Assembly (NCBI GenBank): GCA_039810425.1 | Contig: JBDHWW010000003.1 | Location: 32,001 to 96,000 of the forward strand | Length of the DNA: 64,000 nt | Origin: Pseudobdellovibrionaceae bacterium | Lineage (GTDB): Bacteria > Bdellovibrionota > Bdellovibrionia > Bdellovibrionales > Bdellovibrionaceae | Direction of reading: 5' to 3' | In this document: positions 1 through 64,000 of the stretch, piece after piece | Layout: every line of letters starts with the position of its first letter | Position numbering within the stretch: the first letter of the stretch is position 1 | Program-made: the position numbers and the translations under genes | Notes under the pieces: generated by a model | Database searches by the model: none | What the model was told of the DNA's origin: nothing | The model's input: the letters and a program-made list of their open reading frames with translations, nothing else

Positions 1-607
1 ACCCCGCAGCAAACAAAGAAAAGCCCTTAACCCAACGGCCTTTCATAAAGCCGCGGATCAACAAACAGCCCGACGCCGGAACCATCAAAGCCATCAAGTG
101 ATGATGGCAAAGGCCCAAACCGTACACCAAACCGATCATAAAAACATATTGAAGCTCGTGCTTCTCGTCAAAGCACTGATGAAAATAAATCAACGCCGCG
201 ACTAGAGTGAGGTTCAAAGTGAATACTTCTGGGATTAGAATGTATTGTTGAACTATTCCCTGCGCGAGGAAAATGAGAACTGCCACAAGCGCCGCATTTT
301 TATTCGCCGCTAATGTCTTAAATAAAAAAAAGCAGGCGGCCCACGCGGCCAGAATATTCACCCAAAACTGGGCATCAAACGGGTTCTGGGTGAAAATAAA
401 TAAGAGCTTTCCCAAAAGAACATACAGCGGATATCCCGGGGCATGCGGGATTCCCCAGCCTTGGATCGCTGTCGCAAAATCACTGGCATCAAAAAAAGAA
501 AGCCCCTCGTGTCTTAAGTAAAAACTGACGAGAGTAAAAAGCAGAAAAACAAACTGACTGGCTAAGAACTGCTGGTTAAGGCTCGCCGCCTTTTTCAAGT
601 ATGTCAT
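1..607 (-). CDS. DUF2723/TMEM260-like membrane glycosyltransferase (partial, runs off the window edge)
   Basis: Not in the ORF track; translated by hand from ATG at 607: MTYLKKAASL...FDASDFATAIQGWGIPHAPGYPLYVLLGK...PEVFTLN...GLGLCHHHL. The GIPH(P/A)PGYPLY motif and several hydrophobic segments are typical of DUF2723 proteins. Confidence 0.8.
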   Translation of the reverse strand, partial: MTYLKKAASLNQQFLASQFVFLLFTLVSFYLRHEGLSFFDASDFATAIQGWGIPHAPGYPLYVLLGKLLFIFTQNPFDAQFWVNILAAWAACFFLFKTLAANKNAALVAVLIFLAQGIVQQYILIPEVFTLNLTLVAALIYFHQCFDEKHELQYVFMIGLVYGLGLCHHHLMALMVPASGCLLIRGFMKGRWVKGFSLFAAG

Positions 608-645
608 ATAAAGTCTTTCAGCCCGTCCAAATGTTCCAACGCCCG

Positions 646-1956
646 CTATTCCACGAAGTGCGTGAACATCTTTAGATAAAATCCTTCTGGGAATTGCAAG
701 ATCGTCGGATGGTCCGCCGCGTGCCCACCACGAGTGAGGTTGCGGCCTTGCCAGTTATTACGCTGAATAGCTTTACGAATCGCCTCTTTAAAATCCTCTT
801 CTTCAAGAAGTCCGGAACAAGAACACGACACCACAAAACGCTGCGCTTTAATCATACGGAAGGCTTGAGTGTTCAATTTTAAGTAAGCATGGCGCCCCGT
901 GGGAATATCCTTCTTCGCTTTGATAAACGCCGGCGGATCCGCGATAATGATATCAAAGCTGCGGCTTTCAAACTTATCAAGACCTTCCAACACATCCACT
1001 TTATGGGCTGTGACTTGAGCACCTTCGCGTTCCGCATTCAACTTGGCAAATGCCAAGGCGGATTCAGACACATCACCGAGGTGCACTTCCACCTCAAAAT
1101 CCTGAGTCTTCAGCGCCCGCGAGATCTGTGTCGCCCAGTGACCGGCGTAGCAGCAAAGGTCCAAAATGCGGATCGGCTTTGCTTTCAATTCTGGATGCGC
1201 CTTCGCCCAGTTTTTAAAAAGCTGAACAGCTTGAAAAATATTTTGTGTCTGATCCAAGAAGAAGCCGGTTTTCTGACCCTCGGCAAGATCGCACTGCATG
1301 CGAATCACGCCTTCGTCACTCGCGGAATTCAAAAGAATATCCACTTTCGTGAGATCCATAGCCGGAATTCCTTTAATCGTTTTCGGAGCTTGAATCTCCA
1401 GACCTTCAAGCTTTCGCACGTTCACATCATTACGCAAAACCACGGCCGTTTCATCCCAACCCAGTGTTGTCAGATTCTGTTTCCGCGCCTCCTCTACGAG
1501 GAGCTTAAAAAAGCCCACCGCGTCTTGCAGGGCCTTATCCAAACCCGCCGTCACCAATTGAGACGCGAAGACTTGGCCATTCTTGCCGTTTTGCTCGACG
1601 AGGTAATAATCTAAAACCAATCCCGGCAGGAAATCGGCTTCACCAAAGCACAGACGGAAGCTGCCACGAAAACCCGCGTTCTTGCGAACCTGCCAGGCTT
1701 GCGTGAGTTTCTTAATCAGCGCCGGAAAGCCCAGCGGTTCGCGTTCTTCGGCGTTGAAGCTCACGGCGCGGAATGAAATCAAAGAATGTGGATTGCCATA
1801 ACCCCGCGCCAGAAAACCGCCCTTGCAATCTTGAAGCTCGACGAATGAACCCAGGCCAATCCCCTTTGGGCTGCTGGAGAGTTCATTAGAGAAAACCCAC
1901 GGGTGGCCGCCGCGAATGCGCTTGTCAGCGCCCTGACGTAATTTCCAGATCACCAT
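646..1956 (-). CDS. Class I SAM-dependent rRNA methyltransferase, RlmI family (PUA domain + MTase)
   Basis: GHPWVFSNE N-terminus, GEADFLPGL, GQKTGFFLDQ, LDLCCYAG, DPPAF and SCS motifs. Confidence 0.88.
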   Translation of the reverse strand: MVIWKLRQGADKRIRGGHPWVFSNELSSSPKGIGLGSFVELQDCKGGFLARGYGNPHSLISFRAVSFNAEEREPLGFPALIKKLTQAWQVRKNAGFRGSFRLCFGEADFLPGLVLDYYLVEQNGKNGQVFASQLVTAGLDKALQDAVGFFKLLVEEARKQNLTTLGWDETAVVLRNDVNVRKLEGLEIQAPKTIKGIPAMDLTKVDILLNSASDEGVIRMQCDLAEGQKTGFFLDQTQNIFQAVQLFKNWAKAHPELKAKPIRILDLCCYAGHWATQISRALKTQDFEVEVHLGDVSESALAFAKLNAEREGAQVTAHKVDVLEGLDKFESRSFDIIIADPPAFIKAKKDIPTGRHAYLKLNTQAFRMIKAQRFVVSCSCSGLLEEEDFKEAIRKAIQRNNWQGRNLTRGGHAADHPTILQFPEGFYLKMFTHFVE

Positions 1957-3044
1957 GACTCAACCTCTTTAACTGCAAATACCAACAACGTGGTTTTCTC
2001 TTTAGCGGAAAAATTATTATCACTCATGACCAGCAAACTCTTCCGTCCATCCGGCAGAACCGGCCCCCAGGCCAGGGCCTCAAAGTTTTCCAACGTCTGA
2101 TTTTTAAATAGTTCTTCAAAGTCGATGAGCTTTGTCTTCTTCATTGCCGTGGATTTACCATCCGCTAAGCTCTGCACGGCAGAAACTTCTTTGGCGCCTG
2201 AGGTTTCTGCCAAGTACAGACCACCGGAGTAGGCGATCCCCTTCTTGGTTAGGCGAACTCCACGCTCAAGAACGATAAACTTTCCTTCGCTGACGTATAG
2301 AATCTCGGAAATGCCGCGAAAGATCTCCGCACCCATGGGGCTCTTCGGCATCCGAGTCATCATATAAGGATACTCCGCCGATGCTTTGAAGCTGTCGTTG
2401 TCTTTTTTGAATTCCACCAGGCGCAACCAGAAGTGTAAATCGTCATCGCTTTGATCTGCGATAATTGGATACTCGTTCATGATGTAAAGACTCTGGCCAT
2501 TTGGGCTTGCCGTCATGCCTTCAAAGCCGTGGTTGTTCTCGATGCCTTTTTTCTGAAGCCCGGTGGGCTCCGGTAAAAACTTGTCCGGCAACGGAATCTC
2601 GGATTTATAGACTCCTGTTGCCGAAGTCACAAAGATGTGCGGCATCGCGCGGGGCTTTTTATTGTTATCACCTTCAGTGCTGATACCAAGATCACCCTTC
2701 GGCAGGCTGACGATGGCTTCATCGTCAAGCACCCAGTTCTTTGGTGTTTCTTTCAAGTGCCGTGCCTTCGTCACTCTGAGATCCACTTTGCCCACACTGA
2801 TTTTCATATCGAGTTCGTAAAAGCGGGGCGGACCGAATTTGCCACGATCATCGCTCACGGCGGTGAGAGCGCTACCGTCCCAGAACATTCCGGACAGTCC
2901 GCCGACAACTTCTCTGTCGAGCATCAATTTGGGTGCGAGGCTTGTTTGGGCATAGAGTTCAACCTGCAAGCTCTTGGCATTCGCCAGAGGGGCTTGGGCC
3001 AAGGCCGCCACGAATAGCAGAATTCTTAAAACTAGCTGCGCCAT
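1950..3044 (-). CDS. Exported 'esterase-like activity of phytase' family protein
   Basis: GGLSG, SDDRG, LDDEAI, NHGFEG, ENFEAL and SDNNF motifs. Start moved to MAQLVLRILLF (3044), which gives a signal peptide. Confidence 0.8.
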   Translation of the reverse strand: MAQLVLRILLFVAALAQAPLANAKSLQVELYAQTSLAPKLMLDREVVGGLSGMFWDGSALTAVSDDRGKFGPPRFYELDMKISVGKVDLRVTKARHLKETPKNWVLDDEAIVSLPKGDLGISTEGDNNKKPRAMPHIFVTSATGVYKSEIPLPDKFLPEPTGLQKKGIENNHGFEGMTASPNGQSLYIMNEYPIIADQSDDDLHFWLRLVEFKKDNDSFKASAEYPYMMTRMPKSPMGAEIFRGISEILYVSEGKFIVLERGVRLTKKGIAYSGGLYLAETSGAKEVSAVQSLADGKSTAMKKTKLIDFEELFKNQTLENFEALAWGPVLPDGRKSLLVMSDNNFSAKEKTTLLVFAVKEVESW

Positions 3045-4072
3045 CTCAGGTCGGTCTCTTTCACCGGGTTGTGGAAATCCCGTTTTTCTTCCAGATGTTT
3101 TTCCCATTCCGTTTTTAAGGCATAGTACCACTTAGCCTGAGAGTCCGCATCTTTGATCAACATCAGGCTAGGATCATACCTGAGGCCGTCTTGTTGCTTG
3201 GAAACCGCATCCATATCCTGGTGCAAGAAAACCTTTGTAAATTTGTGAATGGCTGGCTTAATCAGACTCAGCCAGGGAATGTCCCAATAAGCCATCTGGT
3301 GAATCACGGTTTCTTTCTCATTCACCGGGGTCAGAGCCGTATAAGAATAGAAACTGCGCTCACCGACCTGAACGTGTTCTACCCGCACGCAGGGAAGACT
3401 GAAAGTGATTTCCGTCGTCGGCACGCCGCCGAGAATTTTATAAGCTTTCGAGTTTGAGGACGGCTGATGGCGCACCATCTGAAAACCATGTTCCACCGGC
3501 GCGAATTTTTTACGTTTTTCATGCATGGTTTTTTCTGAGCGCCAAAACCAGCTCTTATGAACATAAGGACCATGCGCCGGATCCATCAAACCGATCACCG
3601 CATGATCGATGTGGCATGGAAAAATACATTTTTCGAGAATCTTCGGCTGCACGTCCGCCGGCAGTCCCTTCATGTACGGAGGCTCTGGGGCCTGGGAAAT
3701 ATCAAAGTTCTTGTCACCTACGAAAACCCAAATCAGCCCTTGCTGCTCTTTCACCGGATAGTGGCGAACCTTAATTTTTGTGCAATCTAAATCCTGGCCC
3801 TCGCACAAAGACGGGATCTCAGTACAAGTGCCCTCGCCGTTGAACTTCCAACCATGGTATGGACACTCCACTTGGTCTTTCACGACGCGGCCATAGCTCA
3901 AAGGAATGCCCCGATGGGGGCAGATGTCACGAATGCCCGAGATTTTGTTTTGCGAATCACGGAAAAACACAATGGGATCACCCAAGATTACGCGCGACTG
4001 CATTTTGTTTGCTTTTAATTCGCTGCTCGGGAGAGCCACATACCATACGTTACGAAGAAAAGTTTGTTGCAT
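3032..4072 (-). CDS. Rieske non-heme iron oxygenase alpha subunit (VanA/KshA-like)
   Basis: Rieske ligands CPHRG and CPYHGW; mononuclear Fe motif DPAHGPYVH. Confidence 0.88.
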   Translation of the reverse strand: MQQTFLRNVWYVALPSSELKANKMQSRVILGDPIVFFRDSQNKISGIRDICPHRGIPLSYGRVVKDQVECPYHGWKFNGEGTCTEIPSLCEGQDLDCTKIKVRHYPVKEQQGLIWVFVGDKNFDISQAPEPPYMKGLPADVQPKILEKCIFPCHIDHAVIGLMDPAHGPYVHKSWFWRSEKTMHEKRKKFAPVEHGFQMVRHQPSSNSKAYKILGGVPTTEITFSLPCVRVEHVQVGERSFYSYTALTPVNEKETVIHQMAYWDIPWLSLIKPAIHKFTKVFLHQDMDAVSKQQDGLRYDPSLMLIKDADSQAKWYYALKTEWEKHLEEKRDFHNPVKETDLRWRS

Positions 4073-4084
4073 TGAAAACCCTCC

Positions 4085-4945
4085 CTATGAGCGACGAAGG
4101 CCCGCACGAACCTCGGCGAGGAAAACAGTATTTTCTAAAAGAGAAGTAATGGTCATCGGGCCCACACCACCCGGCACCGGAGTAATTGCTGAAACGATAT
4201 CCGCAAGCTCTTCAAAACGCACGTCCCCACAGAGTTCTCCTCCGCCCGTGCCGTGCATGCCGACATCCACCACCACGGAACCTTGCTTGAAATCCTCGCG
4301 GCCCAAGAAGCGTTTTTGCCCTGCTGCTACAACGACGATATCTGCACGCGAAGTGTAGTCACGTACGCTACGGGTTTTTGAATGGCAGATCGTCACCGTC
4401 GCATTGGCTTCATTCAGAAGCATCGCCATCGGTTTGCCAACGATTTGACTGCGGCCGACAACAACTGCGTTCATCCCTCCAACGTCGACTTTGTAATGTT
4501 CAAGAATGTTCATGATTCCCATCGGAGTGCAGGGCTTCACAAACGGGCTCCCCAGGGCTAAGTAACCGGCATTCACATAAGTCAGACCATCGGCATCTTT
4601 CTCAGCCATGATGTTACGAAGAACCGGCTCGAGCCGAAGCTGTCTCGGAAGTGGCAACTGCACAAGGATGCCGTCGACTTTGGAATCCAAATTCAATCTC
4701 TCGATCCACTGATTGAGATCGTCCTGGGTCGCCGCCGCGGGTAGGGTGTAAATTGATGAATCCAATCCTGTCTTCTGACAAGCCCGGTGCTTACTTCGCA
4801 CATACACCTGGCTTGCGGGATCTTCTCCGACAAGAACAACTGAGAGCTGTGGCGCTCGGCCCGTAGCTCTCTTAAAGTTTTCAATTCTTGGTTTTAAAGC
4901 CTCTCTGCGGACCGCAGCGACGTTTTTTCCATCCAAGAGGATCAT
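4085..4945 (-). CDS. folD: Bifunctional methylenetetrahydrofolate dehydrogenase/cyclohydrolase
   Basis: YVRSK, DGILVQLPLP, PCTP, GRSQIVGKP and TPVPGGVGPMT motifs. Start set at MILLDGK (4945). Confidence 0.96.
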   Translation of the reverse strand: MILLDGKNVAAVRREALKPRIENFKRATGRAPQLSVVLVGEDPASQVYVRSKHRACQKTGLDSSIYTLPAAATQDDLNQWIERLNLDSKVDGILVQLPLPRQLRLEPVLRNIMAEKDADGLTYVNAGYLALGSPFVKPCTPMGIMNILEHYKVDVGGMNAVVVGRSQIVGKPMAMLLNEANATVTICHSKTRSVRDYTSRADIVVVAAGQKRFLGREDFKQGSVVVDVGMHGTGGGELCGDVRFEELADIVSAITPVPGGVGPMTITSLLENTVFLAEVRAGLRRS

Positions 4946-5053
4946 CGAGTACCACCTTTGATATCTCAATTTGTTCTATTTCACTAAGAAATTCAATAAT
5001 TTATCACAAAAAATTATCGGCTAAATGCTCTGCAACCGGCCATGGGTGCTGTC

Positions 5054-5082
5054 TTGACCGCAACAGTGCCATAGTTTATTGT
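5054..5082 (+). promoter_or_regulatory. Putative sigma70 promoter for the 5114 gene
   Basis: TTGACC-N17-TATTGT, about 30 nt upstream of the start; a GGAGG RBS follows. Confidence 0.5.
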
Positions 5083-5113
5083 ACAAATTCTTGAAACCAC
5101 GGAGGAATTTAAA

Positions 5114-5401
5114 ATGGCTGAAAAAGTGAAACTTTCCAAAGATGGAAGTTCGATCGACTTTGTTCAATCTGACAGCATCCCTACGTCCCTAAAAAAGTTC
5201 CGCCAAAGCCCGGAGATCGAAGGGTTCTACCGTTTCGTTTTCGAGAATGATTTGCAAAAAGAATCTTACGAAATCCTCGATCAAATCATTATTGCTCGCA
5301 AGACTAAAAAAGCGACAGCGGCGAAAGAAGCTAAGGCAGCAGCTAAAGAGGCTGAATCCGCCGCGAAAAACGCAAAAAACATCAAAGCTAAAAAGAAATA
5401 G
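5114..5401 (+). CDS. Small hypothetical protein with a Lys/Ala-rich (histone H1-like) C-terminal tail
   Basis: GGAGG RBS, its own promoter and terminator; tail KTKKATAAKEAKAAAKEAESAAKNAKNIKAKKK. Confidence 0.8.
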   Translation: MAEKVKLSKDGSSIDFVQSDSIPTSLKKFRQSPEIEGFYRFVFENDLQKESYEILDQIIIARKTKKATAAKEAKAAAKEAESAAKNAKNIKAKKK

Positions 5402-5430
5402 CTTTCTGCTTTAGAAACAAAAGTCCGACG

Positions 5431-5459
5431 AAAGGATCCGCAACCCGGATCCTTTTTTT
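5431..5459 (+). terminator. Rho-independent terminator
   Basis: AAAGGATCCG-caacc-CGGATCCTTT stem-loop running into a T7 tract. Confidence 0.85.
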
Positions 5460-5488
5460 ATGTCCTCGGCTTAATCGGCCACCCGCCG

Positions 5489-5504
5489 TGGAATCCATTT
5501 TGCT
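5489..5504 (+). promoter_or_regulatory. Putative sigma54 (-24/-12) promoter for the flp/tad pilin operon
   Basis: TGGAATCCATTTTGCT = GG-N10-GC with TTGC, just upstream of the AGGAGG RBS of flp. Confidence 0.6.
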
Positions 5505-5527
5505 CTGCTGCTCCAGCAGGAGGGCCC

Positions 5528-5791
5528 ATGTCCCAAAGAATTCTGAAAAACAGCAAAGGCCAAAGCCTGATTGAATATCTGATTATCGTTGCCATCGTCG
5601 CAGTGGGAACACTGTCAATCGTGCGTGTGGTCGGTAAAAACGTCTCCGTGCAATTCGCCAACGTGGCGAAGGCCCTTGGCAGCGGTGATGACAGCCAGCT
5701 CAAAGCCGAAAAACTCGATTCTAAAATGTATAGCAAAAAAGACTTAGGGAACTTCCTGGATGGCGCGACTTCCGGTAGCTCTAAAAAATAG
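5528..5791 (+). CDS. flp: Flp family type IVb pilin
   Basis: Prepilin motif KG|QSLIEYLII followed by a hydrophobic helix; 87 aa. Confidence 0.85.
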   Translation: MSQRILKNSKGQSLIEYLIIVAIVAVGTLSIVRVVGKNVSVQFANVAKALGSGDDSQLKAEKLDSKMYSKKDLGNFLDGATSGSSKK

Positions 5792-6113
5792 TCGCGGTCA
5801 GGCCCTGATCGAAACTCTCGCACTAAGTTCGGCGCTCGTGGCGGCTCTCGGGGTTTTATTGGGAGTTCTCTATTTTGGTTTCGTGCATATCGGAGCGAAC
5901 TACTTAATGCATGAGCTTCTCGTCTGCCAGGCGACTGACGGCGAGCACGGTTGCGAAAAGCAGTTTCGTTCGCGTGCGGGGTCTTTTTTGTTTGCGGCCA
6001 AAGTCCTCAGCCTCGAAAGCCGACAGAACTTCGCAGGCTATGGAGCTCGCTTGATTTTGCAAATGCCGATGAGGCGGACTTTGACCCTGAAAAAAGAACT
6101 GCGGATTTACTGA
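5760..6113 (+). CDS. TadE-like pseudopilin
   Basis: RG|QALIE motif plus hydrophobic segment; overlaps flp. Confidence 0.7.
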   Translation: MARLPVALKNSRGQALIETLALSSALVAALGVLLGVLYFGFVHIGANYLMHELLVCQATDGEHGCEKQFRSRAGSFLFAAKVLSLESRQNFAGYGARLILQMPMRRTLTLKKELRIY

Positions 6114-6850
6114 TGAAATCTTCAGAAGGTTTCGCCACTATTTTATTTTTGTCTTTGCTACCGCTGATCTTAGCTGCGGGAATTGCGCTGTTTTTTGCAT
6201 TTGACCTTCTGAAGAGTGATCTAGCGATCTTAAATGTCTGCCGTGCGAAGGCGTTGGCAGTGCAAAACAAAGCAGGTCGGAATTTGACGAAGTTGTTGAA
6301 GCTGAATCCCCGCGCTGTCAGTTTGCGCGCGGAAGAGGCCCGGGCTGAAAAGATACTGGTTTCCGCCGTGGAAAGCGGGAACCCCGGAGCGATTGCGGCG
6401 GCCGAAGCCTACTTGTTGTCAGTGAAAATGCGGCGTCAAGATCTGCACATCCGTCAAAGAGCCTTGATCGACACGGCAGATGCTTGGCTCGCGGCTGGTG
6501 GCACGGAACTACCTCGGGAGTTACAGCGAGAATGGCTTCAGCATCACCGAGGGCTGTCTTCTTGGCTCGAGAGCCGCTTTCAAACCGGGCGAACGAGTCT
6601 TGCAAAGCTTGCGGTTATGGCGGATCTCCCCGAGGTCGCGCCTGTTTATTTGCTGCGACCTGATTTTGTTGAAGCCCAAGCCTGGAAGCAGACCTGGAGT
6701 TTTCGGCTGACAACAATAGGCTGGGCACGAAGATATCTAAATTTTAACGGAGGCTTTGAAAGATCATGCACGGTTTCGTTGTATGTCGACGGCGAAGAAT
6801 GGTTCGCCCGTCTGAAAAAGGACAAGTTCTCATCGAAGGGCTCTTTGTAA
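6113..6850 (+). CDS. TadG-like minor pilin / hypothetical Tad protein
   Basis: Start moved to ATG 6113 (TGATG coupling with the upstream stop); MKSSEG|FATILFL pilin-like N-terminus and TM helix. Confidence 0.6.
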   Translation: MKSSEGFATILFLSLLPLILAAGIALFFAFDLLKSDLAILNVCRAKALAVQNKAGRNLTKLLKLNPRAVSLRAEEARAEKILVSAVESGNPGAIAAAEAYLLSVKMRRQDLHIRQRALIDTADAWLAAGGTELPRELQREWLQHHRGLSSWLESRFQTGRTSLAKLAVMADLPEVAPVYLLRPDFVEAQAWKQTWSFRLTTIGWARRYLNFNGGFERSCTVSLYVDGEEWFARLKKDKFSSKGSL

Positions 6851-6960
6851 TGATTTTTTTCACCGGTATTTTACTGGTATTGATGAGTTTCGTTAGAAAC
6901 CAAAACGGAGTGATGAAAAACTATGAGCTACCTGCAAAAATTAAATATAAAAACCGATAA
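6799..6960 (+). CDS. Very short TadE-like pilin (53 aa)
   Basis: MVRPSEKG|QVLIEGLFVMIFF prepilin motif; overlaps both neighbours in the operon. Confidence 0.6.
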   Translation: MVRPSEKGQVLIEGLFVMIFFTGILLVLMSFVRNQNGVMKNYELPAKIKYKNR

Positions 6961-7402
6961 AGCACTTCTTATTGCTTTCGTCGGCTTAGGTGGCGCGATT
7001 TTGCTCTTAAACTTACTCGCCTCGTCCTCGACTTCGAGCGAGACTGCGGCTTCCCACAAAGACGAAGGCTATGCCGTCGACACAATGATTCCCGCGGGGT
7101 ATCTCCTGATTCCCTTGGAGCTTAGCAATGCAGAATCACTGTCTTCTCTTTCAGGAAGCTTCTCGATTGTGGATCTGTATGTCACTGGTGATAAAGAAAA
7201 AAAGGGATTTAAAATCGCAGCCGCGGTCAAACTATTGCGAGCGCCACTAAACCCCCAGCAATTCGCAGTCTTGGTGCGTGAGGAGGACAGCGGAAAGATT
7301 GTCACACATGAAGGTCCCTTCTTCGCCGCGCTTAAAAACCCAAACGAAGTTTCCAAAGCCCGAACGACCAAGAATCCCCTCTTGATTCAATATGGAGAAT
7401 AA
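6923..7402 (+). CDS. Putative Flp pilus assembly protein, RcpC/CpaB-like
   Basis: N-terminal TM; IPAGYLLIPL and VDLYV segments resemble the CpaB C-terminal domain; Tad context. Confidence 0.5.
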   Translation: MSYLQKLNIKTDKALLIAFVGLGGAILLLNLLASSSTSSETAASHKDEGYAVDTMIPAGYLLIPLELSNAESLSSLSGSFSIVDLYVTGDKEKKGFKIAAAVKLLRAPLNPQQFAVLVREEDSGKIVTHEGPFFAALKNPNEVSKARTTKNPLLIQYGE

Positions 7403-7407
7403 GTGTT

Positions 7408-8280
7408 ATGTTACAAAGATATGCTTTACTAGCCGTGCTGGTTTTTTTGAATTCCGCCCTGCCTTCGACTGCAAAAGCGATCTTGTTTCAGTCGCCGGGC
7501 TCAAACTCCGAAGAATTTCAAAACCATGCTCTTGGAAAAAATCAACTGACTTACACCCAGTGGGTTGAAAAAAATTTACAGGAGCCCGCGACAGAGCCCC
7601 ATCCGCAAGTTCTTGAGTTCTCTCAACGGGCGCTTCAAGAAAAATCCTCGAAGCAGCTTGCCGCCGATTGGAAACGGATTCGACTCAATATTGATTTGAA
7701 CCGGCTTGATCGCGAGATTTTGCTTTTACTTGCGGAAAAATTGCATGTGACTCAAGAACTCTGCCGCTATCTTCTTTTGGAGCCCGAAATGGCTGAACTC
7801 CTTAAGAATCCTGCTCCATCCGCCCTCTGCTCATCGCAGGCGGTTGCGCTGCCGGAGTCATTGCTCGCACACATTGATGCTCACGATCTGATTCTCATAG
7901 ATGGGAAAGGGTTTACGAAAAACCAACTGCCCCCTCGTCTTGTGAACGGCTCTTACCAGTGGAAATTTGTTTCGAATCGCTTTGAGGACCGCCGTTTCAC
8001 TGGGGATGCCAACGACTTGGCGGCGCTAAAAACCCCGCCACAGCCCTGGGTTCTAGGAGACTGCCAGAGTTACCGGTTTCCGAATTTAGATTTTTCTCTT
8101 CAGCTTCAATCGCAGGTCTATTTTAGCAACGCCTGCGTCCAACCAGGAATCCCCAAAGAGAAAACCTGGGGTGATTGGGCCTCAAATCACAAAACTCTGC
8201 TTTGGGTTGTCGGCATTGTTGCGACGGGTATAGCCGCCAGTCAATTGAAAGATAAAACTTTAGTGATCACGAAGCCTTGA
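7408..8280 (+). CDS. Hypothetical exported protein with a C-terminal membrane anchor
   Basis: 290-aa ORF, signal peptide, C-terminal hydrophobic helix LLWVVGIVATGIAA. Confidence 0.7.
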   Translation: MLQRYALLAVLVFLNSALPSTAKAILFQSPGSNSEEFQNHALGKNQLTYTQWVEKNLQEPATEPHPQVLEFSQRALQEKSSKQLAADWKRIRLNIDLNRLDREILLLLAEKLHVTQELCRYLLLEPEMAELLKNPAPSALCSSQAVALPESLLAHIDAHDLILIDGKGFTKNQLPPRLVNGSYQWKFVSNRFEDRRFTGDANDLAALKTPPQPWVLGDCQSYRFPNLDFSLQLQSQVYFSNACVQPGIPKEKTWGDWASNHKTLLWVVGIVATGIAASQLKDKTLVITKP

Positions 8281-9549
8281 TTATTTTTCAGGTGGGAACG
8301 TCACCAGCCGTCCATCAAACATAAGCTCGTGTAGTTTTTGCCCCGAAAAGACCGTGTATGTCTCGCCGAGAGCCGCTCCAGGAAATGAATGATAGTCCAG
8401 GATGTCGCCTTTGAGGGCAGGGATTTTTGCTTTCATGCTTTCCGTGAGGGCGCGCTGATTATCCCAGAAAGAAGTTTTCGCCACCGGTGAATCACTACCG
8501 AAATAAAGCGGAATTCCCGAGCGAGACAAAGTCCCCCACGGGAATGCGTGCTTGTAAAGATCACCAAGCTTTTCTTTGAGCCACGCTTTATCACTGAGCC
8601 AGTGACATGGCTGCATATGGCAACGCACATGAAGAGCTTTCATCATCAGAACAGTTTCAGGTCGCAAGACCTCAACATGCTCTAAGTTTAGCCAGCCTGT
8701 GTATTGGTTCGTCGCCATGACTTTTCTTGCCGCAAGTACGACTTGATGAGCCGCTTCATCGCCAATCGTGTGAACAGCGACCTCAAAGCCCTTCCCCCAG
8801 GCTTGCCGGAAAAGAGTCTCTAAATCTGAAGACGTCCATGAAAATTTATGATGAACGCAGTTGCACTGAGAAAGCCATGCGGTGTCTGAGCCCAAAGTGC
8901 CATCGAAGAAAATTTTAATTCCCTGCGCTTTTAGATGAGGTGTTTCTTGCCTCTTTGCCATCTCTAGCAGCTCTAAAACGCGATCAATGTCTTTCGGTTG
9001 CCCGCAGAGAAAGTTCTCTTGAACGTAAAGAGTCAGCTCGCCAGCCCTATCGAGCGCCAAAGCCACACGCCATTGCTGCTCATCGCAAGTCATATCACGA
9101 ATATGTGTGAAGCCGGCACGATTGAAAATCTCGCAGCCTTTTTTCAGTGATTGACGGATTTGCTGGTCAGAAAGTTTCGGTAAAGCGTAGTAAGCTTTAA
9201 AATGGTCTTCTTCGAGAAGAATTCCGGAGTGGCTGCACTCGAAACCCAGTTGATCTAGCGCAATTGAATTCAGCCAAGAACAATGACCATCCGCACGCTG
9301 AAGCATCACTGGAAAATCCGGGAAGACGCGATCGAGGAGCTCTTTAGCTGGAAGTTTTTTATCAGACCACTTATGATGATCCCAGCCAAAGCCGACGAGC
9401 CAATTGCCGCGGAAGAACTCCGGCTTTACCGCGATCGCAGAAACGTCTTCGGGCTTTTGCAGATCAAAGAGCGGCAACCCGACGGCGATCTGTCCGGTGC
9501 CGAGCCAATGAATATGGGAGTCATAAAGACGCGGAATCTTTAAAAGCAT
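8281..9549 (-). CDS. Amidohydrolase family 3 (YtcJ-like) protein
   Basis: DSHIH metal motif, KIFFDGTLGS, HTIGD, LEH and GSDSPV motifs. Confidence 0.88.
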   Translation of the reverse strand: MLLKIPRLYDSHIHWLGTGQIAVGLPLFDLQKPEDVSAIAVKPEFFRGNWLVGFGWDHHKWSDKKLPAKELLDRVFPDFPVMLQRADGHCSWLNSIALDQLGFECSHSGILLEEDHFKAYYALPKLSDQQIRQSLKKGCEIFNRAGFTHIRDMTCDEQQWRVALALDRAGELTLYVQENFLCGQPKDIDRVLELLEMAKRQETPHLKAQGIKIFFDGTLGSDTAWLSQCNCVHHKFSWTSSDLETLFRQAWGKGFEVAVHTIGDEAAHQVVLAARKVMATNQYTGWLNLEHVEVLRPETVLMMKALHVRCHMQPCHWLSDKAWLKEKLGDLYKHAFPWGTLSRSGIPLYFGSDSPVAKTSFWDNQRALTESMKAKIPALKGDILDYHSFPGAALGETYTVFSGQKLHELMFDGRLVTFPPEK

Positions 9550-9604
9550 AAGCCCCTCTGTTTTAGCAGAGAGGCTTCGTTTTTTTAAGCACTAATTTTG
9601 TAAA

Positions 9605-11332
9605 CTATCGGCTACCGGCTGGGATTACGACGCCACCGCCAGTTCCTGTGGCTGGAAGGACACCCGTTCCAGTGTTTACACCATTGCCCGGAGCCGGGAT
9701 TGGAATGTTCGGATTACCCGTGCCACCAATTGTGTTGAACCCGCCACCGATGTTGAAACCACCACTAACTCCAAGGCTTGTGCCGTAAGAGCCGTAACCG
9801 TATTGAACTTGTTGGATTCTGTACATCAAGTTGTAAAGCTCAGATTGTAATCCCGCCATTGTCTGCTGACGAGCCATCTGATTTTGCATTTGCTGTTGAT
9901 ATTGTTGCATGTAGAGCTGGGTTTGCTGCTGTTGCATTTGCATCATTGCTTGCTGCATTTGCATTGAGCCCAAGCTGCCATCCATTCCACCCATACCGTA
10001 TGGATTCATCATTCCACCCATACCGTACGGATTCATCATTCCACCCATACCGTACGGATTCATCATTCCACCCATACCGTATGGATTCATCATTCCACCC
10101 ATACCGTATGGATTCATCATTCCACCACCCATACCGTACGGATTCATCATTCCACCACCTAAGCCACCATAGATGCCGCCGCCGATGCCGCCGCCCCAAG
10201 GACCCATACCACCAGCGTACATGCCGCCGCCATAGGGCGCACCAAACATTCCAGATGGATATCCGAAAGCACCACCGCCCATACCGCCATAGATGCCACC
10301 GCCTATGTTAGCACCGCCGCAGCCAAATGCACCCCCGCCAATACCGCCACCCAAAGCTCCGTACAAGCCGTTCGCTAAAAATGGAAGGCCATAGCCCCAT
10401 GTAGGATAAGACTGGCTTTGCCAGCCAGCCGCTGAGTTGTATTGAGCCACCATTTTGTTTTGTTGGTAACCCATATACATTGCAAGCAAACCCGTACCCA
10501 CATTTGCCGCAACACCCGCCCAGTTTGGCGCTTGTCTTTCGCCGCGATAACCATTGCCGGCCGCGAGACAAGTCAAACAAATCTCACTTTCGGTGCCAGC
10601 CTGACGGTCTTCCTTGTAACGTTGTTTTGCATCACGCAAAAGCTCTGGCAACTGACTTTTGTAGTCAGCGATACTGCTCTCAGAACGCTTGATGTCAGTT
10701 TCTGTTCTCTCCAAATCTGCTGTGTCCTTACGATACGAATCTAAAGCATCCTTACAATTCTTCGGAGAAGATCCGCCGCGATCTGACGCTGCATAGCCCG
10801 GAGTTGTACAAACTGCCGCATTGATAACGCCTTTACCTGGCTGGCAAACCGCCTGCCATTGTTTCGGGGAAAAACCTGCCGGTGCTTTCATGAGGCTCTT
10901 TTGAGCCCCGCCATCAGCGGGTGGAAGATCATGACCATCCTCTTCAACTTGAATGCGAGTTTTTACCGGTCTAACATCACCAGTGTCATACTCTTCGCAC
11001 GTGCGAAGGTTATCGATATGCTCAGTGATAGCAGAAGTGTATTTCGAATCGATCGTTTTCTCGATCATTTGGCGTGACTTGTCGAGACTTTTTTTAAGAT
11101 TGCGACGCTTGCGATTCAGCTCGTTAAGTTTTGCTTTTTCTTCCGACTCAGCCTTCTTTACATCATTGTACTCATCGAGGTAGCTGGCAGCACCGTCACC
11201 TGCAGAGACATTGTAGGGGCATGATTGTTGACCCATGATGATCCCGGCTCCCCCCATCTGTGCATTTGCAGATACCGCAAATAACGTTACGGAAGACACC
11301 GCAAGTATCGCTAATCGCTTTCCGAATTTCAT
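9605..11332 (-). CDS. Secreted hypothetical protein with coiled coils and a Gly/Met/Tyr/Gln low-complexity C-terminal half
   Basis: 575-aa ORF, AGGAG RBS, signal peptide, six MMNPYGM repeats, Gln-rich helix. Confidence 0.8.
   Translation of the reverse strand: MKFGKRLAILAVSSVTLFAVSANAQMGGAGIIMGQQSCPYNVSAGDGAASYLDEYNDVKKAESEEKAKLNELNRKRRNLKKSLDKSRQMIEKTIDSKYTSAITEHIDNLRTCEEYDTGDVRPVKTRIQVEEDGHDLPPADGGAQKSLMKAPAGFSPKQWQAVCQPGKGVINAAVCTTPGYAASDRGGSSPKNCKDALDSYRKDTADLERTETDIKRSESSIADYKSQLPELLRDAKQRYKEDRQAGTESEICLTCLAAGNGYRGERQAPNWAGVAANVGTGLLAMYMGYQQNKMVAQYNSAAGWQSQSYPTWGYGLPFLANGLYGALGGGIGGGAFGCGGANIGGGIYGGMGGGAFGYPSGMFGAPYGGGMYAGGMGPWGGGIGGGIYGGLGGGMMNPYGMGGGMMNPYGMGGMMNPYGMGGMMNPYGMGGMMNPYGMGGMMNPYGMGGMDGSLGSMQMQQAMMQMQQQQTQLYMQQYQQQMQNQMARQQTMAGLQSELYNLMYRIQQVQYGYGSYGTSLGVSGGFNIGGGFNTIGGTGNPNIPIPAPGNGVNTGTGVLPATGTGGGVVIPAGSR
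9983..10159. repeat. Coding tandem repeat, 27-30 nt unit, about 6.4 copies (GGMMNPYGM)
   Basis: Unit CATTCCACCCATACCGTAYGGATTCAT occurs five times, then a 30-nt variant and a partial copy; no spacers. Confidence 0.95.
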
Positions 11333-11374
11333 ATTCGCTCTCCTGAAACAAAAATGTACACTACTTCATTCAAC

Positions 11375-11402
11375 GTATCGTCAGGAGAAGACCGAGACTT
11401 GA
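11375..11402 (-). promoter_or_regulatory. Putative sigma28 (FliA) promoter for the 9605-11332 gene
   Basis: TCAA-N16-GACGATAC compared with the consensus TAAA-N15/16-GCCGATAA. Confidence 0.45.
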
Positions 11403-11506
11403 CTATCTTTTAGTCAAACTCGAGGAGGGTTTGTATAAACTGGACCTACATCCTTGTGAAGTCGTCATCCGTGACAAGCTTACTTTCCAATTCTACACTA
11501 AGTTTT

Positions 11507-12613
11507 ATGGCGAAGCATACAATTCTTTGCGTGGACGATGAACTAGACAATGTGGATGCGCTGGAGAGACTCTTTCGCAAGAACTATACAGTACTAAAGG
11601 CCACGTCTGGAGCACAGGGGTTGGAAGTCCTAGCCGAAAATCCAGGCGTTGCCCTGATAATCTCGGATCAAAGAATGCCGAGCATGACCGGCGTTGAGTT
11701 CCTTGAAAAGACCCAGCGCACCCATCCTGAAGCGCTCCGCATTCTCCTCACCGGTTATACGGACATCGAATCTGTGATTCAAGCCGTGAACCAGGGACAG
11801 ATTTACCGTTACCTTACGAAGCCGTGGGATTCGAATGACCTTCTGAACACCGTCGCAACAGCAACTCAGAAATATGAAATGGCGAAAGAGCTCAAAAAGA
11901 AAAACTTCGAGCTCGCTAAAGCCTTAAACGAATTGAAGAGCCTCGACAGGGCAAAAAGTAATTTCATGATTTTGATTAACCACGAGCTGAAAACTCCACT
12001 GACTTCGATCATCAGCTTTATCGGTCTTCTGAATGAAACACAGATGGATGACGAGCAGAAACTTTTCGTCAATCGCATCTCGCGCGGTGCTGATAAATTA
12101 AAATCCATCATCGATGACGTATTATTGATCGTGCGCGCTGAGACCAACCAATTAAAAGTGAGTTTGTCACCAGTGTCGTTTACAGGCGTACAAAACCTGC
12201 TAAATCCGGAAGTCAGCAATGTCCTTCAATACAAGCACCAGACGCTGATAGAAAAGAACCTGGCAGTGACAGCCGCAGCCGATAAGGATTTAATCCGCCA
12301 AGTTCTCAACAGACTCGTCCACAACGCCGCGAAGTTTGGCTCCGACAATAGCGAAATTTTTATTGAGGCATCCATGGCCGGCGACCGGCAAATTATTTAT
12401 TCAGTAACGAATACGGGACCGCAAATCGAAACGCCGATGATTGAGAAAATCCTGCGCCCGTTCTTCATTGATGAAGACGTCATGAATCATTCAACGGGCA
12501 TGGGTTTAGGGCTCAGTATTTGCCAATCCATCTTGGGGTTGCATCAATCGAAACTACGAATCGAAAACACAGACGAAGGTGTCCGTGTCTCTTTCAATCT
12601 ACCGGCTGCCTAG
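11507..12613 (+). CDS. Hybrid response regulator / sensor histidine kinase (REC-HisKA-HATPase)
   Basis: CVDDE and ISDQRMP receiver motifs; HELKTPL H-box; NAAKF N-box; GMGLGL G2-box. Start set at MAKHTIL. Confidence 0.92.
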   Translation: MAKHTILCVDDELDNVDALERLFRKNYTVLKATSGAQGLEVLAENPGVALIISDQRMPSMTGVEFLEKTQRTHPEALRILLTGYTDIESVIQAVNQGQIYRYLTKPWDSNDLLNTVATATQKYEMAKELKKKNFELAKALNELKSLDRAKSNFMILINHELKTPLTSIISFIGLLNETQMDDEQKLFVNRISRGADKLKSIIDDVLLIVRAETNQLKVSLSPVSFTGVQNLLNPEVSNVLQYKHQTLIEKNLAVTAAADKDLIRQVLNRLVHNAAKFGSDNSEIFIEASMAGDRQIIYSVTNTGPQIETPMIEKILRPFFIDEDVMNHSTGMGLGLSICQSILGLHQSKLRIENTDEGVRVSFNLPAA

Positions 12614-13494
12614 CGGCTGACTGCCTTCATTCTTAAATATCGTTCAGACTTCGGCACAAAAGGCTTTAGAGGTGTTGCCATGGACTTCGCCAGATTGATT
12701 CCGAGCTCCATGCCCGAGAAAGCTTGCTGTGCCGTTAAGAAATGCTTCTCCGCCCCGTAAAACGTAAAGGATGAGAAAGACGGGCCTGATTTGTAACCGG
12801 CACCTTCTTTCTTAATCTGATCTTGCAAAAATCCATTTGGTGTCAGCAATGCCAAGTCCCAACCGAGCGCCTGAGCCCAGCGCTTTTCTTCGTCACTAGA
12901 AACGGCGGTGAGCTCCACACCACGAAGGACTTGCTTACCACTCGCAGTCGTCATTTTTAAGAGGCCGTAAACTCCGTAATGAATTGCCGAGAGCATTTTA
13001 TTTTGTTCCCAAAAATCTTTTAGCAGGCGTTTTAGGTCTCCGTTTCCCGGCAGATCATACATTGCCGCCATACCGCCCGCGATCAGTATTGAGGAGTAAT
13101 CTTTGGCCTGAACCGCTGAAAGCTTTTTCGTGCTCGTCAGCTTTGCAACTGCATTTTCATCGCTCAGAAATCCCCGAGTGAGAGCATCATCAGCATTCAT
13201 TGCATTGAGATTACGTGGATCGCTTTTCTGTTCAATCGGTACGGCACCACCTTGCGGACTCGCGAAATCCACTTCATAGCCTGCGTTTAGCAATGCAAAG
13301 TATGGATGAACCGCGTCCGGCAGCCACACCCCCGTTTTGATCTGGCTGCTCCCCAGTTGCGCCCGGCTCGACAACACGATCAAGACTTTCCCTTTCGATA
13401 TGAGAAATGTATTACGAATCTCCGCATAGGCAGTCACGACCAGTACGGAAATACCAAGCACTGCAAGAATCGACTTTAGAATCAGGGGTTTCAT
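12610..13494 (-). CDS. DJ-1/PfpI (type 1 glutamine amidotransferase-like, Hsp31-type) protein with signal peptide
   Basis: KVLIVLSS, TGVWL, AGYEVDFASPQGG and AGGMAAMYDL motifs; AGGAG RBS before MKPLILK (13494). Confidence 0.78.
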   Translation of the reverse strand: MKPLILKSILAVLGISVLVVTAYAEIRNTFLISKGKVLIVLSSRAQLGSSQIKTGVWLPDAVHPYFALLNAGYEVDFASPQGGAVPIEQKSDPRNLNAMNADDALTRGFLSDENAVAKLTSTKKLSAVQAKDYSSILIAGGMAAMYDLPGNGDLKRLLKDFWEQNKMLSAIHYGVYGLLKMTTASGKQVLRGVELTAVSSDEEKRWAQALGWDLALLTPNGFLQDQIKKEGAGYKSGPSFSSFTFYGAEKHFLTAQQAFSGMELGINLAKSMATPLKPFVPKSERYLRMKAVSR

Positions 13495-13698
13495 CGGCGG
13501 CTCCTTTAAATGAGGCTCTAGGATCGCCAATATCCTGTTTGCTTGCGACCCAACAGTCTTCCGATTTTGTGAAATTACCTTCCAAGCACGGACCACCGGA
13601 TCTTAAAATCCGAATTTGGGATGCCGACGCCGCTAGAAGGACATTTGAGTCCAGCCCCGTTTTTGCTGAGAGCATTCTTTATGTCCAGCGAGGTGGTT

Positions 13699-15009
13699 AT
13701 GAGGAGCGGGGTCTTCGTCTTATTATGGATTTGTTTACAGGCTTCCACAGGCAATGCTGAGTCTTTGGTTTTAAAAATTGGCGAAGACTATCGTTTGCCC
13801 ATTCCTTCAAACCACCGGGTTTGGGTTCAAAACCGCAAGCTTCTGAGTATTTCTACCCAGGGTGGTTTCGTTATTTTAAACGGCCTGAACGAGGGCCAAA
13901 CCACCCTGCAAGTGGGAGGCAAAGGTTACCAAGTTCAAGTGATTCAACCGTTAAAAAGGAACTTGCTGCAAAACTTCGAGAAAGAACTGCGCAATGTCCT
14001 CGGCCTTAAAATTCAAATCAAAAAATACCAAGTCACGGTGACCGGCAAGATCTATCGCTGGGAAGACTGGCAGCTCCTCGCCAAAATCAGCGAAGACACC
14101 GGCGTCAGTTATGCGATGAGTGCTGAAATTCCACCGAGCCTGCAGGCAAAAGCGCTGGCTGCTTGGCAACAAGAGTTTGATCGCGCAGGCCTTGCAGCCC
14201 TGCCCGTGCATTTTGCTCGTCCTTTGCAAGCTCGAAGCGCCGTGGACCCGCAACTCTTTGCCAAATACTCAGATATCCTAGGGCCTTACGGCATTGTGCT
14301 TGAAAAAGATGCGCAGGCGTTGGATATGGCTCCCGTCGTAAAGGTTCAAATCACGGTGGCTGAAGTTCGCAGGGACTTTGCGCAGAAATATGGTCTTCAA
14401 TGGCCGGCCAGCTACTCCGCCAAGGTTTTGTCCAACGGGCAAACAGAGTTTGAAGATGTCATCTTCGCGGCCCAAGCGTTTGAACAACAAGGCCGCGGCA
14501 AAATCCTCGCAAGCCCGAATCTGATCTGTCGAAGCGGCAAAGAAGCGGAATTTCTCGCGGGCGGAGAGTTTCCGATCAAAATTTCCAACTATAAAACGCA
14601 GGATGTCGTTTGGAAAAAGTACGGGATCCTCTTAAAGGTGCGACCCAAGGCGGACTCTTCCGGGCGCATGAGCATTGGTATTGAAACCGAAGTATCCACC
14701 ATCGACAATAGCCGGACGGTTGAAGGCATTCCGGGGCTCTTGACGAACCGAATCTCTTCGCACTTTGATCTGAGCCGTTCGCAGACAATCGTCCTTTCAG
14801 GGCTGATTAAAAACGAAGAAGGCAAATCCACAGAGGGCCTTCCGGGCCTCAGCCGTATTCCCGTTTTGGGAGCGCTCTTTGGCAGCCGTGACTTCAAGGA
14901 AAATCGCACGGAATTAGTGATTCTTGTTCGCCCGTCGGTTGTGCGTGAAAATACCATGGCCGAAAGCGTGGATTCGTCTCAGCACCTTGGAGATATCAAA
15001 CATGATTGA
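13699..15009 (+). CDS. cpaC: Flp pilus secretin (RcpA/CpaC)
   Basis: Secretin motifs ILASPNL..SGKEAEFLAGGEFP and LPGLSRIPVLGALF..TELVILVRP; lies next to cpaF. The start could also be 13681. Confidence 0.88.
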   Translation: MRSGVFVLLWICLQASTGNAESLVLKIGEDYRLPIPSNHRVWVQNRKLLSISTQGGFVILNGLNEGQTTLQVGGKGYQVQVIQPLKRNLLQNFEKELRNVLGLKIQIKKYQVTVTGKIYRWEDWQLLAKISEDTGVSYAMSAEIPPSLQAKALAAWQQEFDRAGLAALPVHFARPLQARSAVDPQLFAKYSDILGPYGIVLEKDAQALDMAPVVKVQITVAEVRRDFAQKYGLQWPASYSAKVLSNGQTEFEDVIFAAQAFEQQGRGKILASPNLICRSGKEAEFLAGGEFPIKISNYKTQDVVWKKYGILLKVRPKADSSGRMSIGIETEVSTIDNSRTVEGIPGLLTNRISSHFDLSRSQTIVLSGLIKNEEGKSTEGLPGLSRIPVLGALFGSRDFKENRTELVILVRPSVVRENTMAESVDSSQHLGDIKHD

Positions 15010-16105
15010 GCAGTTCCGAGCGGCCTTCGCTAAAACCCAGCAGCACCTTCACGAAGCCGCCGACCGTGGCTACGGCCATGAGGAGTTTTGGCGCACACAA
15101 AACTCTGAAAAGTTCCGTGAGGCCCTCGAAGCCAGCCTGCACAATGAAGCTCCTGAAACACAAAAGCGGCTGACCGCTGAGTATTTTACCTATGGCCCAC
15201 TTGATCATTTATTTGCTGACGAAAACATCACAGAAATACTGGTGAACGGTCCTGAGTCGATCTGGTTTGAAAAAGACGGACGCCTACAGAGGCATCAGGA
15301 TCTTTTTCTCTCAGACTCTAGTTACAATAATGCCCTTCACCGTCTTTGTGAAAAATCTCAATGCCAAAGCACCGTGGAACACCCAGCAGCCACGGGATTC
15401 TTTGATGAGTTTAGACTCACTCTCGTTCGACAAGAACTCACCCGGAATCATCATCATTTGTCCCTACGACGACATCCGAAGAATCCTTGGACGTTGGAAC
15501 GGTTGCTGAGTTGCGGCTGGGCTTCAGAGTCTGAGATTCTAGTACTTCGCGATTTGATGAATCGTCAGCAGAACTTTCTCATTGTCGGCAGCACCGGCAG
15601 TGGTAAGACGTCGCTCATCAATGCTCTTCTACAGAGTATGCCCACAAATGAGCGGGCGATTGTCATCGAGGATACTCCGGAAATTGAGCTCCCGAACCCT
15701 GCGTGTATGAAGATGGTCACGCGCGAAGATCCTCAGGGCGTTTTGAAGAGTGTGACTCAAAGTGACCTCCTCAGGCACTCGCTGCGGCTTCGACCTGATC
15801 GCATTATAATGGGTGAAATCCGCGGCCCGGAAGCAAAAGATCTTCTGATGGCTTTAGCCACCGGTCACGGAGGGAGTTTCGGGACTTTGCACGCGAGTGA
15901 TCCTCGTCAGGCTCTGATTCGGCTCGAGATGCTGATTCAGATGGGTGCCCCGCAATGGAATCTGCAAGCCGTACGAAGGCTCATACATTTGAGCTTAAAC
16001 TGTATTTTAGTCGTAGAGAAAACGCCCGAAGGAAAAAGAAAATTCCAGGGAGCATATAAGATATGTTCCCTGGAAGAAAATGGCTTTTTAGTCGAAAAGA
16101 TTTAG
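15002..16105 (+). CDS. cpaF: Flp pilus assembly ATPase (CpaF/TadA)
   Basis: ITEILVNG, Walker A GSTGSGKT, IEDTPE, LRLRPDRIIMGEIRG and TGHGGSFGTLHA motifs. Confidence 0.92.
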   Translation: MIEQFRAAFAKTQQHLHEAADRGYGHEEFWRTQNSEKFREALEASLHNEAPETQKRLTAEYFTYGPLDHLFADENITEILVNGPESIWFEKDGRLQRHQDLFLSDSSYNNALHRLCEKSQCQSTVEHPAATGFFDEFRLTLVRQELTRNHHHLSLRRHPKNPWTLERLLSCGWASESEILVLRDLMNRQQNFLIVGSTGSGKTSLINALLQSMPTNERAIVIEDTPEIELPNPACMKMVTREDPQGVLKSVTQSDLLRHSLRLRPDRIIMGEIRGPEAKDLLMALATGHGGSFGTLHASDPRQALIRLEMLIQMGAPQWNLQAVRRLIHLSLNCILVVEKTPEGKRKFQGAYKICSLEENGFLVEKI

Positions 16106-16108
16106 ACA

Positions 16109-16468
16109 CTATCTCTCGGTTGGCACACTCTGGTAGTTCGAGTTTTGCTCGATATTTTTGAGAGTCTCTTCTGAGAAGGTACCTTCATCTTCTTGCACAG
16201 CGCTGCGTGGATTGAAGAACTTCTCTGCAATGTCTTCAACTGCTTTCGCGCGAGCGCTTTCTTTGCTTGCATTCTTGTATGTTGCTATCGGTTCCGGGGA
16301 GCGATTGTTCGCAAGCGAACTGAGACTCACGCGGTCCTGTACATCTAAAGAGCGGCTCTGAATAGGGCGGCCAAACTCCGGAGCCCCCGGACGCACCGGT
16401 TGATTGCTCCCGATGTCTACTGTCGTAACCCGTCTGCTGGGCGGAAGAATGCGGCTGATCTTTTCCAT
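16109..16468 (-). CDS. Hypothetical protein, possibly FlgM-like
   Basis: GGAGG RBS; DRVSLSSLA and VEDIAEKF segments; sigma28 promoter upstream. Confidence 0.7.
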   Translation of the reverse strand: MEKISRILPPSRRVTTVDIGSNQPVRPGAPEFGRPIQSRSLDVQDRVSLSSLANNRSPEPIATYKNASKESARAKAVEDIAEKFFNPRSAVQEDEGTFSEETLKNIEQNSNYQSVPTER

Positions 16469-16521
16469 CTCTCACCTCCGTGTGGAGACTGTTTCTATGA
16501 GCCATCCTAGCTCATAACTCC

Positions 16522-16548
16522 GTATCGGCTTGAGACGTTCAAACTTGA
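16522..16548 (-). promoter_or_regulatory. Sigma28 (FliA) promoter
   Basis: TCAAGTTTGAACGTCTCAAGCCGATAC = TCAA-N15-GCCGATAC. Confidence 0.75.
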
Positions 16549-16583
16549 GACATATTCCGGAAAACTAGACCTTGTTCTAGAGG

Positions 16584-17693
16584 CTACCGCTTCGCACGGT
16601 CATACTGCACAGGCCACTTCAGGTCCACGCCGAGCTCTTTTGCCGCGTGCAATGGGAAATACGGGTCGCGGAGGAGTTCTCTGCCAATGAAAAGCGCGTC
16701 GGCCGCGCCCTCTTTCAAAATCATTTCGGCCTGCGCGCCCGAAGTAATGATGCCGACAGCGCCGGTAAAGATCTGCGCTTGATCGCGAATGGCTGCGGCA
16801 AAAGGAACTTGGTAACCTGGGCCCGCAGGTATTTTTGCTTGCGCCGTTGAGCCGCCAGAAGAGCAATCGATCAAATCAACGCCGACTTCTTTGAGCTGTT
16901 TTGCGAACACGATGCTTTGTGGAAGGTCCCAGCCGTCGTCAACCCAGTCCGTAGCAGAAATGCGCACAAACACCGGCCACTTCGCAGGCCAAATCTTACG
17001 AACACATTCTGCGACTTCCAAAGGAAGGCGCATACGGTTTTCCAGCGAACCGCCGTAATCATCGGCGCGGTGATTCGACAACGGCGATAAAAATGCATGC
17101 AGCAAGTATCCATGGGCCGCATGAATCTCGACGACTTCAAAGCCGGCGTCGAGAGCCCGCTGAGCCGCGGTTTCAAAATCCTGCACAACCGATTCGATGT
17201 CTTTTTTTGTCATCTCTCGTGGCACCACGTGGTCACTGCTGAATGCAATGGGACTTGGCCCCTCCGGCATCCACCCGCCTTGCTTGCCATCGACAGCCCC
17301 GCCTCCATGCCATGGAGAAGCGATTGAAGCTTTTCGTCCCGCATGCGCCAACTGAATCCCCGCAACAGCCCCATGCTCCTTCAAAAAAGCGACAATCGGT
17401 TTAAAGGCGTCCCGTTGGGTGTTGTTCCAAATTCCCAAATCCGCCGATGAAATACGACCCACGGGGTGAACAGCGGTGGCTTCGACCATCACAAGACCTG
17501 CTCCGCCGACCGCACGGCTGCCAAGATGAACCATGTGCCAATTGTTCGGCACGCCATCCATCGCCGAGTACTGGCACATCGGTGACATAAAAATGCGATT
17601 TTTAATATTCAACTCACGCAAACGAATCGGCGTAAAGAGTTTCGTTGCATGAGTTGTCAGCGGTGTGTGGGTTTGAACATCCATATGAGACAT
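16584..17693 (-). CDS. NADH:flavin oxidoreductase / old yellow enzyme (YqjM/NamA-like)
   Basis: KNRIFMSPMCQYS, QLAHAGRKA, EIHAAHGYLL and GRELLRDPY motifs. Confidence 0.93.
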   Translation of the reverse strand: MSHMDVQTHTPLTTHATKLFTPIRLRELNIKNRIFMSPMCQYSAMDGVPNNWHMVHLGSRAVGGAGLVMVEATAVHPVGRISSADLGIWNNTQRDAFKPIVAFLKEHGAVAGIQLAHAGRKASIASPWHGGGAVDGKQGGWMPEGPSPIAFSSDHVVPREMTKKDIESVVQDFETAAQRALDAGFEVVEIHAAHGYLLHAFLSPLSNHRADDYGGSLENRMRLPLEVAECVRKIWPAKWPVFVRISATDWVDDGWDLPQSIVFAKQLKEVGVDLIDCSSGGSTAQAKIPAGPGYQVPFAAAIRDQAQIFTGAVGIITSGAQAEMILKEGAADALFIGRELLRDPYFPLHAAKELGVDLKWPVQYDRAKR

Positions 17694-17715
17694 AAAAGCA
17701 AAATATCACTCTCCA

Positions 17716-17743
17716 CTGTAGGTGTAAAGCTGTGGGTGTAAAG
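17716..17743. repeat. 14-nt tandem direct repeat overlapping a putative sigma70 -35 box of the OYE gene
   Basis: CTGTAGGTGTAAAG / CTGTGGGTGTAAAG; on the minus strand the proximal copy gives TTTACA-N17-TATTTT. Confidence 0.55.
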
Positions 17744-17784
17744 AAGGTGCCGTCACTATGTCGTTGGACACGGACCCTTCGGCC

Positions 17785-19626
17785 TTACATCTCTTTGTCA
17801 GAGCCATGTGAGCGGGCCTTGCGAGCTTCATCCACCGCCTTTTCAGCAAGCGGCGTGAGTTTCACGCCGACTTCTGTCAGTTGATCGCGATTTACTTCGC
17901 TCGGGCAATCGGCCATAAGATCCGTTGCTTTTGCTGTCTTAGGAAATGCGATCACTTCTCGGATCGCATCTGTTTCGCAGAGGAGCATCACCAAGCGATC
18001 CAAACCCCATGCGATACCACCATGCGGGGGAGTTCCATACTTCAAAGCTTCGAGGAAGAAACCGAACTTGTGTTCTTGCTCTTCTTTGCTCAAACCCAAG
18101 AGACGGAACATCGCCTGCTGCAATTCGCTGCGATAAATACGGATACTTCCGCCACCCATCTCGTAACCATTACAAACAAGATCATAAGCTTTCGCGAGCA
18201 TTTTACCGTAAGAAGCCTCGTTGCCCTCAATTAAATCCTGGGCGAATTCATCTTTTGGCGAAGTGAATGGATGGTGACGAGCGACCCAACGCTTATCATC
18301 CGGAGAGTATTCAAACGCCGGGAAGTCCACAACCCACAAGAATTTGTAAGTGCCAGGGCTTACAAGCTTCAGCTCTTTACCGAAGTGGATGCGAAGACTG
18401 GACAATGCCGCACAGGCCGTATCGAAATCATCCGCCACGATCAAAGCGCAGTCGCCATTTCCAGCGCCAACAGCCGTAAACATCTCGCCGAGCTTTTCCG
18501 GGCTAAAGAATTTAGAAACCGGAGAGGAATAAGTGCCGTCTGCTTCAGACTTGATCCACACCAGGCCTTTAGCGCCCGCGCGTTTTGCCATGTCCGTGAG
18601 TTTGTCAAATTGACCACGAGAGTAATCGCCGCCCTTAGGAACCGCAATACCACGAACGATTCCGCCGCGAGCAAGAACATCGTCAAACACTTTAAAACCC
18701 GAACCCGTGACAACGGATTTCAAATCTTTGATCTCCATGCCGTAACGCGTATCAGGCTTATCGATGCCATAACGATCCATTGCCTCTTGGTAGGTCATAC
18801 GTGGGATGTCGCCAACGTCGATGCCTTTGATCTCTTTCCAAACCGTGCGCAGCAAGCGCTCATTCATCGCCATGATATCCTCTTGGTCTATGAATGACAT
18901 TTCCATATCGATTTGCGAAAACTCCGGTTGGCGATCAGCACGCAAGTCTTCGTCCCGGAAGCAACGTGCGATTTGGAAGTAACGATCGTAGCCTGAAATC
19001 ATCAAGAGCTGCTTCAACGTCTGCGGAGACTGCGGAAGCGCGTAGAAAGTCCCTTGGTTCACACGCGAAGGAACAAGGTAATCCCGAGCCCCTTCCGGAG
19101 TGGATTTGTAAAGGATCGGAGTTTCTACTTCAAGAAAGCCATTGTCTGATAAGAAACGGCGAACGACTTGAGTTACTTTGTGGCGAGCGACGAGGTGATT
19201 CGTCAAACGCGGAGAGCGCAAATCAAGATAACGATATTTTAAGCGCAACATCTCGTTCACGTTCTCATCATCCACTTGGAATGGAGGAACCGCGGAGTCA
19301 TTCAAAATCTCGCAACGAGCCGCTTCGATTTCGATCCCACCCGTTTTGATTTTTGCGTTCTTCATGCCGTCGGGGCGTGCACGCACCGTCCCTTCGACAG
19401 CAAGAACGAATTCGCCACGTAAATTTTTTGCTGCGGAAGTTTCGGCTCTGTTTGGATCCAGCACCACTTGCACGATGCCTTCACGGTCGCGCAAATCGAT
19501 GAACACGAGGCTCCCGTGATCACGGCGAGTATCTACCCAGCCCATGATAACGACTTTTTTACCGACGTGTTGAGAGTTTAAGTTTCCGCAATATTCTGTT
19601 CTTTTGAGATCTTTGACGAATTTCAT
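17785..19626 (-). CDS. aspS: Aspartate--tRNA ligase (probably the non-discriminating Asp/Asn type)
   Basis: [35 protein letters not shown] and [12 protein letters not shown] motifs. Start set at MKFVKDL (19626). Confidence 0.97.
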
Positions 19627-19702
19627 AGTGTTATGAGTCTGACACGTTGTCTTATTGCAGTCAAAAACCAAGTCAGGTAAATTGTCTAGACTGGAGTCAA
19701 CA

Positions 19703-20005
19703 ATGCCAAAATTTACGATCGAGCATAACAGCTCACACAGTGCGAAAGAGACCTTCGACAAAATCAAATCCTTTACCAATGACGAAGATCTACGACGCTT
19801 CGATCCTAAGATGCAGTGTCAATTCAATGATGGCGCGATGAATGGTTCCATTAAGGGCAGCCAGTTTAAGGCGGAACTGAATGTGCTAGCACAAGGAACA
19901 GGGAGTAAAATTGAGATCGTTGTCGATCTCCCTATGCTTTTGGCCCCGTTTAAGGGTAAAGTCCAGGAAACTCTCCAGAAGAAATTGTCTAAATATCTGG
20001 CATAA
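19703..20005 (+). CDS. Polyhydroxyalkanoic acid system family protein (PHA_gran_rgn-like)
   Basis: 100 aa after a [15 protein letters not shown]... and [21 protein letters not shown] pattern. Confidence 0.65.
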
Positions 20006-20015
20006 TTGAAAACCT

Positions 20016-21143
20016 ATGAAAAAGAAAGTGGCGGCCAAAAAGCCGAAGGAAAAAGCAAGCTCGGCCAAGAAGCCTGGAACTAAACCTGTTACTCAGCCTG
20101 TTGCGAAGAAAGCAACTTTGGCGAAAAAACCGGTCAAAGCCAAAGCCGTCGTCGCAGAAATTGTGGACGATACCGGCACGCTTGCGCCTGAAGAAGCTGC
20201 CCCCGAGATCGGCAAGGCCTATGCAATACCCAACGAACGCGACATCGAGGAAGAGTTTGGCCTCAATGACGGGCCGACAAAAGGCTTGGTTCCTGCGGCA
20301 GATTCTAAGGCGATCACCTCAACTTCAGATCCGCTGGCGATTTACCTCGCCGATGTCCGCAAGTATCCGGTTCTGAGTAAAGAAGAAGAGCAAAAAATCG
20401 CTAAGAAATACTTCGAAACCAAAGATCCTGAAGCGGCACAGATTCTAGTGAAATCAAATCTTCGTTTTGTCGTGAAAGTTGCCGCTGAATATTCCAAATT
20501 CGGCGCAAAGATGATCGATCTTATTCAAGAAGGCAATGTGGGCCTGATGCACGCCGTGCGCGAATTCAATCCATACAAAGGCGCGCGTTTGATCACCTAC
20601 GCTGTTTGGTGGATTCGTGGTTACATTCAGGAATACTTGATGCGCCAATATTCGATGGTTCGTATCGGCACGACTCAAAACCAGCGAAAACTTTTCTATC
20701 AATTGCAGAAGGAAAAAGACGCACTCGATGCCATGGGGCAGTCCCCAGACATCGCGCTCTTAAGTTCTCGTCTCGGTATTCCTGAAGACGAAGTAGCGCA
20801 AATGGCGCAGCGGATGTCAGGCCGTGATGTGAGTCTTGACCGCCCCCTGGACGATGATTCTGGCGGCACGCTGATGGATTTTCAAAAATCCACGGCTGAC
20901 ATGAGTGTTGATGAGCGTATCGCGCACGAGGAAGAACTAGAGATCTTAAAAAAGAAACTCGAAGAAATCCGTCCCGAACTTTCTGAGCGCGAAAAAATTA
21001 TTCTTGATGAGCGCATTCTCAATGATGATCCGCTGACTCTGCAGGAAATCGGCGAAAAGCACGGTATCACTCGTGAAGCCGTCCGCCAAATGGAAGTCCG
21101 TGTGATGAAAAAAATCAAAGCCAAGATGGAAGAGCTGAAATAG
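20016..21143 (+). CDS. rpoH: RNA polymerase sigma factor, RpoH (sigma32) type, with a Lys/Ala-rich N-terminal extension
   Basis: SNLRFVVKVA, DLIQEGNVGLM, YAVWWIR, RpoH box QRKLFYQL, region 4 TLQEIG..ITREAVRQ. Confidence 0.88.
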   Translation: MKKKVAAKKPKEKASSAKKPGTKPVTQPVAKKATLAKKPVKAKAVVAEIVDDTGTLAPEEAAPEIGKAYAIPNERDIEEEFGLNDGPTKGLVPAADSKAITSTSDPLAIYLADVRKYPVLSKEEEQKIAKKYFETKDPEAAQILVKSNLRFVVKVAAEYSKFGAKMIDLIQEGNVGLMHAVREFNPYKGARLITYAVWWIRGYIQEYLMRQYSMVRIGTTQNQRKLFYQLQKEKDALDAMGQSPDIALLSSRLGIPEDEVAQMAQRMSGRDVSLDRPLDDDSGGTLMDFQKSTADMSVDERIAHEEELEILKKKLEEIRPELSEREKIILDERILNDDPLTLQEIGEKHGITREAVRQMEVRVMKKIKAKMEELK

Positions 21144-21168
21144 CTCCTCCAGAGCTTGGACATAGCGG

Positions 21169-21906
21169 TTAATTACAAGGTCCTACGGAACCAGAAACAT
21201 TACTATAGTTCAAAACCTTCGCCCCACCGTGCAAACAAATGCCACCAGCGTTGTTGCGAACCATTTTGATCACACCCCCATAAACGTGGATGACCCCGGC
21301 TGTATTCGAGATCTCGTCAATCTCTGCCGCGATGATTTTTGTACCACCGGCCGTGCCCGAGACTGTACCGATCTTCATGGCATGGATGCAAACTTTGCCG
21401 GCCAAATTTGAGACCGATGAAATCTCGTTGGCATTCGCTTGAACCCCGCCTGAGGCACCACTGATTCGCACAATCTTATCGGCAGCCCCGATCAGGATGT
21501 GGCCAGCAACCCCTTGTAAATCGACATTCTAGGCAAGATCAATATTAAGAGCACCCGCGTGACCCTTGAGAACCACATCTTGCGCGGAGCTTGGAATAGT
21601 CATAGGGATTTGCACACCGTTAAAGACGGAGCAGGCTCCAGAGTACGCAATGTTCGGATTATCCAAGCTCTCCTCCGAAGCAGATGGATTTCCACTACCA
21701 GAATTGTGATCGAACATTTGACCGCGGGCATTTTCATCTGTAAACGAAGTACCGTCTTGGAGCGGTTCCATTCCCGCCTCCCCAGCCTTTAAAGATGTCG
21801 CCCCAGCAACCGCAGTGAAGTTTGTTTTACCGCAGTTTTGAAATCCGATGATCAATAGCGTAAGAAGAGTACCGAACACAATTCTTTGTGGTTTTCTGAT
21901 GTACAT
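21169..21906 (-). pseudogene. Beta-solenoid repeat lipoprotein gene interrupted by one in-frame TAG (21529-21531)
   Basis: ORFs 21529-21906 and 21169-21471 are in the same frame. The gap reads *NVDLQGVAGHILIGAADKI with no other stop. FQNC lipobox-like motif; xxAG repeats on both sides of the stop. Confidence 0.8.
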
Positions 21907-21934
21907 TGTTTCCCCCGAGATAACTCCTTACTAA

Positions 21935-21950
21935 AGCAAGATAGCTGCCA
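21935..21950 (-). promoter_or_regulatory. Sigma54 promoter for the 21906 gene
   Basis: TGGCAGCTATCTTGCT = TGGCA..TTGC, GG-N10-GC. Confidence 0.7.
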
Positions 21951-22070
21951 AATATAAGCGGCCGTAATGAAGATAGGAGGGCCCTGGCTGCTCGGCTCTG
22001 CCAATTCCGTTTCCATCGTTTAAAAGATTTAAACAAAATCAAGGATTCACAATTGCATGAGTTCTCTGTT

Positions 22071-22925
22071 ATGTCCTATTTGGCTCGCATTACCCTATTC
22101 ATAGCGATTATAACTTCCCTTGGGACCGGATCGGCTTCTGCGGCCAATGCCTTTTTGGGGAATCTGTACAATGATTCGACACTCTCCTTTGGTAAACCGG
22201 TGCCAACATCCCCGTTGCCCCCGGACAAAATACGATTGTTCGTTTGGAATATTCATAAGGCTGAAGATCCAAGGCTTTCCCAAGACTTCGCTGACCTGAC
22301 TTTCGGTGCCGACCTCGCTCTTTTTCAAGAGGCCGTCAGCAGCCCTGGTTTTGTCCAGAGCTTAGTCGCCGCCAACACAGATTTCGAATGGACGATAGCC
22401 AAGTCTTTTCAGCTTTTTGATTTTAGCTTTACCGGTGTTGCCACCGCGTACCGCGTGAAACCCGTGGGTGAGACCGTGATTGTCTCTAAGGTGACAGAGC
22501 CCGTGACTGAAACGCCGAAGACGATCTTGCTTTCTCAGTTTTTAATCACCGGCAACTACGAGACACTTTTAGTCGCGAACGTACACGGCATTAACTTCGT
22601 TGGTCTTGAAGCTTATAAAACTCAAATGAATCAACTCGTGGAAAAGCTGCGCCAGCATAAGGGCCCCATGATCGTCGCCGGCGACTTTAATACTTGGGCT
22701 CCAGCACGCCTCGACTATATTAAAAGTCTCTTTGAGCCGCTCGGCTTAGTCCAAGTGAATACACCCGTCGCGGGAATGCTGGATTTAGATCACATTTTCC
22801 TGCGCGGCATGACAGCGAATTTCATTTTCGATTTTTCATATATTGATTCTTCTGACCATGCCCCCCTGATGGTTGATTTAATTTTTGAAAACAGCAAGGT
22901 GATGATGTATGAAGAACACAAGTAA
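22071..22925 (+). CDS. Exported endonuclease/exonuclease/phosphatase (EEP) family protein
   Basis: WNIHK, LFQE, NVH, AGDFN, LDHIF and SDH motifs; signal peptide. Confidence 0.9.
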   Translation: MSYLARITLFIAIITSLGTGSASAANAFLGNLYNDSTLSFGKPVPTSPLPPDKIRLFVWNIHKAEDPRLSQDFADLTFGADLALFQEAVSSPGFVQSLVAANTDFEWTIAKSFQLFDFSFTGVATAYRVKPVGETVIVSKVTEPVTETPKTILLSQFLITGNYETLLVANVHGINFVGLEAYKTQMNQLVEKLRQHKGPMIVAGDFNTWAPARLDYIKSLFEPLGLVQVNTPVAGMLDLDHIFLRGMTANFIFDFSYIDSSDHAPLMVDLIFENSKVMMYEEHK

Positions 22926-23967
22926 GAATCTTTTCGTACTGGCTGGTTTCGCTGTGGCCCTGAATGCCTGCGATATGAAACGCAATCTCGATGAGATGCA
23001 CGACCAAACCGCCGAGATGAATAGAACCACCCAGCAGATGAACGAAACAACAGGTGATATGAACAAACGCACCGAAGGCCTTGAGAACGCCACTGGTGAG
23101 CTCTACGATGCTCTTCGCCAGGGTGATACTTTGGCTGCCCGCCGCTCCGCTTTGGATAATATGCTGAAAGCAGAAGAGCCCGCGCGCAAGCTCTCGGAGG
23201 CAGCTAAATACTTCATGTCTTTTGAATTCCAGTTCTGGACAAATGCCCACGAAGATAAAGGTGAAGCAAAACGTATCGACCTTGCGACACTCGCCGCCCG
23301 CGAGTTTTTTAAAGATGTTTATCAGTTCATTCCGAACGGCGTAATGAAGACAGATCCGTTCGCCTATCAAATTATCTCTACGGATAAAGGCAATCTCATT
23401 GCTTGTTTGAATGCTCTGGCGGTAACAGCCCATTACTTGAATCCAAAGCAGGAAAAGCGCCTTAAAGAAAATCCTTCGCTGAAATCGATGTCAATGTACA
23501 AGATGATCGAGGAGTCCTTGCTTGCAAAAGCGCCGATTGAATCCGGTGAGAAAAAGATTTCTGACTATCCTGGTTATGTGTTCGAGATTCTTTCTAACGA
23601 GCCCGCGGCAGTTTATTTGATGCAAGCCCGGTACAACTACCTCAGCGTCTTGTTCCTGGGCCGGGCCACTCCGATAGCTCACAGCAAATGGGCTGGCGTT
23701 AAATTCTTTGCAAGAAAGTGGACGCTGGATTTGAATAAATTCAACGCGGCTCAAATCGAAGAGTTCAATATGTTTCTGGAAGGGGCTTTGAAAACCAAGA
23801 AGATCCTTCAACAAATCGGTGTAAAGCCAGAAATGGATTTTATGGCGCAGAGAATGATTAACAACATGACTCTAGTGGATATCACCCAGAACCCTAAGAT
23901 AACGGCCGAGAAAGCATCAAACTTCCGCGAAATCGCCGCCCGCTTGACCGAATTAATGAAATACTAA
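22909..23967 (+). CDS. Hypothetical lipoprotein with heptad (MNxxT) coiled-coil repeats
   Basis: Lipobox LNA|C; heptads MHDQTAE MNRTTQQ MNETTGD MNKRTEG LENATGE. Confidence 0.75.
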   Translation: MKNTSKNLFVLAGFAVALNACDMKRNLDEMHDQTAEMNRTTQQMNETTGDMNKRTEGLENATGELYDALRQGDTLAARRSALDNMLKAEEPARKLSEAAKYFMSFEFQFWTNAHEDKGEAKRIDLATLAAREFFKDVYQFIPNGVMKTDPFAYQIISTDKGNLIACLNALAVTAHYLNPKQEKRLKENPSLKSMSMYKMIEESLLAKAPIESGEKKISDYPGYVFEILSNEPAAVYLMQARYNYLSVLFLGRATPIAHSKWAGVKFFARKWTLDLNKFNAAQIEEFNMFLEGALKTKKILQQIGVKPEMDFMAQRMINNMTLVDITQNPKITAEKASNFREIAARLTELMKY

Positions 23968-23985
23968 GCGAAAGCGGGGCGCCGA

Positions 23986-24771
23986 TTAAGCAACCTCAAG
24001 TTCACCCACGCCAATGCTTTGCTGCAACTTCACGCGAAGCCTTGCCACCGCTTGGGCGTGGAGTTGAGAGACGCGGCTCTCTGTTACGCGCAGAACCTGA
24101 CCGATCTCTTTTAAATTCAGATCTTCAAAGTAATACAAAGAAAGCACCAAGCGCTGACGCTCCGGTAGTTCCTCGATGGCCTGCGCCACGACTTCTTTGA
24201 TGGATTTGATATTGAGCTGATTGAACGGATTGTTCAATTTTGAACCTTCCAAAAGGTTTAAGATCGACTTGTGGTCGTCGTTACTGAAGGATTGGCTGTT
24301 ATCAATGGAAAGCAGGCTCACCGGACGAACTTGGTTCACGAGATCATGAAACTCATCGACCGTGATATTGAGAGCTTTAGAAACTTCCTCATCTGTCGGC
24401 GCACGGCCGAGTTCATTTTCAAGATTTGCCATTGTCTTATCGAGAAGTTTTGCTTTATCACGAATAGAACGTGGCACCCAGTCTTGGGCGCGGAGTTCAT
24501 CGAGGATCGCGCCGCGGATGCGGAACTCGGCATAAGTTTTAAATTTATTGTCGCGAGTCGGATCGTATTTATCGATGGCGTCCATTAAACCGATCACACC
24601 TGCAGAGATCAAATCATCCAGTTCAATATTAGAAGGGAGGCGCACGGCGATCTTTTGTGCGACGAACTTAATCAGCGGAGCGTATTCCTTAATCAACTCA
24701 TCCTTTTGTTTCTGGGTGAGTTTCTTAGGCTCTTCTTTGTATTTTTTCAGCAATGCCACGTTTTTCGCCAT
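23986..24771 (-). CDS. fliA: Flagellar sigma factor sigma28 (FliA/WhiG)
   Basis: DDLISAGVIGL, FRIRGAILDELR..DWVPRS and VTESRVSQLH motifs; last gene of the flagellar operon. Confidence 0.96.
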   Translation of the reverse strand: MAKNVALLKKYKEEPKKLTQKQKDELIKEYAPLIKFVAQKIAVRLPSNIELDDLISAGVIGLMDAIDKYDPTRDNKFKTYAEFRIRGAILDELRAQDWVPRSIRDKAKLLDKTMANLENELGRAPTDEEVSKALNITVDEFHDLVNQVRPVSLLSIDNSQSFSNDDHKSILNLLEGSKLNNPFNQLNIKSIKEVVAQAIEELPERQRLVLSLYYFEDLNLKEIGQVLRVTESRVSQLHAQAVARLRVKLQQSIGVGELEVA

Positions 24772-24831
24772 ACGTTCCCTCTGTAATTCCATGTTAGCAA
24801 ACGGATACCAGTTCTAAAAAGTCCAATTCCC

Positions 24832-25662
24832 TTAAGCTACACCGACGACCTGCTCCCAGAACATCTGGAGCCCGCCCTTAGTAAGGGTTTTCTGGCTAGA
24901 ATTCTCGATTTGCGAACAGAGATTCTTGATAGCTTTTGCGGACTCTGCGGTCGTATCATGTCTCATGATGAGACGATTGAGCTGCGTCGCCTTTCGAAGT
25001 ACGGGGTCCATAGGTACCGAACCCCAGTAATCAAGACCAATGCAGAGGAACTTGTTCACAACATCGTTGAAGCGTTGATAGAGGCCCGCGCCTTCAGCTT
25101 CGTCGCGAACATTGTTGCAGATAATTGAAAACTTATTTTCTTTGTACTTCTGATGAAGAACCTTAATCAGCGCATAGGAATCCGCGAGGCTTGCTGGATC
25201 CGGAGTGATGACAACCGAGATCGTTTGCGCGGCCGCATTCAGATATAAAACATTGTCCGCAATTCCCGGCGCGGTATCAATCAGCAAGTAATCAAAATCC
25301 TGTGGCAAAGTGCTCACCGCTTCGATCATCGTGCGCCGTTGAAAGCTATTGAGATTGTTAAACTCCAAGATACCGCTGCCGCCAGGAATCAAGAACACAT
25401 CTTTTGCCACCTCAATGAGGATTTCTTCAACAGTCTTATCACCCATAATAACATCATGGATATTTCCGCCGGCCTTGACGCCGTAGAGGATATCCACGTT
25501 TGCCATCCCCAAATCGCCGTCAAAGATCAAGACTTTGTTTCCCGTCTGTGATAATCGCAGTGCCAGGTTCGAAGTCAGAGTGGTTTTACCCACGCCGCCT
25601 TTGCCCGAGGTGATACTGATTGTACGTGTTCCATCGCTTTGGAAGAGTCCGTTGTATTTCAT
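24832..25662 (-). CDS. flhG: MinD-like flagellar number regulator FlhG/FleN
   Basis: SGKGGVGKT, DGDLGMAN and DSYALIK motifs; lies between flhF and fliA. Confidence 0.93.
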   Translation of the reverse strand: MKYNGLFQSDGTRTISITSGKGGVGKTTLTSNLALRLSQTGNKVLIFDGDLGMANVDILYGVKAGGNIHDVIMGDKTVEEILIEVAKDVFLIPGGSGILEFNNLNSFQRRTMIEAVSTLPQDFDYLLIDTAPGIADNVLYLNAAAQTISVVITPDPASLADSYALIKVLHQKYKENKFSIICNNVRDEAEGAGLYQRFNDVVNKFLCIGLDYWGSVPMDPVLRKATQLNRLIMRHDTTAESAKAIKNLCSQIENSSQKTLTKGGLQMFWEQVVGVA

Positions 25663-27026
25663 AGTGTCTGCTGTTCCTGTCTATTCGCTTGAGTGATTTT
25701 GAAAAGAAGGTCAAGTACGCGCTCTTTCGTCGCAAACTCGAAGTCTTCAGGGACGCGTGTACCGATACCAAAGGAGTGCAATGGCACGTCAAAGCGCTTC
25801 ATAAAGTTATAGATAGTCCCGTGCTGTACGGACTCATCAAGGCCGGTAAAGATCACGTCATGGTAGTCTAGTACTGAGTAACGACGGCCGAGCTCCGTCA
25901 CGTCTTGGTCTTTCGCCAATGTCGACAGCACCAAGTGCACGCGGGCCTTTAAAGTCGCCGGCGGCATCAAGCGCTTCAAGTTCATGCCTTCTTCAGCATT
26001 GCGCAGGCTCAATCCCGGATAGTCGACAAGAATATAGTCCACGCTATTCATGTAATTCATAATGTGGTACCAGTCGCTGGCATTGCGGATCACACTGAAC
26101 GGCACATTCAGGATCTGCGCATAAATACGCATCTGATCCGCCGCCCCCACCTTAAAAGTATCAGCGGAAAGAATCGCTACTTTTTTGTTTTCGCGAACCA
26201 CCAAATGGCTTGCCATCTTCACAAGGGCCGTTGTCTTACCAGAACCTGCAGCACCGACAAAAATGTGCACCTTGGCCTGCTTGCTTTCTTCCGGCGTACA
26301 AACCTTTGTTGTTTCAAGAATCTTTCTTGCAACCCAGCCTTCAACCAAAGCGCGGTTTTTAAGTTTTAATGACGGAAGGTCCTTTTGGGCGTGACTGCAA
26401 ATATCAGCCGAAATTTCAGGTGCGACACCCGCAGTCACGAGCTTTTCAAACACGAAGCTCAAATCATAAGGTAAACCGAATTCTGAACCCGGATGGCCTT
26501 GCACAAAATTCTGTGGAATGTTTTGGAACTGAGCCAAAACCTGCTTCAAATTAGCGATCTCCGTTTTCAAAGATTGCATTTCCAGCGACTCTACTTGCTT
26601 TGCCGTGGGTGTTGGCATGATGGGCATGACCACCGGAGCCGCCATAGAACCATAGCGGTTATCCTGCTGCTTCTGAACCTGCTCTTCATCGATATCAATG
26701 TACCGTTGTGAAGTAATAGGGCGTGGCAATTTGCTTCTTTCAAGATGCTTGTTGACCATCTTTTCGATCAGCTCTTTCTGCTGGCGAGCCGTACTTTGGC
26801 TGAATTTCGTACGCTCTTGCTCACGCAAACGGCCTTCTGCGAAACGCTTTTTTTGCAAAGTCTCTTCCGAAACCGCCGCTGTGATTTCGACACTACCGTC
26901 ACCCACGAGGCCGTAGCTCTTGTTATTATCCCGTGCAGAAAGAATGATCGCATCGGGACCAAGCTCTGCTTTGACCATCTCGAGGGCTTCCTTCATCGTG
27001 CGGGCTTCAAATTTCTTAACCTGCAT
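25659..27026 (-). CDS. flhF: Flagellar biosynthesis SRP-type GTPase FlhF
   Basis: MQVKKFEARTMKEAL..LGPDAIILS N-terminus, GSGKTT, GTRVPEDF. Confidence 0.93.
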   Translation of the reverse strand: MQVKKFEARTMKEALEMVKAELGPDAIILSARDNNKSYGLVGDGSVEITAAVSEETLQKKRFAEGRLREQERTKFSQSTARQQKELIEKMVNKHLERSKLPRPITSQRYIDIDEEQVQKQQDNRYGSMAAPVVMPIMPTPTAKQVESLEMQSLKTEIANLKQVLAQFQNIPQNFVQGHPGSEFGLPYDLSFVFEKLVTAGVAPEISADICSHAQKDLPSLKLKNRALVEGWVARKILETTKVCTPEESKQAKVHIFVGAAGSGKTTALVKMASHLVVRENKKVAILSADTFKVGAADQMRIYAQILNVPFSVIRNASDWYHIMNYMNSVDYILVDYPGLSLRNAEEGMNLKRLMPPATLKARVHLVLSTLAKDQDVTELGRRYSVLDYHDVIFTGLDESVQHGTIYNFMKRFDVPLHSFGIGTRVPEDFEFATKERVLDLLFKITQANRQEQQTL

Positions 27027-29115
27027 TGTTTAACTCCACCAAAGCGACGGATTGTACATTTGCGTCGGATGTTAATTCGTTGTGAGACAAAATCACCAGT
27101 TGCGGGATGAATCTGTGAGTCAGCTTAAATAGGTGCCGCCGTGAAGTCGGGCTTGTTAACAAGATCGGCTGACCCGCGATTTCGGGATGCGTTTCGACTG
27201 TGCGAGCAATCTCGCCGATCAAACGGTGCGCCGTATTTGGATCCATCACCAACTGAACGCCCTGTTCTGTTTGCAACAGGGAATTCGCAATCAACTCTTC
27301 AATCACCGGATGCAACGTCATGACCGGAATATTGCCAAGTTCTGTCGTATATTTCGCCGTGATCGAGCGGGCCAAAGCACGACGAACATTCTCAGTAAGA
27401 ACTTCAGTGTCTTTATTGCGAGGAGCTTCATCCGCCAGTGTTTCAAAGATGGTCAGTAAGTCACGAATAGAAACCTGCTCCTTGAGCAAGCCCTGCAATA
27501 CACGCACAACAGCCCCCAAAGACATTTGATCCGGAATAAGCTCTTCGACCACTTTCGGATGGGACTTCTTGAAGTTCTCCACAAGGCTTGAAGCTTCCTG
27601 ACGGCCAAGAAGTTCGTGGGCATGCGTACGTACGATCTCCGTTAAGTGAGTCGCCATGACTGTCGGCAAATCCACTACGGTATAGCCAGCCATTTCGGCC
27701 TCTTCCTTACGATTTGGTGAAACCCAAAGGGCATCCAAACCAAACGCGGGCTCTTTCGTGGCAATCCCCTCAATGCGCTCCACCACATTACCGGGATCCA
27801 TCGCAAGCATAAATTCAGGACGAAGAGTACCGCCACCGACTCGGTTGCCTTTAATAAGCACGCGGTATTCACCCGGAGCCAGCTGCAAGTTGTCACGGAT
27901 ATGAATACTTGGCACCACAATCCCCAGATCAAGAGCAAACTGTTTACGGATACTGACGATCCGCTCGAGCAAATCACCGCTCTTGTCAGATTCAACGATG
28001 TTGATAAGACCGTAGCCAACCTCGAGTTCGACAAGATCCAAAGGCAACATCGTTTCGATATTTTCTTTCTTTGGCGCAGAAGCTACCACTTCAGCCGCTT
28101 TTTTCTCGTTCTCTTCTTTTTCAGCTTTGTAACGCTTGATGACCCAAGAAACCGTTCCAAGAACAATCGCCATGAACAAGAACGGAACTGTGGGAAGGCC
28201 GGGCACCAAGGCCAGCAAGCCGATTACCGCAGCAGATATACCCACAGCGCGTGGGTTTACCAAAAGTTGCCCCGCGACCTCGGCACCCATGTTTTCATCA
28301 GTACTGGAACTTCGGGTCACGATCATACCGGCTGCAGTCGAGATAATTAACGCCGGGATCTGTGCCAAAAGACCATCGCCGATTGTGAGCATGGTGTAAT
28401 ACTTGGCCGCTGTTGAAATATCGAGGCCCTTTTGAATCACCCCAATCAAAAGTCCACCGATAATATTAATCAAAGTAATGATGATGCCGGCAATCGCATC
28501 ACCACGTACGAACTTCGAGGCGCCGTCCATCGCACCGTAGAAGTCGGCTTCTTGTTCAATCTCTTTACGGCGTTTACGAGCGTCCGCCTCTGTGATCAAA
28601 CCGGCATTTAAGTCGGCATCGATTGCCATTTGCTTGCCTGGCATCGCATCCAAGGTGAAACGCGCCGCAACCTCAGCGACGCGTCCAGAACCCTTGGTGA
28701 TGACAATGAAGTTAATCACGATCAAGATCATAAAGACGATGATACCGATCACGTAGTTATTACCAACAACGAAGTTGCCGAAGGCCTCGATCACGTCGCC
28801 GGCGGCATGCGTACCTTCATGACCGTGAGTCAGAATCAAACGGGTTGTCGCCACGTTCATCGACAAACGGAACAAAGTCGTCATCAAGAGCAATGACGGG
28901 AACGACGTAAAATCGAGAGCACGCTTTACGTAGATAGAAACCACCAGGATCAACAAGCTTAAAGACAAAGAAAAACTCAGGGTCAAGTCGAGCATCAAAG
29001 GAGGAAGCGGGATAATCATAACCGCCAGGATCGCTAACAACCCGAAGGCAATGAATAGATCCGTATTCTTGGTGAATTTCTCGAATCTCTTGATGAATTG
29101 AAACAACGGTTCCAT
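27016..29115 (-). CDS. flhA: Flagellar export protein FlhA
   Basis: FHIPEP motif RVAEVAARFTLDAMPGKQMAIDAD and FYGAMDGASKFVRGD. Confidence 0.98.
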   Translation of the reverse strand: MEPLFQFIKRFEKFTKNTDLFIAFGLLAILAVMIIPLPPLMLDLTLSFSLSLSLLILVVSIYVKRALDFTSFPSLLLMTTLFRLSMNVATTRLILTHGHEGTHAAGDVIEAFGNFVVGNNYVIGIIVFMILIVINFIVITKGSGRVAEVAARFTLDAMPGKQMAIDADLNAGLITEADARKRRKEIEQEADFYGAMDGASKFVRGDAIAGIIITLINIIGGLLIGVIQKGLDISTAAKYYTMLTIGDGLLAQIPALIISTAAGMIVTRSSSTDENMGAEVAGQLLVNPRAVGISAAVIGLLALVPGLPTVPFLFMAIVLGTVSWVIKRYKAEKEENEKKAAEVVASAPKKENIETMLPLDLVELEVGYGLINIVESDKSGDLLERIVSIRKQFALDLGIVVPSIHIRDNLQLAPGEYRVLIKGNRVGGGTLRPEFMLAMDPGNVVERIEGIATKEPAFGLDALWVSPNRKEEAEMAGYTVVDLPTVMATHLTEIVRTHAHELLGRQEASSLVENFKKSHPKVVEELIPDQMSLGAVVRVLQGLLKEQVSIRDLLTIFETLADEAPRNKDTEVLTENVRRALARSITAKYTTELGNIPVMTLHPVIEELIANSLLQTEQGVQLVMDPNTAHRLIGEIARTVETHPEIAGQPILLTSPTSRRHLFKLTHRFIPQLVILSHNELTSDANVQSVALVELNNAG

Positions 29116-30179
29116 TATCTTCTCACCTTTTTACGTAACTTATAAACATACGAAAGAACTTCTGCGACCGCGACGAACAGCTCACGAGGAATCACCTGGC
29201 CGATTTTGAGGGTTTTATAAATTGTGCGCGCCAGCGGTTTATTCTCCACAATCGGAATATTGTGCTCGCGTGCGACTTCTTTAATTTTCTCGGCCATGAA
29301 ATCAGCACCTTTGGCCACGATTTGTGGCGCCGGCAAATTCGCATCGTATTTCAATACCACCGCGATATGAGTCGGATTCGTGATGACGACGTCGGCTTTA
29401 GGAATGGCGTCCATCATACGCTTACTCGCACGCTCCCGTTGCAAGCGGCGTACGCGGGCCTTGATCATCGGATCCCCTTCGCGGGACTTGGCTTCTTCTT
29501 TCACCTCTTGCTTGGTCATCATCATTTCGCGCTCAAGTTTCCAGCGCTGAAAAAAATAGTCCGCAGCGGAAAGAACCAGCAACATCATGCCGATACCACC
29601 AAGCAGGCGAACGACAATACCACCGATGTATTGAAGAATGCCTTCGAGGGAGTAACCGATCAGATAAGGAATCTTCACCACTTCTGAACGAAGCAAGAAG
29701 TACAGAACCATGCCAATAAAAAGTAATTTTAAAAACGACTTCAAGCCCTCAACCAGAGCCCGCATACTGAAGACGCGTTTAAACCCTTCAATCGGATTCA
29801 ACTTGTTGAAGTCCGGGCTCATCGCGTCTTCGACTTGCATGAAACCGACTTGGGCGATTGACGAGATAGCGCTGATCAAAGCGGCAACCGCCATCACCGG
29901 CGCAATCAACACAAACATCTTCTGCGCACTGAACGCCATTGCCTCCGTAAAGTTGCCCGAGCGGATTGTGGCCACAAGCTGTGGACCAAACGAGTAGTTG
30001 AAAACTTCAAAAATGTTTTGAAAAAAGAAGCGACTGAGGGCAAAAATGCCCCCCGCAAATGTCAACAATAGCAGGCAGGACGCCAACTCTTTTGTTTGCG
30101 CCACCTGGCCACGTCTGCGGAAGTCTTCCCTCCGCGCATCCGTCGCCTGTTCCGTCTTCTCTTCTTGATCCTCTGCCAC
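29115..30179 (-). CDS. flhB: Flagellar export protein FlhB
   Basis: EKTEQAT N-terminus; NPTH autocleavage motif. Confidence 0.97.
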   Translation of the reverse strand: MAEDQEEKTEQATDARREDFRRRGQVAQTKELASCLLLLTFAGGIFALSRFFFQNIFEVFNYSFGPQLVATIRSGNFTEAMAFSAQKMFVLIAPVMAVAALISAISSIAQVGFMQVEDAMSPDFNKLNPIEGFKRVFSMRALVEGLKSFLKLLFIGMVLYFLLRSEVVKIPYLIGYSLEGILQYIGGIVVRLLGGIGMMLLVLSAADYFFQRWKLEREMMMTKQEVKEEAKSREGDPMIKARVRRLQRERASKRMMDAIPKADVVITNPTHIAVVLKYDANLPAPQIVAKGADFMAEKIKEVAREHNIPIVENKPLARTIYKTLKIGQVIPRELFVAVAEVLSYVYKLRKKVRR

Positions 30180-30193
30180 CTAAATGTTCCTTC

Positions 30194-30973
30194 CTAGAAC
30201 GCTAAGGCTTTCATTACCAACAACATTTTCGTCTGTGTTAAATCCAAAATCCCGTTCATCTCCATGACGAGTAATGGAATGCAGATGAACATCAAAACAA
30301 AACCCAACATCAAAGTTACCGGCATACTGGTTACTAAAACATTGATTTGGGGCACCGCCCTGCCCAAGACTCCCATAGCGATGTTTGTAATCAAAATCGC
30401 GCCGATAACCGGAGCGCACATTTTGATCGCCATGACCATCATGTCTTGGACAAAACCCGCCATCTCGGCAAACGGTCCCACCGAAAATTTTAATTGCGCC
30501 AATGGGATCAGTTCGTAACTTTGGGCGATTCCCATCACCAGCATGTGATGGCCATTCACCGCAAAAAAAATCAACGTCGCGATCGTGTTGTAAAAATGCT
30601 CCACCGTATTGCTGTTCTGACCCAGCATCGGATTAAAAATCTGTGCTTGGCCCAAACCGATCGAAACTGAGATCAGCTCTCCCATCATACCCACCGCGAA
30701 GAAAAACAAACGGGTTAAGAAGCCTAAACTCAAGCCAACGGCCACTTCCCGGGCTGACAGCAAAACCAGGTCCTCCGTCAAACGAGCCACTTCACCGGCA
30801 GAGATTTGAATCGAAGGCATTACGACCATCGAAAACACCACGGCCAAAAGGATTTTGATCGGAACGCTGATATTGCCCGAGCCAAAAACCACAGAAGAAA
30901 CCACGAAGGAAATCATCCTCAAAAAGATGAGCCCGAACATGATGACTTGTGCTTCCGACATTGCGTAGAACAA
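30194..30973 (-). CDS. fliR: Flagellar export protein FliR
   Basis: Multi-TM; GRAVPQINV motif; position in operon. Confidence 0.94.
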   Translation of the reverse strand: MFYAMSEAQVIMFGLIFLRMISFVVSSVVFGSGNISVPIKILLAVVFSMVVMPSIQISAGEVARLTEDLVLLSAREVAVGLSLGFLTRLFFFAVGMMGELISVSIGLGQAQIFNPMLGQNSNTVEHFYNTIATLIFFAVNGHHMLVMGIAQSYELIPLAQLKFSVGPFAEMAGFVQDMMVMAIKMCAPVIGAILITNIAMGVLGRAVPQINVLVTSMPVTLMLGFVLMFICIPLLVMEMNGILDLTQTKMLLVMKALAF

Positions 30974-30984
30974 ATGCGTCCCCT

Positions 30985-31257
30985 TTATTCCCGTACAATC
31001 GTGGCAATATTCTCAAACAAACTGACTGTGTAATTGCTCATCACGTCCATCATCCAGGGACCGGCGAGCACAAATACCAACGCAACTACGATCATCTTTG
31101 GAATGAACGTCAGCGTTGATTCATTGATCTGAGTCAAAGCTTGGAAGATGCTCACGGCCAATCCGATGACCAGCGTGCTCAACAGCATAGGGGCCGCCAA
31201 CATTGCTGTCGTGCGAAGGGCGTCTTGCCCTAACTTGATAATAATCTCTTCAGTCAT
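30985..31257 (-). CDS. fliQ: Flagellar export protein FliQ
   Basis: FQALTQINESTLTFIPK motif. Confidence 0.97.
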   Translation of the reverse strand: MTEEIIIKLGQDALRTTAMLAAPMLLSTLVIGLAVSIFQALTQINESTLTFIPKMIVVALVFVLAGPWMMDVMSNYTVSLFENIATIVRE

Positions 31258-31266
31258 CGTCCACTC

Positions 31267-32007
31267 CTACCCAAAACTCTTCACCATCGAACCGATGAGA
31301 AGGCCCCAGCCGTCAACCAAAACAAAGAGCATAATTTTAAATGGCAGTGAAATTACTACCGGCGGCAACATCATCATACCCATTGCCATTAAGACACTTG
31401 AAGCGACGATATCGATCACTAAGAACGGTAAGAAAATGATAAATCCAATCTGGAATGCCGTTTTTAGCTCAGACACAACGAAAGCGGGAACCAAAACGAT
31501 CGTAGGAACGTCCGCACGAGTTTTGGGTGCTTCGATTTTCGCTAACTTCACGAACAACGCCAGATCTTGGTCACGGGTCTGATGGAACATGAACTTCCGA
31601 AGTGGCGCCAATGAGTTTTCCAGAGCCGCGTCTTGGGAAATTTTTCCCGCCAAATACGGCTGCACACCTGTTTCATTAATCTCTTTAAAGGCCGGCCCCA
31701 TCACGAAAAAGGTCAGGAATAAAGACAAGCCCACCAACAGTTGGTTTGGCGGCATTTGCTGAATACCCATCGCTTGCCTTAAAAAGGACAAAACAATAAT
31801 GATACGAGTAAAGCCCGTCATCAGAATCAAGATCGCCGGCGCTAAAGTCAGCACCGTCATGATCAGAACCAATTTAATGGCGTTGACCACTTCATTTGGG
31901 TTGTCCGTTGTTTTAAAACCCAAATTCACTGTTGGCAAAGTCACTTGTTGTGCCATCGCCCAGGAGCCGAAAAGAACGATACCCGCCATCAGTAAGAGTT
32001 TTTTCAC
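31267..32007 (-). CDS. fliP: Flagellar export protein FliP
   Basis: [14 protein letters not shown] and [23 protein letters not shown] motifs. Confidence 0.98.
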
Positions 32008-32690
32008 TGGAAAGACCTCATGCCCTTCAACTTCTTCGAAACAACATCTTTAACCCCGCGGATCGAAAACTCTTCCTCATCTTCCGCATCCATGGTCGCG
32101 TCCGGGGCCGTCTTCGCCGCCGGCGTGTACTTCGTTGCAGGTACGTTCGCGAAAGTGTCCGCGAAGTTACCGCTGTGAATTTCCTCTGGAACCTCGTCAT
32201 CCAACAAAGCCAAGGACTTGATCATATTGATGTTCTGGTCTGTCACGCCGATCAGGATGCTTTCACCTGCAACGCGAATGATTGCCAATGACTTCTTTGG
32301 ACCCAAATAGTGCTGAGTCAGCACCTTAATTTCGTTATTCTTACCGGCCGCAAAACTCGTCTTAGAGTATTTGCGCATGTAAATATAGGCGCCTGTGCCA
32401 AGAACACCCATCATTGAAACAATCAGAATCAATCTGAAAATAGGGGAACCATCCTCTGAAGCTTTCTTGGGGGAACTCAGGTTCAAAGGAATTTCTGATT
32501 CTTTTTTGCTTTCAACAACCGCATCTTTATTCTCGGCCGTCGTACCCACTGCCACCGGCGCGGTCTCCGTTTTCGCAGCTTCAGCCACCGCCACGGTTTC
32601 AGCCACGTTTGCGGGTTCTTTTGCCGAAACCGTCAAACTAACCATTAATAAAGATGCAACTAGTAACAAGCGCATGAATACCTCGTTCAT
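32004..32690 (-). CDS. fliO: Flagellar biosynthesis protein FliO
   Basis: TM helix followed by [21 protein letters not shown]; lies between fliN and fliP. Confidence 0.88.
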
Positions 32691-33094
32691 TATTTCAACT
32701 GCTCAATACGTTCGGTCGGGCTGATGATATCTGTCAGACGCACGCCGAATTTTTCATTGACTACAACTGCTTCGCCGCGGGCGATGAGCTTTTCGTTCAC
32801 ATAGACTTCCATCGGCTCACCGGCCAGTTTAGCAAGTTCGATCACACTTCCTTGAGTGAGATTCAACAACTCGCTCACAGGCATTTTCGTGCGGCCCAAT
32901 TCCACTGTCACGCGAAGTGGAATATCCAAAATTAATTGCAAGTTTTTATCTTTCGGTCCACCGGCGCCGCCACCGCTCATACCGCCGGCACCACCACCTC
33001 CGCCCGTATCGCCCCCGCCTTTACCCGCGAGCGCATCGTTCATTGCGGCGGCTTCTTCCGCGAGCTGATCGGCTAGATTCTCTAAATCGTTCAT
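32690..33094 (-). CDS. fliN: Flagellar motor switch protein FliN
   Basis: ILDIPLRVTVELGRT..GEAVVVNEKFGVR SPOA domain. Confidence 0.97.
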   Translation of the reverse strand: MNDLENLADQLAEEAAAMNDALAGKGGGDTGGGGGAGGMSGGGAGGPKDKNLQLILDIPLRVTVELGRTKMPVSELLNLTQGSVIELAKLAGEPMEVYVNEKLIARGEAVVVNEKFGVRLTDIISPTERIEQLK

Positions 33095-33106
33095 GATGGC
33101 ATCCCC

Positions 33107-34111
33107 CTATTTCTCAATTGGACGTGTGACTTGTACTGCCACCGTTCCGTGATGAATTCCGTAGTAACCTTTAAACTTTTTAACATTCTCAATTTGAATA
33201 TCGATTTCACCGGTCGCATCCTGGTCCAGAGGAATCACGTCACCGATTTTCATACCCATCAAATCCTGAAGTAAAATCTCTGTTTGGCCGAGGTTTACTT
33301 TCACTTCACAGTTTGTTTCCAACAATTGCTCTTTGATGATCGCCGTCCAAAGTTTTTTATCTGTTTGATCAGACTCAACTTGGAAACCTGATTGGAGTTT
33401 TTGCTTAATAGGTTCGATGGTTGCGTAGGGAACGACTACTGATATAGTTCCTGTCGCATTTTCCAATTCCACGTCGAAAGTAGAAGCAATAACCACATCT
33501 GTCGGGGGAACGATACCGACGAACTGGGGGTTCACCTCAGTACGTACGAAAGAACAGTCAATCTTCTCAACCGAAGCCCAAGCATTTTCCAAATCATTGA
33601 TTGCGAGCTCCACGACCTTTTTAACAATCGAAAGTTCGATCTGTGTAAATTCCTTGCCGTCGATTTTAGTATAGGGGCGGTCCGCGCCGCCGAAGAAGCT
33701 GTCCACCAAAGCGTAGGCAAGTTTACTTTCGATCACCATCAAAGCCGAACCACGAAGAGAACCGAAACGCAGAACCGACATGCATGTCGGCATCGGCAAA
33801 GTATTGATAAACTCGCCGAATTTCAAAAACTCAGTGCTTGTGAGCGTAATGGAGGCAATCTTACGCAGCGTTGATGACAACGAAACGCGGAAGGCGCGCA
33901 TGAATTTCTCGTAGATAACTTCGAGTTGCGGCAAGCGACCGCGGATAATACGGTCTTGGCTCGTTAAATCGTAGTTAACGACGTTCTTGCCGTCTGTCGC
34001 CTTGACCGAACCGGAGCTCTCCGTTTTCGGCGTATCAGCGGTCGTCACCTCACCATCGGAGACGGCGGCTAAGAGCGCATCTACTTCACTTTGTGACAGG
34101 ACCTGATTCAT
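33107..34111 (-). CDS. fliM: Flagellar motor switch protein FliM
   Basis: LSQSEVDALL CheY-binding motif; GGxxxP; EVNPQF. Confidence 0.97.
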   Translation of the reverse strand: MNQVLSQSEVDALLAAVSDGEVTTADTPKTESSGSVKATDGKNVVNYDLTSQDRIIRGRLPQLEVIYEKFMRAFRVSLSSTLRKIASITLTSTEFLKFGEFINTLPMPTCMSVLRFGSLRGSALMVIESKLAYALVDSFFGGADRPYTKIDGKEFTQIELSIVKKVVELAINDLENAWASVEKIDCSFVRTEVNPQFVGIVPPTDVVIASTFDVELENATGTISVVVPYATIEPIKQKLQSGFQVESDQTDKKLWTAIIKEQLLETNCEVKVNLGQTEILLQDLMGMKIGDVIPLDQDATGEIDIQIENVKKFKGYYGIHHGTVAVQVTRPIEK

Positions 34112-34120
34112 GTTCGACCT

Positions 34121-34666
34121 CTAGTTATAGATAAATTCAGTGAAGAACACGTTAGAGATCTTTCCTTTCACCAGGAAAGAATTGATGGTGTCCTTAATTT
34201 CATTTCTGAGATTGTCTTTACCTTCTCGAGTCGAAACTTCCTCGTAGGTCTTGCTAGAGAGAATGATGATAATAATGTCGCGTACTTGAGCTTTGCGCTT
34301 GTCGATCTCTTCCTGAACCGCGGGGCCCCTTACTTCAAGCTCGATGCTTACGCTAGCAAGCTTTCGGCCCTTAGAGCCTGCAAGATTGATGATGAACTTC
34401 TCTAATGGAATGATTTGACCGACGAATTTCTTTTCTTCGGTATTTTCTTTTTCATGATCTTGGGCTTCTTTTTCGCCCTTAATCACTTGCTCGATTTTAG
34501 GTTCTGCCGCTTCTTTTTGTTTGCCTTTATAAAGCATGAAGCCCACGCCGGCGACCACCAACATGTTAATAACTGCCAGGGCAATCAGAATGATATTGTT
34601 TTTCCCGCCACTAGATGGCGCCGCTGCTGGTTCTACTGCCGCTGCCGCCGCTTTTTCCTCTGCCAC
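34121..34666 (-). CDS. fliL: Flagellar basal body-associated protein FliL
   Basis: Single TM, FIINL, RDIII and VFFTEFI motifs. Start moved to GTG 34666 after a GGAGGA RBS; the ORF-track start lies inside the promoter. Confidence 0.92.
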   Translation of the reverse strand: MAEEKAAAAAVEPAAAPSSGGKNNIILIALAVINMLVVAGVGFMLYKGKQKEAAEPKIEQVIKGEKEAQDHEKENTEEKKFVGQIIPLEKFIINLAGSKGRKLASVSIELEVRGPAVQEEIDKRKAQVRDIIIIILSSKTYEEVSTREGKDNLRNEIKDTINSFLVKGKISNVFFTEFIYN

Positions 34667-34712
34667 TTCATCCTCCTTGATGAATAGACACACCGATCTC
34701 AGTAAGTTATTA

Positions 34713-34728
34713 AGCAACGTTAGTGCCA
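34713..34728 (-). promoter_or_regulatory. Sigma54 promoter of the fliL-fliA operon
   Basis: TGGCACTAACGTTGCT, close to the consensus TGGCAC-N5-TTGC. Confidence 0.82.
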
Positions 34729-35025
34729 ACGCGACATCGGTCTAGTCGAGTCACGGTTTTGGCATGTCAGATAGAACTAATGAAATCTGGGAAATTTTTG
34801 CCGCTCGATCTGGACCCGGCAAGCTCCAAAATCCCGATAGGCAGAGTCAGCCTTTTGACGGCAAATTTTGCCGCACCAACCTTAGTCGAGGGCGACCAGG
34901 CAAAGAGGCGGGGGGCCTTAATGCCGTGCGAATCACCTGCTCTAAAACGGAGGGCCAAATATATCAAAGAAAAAAATCAACCAACTGAAAAACTCGCTTG
35001 GTTCGGGATTTAATCTTTCAAATGG

Positions 35026-36123
35026 TTAATTCGCAAAAACATCTGCACAGCGGGCGTTGAATGGGTTTTGTATTAGTCCCTTCATAACCGCTTGCGCAAA
35101 CCGCGTTTCAATAAAGGTCGTTATCTTCGTGTTATTCAAGTATACGACAAGGCCGACGATACCAGACGTTGCCAAAGCTCCCCACGGGGACAGGCCATAC
35201 ACGCTCGGGCTAAAAAGCATGGCCGTTGCCGCAAAATAACCCAGAAGAATGGATCGTGTCTCCTGCACTCGGCGGAAAACCCATTTCGAAGCCGGCTGAA
35301 TGCGTTCGTCAATCGAAGCAATATTCTCGGACCAGGCAAAGGATGCCACGCTCGACACTAGGCTCATCATTATCGGCACAGTCAACAGATGCATGTCCAC
35401 TGTTCCATCAACGAGTCGATCGAAGGAGAGGAAAGGAACCCGCGATAAGTTAATTAAACTTGAGAGCGCAAAGCTCGAAGTAAACAGCATACTGACGTCT
35501 GCAAAAGACTTCGCTTTAAGTTGGTCTGTTTTATAAATAAATTTGCTAAAAAATGAATAGAAGGGTTTCGTCGCATGGGACCAGCTATCTTTGTTAAGGC
35601 CGAATGCAACTGCGGTCATTACGGTGAAAACTATATTAGCGGTTCTTTCGAAACTCGAAAGATGGCTCGCATGAATCCATACATAAGAATCGACAAGAGT
35701 ATTAAAGGTTACAATCACGAGACCCCATTTATCGGCTTTCGCCGAAGTGACAACCTTCGCAGGATAAGCTCTTAGCAGCGCCGAGAAGTTCTTTGCCTTA
35801 GATTCTTTTCCCGCACGCGGAAGCGGCATCAACGCCACGTTTTCTTTTTTCAACTGAGCCGTACCGACCAAAATGTCTTCTAGATCCGAAGACACGATGA
35901 CATTTTTATCAGTCTTCTCAACGTGTTTTTTAATTTGAGCAAGAACCTCGGCCTCAGAGGCCACTTCCGGCAGCTCGACTTGAATATTCGTCGCCGCACT
36001 ACCCGCCCCAACACTGAGCTGTACAGAGATGTCTTCACGAATAGGAATTCTCTGTTGAGCAAACAGAGTCTCGGCAGAAAAGAAAGCCAGCAGAATAAAA
36101 AGCGATGTGCGACGTACAACCAT
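35026..36123 (-). CDS. Hypothetical membrane protein (signal peptide plus several TM helices)
   Basis: 365-aa ORF 14 nt downstream of the ART-like gene; hydrophobic C-terminal two thirds. Confidence 0.72.
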   Translation of the reverse strand: MVVRRTSLFILLAFFSAETLFAQQRIPIREDISVQLSVGAGSAATNIQVELPEVASEAEVLAQIKKHVEKTDKNVIVSSDLEDILVGTAQLKKENVALMPLPRAGKESKAKNFSALLRAYPAKVVTSAKADKWGLVIVTFNTLVDSYVWIHASHLSSFERTANIVFTVMTAVAFGLNKDSWSHATKPFYSFFSKFIYKTDQLKAKSFADVSMLFTSSFALSSLINLSRVPFLSFDRLVDGTVDMHLLTVPIMMSLVSSVASFAWSENIASIDERIQPASKWVFRRVQETRSILLGYFAATAMLFSPSVYGLSPWGALATSGIVGLVVYLNNTKITTFIETRFAQAVMKGLIQNPFNARCADVFAN

Positions 36124-36137
36124 TTTAAGCCACCTAT

Positions 36138-37163
36138 TTATCGAGTAGGACCGTATGGAACTTCAGCCTTGCAACCCATCACATTTTCTTTCAGCCAATC
36201 AACGACATTGGGGTTCGTGTCGTTCGAAGGCACATCGCTCCAAGTGAGCCTTAAGTAGCCGCTATAAATGCGCCCACTCATCAGTTTGAAAATGGCGTCA
36301 AGAGTGATTCGGTCTGTCTTAGCATCAGGAGTTTGCGAATTAAATATTCTCACATTACTCGGTGAAATTCTCCCGGTTGACGTTAGGACCAGGGCTCTTT
36401 GACCAAAGGGTCCTCGATAGTTTCCGATAGCCGCTGTTTCAGAGCTCGGTGGGACAAGAGCATCACTATTGCATCCCGAAATACTTAAGAAATTACCATA
36501 ATCATAAAAGAAGCCTTCTATATTGAGCTTGTCCTTAAGAACACGGCGTACTGCCAATTTGCATTGATCCCGGTCGCCATAGCCGCTAGGAAGTTGAACC
36601 AAAGCGCTCAGACTCGAAAAGTAGGGGCATTGCTCATTTTGGAAATAGTTGGAAATTTCCGAAGGAAATAACGGAGTATCCTTTACGAGGTCGAGGGTTT
36701 TAAAACCTTTTGGCAGCTGAATTTGAATGAGGACTGCATTACCCGGTCCCCCGCCAAAACTATATGTTTCCATTGGATTTTGCGCAGCATAAAAACCCGG
36801 ACCGTACATGTTATTCATCCCATAATTCGGCGTAGATGCAGGACTGCAATCGTCAGGGTTTAAACTTGAATTTTGCGTTGAACAGTAACTTTGAAAAAAG
36901 CGGGATCCTTGATTTCGAACGTAATTATAGCCAGCATAATCGTAAGCGGAAATAGGAGACTTCCAAAGAGCGTTGCGGTTAGTGGCATCGAACCAATGAA
37001 AAACCATGTAAGGCCTTTTCAGTTCATAAACATATTTCGAGAGGTATTGAACAACTTCAGCCTCACTCGCTACACGACCCTGAAATTGGTTTGTGCTATC
37101 AGTTCGCGCAAATGCCACCGAAAAATTCAGCAATAAGCTGGCAAAAAGGATAAGTTTCGTCAT
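36138..37163 (-). CDS. Exported putative ADP-ribosyltransferase-fold protein, paralog 1
   Basis: Signal peptide; VFHW; MYGPGFYAAQNPMETYSF (Y-X10-F); VLIQIQLPKG; 6 Cys; GAGGA RBS. The CDS is solid; the function is inferred. Confidence 0.65.
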   Translation of the reverse strand: MTKLILFASLLLNFSVAFARTDSTNQFQGRVASEAEVVQYLSKYVYELKRPYMVFHWFDATNRNALWKSPISAYDYAGYNYVRNQGSRFFQSYCSTQNSSLNPDDCSPASTPNYGMNNMYGPGFYAAQNPMETYSFGGGPGNAVLIQIQLPKGFKTLDLVKDTPLFPSEISNYFQNEQCPYFSSLSALVQLPSGYGDRDQCKLAVRRVLKDKLNIEGFFYDYGNFLSISGCNSDALVPPSSETAAIGNYRGPFGQRALVLTSTGRISPSNVRIFNSQTPDAKTDRITLDAIFKLMSGRIYSGYLRLTWSDVPSNDTNPNVVDWLKENVMGCKAEVPYGPTR

Positions 37164-37196
37164 CTTCGTAAATTCCTCTTTCTTCCGTCATCCAAA

Positions 37197-38306
37197 CTAG
37201 GCGCCGCTGAGGTTATTATCGCTAGCGTCTTTTTTCTTGACGTCGTCTTGAGTATTGGAAACATCTGTCGTTGCAGGAATATAAGGAACATCGTCTTGGC
37301 AACCAACTAAATTGTCTTTCATCCACGTTGAAATGTTTCGATCAAGGTCGGCAGCCGTAATGTCTTTCCAAGATTGAAAAAGGCTTCCACTGTAAGCCGA
37401 ACGGAAGGCATTGAAAACACTCAGGATCAAAGCCCGCTCAGCTGTCGCATCCGTGGTTTGTTCGTTATAAACTTTCACGCTGTTCCGTGAAATCTTCGCA
37501 GGATTCGCGAGGATGAAAGCACGACCGTTGAATGGGCCTTGATAGTTTCCAATCGCAGCGGTCTCTACGCTGTTTGCAACCGGCTGCCTATTGCACTCTT
37601 GAAAGTCAATTGCTGAGTAACTATAGAAGAACCCATCCATTTTAAGCTGGTCTTTCAAAATACGACGAGCCGTCATCAAGCAGGAGTCCGAGACAATGTA
37701 ACTGTAATTAGTGTAACCAACTTGAAGCAAACCTGAGATATTTTGAACTGCCACAGAACAGCTAGCCTGAAGGAAGAAGTTTGAAATTTCTCGTGGAAAC
37801 AGTTGGTTATCTTTTGCAACGTCCATCACGCGGTAACCCCGTGGCAATTGAGTTTGCATAAGGACCCAATCGGAGCCGTAACCGCCGTAAGAGAAAGTCG
37901 CGACGGGGTCGATCGAGTTATAGAGAGCCGGGCCGTACATATTAAGTGCGCCATATTTTAAATCAGTCAAATCACCGCAGTCTTTTGGATTGGCGCTTGG
38001 GTTCCTGAATGAACAAAAGGATTGGTAATAGCGGTTGCCAAGGTTTTCAAGATGGTCGTAACCAGAGGGGCTGTTGGAAGCTAATGGACTTGTCCAAACA
38101 GCATTGCGGCCCCTACCATTGAACCAGTGGAAAACCATGTAGGGCTTTTTCAGCTCGTACATATATTTAGCTAAGTACTGAACCACTTCGTTCTCATTAG
38201 CCACTCGTCCTTGAATATTCGCCGAGGTTTGGGCAAGGCCTGTAGATAGGCTCAACACAAGGCCAGCTAAAGTGACAAATTTTGTAATTCTCATGACTAT
38301 ATCCAT
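37197..38306 (-). CDS. Exported putative ADP-ribosyltransferase-fold protein, paralog 2
   Basis: Collinear with paralog 1; VFHW; MYGPALYNSIDPVATFSY (Y-X10-Y); VLMQTQLPRG; the same 6 Cys. The start may be 38294. Confidence 0.65.
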   Translation of the reverse strand: MDIVMRITKFVTLAGLVLSLSTGLAQTSANIQGRVANENEVVQYLAKYMYELKKPYMVFHWFNGRGRNAVWTSPLASNSPSGYDHLENLGNRYYQSFCSFRNPSANPKDCGDLTDLKYGALNMYGPALYNSIDPVATFSYGGYGSDWVLMQTQLPRGYRVMDVAKDNQLFPREISNFFLQASCSVAVQNISGLLQVGYTNYSYIVSDSCLMTARRILKDQLKMDGFFYSYSAIDFQECNRQPVANSVETAAIGNYQGPFNGRAFILANPAKISRNSVKVYNEQTTDATAERALILSVFNAFRSAYSGSLFQSWKDITAADLDRNISTWMKDNLVGCQDDVPYIPATTDVSNTQDDVKKKDASDNNLSGA

Positions 38307-38364
38307 CCTTTAAAGCCGTTTGTTCGATCTGGGATCTCCCGATTCTGTTTTGTAAAAAAGTAAA

Positions 38365-38380
38365 AGCAACGAAGGTGCCA
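38365..38380 (-). promoter_or_regulatory. Sigma54 promoter for the ART-like gene pair
   Basis: TGGCACCTTCGTTGCT, close to the consensus TGGCAC-N5-TTGC. Confidence 0.8.
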
Positions 38381-38429
38381 GTCCTCAGGCTCGTTAACAA
38401 CTCACTCCCAATTGACGATAAGAAGACTT

Positions 38430-40016
38430 ATGAAAACACAATTTTTAGTCCTTCTAATTCCGTTGTTGCTTACAACGTTGTCCCAGGCATCGGACCTGCC
38501 GGCGGCCCTTGTGCCACTTCAGGAGAAACTCTTTCAGACCTCTTATAAGAGCTTCGCCAAAGACTTTAGAACGGCCCATCCCGAGTATAAAATCCCAGCA
38601 GAGGCTAAGGCCCCCGTTTTCAACCCCAAGCTTTCCCGCAACGAGTGGTTGGATCTCTATATAAATACGCTGTTGGCGCAGATTTCTGTTCCGAAGGATC
38701 ACGTGGAGGCATTTAAGGGTTCCGCAAAAGAGATGTTTACGTCTTACTCTCGCAATGTCGGTTTTGCCCGGGTTCCCTTCTTATCCGTTGAGAGCGAACG
38801 TCTTGCGGCGGCAAAGGGCTCGGGTAAAGCAAAGGCCGTGAGGCCGACGACTCTGCCTGAGAGCTACCTTCCGAATCACACGATGGATATGGTTGGATAT
38901 GTAAATGAACGATTCTCGGCGATTCTACAGGACTTCGTGAAGTCGCAAAAGACCCCTCTCTATTTGCACGATAGCAATTGCGCTGATGCTTACGCATTTC
39001 AGCGGAGCGAAGGTTTTAATCAAGCGGTTCGTTTCATGGGCGCGCGAGATAATTCCAATAGCCAATACTTCTTTGCCGTGAATCCGAAAACGTCGGCGTA
39101 CCGCTTCGCGGTTTGTGATTTGCGTGGCCAAGACGACGTCACTCGGATCGTGGCATTGTTAGGCCCGATCTTTAACAAAGCCGGAGCCACTATGGTTTTG
39201 CATCAAGTAAAAGCTCCGATCTTGGCATTCAATAGCAAGGGTCGTGCCTTGAAAGTCCGCTCTCGTGAAGACCGCGTCGTACTTGGTTTTCAGAATACGA
39301 TTTGGTGGGAGTTCTACACCACAAATAAGGAAGATTGGCAACGTATTCCGCTGACGGACGAGGGAACCGATGTTTCACTCTTTGAAAATAAGCGCACAGG
39401 CGCGAATATCATTAGCGTAGAAAACGTCTATGGCGACGACATTGTTGAAGCTCTCGATATCCTTTACAAAAAGGGCTATCGTCGTTTCATCTATATGGGA
39501 AGTTGCGGGGGCTTGGATCCTGAATTCAAAATCGGTGATGTACTGATTCCAAATCGCTTCCTGGATAAAGACAACAAAATCATTGAGTTCAAAAACTCAG
39601 CCGGCCAGAAATACCTAGCTTTGCCAGGCGCTGGGAATATCATTCGTGACACAATTCAAGGCTGGGTGCCGACTTTGGCGGTGGAAACAAAAGATCACAT
39701 GATGGATATGCAAAAGAAAGCCCAAGCGATCGATATTGAAAGCCTTTATTTTGGAAAATTCTTTAATTCTCATGAAGCACTGGAGCAATCCTTGCTAGTC
39801 ACTGTCTCAGACACTCCCCTCGGTCATATGACTTACGAACAAGAAAATGTGACTCGTGGAATTCCAATGAAGAGCATCAAAAGACTTGTGCCACAGATTT
39901 TCGTAACAAAAGTGGAAAAAGAAGACGGGGGAAAACGAGCCGTCGCTTCGAGAAAAGCCACGACCGAGCCACCTGTTATTTGGCTGGGACCGGATCTCTA
40001 TGAGAAGTCCTGGTAA
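38430..40016 (+). CDS. Exported protein with a C-terminal nucleoside phosphorylase / AMP nucleosidase-like (PNP_UDP_1) domain
   Basis: Signal peptide MKTQFLVLLIPLLL..SQA; YMGSCGGL...IGDVLIP, AIDIES and VSD motifs. Confidence 0.7.
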   Translation: MKTQFLVLLIPLLLTTLSQASDLPAALVPLQEKLFQTSYKSFAKDFRTAHPEYKIPAEAKAPVFNPKLSRNEWLDLYINTLLAQISVPKDHVEAFKGSAKEMFTSYSRNVGFARVPFLSVESERLAAAKGSGKAKAVRPTTLPESYLPNHTMDMVGYVNERFSAILQDFVKSQKTPLYLHDSNCADAYAFQRSEGFNQAVRFMGARDNSNSQYFFAVNPKTSAYRFAVCDLRGQDDVTRIVALLGPIFNKAGATMVLHQVKAPILAFNSKGRALKVRSREDRVVLGFQNTIWWEFYTTNKEDWQRIPLTDEGTDVSLFENKRTGANIISVENVYGDDIVEALDILYKKGYRRFIYMGSCGGLDPEFKIGDVLIPNRFLDKDNKIIEFKNSAGQKYLALPGAGNIIRDTIQGWVPTLAVETKDHMMDMQKKAQAIDIESLYFGKFFNSHEALEQSLLVTVSDTPLGHMTYEQENVTRGIPMKSIKRLVPQIFVTKVEKEDGGKRAVASRKATTEPPVIWLGPDLYEKSW

Positions 40017-40039
40017 ACGGGGCGGCCAGGCCTCTGCTT

Positions 40040-40690
40040 TTAAAAAGTCCCGACGACTTCTTTCAGCCGCTGGAACGTCACCACGTCATTCAAATCAGAT
40101 GAAAAGAAAAACTTTTTGAAACCGGGTGGCACCGGATACTTCCCGGTTTTTAAAACATCCAAGACATACATGCTGCCAAGCTCCTGACAAGCCAGTGATC
40201 CGGCAAGGGCGGGATCAGACAAGCAGTAAGTCGGCATTGAGCCGATACAAATCAGCGCATTGGCCATTTCTCGGTCCGTCTGACAGTAAGCTGGCTGAAC
40301 GCGGGCGCAAGCCAAATCATTGGCGAACTTGCGATCGGTCTGGCAATACGACGGCATGCTACCAGCGCAAGCCAATGAATTCGAGTGCTCTGGTTTTGTC
40401 TGACAGTATACTGGATGGGCGCCAATACATGCGCCGTTGTTCGCAAAAGATTCATTGTTTTGGCAGAAATCCGGTTTAACTCCAGCACAGGAAAGCAAAT
40501 CGGCGGTGCTGTTATCTGAGATGCAATAAGAAGGTCTCGCTCCAATACAAGACAGATTATCGCCGGCAGATTTATCGGTGATACAGAACGAAGGCGGAAT
40601 CGCTCCATGCACAGGGCGTGGGATCAAGACAGTGGCAAGAAATAATATCAGTCCAATTTCTACGAAGAACCACCAAGAATGCCGTTTCAT
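40040..40690 (-). CDS. Exported Cys-repeat hypothetical protein
   Basis: N-terminal hydrophobic signal; seven 20-aa P-x-[YF]-C-x11-C repeats; GGAG RBS before MKRHSWW. Confidence 0.78.
   Translation of the reverse strand: MKRHSWWFFVEIGLILFLATVLIPRPVHGAIPPSFCITDKSAGDNLSCIGARPSYCISDNSTADLLSCAGVKPDFCQNNESFANNGACIGAHPVYCQTKPEHSNSLACAGSMPSYCQTDRKFANDLACARVQPAYCQTDREMANALICIGSMPTYCLSDPALAGSLACQELGSMYVLDVLKTGKYPVPPGFKKFFFSSDLNDVVTFQRLKEVVGTF
40175..40594 (-). repeat. Seven diverged 60-nt coding repeats (20-aa two-cysteine unit)
   Basis: Units include PSFCITDKSAGDNLSCIGAR, PSYCISDNSTADLLSCAGVK and PTYCLSDPALAGSLACQELG. Confidence 0.88.
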
Positions 40691-40728
40691 AACTCCGCCC
40701 TTCCCCAATCACAGGCGGGCGGCAATTC

Positions 40729-41580
40729 TTAATCCGTTTCTTCGCTCAGATAAGGCGCCAGTGTTTTTTGAAGTTCAGCAACAACATTGGCATTGCCCGC
40801 GATGATTGAGTTCTTATACGGATTATACTTCTTTCCGCGGTAAGTGACCACTTTTCCACCGGCTTCCTCAACAAGTAACATGCCGGCGGCGCTGTCCCAA
40901 GGCTGTAGGTTTCTTTCCCAAAAACCATCAAACACACCACGCGCCACCAAAGCCAAATCATAGGCGGCCGCACCCGGCCTGCGAACGCCACGGCACTTAT
41001 AAACAATGTCTGAAAAAATTCGCAATTGCTCTTCGATGACTTTTTGTTTTTCAGCAACGAAACCTGTCGCAAGAAGCGCATCCTTCAATCCCGAAGCGGA
41101 ACTGATCTGCAATCTTTTTCCATTCATAAAAGCGCCTTGCCCGCGAACGGCGGTGTAGGTCTCACCCATCTTTGGGCAGTCGATGACGGCCACTTGAATC
41201 TCGCCGTTAATCTCCAACCCCAAGCTGATGCAAAAAATCGGGAACTGATGAATGTAGTTCGTCGTTCCGTCGAGTGGATCAAGAATCCAGCGGCCCCGCG
41301 CACCCGCAGAGGTGAGCTGGACTTTGGCCCCTTCGTAGCTCGACTCCTCGCCCAAAAATTCAATACTAGGAAAATTTTTCCTCAAATAATCCGAGATTAC
41401 TTTCTCGGATTCCTTATCTGCTTCGCTCACCAATCCAGCCTGAAATTTTTCAGAAATGTGCTGTAGATTGCCTATATATTTGAGTAGGACCTCGCGGCCA
41501 AGTCGACAGGCCTTAAGTCCCACATGCAGGGCTCGCCCCAAATCTACTGAATTTGCATTGTTTTCCCCAGATGTTTCCAC
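40729..41580 (-). CDS. suhB: Inositol monophosphatase family protein
   Basis: GEE, WILDPLDGTTN and PWDSAAG motifs. Confidence 0.9.
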   Translation of the reverse strand: METSGENNANSVDLGRALHVGLKACRLGREVLLKYIGNLQHISEKFQAGLVSEADKESEKVISDYLRKNFPSIEFLGEESSYEGAKVQLTSAGARGRWILDPLDGTTNYIHQFPIFCISLGLEINGEIQVAVIDCPKMGETYTAVRGQGAFMNGKRLQISSASGLKDALLATGFVAEKQKVIEEQLRIFSDIVYKCRGVRRPGAAAYDLALVARGVFDGFWERNLQPWDSAAGMLLVEEAGGKVVTYRGKKYNPYKNSIIAGNANVVAELQKTLAPYLSEETD

Positions 41581-41610
41581 TACGAAGGCCTTTCCTAGAC
41601 TGGTCCTTTA

Positions 41611-41639
41611 TTGACCGACTTTTTGCCTAACGCTAACAT
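41611..41639 (+). promoter_or_regulatory. Putative sigma70 promoter for the SPOR gene
   Basis: TTGACC-N17-TAACAT. Confidence 0.55.
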
Positions 41640-41701
41640 AAATATAGAGTCAATGGAATGACTCCAATTCAACTTTTAAGCTACCCCAAGGGGATTCATA
41701 A

Positions 41702-42472
41702 ATGGGCGCAAAAACGGACGTGATTGTTAAATTGGTTCTCGTGTTTTTTATTTCGTTGTTGTCATTTTCCATCGGTACCTTCGTCGGTAAGAAGTACAGC
41801 GATAATCAACACAAACTTGCCGCCTTAGAACCAGGCAAAAGTGAACATGGTTCACGCGAAGTCGCTTCTGAAAATGAACACGGCGGTTCAGGTGTTGCGG
41901 CAAAAGCTGGAGAAGGCATGAGCGATGAAGAAATCGCGAAATTGGCTGAAGAATTCGTGGCAGACGATACAACGGCAACAACCGCCGCATCCAGCGAGGA
42001 AGCAAAAACAGAAACCGGCCATGGTGCGAAAGCAGAAAAAACCGTTGCAAAAGAAGAGGCTCCCGCGGCTAACGCAAAAACCCGTTCACTTGAAAAAGCA
42101 GAGCCTTTGTCCGCAGCAAAAAATATCGCTCATGGTAAAGCTGCGACCGCTGCTGTTGCTGAAGAGAAAAAGATCGAAAAAGACACGCGCGTGCCTTCCA
42201 GCATTCCTAAAGATGTTGGCCAGTACTCTACAGGTAAATTCACGGTTCAGGTCGGTTCTTACGCAAAGGAAGAAGAAGCCCAGAAAATCGCCGGCGATTT
42301 GAAATCTAAAGGCTTCAGCGCTTTCTACATCCCAGCAAACGTAAAAGGCCAAACTTGGTTCCGCGTCAGTGTTGGTTTGTTCGCGACCCCGAAAGAAGCG
42401 CAAGACTACAGAACAGAGCTCATGAGCAAAGCAAAACTTAGCACAGCTTTGGTTCAGAAAATCATTCAGTAA
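41702..42472 (+). CDS. SPOR domain protein (FtsN/DedD-like)
   Basis: N-terminal TM, disordered linker, FTVQVGSY...WFRVSVG SPOR domain. Confidence 0.9.
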   Translation: MGAKTDVIVKLVLVFFISLLSFSIGTFVGKKYSDNQHKLAALEPGKSEHGSREVASENEHGGSGVAAKAGEGMSDEEIAKLAEEFVADDTTATTAASSEEAKTETGHGAKAEKTVAKEEAPAANAKTRSLEKAEPLSAAKNIAHGKAATAAVAEEKKIEKDTRVPSSIPKDVGQYSTGKFTVQVGSYAKEEEAQKIAGDLKSKGFSAFYIPANVKGQTWFRVSVGLFATPKEAQDYRTELMSKAKLSTALVQKIIQ

Positions 42473-42491
42473 GATTCATTAAATCTAAAGC

Positions 42492-42526
42492 AAAAAAGCC
42501 CTTGGCCAAAACCGAGGGCTTTTTTT
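42492..42526. terminator. Bidirectional rho-independent terminator
   Basis: AAAAAAGCCCTTGG...CCGAGGGCTTTTTTT between convergent genes. Confidence 0.85.
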
Positions 42527-42563
42527 GTCCAAAAACCTCTTGGCCAAAGATCAAAATACTTTT

Positions 42564-43124
42564 TTAAAACTCTACCCCAAGACGCAGGAGCATGCCCAGC
42601 TGAGGATTGGGGTCAAAGTTTTTTCCGGCCATGACGCGGCCTTCGAAGCTCACGAGAACGTAACGGAAAAGCAGGCTCTGGGCACCGGCGGAAACTCCGC
42701 CCATCATTTGCAAGCCCGTAGAATCTTCTGAACTTCCACTGCCGGCAAGGGTCGTCGTCACTTTCTCGGTATAGCCGCCAGCAGCACCTGCGGCGAATAA
42801 GTCCAGCATTTCAAAGTTTATGAGATTTTGCTTCCACCAAAAAAGAAACTCTTCGTGGCTGCGATCCAAAGCTAAAGCGGCATTCCCCGTTTTTTCATCA
42901 AATTTGGAGTATTCAAAAAGAACCGTCGACGGACCTTTGCGCACGCCGAAAGCCAAACCAAACGGATGACGATCCACCATCTGCTGAGTCGCATCGCGCT
43001 CCCAGCGGATTTCGCCATTGAGTGGAAAAATATCATAGCGCCAGGGAACCGCCGGAGTGGACGCCGCCGCTTGTGCGTGAGCGACTCCCAGCATTACCAA
43101 GATGGCAACAACAAAGGCTTTCAT
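42564..43124 (-). CDS. Putative small outer-membrane beta-barrel protein
   Basis: Signal peptide, amphipathic strands, C-terminal LRLGVEF. Confidence 0.7.
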   Translation of the reverse strand: MKAFVVAILVMLGVAHAQAAASTPAVPWRYDIFPLNGEIRWERDATQQMVDRHPFGLAFGVRKGPSTVLFEYSKFDEKTGNAALALDRSHEEFLFWWKQNLINFEMLDLFAAGAAGGYTEKVTTTLAGSGSSEDSTGLQMMGGVSAGAQSLLFRYVLVSFEGRVMAGKNFDPNPQLGMLLRLGVEF

Positions 43125-44488
43125 GACTCGCCACCCACAGCCACCGGAAAAGGCTTGATCGTCGCGGATGGCTTTGGGCGATCTTCTTCAGAAGGACGCA
43201 AAGAAGCGGGCGCGGCCTTTACCTTGCCGTGATCCGTGTCATTGGATTTGTTAACGATTTCATCTAAGAAATCTTTCTCGTCACTATGAATACCATCGAC
43301 GGAACTCTTCAGCATCGTGAAGAAGTGTTCCGGGCTGAAGTATTTACGGTCCCGGTACTTCAAAATTTCGGTTCTCAGGCTTGGCAGAGTCTTAACAATC
43401 GCCATTGCCACCAGCTTCCGGGCCTCGATCGAGGTCAAACCTCGTGAAGTCTCGACCACCTTGGCAAAACGCTTCAAGGTACGGGCATAGTCCGTTCCAA
43501 GGCAGTAGGCAACGCGGTCACCGCCACAGGGATTCTTGGTCCCATCAAAGAAGTTTTGCACCTTTGCCATCGCCAATCGCGCGCTGAAATCCTCTTTATT
43601 CGGGAATTTATAGTCCGCGACTTCTTTCTCGGTCAGATCCAAAGTGCGGTCTTTTTCTTCTGAAGGCAATGAGCGCTTCAAGAAGTTCGCATCGCCCGTG
43701 TAAACCCAAGCCCAGAAGTCGGCGAGGCCTTCATTCACCCCGCGCGAGAACACTCTGTGGTATCTCTCGATTTCGTCATTCGGCGTTTCAACCTTCGCAA
43801 TATTCAAAGGCTCACCAACAATCGCGCTTCCCAAAACAGCTTCACGGACTTTTTTCCCATGCAGAGGTTTTGTTTCTTTATCAAACATCTCTTTTTCGAC
43901 AAGTTTGTAATAGAGCGAGTGGAAATGCTCATGGGCCAGGATACCGGCATTCACCGCGATCGGCAGATTGTTCTGAGTATAAGGCACCACTAAAATCGCA
44001 TCCGTCGGGCCATCGTAAAACGCATTATTCGCATCGAAATTGTCGCCACGGCGGTAGCGAACAGCCACACCCACATCGCGCGGCCATGTATTCACGCCAC
44101 CCGCACCGACTTCGGCGTCCAAAGCCGCCAAGTTTTGCAAGTGGTTATAAATCACCGTCATCTGCTGGGAAAGCTCGTCAGCCGCAACATAGAGATCACC
44201 AGATTTGATAAAACGAGTTTTTGGCTGGATGCCAGTGATTTTACCCTGAACAGCAGAGGGGAAAATATAAAATTTAGCAAATTGACCGTTAAATTCGTAG
44301 AGAGAAGTAATGCCCTGAAGAGTCACCTCTTGAAGGCTGTAATCGCCCCCTTCGGCGGCGACTGGAATACGCGTTTTGACGTCTCCAGACACTTTGCTTG
44401 TATCCGGCTCCCGGTTACAACCCACATTAGTGGCAACGAGAGCGATTCCCAACAGAGATTGCAAAAGGCCCATTCCAAAAAGCTTCAC
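43121..44488 (-). CDS. Zinc metallopeptidase lipoprotein (gluzincin, M4/M36-like)
   Basis: NNAFY, HEHFH (HExxH), NEGLAD; lipobox-like NVG|C; start moved to GTG 44488 after GGAGA. Confidence 0.75.
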   Translation of the reverse strand: MKLFGMGLLQSLLGIALVATNVGCNREPDTSKVSGDVKTRIPVAAEGGDYSLQEVTLQGITSLYEFNGQFAKFYIFPSAVQGKITGIQPKTRFIKSGDLYVAADELSQQMTVIYNHLQNLAALDAEVGAGGVNTWPRDVGVAVRYRRGDNFDANNAFYDGPTDAILVVPYTQNNLPIAVNAGILAHEHFHSLYYKLVEKEMFDKETKPLHGKKVREAVLGSAIVGEPLNIAKVETPNDEIERYHRVFSRGVNEGLADFWAWVYTGDANFLKRSLPSEEKDRTLDLTEKEVADYKFPNKEDFSARLAMAKVQNFFDGTKNPCGGDRVAYCLGTDYARTLKRFAKVVETSRGLTSIEARKLVAMAIVKTLPSLRTEILKYRDRKYFSPEHFFTMLKSSVDGIHSDEKDFLDEIVNKSNDTDHGKVKAAPASLRPSEEDRPKPSATIKPFPVAVGGES

Positions 44489-44583
44489 AAAAAGGTCTCC
44501 GGCGACTATAAGTTTCAGGTACCCACTCAGCAATTGACAAACTGCGTTATATATACCCTAACCCGCGCTGGAATTCCTTAAAA

Positions 44584-46854
44584 ATGGATATTTTTGCAAA
44601 AATCACCCAACACTTAAACCCTCCCCAAAAAGATGCCGTTGAGACTTTAGATGGTCCTATATTGATTTTGGCGGGTGCCGGCTCCGGAAAAACCCGGGTT
44701 TTAACCAATAGAATGGCCAATATTATCGCCCGGGGAGCCGCCAGCCCCGACGAAATCCTGTGTGTGACCTTCACCAACAAGGCCGCCAAAGAGATGGAGC
44801 ACCGGATTTATAAGACCCTGTCCGACATCGGCGCCCCGATCCGTAGCCAGCTCTGGATCAGCACCTTCCATAGTTTCTGCGTCAGAATCCTGCGCCAACA
44901 CATCACGCTTTTGGACTATAAAAACGGCTTCGGCATCTATGATTCTTCAGACCAGTTGAGCCAGATCAAAAAAGTCATGAAGATTCTGAACATCAACGAC
45001 AAGATGTACCCGCCAAAGAATTTCCAGGGCCGTATCAGCGACGCCAAGATGCTGGCACTGACGCCGGACGAACTCAAAAAAGCCGGCCGCCCGATGATGG
45101 ATCCAAAGACACTCGAAGTGTATAGCCTGTATGAAACCGAAATGAAAAAGGCCAACAGCCTGGATTTCGACGACTTGTTGTTAAAGACCTACGAACTCTT
45201 CCGCATGTATCCGGACATCCTTGAGTCTTACCAAGACAAGTTCAAATACATCATGGTGGATGAATATCAGGATACGAACCGTATTCAATACCTCCTCGTG
45301 CAAATGCTCGCGAATAAGCACCACAATCTCTGTGTTGTCGGCGACGAAGATCAGTCGATCTATAGCTGGCGGGGCGCGGATATTTCGAACATCCTCAACT
45401 TCGAAAAAGACTTCCCCGAAGCCAAAGTCGTTAAGCTGGAAGAGAACTATCGCTCGTCGAGCAACATTGTGACGGCGGCGACCCATGTGATTAAGAACAA
45501 CACCCAACGTAAAGACAAGACGCTCTTTACCTCAAACCCTGACGGTGACTTGATCCAGGTCCGTGAAGAAAAGAACGAATACGATGAGGCTCGTTTCGTC
45601 GCAAAGACCATTCAGAGCATGATGGACGCGGGCGAAGGCTCGTACAATGACTACGCGGTTTTCTATCGCACCAATGCCCAGTCGCGCGTGCTCGAAGAAC
45701 AGCTCCGCACCCTCGGAATTCCCTATCGCCTGATCGGCGGCGTGAAGTTCTATGAGCGCATGGAGATCAAAGACATTATCTCTTATATGAAGCTGGCCGT
45801 GAATCCGGCCGACGATGTCGCGTTCAAACGTGTGATCAACGTCCCTGCCCGCGGCATCGGCAAAACCACCGTCGACAAACTCGAAGAGTTTGCGATTGAG
45901 CACAAGCTGAGCCTCTCCATCGCGGCCCAGAAAGCGGTCGACACGAAGCTCTTTAATGCCGGCACGACGTCCAAAATCCGCCGCTTCCTCGAAATCACGG
46001 AAGAACTGCAAGTTTCAGCGGGCCAGTTCAAACTGCCTGAGTTTTATCACATCCTCTTGGACCGCACGGAATACGTCAATGCACTGAAAGCTGAAGATTC
46101 ACCGGAAGCCCAGGCCCGTATTGAAAACTTGGATGAGTTGGACAATGCTATCACTCAATTCGTGAAAGAACGTGGCGAAGAAAGTTCGCTCTTGTCATTC
46201 CTTGAAGAGATGGCCTTGGTGGCTGATGTGGACTCATTGGATTATGAGGTCAATGCCGTCACACTGATGACTTTGCATATCTCTAAAGGTTTGGAATTCC
46301 CTTATGTCTTTGTCGTCGGTCTTGAAGAGAACCTCTTCCCGAGCAACCGCGGCGTGGATGAGTCGGGCAATGAAGATGTTGAAGAGGAGCGACGCTTGGC
46401 TTACGTGGGCATGACCCGTGCGCGCCAGAAGCTTTGGATGACTTACACCCGTGTCCGCCGCGTTTGGGGGCAGGAGCAGTTCAATCCGCCGTCGAGATTT
46501 ATAAAAGAAATTCCGCAAAAGCTCGTTGAATTTAAATCCGCTATCGATGCTCCCCGCTTCTTGTCGCGCTATGGTGCCTCGGGTGGTGGCGATTATGACG
46601 ATGCGGTTGCACATTCTCCTAAATTCCGTCAAAGCAAGACGGATTATGATTCACAAAGCTTTCCCGACTATGACGAAGACGGAGGCAAAGGCAGCAGTTA
46701 CCATAAGGGCATGCGCGTGCGTCATCCAACCTTCGGCGTCGGTTCGGTATTTGCAACCGAAGGTGCGGGCGATGATCTTAAGGTGAGTGTCATGTTCGCG
46801 GATCAGACGGTGAAAAAGTTTATCGTCAAATACGCTCGCCTGGAAAAAGTTTAG
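44584..46854 (+). CDS. uvrD: ATP-dependent DNA helicase UvrD/PcrA
   Basis: AGAGSGKT, TFTNKAA, DEYQD, GDEDQSIYSWRGA and EERRLAYVGMTRA motifs; C-terminal Tudor-like domain. Confidence 0.96.
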   Translation: MDIFAKITQHLNPPQKDAVETLDGPILILAGAGSGKTRVLTNRMANIIARGAASPDEILCVTFTNKAAKEMEHRIYKTLSDIGAPIRSQLWISTFHSFCVRILRQHITLLDYKNGFGIYDSSDQLSQIKKVMKILNINDKMYPPKNFQGRISDAKMLALTPDELKKAGRPMMDPKTLEVYSLYETEMKKANSLDFDDLLLKTYELFRMYPDILESYQDKFKYIMVDEYQDTNRIQYLLVQMLANKHHNLCVVGDEDQSIYSWRGADISNILNFEKDFPEAKVVKLEENYRSSSNIVTAATHVIKNNTQRKDKTLFTSNPDGDLIQVREEKNEYDEARFVAKTIQSMMDAGEGSYNDYAVFYRTNAQSRVLEEQLRTLGIPYRLIGGVKFYERMEIKDIISYMKLAVNPADDVAFKRVINVPARGIGKTTVDKLEEFAIEHKLSLSIAAQKAVDTKLFNAGTTSKIRRFLEITEELQVSAGQFKLPEFYHILLDRTEYVNALKAEDSPEAQARIENLDELDNAITQFVKERGEESSLLSFLEEMALVADVDSLDYEVNAVTLMTLHISKGLEFPYVFVVGLEENLFPSNRGVDESGNEDVEEERRLAYVGMTRARQKLWMTYTRVRRVWGQEQFNPPSRFIKEIPQKLVEFKSAIDAPRFLSRYGASGGGDYDDAVAHSPKFRQSKTDYDSQSFPDYDEDGGKGSSYHKGMRVRHPTFGVGSVFATEGAGDDLKVSVMFADQTVKKFIVKYARLEKV

Positions 46855-46925
46855 TCTTGACTGTACCCACAGCTGTGACAAAGTTTTTGTTATTCATTTT
46901 TAAATAACAACTAAGGAGTCATGCA

Positions 46926-47504
46926 GTGAGAAAGTTCGTTCAGAAGGTAATTGCAGCTACGGTCGTGATCGCATCTGCTTCAACCGTCTACGCACAATAC
47001 GGATCTCGTGGTTACACTGGTTCTTCTACTTACGGTTCATCCGTGAGCTTCTCTAGCCCGAACGAAATCATTCTCAACTTGCCTGGCGTAACCACCAACG
47101 GCAGCCTGCAGTCTGGCAAGCAATGTAAAAATTGTGACCGCCAAACGGTCATCACTATTGGCGGCAACTACCTCCGCACTATTAACGCTAACATCCAAGC
47201 AGGTGCGCAAGCTCAAATCCAGTCTTTCAGCGAGACCTTGCTAACCCTCGTGGCTTTAGGTGTTTATAACTTCGATACGACATTCAAAGACGCGTTCTTC
47301 GCTCAAGGCGGCCTTGGTATCTATCCAGTTATTAAGGACAATGGTACTGGCCATGAAAGCAAGTTTGGCCTTATGATTGGTGGCGGTAAACGCTTCCCTC
47401 TTTGGGGCAACGTAAACTACATCCCCTCTGCCTCACTGGTGAAACGCGGTGACTTGGATATCGGCTTTGATATCGAGTTCTTGAACTTCTCTGTCATGTT
47501 CTAA
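46926..47504 (+). CDS. Putative outer-membrane beta-barrel protein
   Basis: AAGGAG RBS, signal peptide, beta-strand pattern, terminal Phe. Confidence 0.72.
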   Translation: MRKFVQKVIAATVVIASASTVYAQYGSRGYTGSSTYGSSVSFSSPNEIILNLPGVTTNGSLQSGKQCKNCDRQTVITIGGNYLRTINANIQAGAQAQIQSFSETLLTLVALGVYNFDTTFKDAFFAQGGLGIYPVIKDNGTGHESKFGLMIGGGKRFPLWGNVNYIPSASLVKRGDLDIGFDIEFLNFSVMF

Positions 47505-47619
47505 GACGAAACTGGATCTAAATGCGGATTGAAAAAGGGACCTATAAAGGTCCCGGCAGTCGGTGGCGCCCTGTTTCAGCACTTGTTTCTAGTCCTTTAC
47601 GTCGTCTAAAGTCTTCGGA

Positions 47620-48057
47620 ATGACGAAATATCTTTTACCTCTGCTTTGTGTTTTCCTTTGTTCCTGCGCGAGTATCATGGGAAAAATTCTGGAAGAGCCT
47701 AAAGTGAGTCTCGCGGGAATCTCCGTCAAAGATGCTGACCTGAACGGCGCCACACTCGTCTTTGATATTGCTGTCGAAAATCCCAACAGCGTTGAAATCA
47801 AAGTTGATAGCGTCAGCTACAAAGTTTTTCTGAACAATAGAGAAATCACCCAAGCCTCAACGGACAAAGCGATCGAGATTGCCGGCAAGTCCACGGGCAA
47901 TTTTAATTTGCCACTGCCCATTGAGTACCGCAAAGTTTTTAGCGACCTTAAGGAGTTGCTGTTCTCGGAGTCTGCCTCCTATAAGATCGAAGGCAGTGCC
48001 AAAGTAAATTTGTTTTCGATTCCATTTTCCAAAGAAGGCCATGTAAAGTTACGCTAG
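47620..48057 (+). CDS. LEA_2 / WHy domain lipoprotein
   Basis: Lipobox LCS|C; VENPN motif; IPFSKEG end. Confidence 0.85.
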   Translation: MTKYLLPLLCVFLCSCASIMGKILEEPKVSLAGISVKDADLNGATLVFDIAVENPNSVEIKVDSVSYKVFLNNREITQASTDKAIEIAGKSTGNFNLPLPIEYRKVFSDLKELLFSESASYKIEGSAKVNLFSIPFSKEGHVKLR

Positions 48058-49241
48058 CGCTTGGCGCTCTTCAGCTCTTCCCACTCTTCTTGATACACCT
48101 CGAAATCAAGTGGTTTCACAATTCGATTCGCCGGTGGACTCACATAGTCGGCTTCGACGCCGTCCCAGCCACGGTAGCTGCGCTTTTCAAGCGAGTATGA
48201 GGTCTCAAAATTAGGGACGTAATAAGCCTTACCGCCACCATCAGGAATATCCACGGATAGATTCGGCATCGCAAGACCGGACAGATTTCCCCAAAGCTCT
48301 TTTTGAATCTCGAGAGAATCTTCGATGCTCGTACGCAAGTGATCCGTTCCACGTGATGGATCACACTGGAACATGTAATAGGGCTTCGCACGCAGATACA
48401 GCAATCGGCGCGATAGAGCTTGCACGATCGCCGGATGATTGTTCACGCCGTTCAATAGCACCATCTGATTCATCACCGGTATGCCGTTGTCCACAAACAT
48501 CTCAACAGAAGCCGCCGCCTCTTCGGTGATTTCACGCGGATGATTGAAATGCGACATCAAAAACACCGGCTTATGTTTCCTCAAGATTTTTACGAGGTCC
48601 TCACTCACGCGCATGGGGCACACCACCGGCATGCGAGTTCCCACACGGATAATTTCAACGTGATCAATCTTACGCAAATCAAACAGCGTTCGATCCAATT
48701 GGGCATCACTGACTGTTAGCGGATCCCCACCGGACAGGATCACTTCGCGAATCCCCGTATGGGACTTGATATACGCTAAGGCCTCCGTGTACTCGTTTTG
48801 TTTAATGAACGCCTGCTCTTGGCCGGTGAAGTGTTTACGAGTGCAATAGCGGCAGTACACGCTGCAAATATCAGTGATCAAAAACAGCGCGCGGTCCGGA
48901 TAACGATGAATAATTCTTGGCGCGGGAGTATTTCGGCGCTCGGCCAAAGGATCGAGCATCGCCTGCGTTGGCGTCGCAAGCTCCAGAGTGTTCGGCATCA
49001 GGATTCGGCGAACCGGGTCAGCAGGGTGCGCACCAGCAAGGCTCGCATAGTACGGCGTCGTGCGGATATTAAACATCTCCGCACCCTCACGAAAGGCTTC
49101 ACGCTCTTCCAAACTTAAATCAAACATCGCCGCAAAATCCGCCTGGGATTTCAAGCTCTTTTGCAACTGCCAGGTCCATCGGCTCCAATCAGAAGTGGCG
49201 ATAGCGTCAGGTTTTGGAGCTCGATTAAATTGCAGTTTCAT
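48054..49241 (-). CDS. KamA family radical SAM protein (lysine 2,3-aminomutase / EpmB-like)
   Basis: HRYPDR, CSVYCRYCTR, SGGDPL, HFNHP motifs; PLP lysine in GGGK. Confidence 0.92.
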   Translation of the reverse strand: MKLQFNRAPKPDAIATSDWSRWTWQLQKSLKSQADFAAMFDLSLEEREAFREGAEMFNIRTTPYYASLAGAHPADPVRRILMPNTLELATPTQAMLDPLAERRNTPAPRIIHRYPDRALFLITDICSVYCRYCTRKHFTGQEQAFIKQNEYTEALAYIKSHTGIREVILSGGDPLTVSDAQLDRTLFDLRKIDHVEIIRVGTRMPVVCPMRVSEDLVKILRKHKPVFLMSHFNHPREITEEAAASVEMFVDNGIPVMNQMVLLNGVNNHPAIVQALSRRLLYLRAKPYYMFQCDPSRGTDHLRTSIEDSLEIQKELWGNLSGLAMPNLSVDIPDGGGKAYYVPNFETSYSLEKRSYRGWDGVEADYVSPPANRIVKPLDFEVYQEEWEELKSAKR

Positions 49242-49430
49242 AGGCGCTTTCAGTCCTTTGCGTGGAGGTCTTTATAACAAACCTAAGACCCTTAAACCAC
49301 AGTGATTTTCGCGTTTTCCTAAACTGAGACACCAGAAGTTCAACAACTGTCTAGGCTCGTTTCAAACCGAGACAAGACTTTTTCACTTGAAAAACCAAAG
49401 GCTTAGAGCGGTTTCGCAGCTGGAGCACGT

Positions 49431-49446
49431 TGGCGTGGGCCTCGCT
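49431..49446 (+). promoter_or_regulatory. Putative sigma54 promoter for the 49499 gene
   Basis: TGGCGTGGGCCTCGCT, GG-N10-GC, about 50 nt upstream of the start. Confidence 0.5.
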
Positions 49447-49498
49447 TTACACATTGTTAGCAACAAGGGCCAAGATGGCTCATTTTTAGGAGGATGAT

Positions 49499-50881
49499 AT
49501 GAAAAAACTCACAGATACCCAAAGAAAGTGGGCTCTGACGGCATGTTTAGCTTCCGTACTTAGCTTCAACATGGTGTTAAGCCTGTCCGGTTCCAGTTAT
49601 GGTTCGATGAGCCTGGCTTCAACTGAACCACGATACGTATCGATAATCTCTAATAAAGGAGAAAAACTCGAAGTTAAGTACGTAAAAGGCGAAAAAGGTG
49701 AAGCCATCGCGTACATACCCAAGAAGTCGGAGAGCGGCTGGTGCTATGATTGCGGCGAGAAATATCTCTTGCCAAAAAATTTCGATTCAAACACCGAATC
49801 ACTGGAAGCAGCCCTTCGCATTGCGATGACCGAACGCAACGAGGCCGCAAAAGACACCTCTAAAGAAAAAGATTTGGATGCAAAACCAGCTAAGGAGGTC
49901 GCTGAAAAAGCTCCTCTTCGCCCTGAAAAGGAAGAAGACGACTTCACGGCTCTTCGCGAGCGTTGCGACAAGAAAGACGACGGCGACGAAAAAACTCATT
50001 GCTATGCAAGTGGCTTGACGACGCTTTTGACAAACAAAAAGAAAACTTATGACCGCGATGAAGTTTTGGACCTCTATCGCACAAAGATTGAGCGGGGTCT
50101 CAAAGCTGCTTTGATGGATATTTCCGACCTCGTTCCAAGCAGAAGAAGTCTTGGCCGTAATAACTTCGACTTCGACTTCGACTTCGACCTCAACACTCGT
50201 CGTAACGACGCTCAGAAATTGATTGAGGACATGACCGCGAAAATCACTGGCCGCTATAACTACCTTCGTGAAAGTTTGACGAAATTGGCAGCAAACTCCG
50301 TGTTACAAATACAAGAAATTGCCCAAATGAAGTTGAAGCAGGCTGATCAACTCAAAAATAGAGACCCACAAACTGCATTGCGCTTGCAACAAGAGGGTAC
50401 GGCGGGTCTCCACGCAGCGAACCAAGTTGCTAACAACTTTGGTGGTTCATTGTACGACAGTTTAGAAAGTGCTCGATGGAGCACTTTCATTACGGGCAAT
50501 CAGTTCGATAGCTTGTACTATACAAACTACGCTGATGTTGTGAACCAAGCGATCCGTGGCTTGGCTCAAAATCCGTTGAACTACAATCTTCCAAACGTCA
50601 CTTTGACTGATGGTTCGACAATCGTTGATCAAAATGGTCAAACATACATTGTGACTTCAACGAACAATCGTAACAACACGACGATTCAAAGTGGTGGCCG
50701 TAATATCACGGTGATGATGAACAACTTAACGCCAGCAAATGTCGTGACCGCGATGACTCCGCGTCTTGCTATAAACGGCATTGGTCAGCCAGGCTCTGCA
50801 ACGATCCACGCGATCCAAGGTGTCTCTGCCCCCGTGAATCAAACGACATTGCCGGCCATCCGCGGCGGTCGTGGATACTAA
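49499..50881 (+). CDS. Hypothetical exported or membrane-anchored protein
   Basis: AGGAGG RBS, N-terminal hydrophobic segment, CxxC, helical core, Asn/Thr-rich tail. Confidence 0.8.
   Translation: MKKLTDTQRKWALTACLASVLSFNMVLSLSGSSYGSMSLASTEPRYVSIISNKGEKLEVKYVKGEKGEAIAYIPKKSESGWCYDCGEKYLLPKNFDSNTESLEAALRIAMTERNEAAKDTSKEKDLDAKPAKEVAEKAPLRPEKEEDDFTALRERCDKKDDGDEKTHCYASGLTTLLTNKKKTYDRDEVLDLYRTKIERGLKAALMDISDLVPSRRSLGRNNFDFDFDFDLNTRRNDAQKLIEDMTAKITGRYNYLRESLTKLAANSVLQIQEIAQMKLKQADQLKNRDPQTALRLQQEGTAGLHAANQVANNFGGSLYDSLESARWSTFITGNQFDSLYYTNYADVVNQAIRGLAQNPLNYNLPNVTLTDGSTIVDQNGQTYIVTSTNNRNNTTIQSGGRNITVMMNNLTPANVVTAMTPRLAINGIGQPGSATIHAIQGVSAPVNQTTLPAIRGGRGY
50165..50188. repeat. In-frame hexanucleotide repeat (TTCGAC)4 encoding FDFDFDFD
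   Basis: Four perfect copies read directly from the sequence. Confidence 0.9.
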
Positions 50882-50922
50882 TTGAATTGCTTTTAAAATT
50901 GAAAGCATGAATGTGTCATCCT

Positions 50923-50947
50923 CGCCGAGCTCAGGAAGAGCTCGGCG
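50923..50947 (+). terminator. GC-rich hairpin, probable terminator
   Basis: CGCCGAGCTC-aggaa-GAGCTCGGCG between convergent genes; weak U tract. Confidence 0.6.
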
Positions 50948-51047
50948 CCTCTATTTGTGCCGATCCACTTTGGAACCAGCCTGAGTCCAAAAGAGATTTT
51001 TTAAGCTGATTCCCCTAGCGATCTTTCTCGTTTCAGAAAGTTCGCAA

Positions 51048-51458
51048 TTAAACAGCCTTCAAGAAGTAGCCAGTTTGTTTTGTGGTCGCAGCCGTTCTGG
51101 TTTTCTTCATTTTCATGTAGCGTTTGAAATCTTTCGAGTAAGCTTTTTTGAAAGTTGTCTCGTGCTTGTTGAACATTTTATCCAACCAAGTGTAGTAGCA
51201 AGTGTACATGTGGTTAGACAAAAAGTTGCAATACCAAGAGAATGGCATCTGTTGCGTAAAGTTGAATCTTTTAGAGAATGTTACGATCTCTCTATTGAAC
51301 ATGGCCCACCACTTCGTTGCTTCTGTCCTATGTACGAAGTTACCAACCCAGTATGTACGGTTGCCATGTGTAAAGCCCACTTCCCAGCCGTTTCCTACCG
51401 GTTTGAAGTATGATTTAAAAGTATGTGGGCCATATTTATATGTTTTTGTCTTTGTCAT
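51048..51458 (-). CDS. Basic, aromatic-rich hypothetical protein (136 aa)
   Basis: AAGGAAGG RBS before MTKTKTYKY (51458). Confidence 0.75.
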   Translation of the reverse strand: MTKTKTYKYGPHTFKSYFKPVGNGWEVGFTHGNRTYWVGNFVHRTEATKWWAMFNREIVTFSKRFNFTQQMPFSWYCNFLSNHMYTCYYTWLDKMFNKHETTFKKAYSKDFKRYMKMKKTRTAATTKQTGYFLKAV

Positions 51459-51746
51459 CGTTGCCTTCCTTTTTATTGGCGTTGAAACAGACTCTATCTT
51501 GAGCCCGATTTTTTTTATGCTAAACGACTTTTTTGCGAGCCTAAAACTGGCAGATTTAGGAAAAAAAACTGGGCCGTGGTCGCACCTTTTTTCGACCTGC
51601 ATCAGGACCTTTCTCCCCAGATTATTGTTCGATTCTGTGAAAAAACTATATGCTCTAAATGGTTCTTAATTCAGTGAGTTCTCAGATAGACTTATTGCCA
51701 AAATTCTTTGGACTTAAAAACACATTTTTGATTATAAATAAAGTCT

Positions 51747-51974
51747 ATGTCTGCACTGGCCAACTACTTGGAGACCCTCCGGGTCAAAAAAAATCTCACT
51801 CTTGAGGAATCTGCAAAAAGGTCAAATATGGCCCCTGCATCCTATAGACAAAGAGAAAAACAGCCAGAAAAAGTGCCACTTTATATTTTGGTTTCCATAG
51901 TAAATGCATTGGCTGTGAAGGATGAAGAATTCGTCGAATTCAGTATGCTGACTTCCCGACAATTACGGGACTAG
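51747..51974 (+). CDS. Small XRE/Cro-like helix-turn-helix protein
   Basis: LETLRVKKNLTLEESAKR..SYRQRE..IVNALAV pattern. Confidence 0.65.
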   Translation: MSALANYLETLRVKKNLTLEESAKRSNMAPASYRQREKQPEKVPLYILVSIVNALAVKDEEFVEFSMLTSRQLRD

Positions 51975-51994
51975 GGCCTCAAAACCGACGCACT

Positions 51995-52633
51995 TTAGAG
52001 CTCGATAAACTTATTCGACTTCTCTGAGTATTCCCAAAGCTTACCGACTTCGAGATCGAAGTACCAGCCTGACAACGCCAAATTACCCTCGTTCAAACGC
52101 TTTTGAATAAATGGAAATGTCTTCAAGTTTTTCACCGAGACCTTTACAGCCTCAAGCTCACAACAGTGGCAAAACTTTTTGAAATCATGGATAGGAACCT
52201 GCTCAAGAGACTTCTCACGTGCTTCATCGGCAATCGTCACCCACTTACGGATAAATGTTCCTTGATCCGCCTGACTTGGGCCTGCTGCCAACGCCGCAAT
52301 GCCACCACACTGGGCGTGACCCAAAACAATCACATTCTCTACTTTGAGAACGTTCACGGCAAACTCGATCGCCGCGCTCGTACCGTGATGACCGCCGCCT
52401 TCTTCATACGGAGGTACAAGGCTTGCCACGTTGCGGATCACGAAAAGATCTCCGGGTTCCGCCGACAACAAGATCGCGGGGTCTACGCGCGAATCACTGC
52501 ACGCAATCAAAAGCGTTCTTGGGCTTTGCCCTTCGCTGCTGAGATTCAGATAGAGATCTTTCTCAAGTACAAAGTACTTGCGGCGAAATTTTCTAAATCC
52601 ATCAATAAGGTCGAGTTTTTTTGTAAGTGACAT
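51995..52633 (-). CDS. Beta-class carbonic anhydrase
   Basis: CSDSRV, GDLFVIRNVA, AAIEFAV and HAQCGG zinc-ligand motifs. Confidence 0.95.
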   Translation of the reverse strand: MSLTKKLDLIDGFRKFRRKYFVLEKDLYLNLSSEGQSPRTLLIACSDSRVDPAILLSAEPGDLFVIRNVASLVPPYEEGGGHHGTSAAIEFAVNVLKVENVIVLGHAQCGGIAALAAGPSQADQGTFIRKWVTIADEAREKSLEQVPIHDFKKFCHCCELEAVKVSVKNLKTFPFIQKRLNEGNLALSGWYFDLEVGKLWEYSEKSNKFIEL

Positions 52634-52744
52634 GTTTAAACCGCCCGATTTAAATTACCCGGGAGCTTTCACTCCCGGGTCCTGCGCCATTGCCATTGAA
52701 TCTAAGATGCCTTCACAGTTGTCGTACGAGATGAGTGCAAAATA

Positions 52745-54172
52745 TCAAAAGCTGATAGCGGCTTTCGAGGCAAATCCATATGTGCTCGCGTTTTCAAGGT
52801 TCGCAGAACCGTTCTTGAAAGCCGCGCCTGGGAACAAAAGCCCCAATTGATTCACCCACTGAATTCGTTCCGTGGGCTTGTAAACTAGTTCAATATCCCA
52901 CTCCAAGCCGAGATCCTTTTTGAAATCAGCTTTACCCGTTGGATTCGTCATCAATTGAGCATAAGTCAAAGTGTTATTAAGATCCAAACGGTCGTTCCAC
53001 GCGTAAGAAATTTTTGGCGAGATGTAGATTGCATTGCTGATATACTCATCGTCCAACGAGTTTGCAACATCGTGGTTTACAGTTTCTTTGTATCTATTGG
53101 TTGTAAGGAAATCCGCCAGACCCAAACGATGGTTGAACATCAACATCGCCACATCGTAGTTGCGACTGAACTGATATCCTTCAAACGCGTTTGTTGTCGC
53201 AGGGTCATCACCTGTCGCCATACCCAAACGGATATTCCAATCAAATTTAGAATCTTTGCGAGGGAAGTAAATTTCCGCAGCGATTCCGTAACCATTTGAC
53301 TTGATATCTTCACCCGTTGCATTTTGCGCGCCGACGTTACCACTTGTAAAACCCGCCTCTAATTTGAAAGCGAACTTTTCCCACTCGCGGCCAAGGATGA
53401 AGCTTGTTGTAGAAACGCTGTACTCACCCGTCTTTGTCTGGCCGATTGCCGGCGGACTGTTCAATGGAACATCGTTCGCACCCAAGCTCGCTTTGCGCAC
53501 TTGTTGCATCAAACCGATCATCGAACCGGATTCTTTGCTTTCGTATTGCAAATGAAGGATCGTGTCTTGAACCGTGTTGCCCTGGGATACATTTTCGTCG
53601 TAAACACGGCCAATGATCGGCATCAAGAAGAAGTTGTCAACGATGAACTTGTAACCAACCATGTCTTCCGTATCGCCCCAATGGTCGAACATGCCATTGC
53701 CCGCATTATGAGTAATACCAAGACCGAACTCAAGAGGCGCACGACCCAACACGAGAGCGCCATACTCTTGATTCACGTTCAAGTATAATTGAGAAACGCG
53801 CATCTGTGTGGAAGGATGATTTCTAGAATACACATTGGATTGGCCGGCCGTATTGGTTGCATCCCAGCCCTGGCCCCACATTTGACCGACTTGAGCGTCC
53901 GCATACGCGGGATCTTGATTCGCCAAAACATCAAAGCGGGAAACGATATTCACACCGTCTGTTGCAATGATTTTTGGGCTCAAAGAAAGATAATTCAAAC
54001 CATAGGATTTCATTCCGTAGGGAGTCGCCAGTGTCGGCCGGTCTACTTGGGTCCATTCAAAACGGTACGTCCCTTTCCAATCGATGCTAAGAGCGCTGGC
54101 TGTTGAAGCCGCCACCGAAGTCAAAAGAGCCGCTGCAGAAAGAAGTGCTTTATTTTTCAACGTCATATTCAC
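52745..54172 (-). CDS. Large outer-membrane beta-barrel / porin-like protein
   Basis: Signal peptide, GRAPLEFGLG, DLGLEWD, terminal Phe; resembles alginate-export-type barrels. Confidence 0.75.
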   Translation of the reverse strand: MNMTLKNKALLSAAALLTSVAASTASALSIDWKGTYRFEWTQVDRPTLATPYGMKSYGLNYLSLSPKIIATDGVNIVSRFDVLANQDPAYADAQVGQMWGQGWDATNTAGQSNVYSRNHPSTQMRVSQLYLNVNQEYGALVLGRAPLEFGLGITHNAGNGMFDHWGDTEDMVGYKFIVDNFFLMPIIGRVYDENVSQGNTVQDTILHLQYESKESGSMIGLMQQVRKASLGANDVPLNSPPAIGQTKTGEYSVSTTSFILGREWEKFAFKLEAGFTSGNVGAQNATGEDIKSNGYGIAAEIYFPRKDSKFDWNIRLGMATGDDPATTNAFEGYQFSRNYDVAMLMFNHRLGLADFLTTNRYKETVNHDVANSLDDEYISNAIYISPKISYAWNDRLDLNNTLTYAQLMTNPTGKADFKKDLGLEWDIELVYKPTERIQWVNQLGLLFPGAAFKNGSANLENASTYGFASKAAISF

Positions 54173-54669
54173 CTTTTTTGAAATGAGCCAAGAACACCGA
54201 GAACATCGCTTTCGCGAAGAATCAGAACATCTTGGTCTTGAACTTTTAGTTTGGAACCCGCGTACTCTGAGAAAAGAACTTTATCGCCGACCTTCAAATC
54301 CATCGGACGAACATGGCCTTTTCTGTTGCGGTGGCCGCGGCCCACGGAAACAACAAAACCCTGCAAGTTTCCGGAAACATCCGCCACTGTGTCAGGGATG
54401 TACAAACCGCCGGCGGTCATTTTTTCGGCACCCGTCAATTGAACCATCACACGGTCGTCCAACGGAGTGACAAAGTTGCTGAAGTCTAATTTCTTCTCTA
54501 TGGGTTTAGAAAAAGGTTTCGCTGAAGCCGCCTTCTTCGCCGTCTTTTTCGGCGCACCCGTTGCTGCCTTTTTCTTCGGCATTGCCTTCTTCGCCGTCTT
54601 TTTCTTGGCAACGGCCTTTTTCGCGGCCGTTTTTTTAACCGGAGCTTTTTTTATTTTACCTTTGGCCAC
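54169..54669 (-). CDS. groES: Co-chaperonin GroES with a Lys/Ala-rich N-terminal extension
   Basis: PLDDRV, mobile loop TAGGLYIP, KVGDKVLFSEYAG and LRESDVLG motifs. Confidence 0.92.
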   Translation of the reverse strand: MAKGKIKKAPVKKTAAKKAVAKKKTAKKAMPKKKAATGAPKKTAKKAASAKPFSKPIEKKLDFSNFVTPLDDRVMVQLTGAEKMTAGGLYIPDTVADVSGNLQGFVVSVGRGHRNRKGHVRPMDLKVGDKVLFSEYAGSKLKVQDQDVLILRESDVLGVLGSFQKR

Positions 54670-54928
54670 GTTTAGCCCTTTCTTCTTCGTAGTATTTTCT
54701 GTACATCACGTCCCACTCCGGAGTGCCTTCCATCACATTGCGTTTCAAGGAAGCCACTTTTTCGCGGGCCCGCTGATCGAGAGCTTCGTCGTCTTTGACG
54801 AATTCGGCAATCGCGAGCTTTGCCGCTCGCAAGGCTTGGTCATCGTCTGAGAAGTCCACGATGTCATCGCCCCAAACGCCGTCCGTTACGATGTGTGCCA
54901 GATGATTCTGGCGATCTGCGGAAATCAC
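54656..54928 (-). CDS. DUF507-like protein
   Basis: ISADRQNHLAH..VMEGTPEWDVMYRKYYEEE pattern. Confidence 0.7.
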   Translation of the reverse strand: MISADRQNHLAHIVTDGVWGDDIVDFSDDDQALRAAKLAIAEFVKDDEALDQRAREKVASLKRNVMEGTPEWDVMYRKYYEEERAKRGQR

Positions 54929-55203
54929 AAGATCACCTTTCTCTCTTTCGCGAGCTTTTGTTTTAGAATGGGAAACATTTTAAAACGCTGAAACTCGCCA
55001 GGATTGCTCTTTTCGAGCTGGTCCAGCATCGCATTGACGTCCTGGTCTAAAGCCGCCTCTCGGTTGTAATCTTCTTTAATGATTTCCACGACTCGAGCAA
55101 GCACAATCTTTTCATCTTCTTTAAAAACAATAAGATTTTGCTTTTTCCACTGAGCCAGAATTTTTTCAGCTAGAGCTTGAATTTGTTGGGAGGATAATTT
55201 CAT
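54925..55203 (-). CDS. DUF507-like protein
   Basis: MKLS..E..LD....KMF..KQKLAKERKVIL pattern; paired with the adjacent gene. Confidence 0.7.
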   Translation of the reverse strand: MKLSSQQIQALAEKILAQWKKQNLIVFKEDEKIVLARVVEIIKEDYNREAALDQDVNAMLDQLEKSNPGEFQRFKMFPILKQKLAKERKVIL

Positions 55204-55212
55204 AATGGTGTC

Positions 55213-57534
55213 ATGCCTCGCCCAGGATTAAAGAACATTTTCATCGTATTTACAATCGTTGTGACGCTCGCAATCATCACTCTGTGCGCGGGTATTTCTT
55301 ACGCTTTCTTCACACTCGAAGACGAGATGAATCAAAAGCTCGAAGCCAAGCGCATCCTCCTCCCAACGGAGTACTATGCCGCCCCATATCGCTTCCACAC
55401 CCCGTCGCTTCAGACCGTGGATAAGTCCGAGCGAGTGCTTCAGAGCCAGAATTATCGCGCCCGCGATTACCAACAACGCCTTTTACCTGGGGACTATCTT
55501 AAGGCAAATGCCCCCGAATGCCGCGCCCTGTTTCGAATTGCCGAGGACGTGAATTTCACCTCTTGCTTGGCCTTCGTAAAAAAGGACATTGATCCTGGCC
55601 AGGCGCAGAATGATGTTCGTATCTTGCTCTTTGACCCCGAAGGCAAAATACAGCAAATTTTTAAGGCCTTTCCTCTCGAGGTTGTTAACCAAGTGCATCT
55701 TGAGGCCCCATTAGTGGCTCAATACGTGGGCATCGACCCTATCATGCAAGAAGAAGCTCCTCTCGGAAAGATTCCCCCGTACTGTTCCAATGGCGTGATG
55801 GCCATCGAAGATCCACGCTTCTTAGAGCATCAAGGCGTCAATTACCGTGGGATTTTCAGAGCCATCATCAAAAATGTGACCTCGGGCCGCATGGTTCAAG
55901 GCGGCAGCACAATCACCCAGCAGTTGGTGAAGAATTACTTCCTGACCAATGAAAAAACCATCAAGCGTAAATTGCAAGAATTCGTTATGGCCTACATGCT
56001 CGAGTCGAAATTTACCAAAGATCAAATTCTCGAAACCTACCTGAATATTATCTACATGGGGCAGAACGGTCCGTTCCAAGTGCGTGGTTTTGGTGCTGCG
56101 GCACGATTCTATTTCAACAAAGACATTTCGACCTTGAATTTAAGCGAATGTGCGTTGTTGGCCGCAGTTGTGAATGGTCCGGGCGTGTACGACCCGTTCA
56201 AGCAACCCGTGAAAGCCTTCAGCCGCCGCGGCCTTGTTTTGGATAAAATGCTGGAGCATCAGTTCATTGCCGCAGCCGATGCCGAGACCGCGAAGGATCA
56301 GCCCCTGCCGACCGCACAGCCGCGCCTGGCGACAGAAACCGCTCCTTACTACCTCGATGCTGTTCGCAAGCAGTTGCAGGCGCAAAACATCGAAATCGCC
56401 GGCGCCAAGATCTACACGGCGATGGATCTCGAGTCCCAGCAATTTGCGCAAGAGGCTTTGAAAAACCATCTTTCCAGATTGGAAGAACAAAACAAACTGG
56501 TGAAGTCGCAAAAAGAAAAGGGCGTCAGCCTCGAAGGCGCGATTCTGTCAGCCGAGGCCAGCACAGGTCTGATTCAAGTGGCCGTGGGTGGACGCAATTA
56601 CCGTCTGACCCAGTTTAACCGCGCGATTGACGGTCACCGCCAAGTGGGCTCAACGATGAAGCCATTTGTTTATTTGGCGGCTCTTGAGTCAAAAGACAAA
56701 AACGGCAAAGACTTTACCCCGATCACACCGGTGAAAGATGAGAAATTCACGGTCAAGTACGAAGGGCAAACATGGTCTCCAAGCAATTATGGCAACGAAT
56801 ACTTCGGCACGGTGCCGATGTTCTTTGCGCTAAAAAGCTCTCTGAATGCGGCGACGGCTTCCATCGGTTTGGAAGTCGGACTTGATAAGATCATCAACAT
56901 TACGGAGTCTCTCGGCGTGACTTCGCAACTAAAACCATTTCCTGCGGTGACTTTGGGGGCGTTCGAGCTTTACCCGAAAGAAGTTCTGCAGGCTTACTTG
57001 GCGCTCTCGAAAATGGGTCAAAAAACGGACGTTAGTTTCGTCGACCACGTTGTGAATATGCAGGGCGAAGAAGTTTTCAAATTCACCCCGCACTCCGAGC
57101 AAGCTCAAGATGCCGTGGCCGTCGCGAGCCTGGTCAGCATGATGAAACAGACGATCGCCTCAGGAACGGCGAAGTATGTGAGCGCCAGTGGTTTTACCCG
57201 CCCCGCAGCTGGTAAAACCGGGACAACTTCTGAGAGTCGAGACGTTTGGTTCTCGGGCTTTACCCCTTATCGCACAACGATTGTTTGGATCGGTTATGAT
57301 ACCAGCACACAAAACAAACTCACGGGTGCCAGTGGTGCCGTGCCTATCTGGACGGATTTCATGAAGCGCGTGACGGTGGATGATCCTCCGGATGATTTTC
57401 CCTGGCCGGAAGACACCGTGAAAGTCACTTTTGATGAAAAGAAACTTCAAGAGATGAACACGCCCATGAAAGAGCCGATGAGTGTTGAACTCGTTTTCAA
57501 AAAAGGCACGGAGCCTGGTATTTTCGGATTTTAG
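55213..57534 (+). CDS. mrcB: Class A penicillin-binding protein, PBP1B-like
   Basis: Transglycosylase EDPRF..H and GGSTITQQLVKN; transpeptidase STMK, SLN and KTG motifs. Confidence 0.92.
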   Translation: MPRPGLKNIFIVFTIVVTLAIITLCAGISYAFFTLEDEMNQKLEAKRILLPTEYYAAPYRFHTPSLQTVDKSERVLQSQNYRARDYQQRLLPGDYLKANAPECRALFRIAEDVNFTSCLAFVKKDIDPGQAQNDVRILLFDPEGKIQQIFKAFPLEVVNQVHLEAPLVAQYVGIDPIMQEEAPLGKIPPYCSNGVMAIEDPRFLEHQGVNYRGIFRAIIKNVTSGRMVQGGSTITQQLVKNYFLTNEKTIKRKLQEFVMAYMLESKFTKDQILETYLNIIYMGQNGPFQVRGFGAAARFYFNKDISTLNLSECALLAAVVNGPGVYDPFKQPVKAFSRRGLVLDKMLEHQFIAAADAETAKDQPLPTAQPRLATETAPYYLDAVRKQLQAQNIEIAGAKIYTAMDLESQQFAQEALKNHLSRLEEQNKLVKSQKEKGVSLEGAILSAEASTGLIQVAVGGRNYRLTQFNRAIDGHRQVGSTMKPFVYLAALESKDKNGKDFTPITPVKDEKFTVKYEGQTWSPSNYGNEYFGTVPMFFALKSSLNAATASIGLEVGLDKIINITESLGVTSQLKPFPAVTLGAFELYPKEVLQAYLALSKMGQKTDVSFVDHVVNMQGEEVFKFTPHSEQAQDAVAVASLVSMMKQTIASGTAKYVSASGFTRPAAGKTGTTSESRDVWFSGFTPYRTTIVWIGYDTSTQNKLTGASGAVPIWTDFMKRVTVDDPPDDFPWPEDTVKVTFDEKKLQEMNTPMKEPMSVELVFKKGTEPGIFGF

Positions 57535-58511
57535 ATTTTAATTGTCAGGCCTTCGTAAGCAAAATCCCATTGAACCGCGCTGAGTGCCTCACTGTTTTCT
57601 TTCGCGGCGTTGAGACGCCAGTCATAGTATTCCAGCGTTTGGCGTTTTAACTCTTGCACTTGCTGAATTGTCGCCCCCGGATCGTGATGGGCGAAAAGAA
57701 CTTGCTTAATGCCTTCACGGAAAGCGATGTCGAGTCCCACTTGCGCGGCACTGTGTCCCCAGTTCGCTTTTTCCGCTAACTCCGGAAAAGTGTACTGAGC
57801 ATCGTAGTACATCAAGTCCACACTTTGATAAAGCGGCAGGTCCGGACCCAGCTCTTCACGGGATACGCGAGTTCCTTCAGTATCCACGCAGTGCGAATAG
57901 ACCTTACCATTGCTTTCGATACGGAAACCCCAGCAAGGATCCGGATGGTCCAGCTTATATGGAGTGATCATCATATCATCAATTTCAATCGTCTGCCGAG
58001 GTTGCAATACATGGAAGTGAATCTTTGCCGCCAGTGACTCAAACGGCACGGGAAAGTACGGCTTCATGAAAACACCACGGATGAGTTTCTCCATCTCTTC
58101 CTGAACCGCGTAATAGTGAATTTGCACGCCCGGAACAAAGTGGGGAGTAAAGAAGGGCAATCCGATGACGTGATCCCAGTGAAAGTGGGTCATGAAAATA
58201 TGGAAAGGACCTTTACTCGCTCCGGCTTTACCGCTCATGATCTGCTCACTCAGAGAGCGAATGCCGCTGCCGCCATCAATGATGAGCCTGTTCTTGGGGC
58301 TTTTAACTTCTACACAAGTCGTGGCAGCTCCGTAACCACCCAAATGGGAGGCACCTAAAGAATCAATGTACTTTGAAACTGCAGTAGTATCACGATGGCC
58401 AGCATTGAAAAACCCTCGTAAGAGCCCTTCAATATGATTGGTCCAATCCGATGGAGATGGGGATGAGGGCAATGAACCGCGCACTCCCCAATACTTCATT
58501 GTTAACGACAT
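57531..58511 (-). CDS. MBL-fold metallo-hydrolase
   Basis: GVRGS, THFHWDH, DAQY, WGHS and HHDP motifs. Confidence 0.9.
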   Translation of the reverse strand: MSLTMKYWGVRGSLPSSPSPSDWTNHIEGLLRGFFNAGHRDTTAVSKYIDSLGASHLGGYGAATTCVEVKSPKNRLIIDGGSGIRSLSEQIMSGKAGASKGPFHIFMTHFHWDHVIGLPFFTPHFVPGVQIHYYAVQEEMEKLIRGVFMKPYFPVPFESLAAKIHFHVLQPRQTIEIDDMMITPYKLDHPDPCWGFRIESNGKVYSHCVDTEGTRVSREELGPDLPLYQSVDLMYYDAQYTFPELAEKANWGHSAAQVGLDIAFREGIKQVLFAHHDPGATIQQVQELKRQTLEYYDWRLNAAKENSEALSAVQWDFAYEGLTIKI

Positions 58512-58580
58512 ATGGGACTAGAATGACGGGGGAATAGGTTGCTTGCAAATAAAATTTATTGACGGCCTACAAGACTCTAC

Positions 58581-58865
58581 TCAGGTATTTGCCTTGTCAT
58601 AATTCACTTTCAAAAACTTGGACTTAGGTTGAGCCATACATGTTTTAAATGTTCGATCCAATGAGTGTTCGTTCACTCGGCCTTCAATCGAATCGACTTC
58701 TCCCTGTTCAAGCAGCGCAGAGCATGTTCCACAAACTCCTTCCAAACAAGAGTAAGGCGGGTTTATTTGCAGTCTCAAGGCCGCCTCAAGGACAGATTGG
58801 TACTCCGTCATCGTGGCTTCATGCTCTTGACCGTTAATTATGAAAACTACTTTCACGTCAGACAT
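58581..58865 (-). CDS. 2Fe-2S ferredoxin
   Basis: PYSCLEGVCGTC...TC ligand pattern. Confidence 0.9.
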   Translation of the reverse strand: MSDVKVVFIINGQEHEATMTEYQSVLEAALRLQINPPYSCLEGVCGTCSALLEQGEVDSIEGRVNEHSLDRTFKTCMAQPKSKFLKVNYDKANT

Positions 58866-60112
58866 TAGAATGAAAAGGCCGTACCCACGAGCATTGTAAA
58901 CACGTGCTGAGTTACGACCACCTCCTCTGTTGTTTGATTGATTTGCTGAATCGATTTGCCCCGACCGCCAGTGTAGTAACCACCAAACGTATAGTCGATT
59001 TTATCTCCGGACGTAAACGCCAAGTTCGCACTGAATCCAAGTTGGTCCACCTTATCCGGTTGGGCGCCCGCGATTGTCGCATCCGGATTGGGATGTGATG
59101 AGAAGTTCGTGAATGCGCCCATACGTACTTTCAACCAAGGCATCACTCGCTTCTCGACTCCCGCCGAGACATTCCAAATTGCCCGATGCTTCCAATGAGT
59201 CGCAAGGGCTGGATCGTTAAAATCGTTGTACTCCATGGCTTGATAAAGACTCGCATCGGCTGACACGTTTAGATCTTCGCTTTCATGATAAGCCACCCCG
59301 ATAGAAAGCTTGCCGGGAATATTCACATTAGTCTTTTCATCCGGACGATTCACCGTAGTGACCGTGTAAGGATTGGTATCAACCTTCGAAGAAAAATAAG
59401 AACCGCTGCCTTTCACCGTCAGATTCGGTGTCCGTAAACTGGTACCGAAAGACCATTTATCCGACAATTTCCAGTGATACCCAAGAATCGCAACAATGGC
59501 ATTTTCGACCAAGGTTTTCTCTGAGCTGAACAACACCGCTTCGCTGGCCGTTGGGAAACTGCTGTCATTCAGCGAACGCGTATAGCTTCGCGCGGTGTAA
59601 TACATCGTCAACCCCAAAGACTCAGTGTCTGAGATCGGCTTTGCCACCGCAGCGCCGACCCACAAAGACTCATCGACGTAAGCCAACGTCGTGGTATTTT
59701 CAGTACTGGCACGCAAGTCGCCCTTGTAGTTATCAAAATCAGGAACCACGATCGAAAATGCGATCGTATAGCCCGCCCGGCGAATCACACTGCCGGTGGA
59801 GGAGGGGATCGCGCGAAAGAAACCCTGATTGATTCGCAGAGGCGCCTTTGTGAAGTCCTCTTCTTTGCCAAAGGTCGTATCAAATTTTTTGTAAATGCCC
59901 ACGGCGGCTGAAAATGAATGCCCTTGCAAGAAGGCCAGCCCCGCGGGATTGTAATAAGCCAATGCCGACGCATCGCTAGTCATCGCGGTGTATGCTCCCC
60001 CCATCCCCGCCGCCTGATCGCCGATCAAAATGGAATTATAGTTTGAAAAGGCCGCCGTCGCTGGCTGGACCAAAACTAAGAGCAATAAACCGCTGAAGTA
60101 TTTTAATGACAT
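58865..60112 (-). CDS. FadL/OmpP1-like outer-membrane transporter
   Basis: AAGMGGA and YYNPAGL hatch motifs; terminal Phe. Confidence 0.82.
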   Translation of the reverse strand: MSLKYFSGLLLLVLVQPATAAFSNYNSILIGDQAAGMGGAYTAMTSDASALAYYNPAGLAFLQGHSFSAAVGIYKKFDTTFGKEEDFTKAPLRINQGFFRAIPSSTGSVIRRAGYTIAFSIVVPDFDNYKGDLRASTENTTTLAYVDESLWVGAAVAKPISDTESLGLTMYYTARSYTRSLNDSSFPTASEAVLFSSEKTLVENAIVAILGYHWKLSDKWSFGTSLRTPNLTVKGSGSYFSSKVDTNPYTVTTVNRPDEKTNVNIPGKLSIGVAYHESEDLNVSADASLYQAMEYNDFNDPALATHWKHRAIWNVSAGVEKRVMPWLKVRMGAFTNFSSHPNPDATIAGAQPDKVDQLGFSANLAFTSGDKIDYTFGGYYTGGRGKSIQQINQTTEEVVVTQHVFTMLVGTAFSF

Positions 60113-60188
60113 TCCCTTGCGTCTCCACTAGCTAGTACTGCAAAATTAAATGATTATTGACGGCAAAAGTCCACCAGAAGGTTCTCCA

Positions 60189-61898
60189 ATGAACTCTCAA
60201 ACTGCAAAAACATCTCCGCTTCGAACAGTTCTGAAAGAACTCGTGCTGCCTTATTGGACACGTTCGGAAGATCGCTGGCGCGCGCGCGGATTGTTGGCTC
60301 TCACTTTGGTGTTGATCGTCGGTATGGTTTACGCCCTAGTTCTACTGAATCGCTGGAATCAAGCGTTCTACGACGCCCTTCAGAACTTGAATAGAGAGGA
60401 GTTCATCAGCCAGCTATGGCGTTTTTTCTTTATTGCGCTTTTTTACTCCGTGATCATGGCCTTGAAGTTCTATGTTTTGCAGAGCCTCGCCATCAACTGG
60501 CGTCAATGGATCACCGAAAAAGGCCTGCACCGCTGGCTCAGCGACAAGAACTTCTATTATTGGCAATTCAGCGGACATGAACACGATAATCCCGATCAGC
60601 GCCTCTCTGAAGATATTCACGAACTCACCGACTTGAGCCTCGAAATCTCAGAGAAGGTGATCCGTGAGTTCATCACCTTTGTGTCGTTCATCGGCATTCT
60701 CTGGAGCCTTTCAGGCTCGGCCAAATTCACGGCGTTTGGTTATAACATTGAGCTTTATCGTTACCTTGTTTGGGTTTGCTTGCTTTACGCGGTGGTCGGG
60801 ACTTTCATCGTTCACAAGATTGGTCATCCGCTTTCAAAACTCAACTTTATGCAGCAAAAACTCGAGGCGGATTTCCGTTACTTCTTGGTGCGCCTGCGTG
60901 AAAACAGCGAAAATGTGGCTTTACTCAACGGCGAAAAAGCCGAACAGCAAAAGCTTTCGACCAAATTCTCCCAGGTCGTGGGTAATTTCAAAGCGCTGAT
61001 CTCGCGCCAGAAGAAACTGATTCTAACGACGAATATTTACGGTCAGTTGGCTTATATCTTTCCGTTTGTGGTTGCGTCACCAAAAGTGTTCACCAAAGAG
61101 ATCACTCTGGGGCAGCTTTTCCAGATCAGCAGTGCCTTTGGCCAAGTGCAAGGGTCGGTCTCGGTGTTTGTGGATATGTATGCGAAGATCGCGCGACTGC
61201 ATTCGGTCGCTCTGCGTTTGGGCGGATTCTTAGGTTTGCTCGAAGAAAATCACGGGCTTCGCGAAAAAGGCCTAAATGGAAAACTCCATGCAACAGAGGG
61301 CGCGGGTCTTTCCGCCGAAGATTTGCGGGTCCTAACGCCACAGCAGCAAACTTTGTTGACCGCCGTAAATCTAAAACTCACCCCAGGACAGAGCTTGCTA
61401 ATCACAGCTCCTTCGGGAAAAGGCAAAACCACCTTGCTTCGCACTCTGAACGGCATTTGGCCTTTCATTGACGGACAGATTCATCTGCCTCGTCACAGCC
61501 ACCGTCTTGTGCTCACACAAAAAGCCTACTTACCGATCGGCACCCTGCGCGCGGCTCTGGCCTACCCGCTTTCCGCCGAAGCCTTCAGCGATCAAGACAT
61601 GGTTACAGCTTTGGCCGGCACGAAATTGAACTCACTCATTCAGCATCTTGATGACGAAGACTACTGGTCGCAACGTCTTTCTTCCGGCGAGCAACAGCGT
61701 TTGGCGCTGGCGCGTGCCTTCTTGCAAAAACCCGAAGTTTTGTTTTTAGACGAAGCCACTTCCGCCCTCGAAAAAGACACCGAAGCCGAGATCTACCAAG
61801 CTCTGATAAAATCCTTCCCCAAGATGATTCTTATCAGCTTCAGTCACGAAGCTGGCCCTCTCGCGGCTTTCCACCAAAAAACTCTGGCATTGCTCTGA
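60189..61898 (+). CDS. Fused ABC transporter permease/ATPase, YddA/ABCD type
   Basis: DNPDQRLSED, EADFR, Walker A APSGKGKT, LSSGEQQR and LDEATSAL motifs. Confidence 0.9.
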   Translation: MNSQTAKTSPLRTVLKELVLPYWTRSEDRWRARGLLALTLVLIVGMVYALVLLNRWNQAFYDALQNLNREEFISQLWRFFFIALFYSVIMALKFYVLQSLAINWRQWITEKGLHRWLSDKNFYYWQFSGHEHDNPDQRLSEDIHELTDLSLEISEKVIREFITFVSFIGILWSLSGSAKFTAFGYNIELYRYLVWVCLLYAVVGTFIVHKIGHPLSKLNFMQQKLEADFRYFLVRLRENSENVALLNGEKAEQQKLSTKFSQVVGNFKALISRQKKLILTTNIYGQLAYIFPFVVASPKVFTKEITLGQLFQISSAFGQVQGSVSVFVDMYAKIARLHSVALRLGGFLGLLEENHGLREKGLNGKLHATEGAGLSAEDLRVLTPQQQTLLTAVNLKLTPGQSLLITAPSGKGKTTLLRTLNGIWPFIDGQIHLPRHSHRLVLTQKAYLPIGTLRAALAYPLSAEAFSDQDMVTALAGTKLNSLIQHLDDEDYWSQRLSSGEQQRLALARAFLQKPEVLFLDEATSALEKDTEAEIYQALIKSFPKMILISFSHEAGPLAAFHQKTLALL

Positions 61899-62017
61899 GA
61901 CCGTTCTTTCACCGTTCACAGCAGAGCCCAGAGACCTATGAAGCTCACGCAGGTCCATTCAGCCAGCGTGAAAATAATGTTGAGCAAGCAAGAATAAAAA
62001 AAGCATCCAACCGGCTG

Positions 62018-62236
62018 CTAACGGAGACGACCGAGGGTCACGCCTGTCTCTTTGGCGATGAGGGCGGCGGAAATTTTCGCAACTCCCCCACCGAAACTCC
62101 TACCCAGCAAAATACAATCTGGCCGGCGCCCCTGCCACTCGGATGCCAAGAACTTTCCGGTACGATAAAGGCCTGACTGAATCTCATCACAAATCATCGG
62201 AATATGGCGCGGTTTAAAAAGAAACCCGACTTTCAC
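62018..62236 (-). pseudogene. Fragment of a class III aminotransferase (ArgD/RocD-like)
   Basis: The class III signature ICDEIQSGLYRTGK...PDCILLGRSFGGG is present in only about 70 codons; the PLP Lys position is Arg. Confidence 0.78.
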
Positions 62237-62548
62237 CGATCATGCTTTGGCTCGGAGATCATGGCGATTTCCAGACTTTGCTAGCCGTGCCTGAAAAAAT
62301 CTCCGCGAGCTCCCAAGTGGACGCTTTTCCGTGATTGGGCCGCTGGCAAAGCAAAGAACACTATTCGCCTTCGAGCGCCTCATCGAGTCCGTGCAAGAGT
62401 TTAAAAAATCAAATTTGAAGGCCGAAGTCTTCGACAAAGAGGTAATAGTTACATTGTGCCCCTACACGGGGTTCTGGCGCCAAGTTTGATACTTTATTCT
62501 AACTACTTATTTTTACTTGTCTTTTAAGCGTGGTGGCAAAATAAAAAT

Positions 62549-62564
62549 TGGCCCTTGAATTGCA
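62549..62564 (+). promoter_or_regulatory. Sigma54 promoter for the radical SAM/SPASM gene
   Basis: TGGCCCTTGAATTGCA, GG-N10-GC with TTGC, about 65 nt upstream of ATG 62630. Confidence 0.7.
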
Positions 62565-62629
62565 TATTTTTAGCCTTGGAAGTGGATGGTGACATAAGGT
62601 CACCAGTTGGCCACTATTGGGGACGACTC

Positions 62630-63937
62630 ATGGAACTACGACGCTACAAAGACATCCTAGCGCTAAAATCAGAAGAGGGCACTCTTCTGGCGTTTCATTC
62701 GCGCAACATGGAGGTCGCTCAAATCTCAGAAAGCGCCTGGGTGAACATGAACCCAACAACGTTGCTGAATTCGAACCCTTCGAAGGTTGTGCTCCAAGAA
62801 TGCGAAGCCCTCGAAGAGCTCAAAACTTGGAACCAGGAAGACAACGCTCAGGTTAAAACCAGCAAGATCAGCAACAACATCCGCTTTCTTACAATCAACG
62901 TGACTCAAATCTGCAACCTCCACTGCTCCTACTGCGCGGCGGGCGGCGACGGTACGTTCGGCGATAGCATCGCCAAAATCTCTATCGAAAAAACCTTACC
63001 GCAGATCAAGTTCTTCCTCGATCGTTTGCCACAAGGCTTAAGCTTCAACGTAAGCTTCCTCGGTGGCGAGCCTTTGCTTTATGCTGAAGGCCTCGAGATG
63101 ATTGCGAAATATATTGCTGACATCGCCCCTGAACGCAGCGTGAATTACACGATCATCACGAACGGCACATTGCTGACGGACAAAAATGTTGATTTGCTGG
63201 CACGCATGAAAGCCACCGTGACGATCAGCCTTGACGGTCCTGCGGAGATCAACGATCGCATGCGTCCGACCAAGAACGGAACTTCATCAACGGCGATGAT
63301 CGTGAAAGGCCTTGAAAAAGTCCTCGCACGCAAATCAGAATTCAGCCACGTGATGATTCACGGAGTTTTCGATAGCCAAAACATGGCGCTTGTGAAAGCT
63401 TACGAGTTCTATTCCCAATTCAACGTGGACAGCTATGATTTTTCATTCTCGGTTTCTGACAACAATCCCCGCGCGACTCAAGAGTACATGGAACAAATGA
63501 CTCAAGTCGCCGCGCTGGCTTACGCTCAAGGTGGCGAGAGGGCTCTCAGAAAGATCCGCGCGTTTGAACAGCATTTTCAGTCGTTGGACCAACAACGCCG
63601 TACCGAAAACTATTGCGGCGCCGGCAAGTCCTTCTTGATGATTGATGCCCGCAATCAGATCTACACCTGCCCTTGGGATGTGAATGAAAAGAAAGAGCAA
63701 GTTGGCCAAGGAACAGAGTTAAGCGAAAAGGCTTTGGAAGCGTACCAAAAGCCGATTCTCGAACAGAACAAATGTGAAACCTGCTGGGCGCGATTCCTAT
63801 GCGGCGGCGGCTGTATGTTCGCCCATAAGCATGGCTCAGGATCTAAGAACGTTAAAAATACGCTGTTTTGCGAAAGAACAAGATTTATGGTAGCGCTGGC
63901 ATTGATCTACTATGAGCGATGCCGAAGCGCCGCCTGA
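62630..63937 (+). CDS. Radical SAM/SPASM domain protein, CteB/QhpD-like peptide maturase
   Basis: CNLHCSYC, GGEPLL, TNG and ISLDGP motifs; SPASM CGAG...YTC...CETCWARFLCGGGC...FC; ~80-aa N-terminal extension. Start moved to MELRRY. Confidence 0.88.
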   Translation: MELRRYKDILALKSEEGTLLAFHSRNMEVAQISESAWVNMNPTTLLNSNPSKVVLQECEALEELKTWNQEDNAQVKTSKISNNIRFLTINVTQICNLHCSYCAAGGDGTFGDSIAKISIEKTLPQIKFFLDRLPQGLSFNVSFLGGEPLLYAEGLEMIAKYIADIAPERSVNYTIITNGTLLTDKNVDLLARMKATVTISLDGPAEINDRMRPTKNGTSSTAMIVKGLEKVLARKSEFSHVMIHGVFDSQNMALVKAYEFYSQFNVDSYDFSFSVSDNNPRATQEYMEQMTQVAALAYAQGGERALRKIRAFEQHFQSLDQQRRTENYCGAGKSFLMIDARNQIYTCPWDVNEKKEQVGQGTELSEKALEAYQKPILEQNKCETCWARFLCGGGCMFAHKHGSGSKNVKNTLFCERTRFMVALALIYYERCRSAA

Positions 63938-63968
63938 ACCACAACCACCAGGACATGATGGAGCAATA

Positions 63969-64000
63969 ATGATGAAATTCCTAACTCTACTAAAGGAAAA
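63969..64000 (+). CDS. Start of a truncated ORF (MMKFLTLLKE...), candidate precursor peptide
   Basis: GGAG RBS at 63960-63963, then ATG ATG AAA TTC CTA ACT CTA CTA AAG GAA; cut by the window end. Confidence 0.4.
   Translation, partial: MMKFLTLLKE

What the first reader, a model, noticed from the sequence alone, without database searches (positions are those of the whole stretch)
36138..38380. Tandem secreted ADP-ribosyltransferase-like paralogs (DT/ExoA/PARP motifs) under a sigma54 promoter
Seen: two collinear paralogs with signal peptides and six aligned Cys. Both have VFHW, then YGPGFYAAQNPMETYSF or YGPALYNSIDPVATFSY, then VLxQxQLPxG, then (I/M)(E/D)GFFY and a final strand RALVL or RAFIL. 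Known: H-Y-E class ARTs have a first-strand His and Y-X10-Y NAD-binding tyrosines (DT Y54/Y65, ExoA Y470/Y481, PARP1 Y896/Y907). ExoA reads GFYIAGDPALAYGY followed by LLRVYVP. The spacing here matches exactly. Differences: HW replaces HG, and no catalytic Glu is visible on the last strand (a conserved Glu lies in ETAAIGNY). Inference: a possibly undescribed family of disulfide-bonded mono-ARTs, NADases or NAD-binding effectors in a predatory bacterium.
Basis: partly seen in the sequence, partly recalled or inferred. Interest (0 to 1): 0.85.

Follow-up and report, generated by a model that had tools for sequence, protein, structure and literature searches.

The report
Secreted glutamate-less ADP-ribosyltransferase-like predator proteins
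Two tandem genes of a Bdellovibrio-type bacterium belong to a large unnamed protein family with a predicted ADP-ribosyltransferase fold and likely export signals, whose relatives often sit beside genes for likely secreted AMP-transferring enzymes, so they are likely effectors that would use NAD to modify and disable prey bacteria.

Summary
Two intact paralogs (341 and 369 aa, 43% identical) carry signal-peptide-like N-termini and six aligned Cys, and follow an exact sigma54-type site. They belong to an unnamed family (900 representatives at 50% identity; 60 of 401 phylum genomes) with no Pfam, NCBIfam or PADLOC model. A confident AlphaFold model (pLDDT 90) has the six-strand order of the ART core. 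Structural matches are weak (best Z 5.9) but almost all ART-fold. The family profile hits only PARP13/PARP12 in the PDB. The triad reads H-Y-A; the catalytic Glu is absent. The Glu in ETAAIG is an insertion, not a substitute. His is often Asn or Ser elsewhere in the family.

New here: family genes sit within a few kb of a signal-peptide-bearing Fic gene in 17 of 79 loci (11 genera). They sit near a signal-peptide-bearing PNP-type nucleosidase gene in 6 of 79 loci, and in this window. Best reading (0.4): exported, Glu-less mono-ART effectors acting on prey. Rivals are NAD+ depletion or a pseudoenzyme. No activity, target, delivery route or expression is shown, and the B. bacteriovorus homolog Bd2806 is nearly silent in one RNA-seq set. 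New variant of the ART superfamily; interest 0.7.

The parts
37197..38306 (-). Paralog 2 (P0002, 369 aa; true start may be Met5). Signal-peptide-like N-terminus, ART-fold domain with H60, Y129, Y140 and A263 at the triad-Glu position, six Cys
   Evidence: ortholog (75%) of the first of five copies in L121
36138..37163 (-). Paralog 1 (P0001, 341 aa). Signal-peptide-like N-terminus, predicted ART core (strands 52-59, 124-127, 143-150, 217-221, 256-260, 271-274), H56, Y125, T133, F136, A257; likely disulfides 94-106, 179-201, 231-331
   Evidence: ortholog (60%) of the last copy in L121
38366..38380 (-). sigma54-type -24/-12 site TGGCAC-N5-TTGC pointing at paralog 2
   Evidence: kept as TGGCAT-N5-TTGC in L121; rpoN present; promoter function untested
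38412..40016 (+). Divergent gene for a signal-peptide-bearing 528-534 aa protein with a C-terminal PNP/nucleosidase-superfamily domain; part of the same cassette
   Evidence: PF01048 E 4e-6; 86% homolog beside the array in L121; 42% homolog beside a five-gene array in G254, the only other full-length hit among 400 phylum genomes
35026..36123 (-). Co-oriented downstream gene (365 aa), signal-peptide-like N-terminus, four hydrophobic stretches, no family; likely third gene of the operon
   Evidence: 14-base gap; 89% homolog in the same place in L121; 24% homolog beside a family gene in G007, but not beside one in five other genomes; hydrophobicity; low-confidence model

Best explanation
The two genes encode members of an unnamed family with a predicted ADP-ribosyltransferase fold that are likely exported, likely disulfide-bonded, and likely work as glutamate-less mono-ADP-ribosyltransferases that would bind NAD+ and transfer ADP-ribose to an acceptor in prey bacteria. 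Shown: intact genes, motifs, family, gene neighbours. Predicted: the fold, Sec export and three disulfides. Inferred steps: (1) Export would keep the enzymes away from the predator's own cytoplasmic NAD+, so no immunity gene is needed. (2) His56, Tyr125, Thr133 and Phe136 would hold NAD+ in the strained ART pose. (3) With Ala in place of Glu, the acceptor would be one that needs no base catalyst (carboxylate, phosphate or thiol), as in Glu-less PARPs, Tpt1 or MbcT. (4) Tandem copies at 43-60% identity would cover different targets. (5) They would act together with co-encoded exported Fic AMPylases or PNP-type nucleosidases as a cassette of nucleotide-consuming effectors.
For: Fold: model pLDDT 90, pTM 0.88, six-strand ART order. 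49 of 50 listed VIA-align rows are ART-fold proteins by title or recall, best DT Z 5.9, rmsd 5.1, 146 aligned. Foldseek ranks MbcT first (prob 0.93-0.95, E 5e-3) and ART-PolyVal first among viral models. All 5 PDB matches of the 150-sequence profile are PARP13/PARP12 (best E 4.7e-5), and Ala257 aligns with their non-Glu triad Ile/Val. Pocket conservation at about 25% identity: Tyr125 150/150, Thr/Ser133 149/150, Tyr/Phe136 144/150, Ala257 140/150. Export: N-terminal hydrophobic stretch in 125 of 143, control window 1 of 143. Cys 94/106 are present together in 27 and absent together in 123; 179/201 in 149 of 150; 231/331 in 145 of 150. Context: Fic gene in 17 of 79 loci (16 genomes, 11 genera, 4 families; gap at most 135 bases in 15), all 17 over the Pfam Fic cut-off, against about 0.2 expected (my count). 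PNP-type gene in 6 of 79 plus the window, against about 0.8 expected even counting all PNP genes. Arrays expanded separately in several lineages. ARTs without Glu can use substrate-assisted catalysis (PMC8883491, passages). MbcT has Gly at region 3 and is highly active (PMC6436930, passages).
Against: No activity, target or ligand binding is shown. Structural scores are below the tools' own marks (no Foldseek E<=0.001; Z<8), and the strand-5 alignment to PARP12/13 scores only 2-3 bits alone. Most bacterial mono-ARTs use Glu or Asp (bioRxiv 10.64898/2026.05.07.723553, passages). The first-strand His is Asn or Ser in 91 of 150 core members. NAD+ and most acceptors are cytoplasmic, the prey inner membrane is said to stay intact (PMC13689555, passages), and no delivery route is known; disulfides would be reduced there (general knowledge). 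The B. bacteriovorus homolog Bd2806 has RPKM 3 (attack) and 11 (3 h growth) and is flagged silent (PMC3627812 supplement 2). The family is patchy (60 of 401 genomes; 5 of 26 in the genus holding B. bacteriovorus), so it is not needed for predation as such. This genome has no Fic gene, and 18 of 20 further Fic loci have no detected family gene nearby. Predation by this organism is inferred from its kin only.
Confidence: 0.4

Rival explanations
1. Exported NAD+ hydrolases or phosphorylases that drain prey NAD+, while the neighbouring PNP-type enzyme drains adenine nucleotides: an energy-collapse cassette with no macromolecular target.
For: The top Foldseek rows are the NAD+ phosphorylases MbcT and NatT, and RES toxins fill 5 of the top 8 VIA rows. 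No Glu is needed for that chemistry. A PNP-type gene travels with this cassette in 3 of 3 full-length cases with context. PNP-family ATP nucleosidases are known from phage defence (recalled).
Against: The Arg residues essential in MbcT (R27, R47) have no conserved counterpart at strand 1 (Arg in 7 of 102). One NADase would suffice, whereas arrays of up to five diverged copies and pairing with Fic writers suggest several targets (inference). Destroying NAD+ wastes a nutrient that this genome seems unable to salvage.
Confidence: 0.25
2. Pseudoenzymes: the ART fold is kept as a nucleotide-binding or protein-binding scaffold, for example a partner, chaperone or inhibitor of the co-encoded Fic or PNP-type enzymes in the predator's periplasm.
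For: Glu is absent, His is often Asn or Ser, and Trp or Tyr replaces the Gly after His. The best sequence match is PARP13, which is inactive (recalled). Two Fic proteins in L202 carry a weak, partial family-like N-terminal stretch (E 3e-5 and 6e-4 in a five-sequence search). No free NAD+ pool is expected in the periplasm (general knowledge).
Against: The nicotinamide-pocket residues stay nearly invariant at about 25% identity. His is kept in both window copies and in 76 of 102 of the broader set. 62 of 79 loci have no Fic gene within the fetched flanks, and this genome has none.
Confidence: 0.2
3. Toxins against eukaryotes such as grazing protists, working like diphtheria toxin or exotoxin A on a host protein, with the hydrophobic downstream protein as a membrane translocator.
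For: DT and DT homologs fill 3 of the top 6 VIA rows. The ESM Atlas first hit is an ExoA-catalytic cluster, but at 0.84, which is a lead only. Signal peptides, disulfides and Fic partners are common in anti-eukaryote effectors (recalled).
Against: No Glu, no receptor-binding or translocation domain in the 341-369 aa chains. The hydrophobic gene is beside a family gene in only three places (window, L121, G007).
Confidence: 0.08
4. Nutrient-scavenging enzymes that cleave NAD+ leaking from dead prey so that the predator can reuse nicotinamide and adenine.
For: Export signals and a nucleosidase neighbour fit prey digestion.
Against: In this 99.9% complete genome no nicotinate/nicotinamide phosphoribosyltransferase and no PnuC were found, while NadC and NadE are present. 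Fic partners and diverged arrays are not explained.
Confidence: 0.07

Closest known systems
Diphtheria toxin / exotoxin A / cholix catalytic domains (H-Y-E ARTD toxins)
   Same: Predicted six-strand core, first-strand His, G-x-Y-x-A-x-D-P...Y loop, exported with disulfides
   Different: Ala instead of the catalytic Glu, Trp instead of Gly after His, about 10% identity, rmsd about 5, no B domains, extra helical and C-terminal parts
Glu-less mono-PARPs (PARP12, H-Y-I) and PARP13
   Same: Only PDB matches of the family profile; strand 5 A-F-V-I aligns with I/V-F-V-I
   Different: Bacterial, signal peptide, disulfides; Ala at the third triad position; no WWE or zinc-finger domains
RES toxins MbcT, NatT, ParT
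   Same: Top Foldseek rows; no acidic residue at region 3; D-G-x-x-Y fourth strand
   Different: His/Asn rather than Arg on strand 1; exported; no Xre antitoxin beside it; about 330 aa against about 180
ART-PolyVal (PF18760) of phage polyvalent proteins
   Same: Top viral Foldseek rows (E 0.015) and an ESM Atlas lead; similar motif order
   Different: No Pfam hit; Ala where that family has Glu (recalled); not found in phage, plasmid or viral collections
Antibacterial ART effectors of T6SS/Rhs (RhsP2, TreTu, TreX, Tre23)
   Same: Likely bacterium-against-bacterium role; weak fold matches (Z 2.7-4.1)
   Different: Sec-type signal peptides, no Rhs carrier, no adjacent small immunity gene seen, tandem arrays, Fic or PNP-type partners

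Membership tests
ART superfamily | Split beta-sheet core of six strands in ART order | tested here: met
   Model strands 52-59, 124-127, 143-150, 217-221, 256-260, 271-274; 49 of 50 VIA rows are ART-fold, but best Z only 5.9; predicted model only
ART superfamily | Binds and cleaves NAD+, releasing nicotinamide | not testable with these tools
   Needs a bench assay
ARTD clade (H-Y-x) | His on strand 1 | tested here: met
   H56/H60 in both copies; family-wide only 59 of 150 (core set) and 76 of 102 (broad set)
ARTD clade (H-Y-x) | Tyr on strand 2 and a stacking aromatic 11 residues later | tested here: met
   Y125 150/150; position 136 Tyr 101, Phe 43; aligns with PARP12/13
ARTD clade (H-Y-x) | His, Tyr and the strand-5 residue line one cleft | tested here: inconclusive
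H-Y-E toxins (DT, ExoA, cholix) | Catalytic Glu at the start of strand 5 | tested here: not met
   Ala in 140 of 150; Glu or Asp at 256-257 in 5 of 150
H-Y-E toxins (DT, ExoA, cholix) | Translocation and receptor-binding domains in the same chain | tested here: not met
   Single 341-aa domain, hydrophobic only at the N-terminus
PARP catalytic domain (PF00644) | Pfam score over cut-off | tested here: not met
   No hit for either protein; 1 of 17 relatives at E 0.02
RES toxins (PF08808) | Conserved Arg on strand 1, R-E-S motif and an adjacent Xre antitoxin | tested here: not met
   His/Asn/Ser on strand 1; no Pfam RES hit; neighbours are not Xre genes
ART-PolyVal (PF18760) | Pfam score over cut-off | tested here: not met
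   0 of 17 members hit
Sec-exported protein | Cleavable N-terminal signal peptide | tested here: inconclusive
   Hydrophobicity rule only: 125 of 143 against 1 of 143 control; no SignalP on hand
sigma54-dependent operon | -24/-12 site used by RpoN | tested here: inconclusive
   Exact consensus, kept in L121, rpoN present; no start-site data

The most novel reading that the evidence does not exclude
Bdellovibrionota carry an undescribed arsenal of Sec-exported nucleotide-writer effectors: H-Y-A ADP-ribosyltransferases, Fic and SelO-like AMPylases, R-type ARTs and PNP-type nucleosidases, shuffled in cassettes. They are delivered into the prey cytoplasm and shut it down in the first half hour of predation, needing no immunity proteins because they fold only after export.
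Probability: 0.25. Interest if true: 0.88.

Novelty: new variant of a known kind. Interest (0 to 1): 0.7.

Why it matters
B. bacteriovorus kills prey 20-25 min after entry while keeping the prey envelope intact (PMC13689555, passages). The reviews I searched name no cytoplasmic toxin for this step. This family gives named candidates, with a distant member (Bd2806) in the genetically tractable model strain. An active H-Y-A enzyme would widen ART chemistry: a 2026 preprint treats even H-Y-Q as new among bacterial toxins. The linked signal-peptide-bearing Fic family is a second lead. If the proteins prove inactive, this is still a large unannotated ART-fold family of the phylum.

Tried and rejected
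Family libraries: Pfam, NCBIfam and PADLOC gave nothing for either protein. Single-sequence PDB search gave one chance hit. Word-index homolog searches found only 2 and 3 proteins; the full profile scan was needed. No further paralog was found in the genome; the C2 hit at E 0.018 is noise. No match of P0001 in plasmids or phages, or of alignment A1 in viral contigs. Complex prediction of a family member with its adjacent Fic protein and NAD gave no answer (score 0.00); it is evidence neither way. The model of the downstream hydrophobic protein was too poor to search (pLDDT 49). No RNA holder was listed for the cassette, and laid contigs were uninformative. Bd2806 was not found in 6 searchable supplement files of PMC12546842 (1 of 7 not searchable) or 8 of PMC6561027; other identifiers may be used there. 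Supplements of PMC11656739 could not be read and may list this family. Rejected: ETAAIG Glu as catalytic; sigma54 as a family trait; flagellar function (the fliL-suhB slot lacks the cassette in 5 of 5 relatives, and L121 has it elsewhere); foreign origin by composition (GC 45% against 46-52% nearby, only slightly low). Earlier scan notes gave nothing.
Full report
OBSERVATION. The two ORFs are real and intact: P0001 at 36138-37163 (341 aa) and P0002 at 37197-38306 (369 aa), both on the minus strand. They are 43% identical end to end and carry all motifs quoted and six aligned Cys. An exact sigma54-type site lies at 38366-38380, 59 bases before the first ATG; 16 exact sites occur in the genome, and rpoN is present. 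The neighbouring FlhB clusters with proteins named Bdellovibrionales. Genomes of the same family hold proteins named Bdellovibrio bacteriovorus and Pseudobdellovibrio. Predation by this organism is inferred from that kinship only.

FAMILY. Pfam, NCBIfam and PADLOC give no model. A profile of 17 relatives finds 900 representatives at E<=0.001 and 731 at E<=1e-10 among 1.84 billion. A 150-sequence profile finds members in 60 of 401 phylum genomes, own genome included (at most four candidates were scored per genome, so copy numbers are lower bounds). The range outside the phylum was not tested: of 10 sampled clusters two carried a taxon, one Bacteriovoracia and one MAG labelled Xanthomonadaceae. 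A distant member is P0167 of B. bacteriovorus (CAE80589.1; E about 1e-9 to 4e-11), locus Bd2806. No full-text paper in the library names Bd2806. Searches pairing Bdellovibrio or predatory bacteria with ADP-ribosyltransferase, PARP, Fic or NAD toxin terms listed nothing on this family by title or abstract start. A comparative-genomics paper on the phylum has no ADP-ribos, Fic or toxin word in its main text (PMC11656739); its supplements could not be read.

FOLD. AlphaFold2 on the 150-sequence alignment gives pLDDT 90.2 and pTM 0.88, with strands at 52-59, 124-127, 143-150, 217-221, 256-260 and 271-274, the order of the ART core (recalled). Foldseek finds nothing at E<=0.001. Its top rows are MbcT (E 5e-3, prob 0.93-0.95), NatT, a DT homolog and PARPs, and ART-PolyVal among viral models. 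VIA-align lists 50 rows, 49 of them ART-fold by title or recall; the best is DT at Z 5.9, rmsd 5.1, 146 aligned, and none reaches Z 8. Independently of the model, the family profile matches only PARP13 and PARP12 in the PDB (5 of 5 rows, best E 4.7e-5). Each line is weak, but they agree; I put the fold at about 0.9.

ACTIVE SITE. In 150 sequences: position 56 is Asn 76, His 59, Ser 15; 57 is Trp 135, Tyr 15; Tyr125 is invariant; Asp129 145; Pro130 145; Thr/Ser133 149; Tyr/Phe136 144; Ala257 140. In 102 more divergent genome-derived ORFs His is 76, Asn 8, Arg 7, Ser 6, and position 257 is Ala 71, Glu 2. Strand 5 A-F-V-I aligns with I/V-F-V-I of PARP12/13 (2-3 bits only), so Ala257 holds the place of the catalytic Glu. 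Glu or Asp occurs at 256-257 in 5 of 150. The ETAAIG Glu is a gap in 122 of 150 and lies in a helix. The triad of both window proteins is therefore H-Y-A. The roles of His, Tyr and Glu are as described in PMC8053099 (passages). Glu-less ARTs can borrow the acid from the substrate (PMC8883491, passages), and MbcT works with Gly at region 3 (PMC6436930, passages). Against this, most bacterial mono-ARTs use Glu or Asp (bioRxiv 10.64898/2026.05.07.723553, passages).

EXPORT. 125 of 143 Met-starting members have a hydrophobic N-terminal stretch against 1 of 143 in an internal control (a simple rule, not SignalP). Cys pairs co-occur: 94/106 in 27 with neither in 123, 179/201 in 149, 231/331 in 145 of 150. 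This points to three disulfides and an oxidising compartment.

CASSETTE. The pair is missing from the fliL-suhB slot in 5 of 5 relatives. A metagenome contig, L121, holds the same block at another site: the PNP-type gene (86%), the sigma54 site, five paralogs, and the hydrophobic gene (89%). P0002 groups with the first copy and P0001 with the last, and arrays of other genomes each form their own clade. The only other full-length PNP-type homolog among 400 phylum genomes (G254, 42%) abuts a five-gene array.

I fetched 81 loci around family genes (flanks of about 3-6 kb; not every hit). After dropping one duplicate and one locus without a hit, 79 remain, from 58 genomes and one metagenome contig. 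A Fic gene with signal-peptide-like start lies in 17 of 79 (16 genomes, 11 genera, 4 families). It is within 135 bases in 15, and co-oriented in 12 of those. About 0.2 are expected from roughly 42 such genes in about 205 Mb (my count, a single-query underestimate). A PNP-type gene lies in 6 of 79, against about 0.8 expected from all 192 PF01048 matches. Kin are not independent, so these ratios overstate. The link is not obligate: of 20 further Fic loci one holds a family gene and one lies near a known array, and this genome has no Fic. Fourteen of 79 loci have two or more family ORFs, at least one of them a split gene. The sigma54 site is not a family trait (3 of 68 sense, 0 antisense).

MECHANISM. 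The most likely reading (0.4) is an exported, Glu-less mono-ART that modifies an acceptor in prey. It rests on the kept nicotinamide pocket, on diverged tandem copies and on repeated pairing with another writer of nucleotide marks. Export would shield the predator's own NAD+. NAD+ depletion (0.25) is favoured by the RES-toxin matches and the nucleosidase neighbour. A pseudoenzyme role (0.2) is favoured by the missing Glu and variable His. An anti-eukaryote toxin (0.08) lacks B domains. Scavenging (0.07) is disfavoured because no nicotinamide salvage genes were found (NadC and NadE present).

The main gaps are activity, target and the route across the prey inner membrane, which is said to stay intact (PMC13689555, passages). 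Bd2806 is nearly silent in attack phase and at 3 h of growth (RPKM 3 and 11; PMC3627812 supplement 2 row and header); that paper's main text (passages) ties attack-phase genes to FliA and does not discuss RpoN. Patchy distribution shows that the family is accessory.

COMPARISON AND VERDICT. It likely works like an ARTD-clade enzyme but fails membership of DT/ExoA toxins (no Glu, no B domains), PARP, RES and ART-PolyVal families (no Pfam hit, motifs differ). It is a new variant of a known kind: an unannotated ART-fold family with an H-Y-A triad, likely exported, in cassettes with Fic or PNP-type genes. Interest 0.7. Papers seen: passages of PMC8053099, PMC8883491, PMC6436930, PMC13689555, PMC12428579, PMC3627812, PMC11656739 and the VopU preprint; supplement searches only for PMC12546842 and PMC6561027; abstract start only for PMC2686095 (Fic motif). 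PARP, DT and ExoA residue roles beyond those passages, the inactivity of PARP13 and PNP-family ATP nucleosidases are recalled.

Noticed in passing
L131:7279-8403, L132:7241-8404, L082:3915-5054 and 14 more loci; L191-L204: A family of about 380-aa Fic proteins with signal-peptide-like N-termini, conserved Cys and a mostly intact HPFxDGNGR motif (invariant H and GNGR in 25 aligned), widespread in the phylum with or without an ART-family neighbour. An exported AMPylase is unexpected because ATP is cytoplasmic.
   Followed up: partly
L076:212-5241 (G340): Four co-oriented genes with signal-peptide-like starts: a divergent PNP-type protein, a 450-aa protein with R-type ART-like motifs read by eye (no Pfam or PDB support), and two family members.
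   Followed up: partly
L162:6959-8371; L171:4515-5657; L148:3640-5280; L159:2705-3940: Other nucleotide-transfer neighbours of family genes: SelO (Pfam), a SelO-like protein (by eye), an IucA/IucC-like protein (Pfam E 8e-6) and an R-type ART-like protein (by eye).
   Followed up: no
L202:5276-8149: Two 477-aa Fic proteins with an N-terminal stretch weakly like the middle of the ART family, next to an intact family gene; possible eroded fusion.
   Followed up: partly
G000 whole genome: NadC and NadE are present but NadA, nicotinate/nicotinamide phosphoribosyltransferase and PnuC were not found, so NAD may come by the kynurenine route (recalled, not tested).
   Followed up: partly
window 34714-34728 (-): A second exact sigma54-type site before fliL, kept in 5 of 5 relatives. 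Several of the 16 genome-wide sites precede flagellar or exported-protein genes.
   Followed up: partly
window 35026-40016: The fliL-suhB interval is a variable slot with different cargo, or none, in each of five relatives.
   Followed up: yes
window 40040-40708 (-): 222-aa Cys-rich repeat protein with a signal-peptide-like start, kept at this slot in G340 and G244; no family.
   Followed up: no
window 35026-36123 (-) and 36138-37163 (-): The seven residues VASEAEV occur near the N-terminus of both the hydrophobic protein and P0001. The hydrophobic protein ends in a C-x-x-x-F motif, seen also in 7 of 104 family ORFs and in 3 of 1669 long genome ORFs.
   Followed up: partly
L185:4326-7715; P0020; L188:1355-3955: Family domain fused to ankyrin repeats, TPR repeats or a phytase-like domain in long proteins.
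   Followed up: no
L131:6104-7279 (G286): The family gene is split by one TAA stop beside an intact Fic gene.
   Followed up: no
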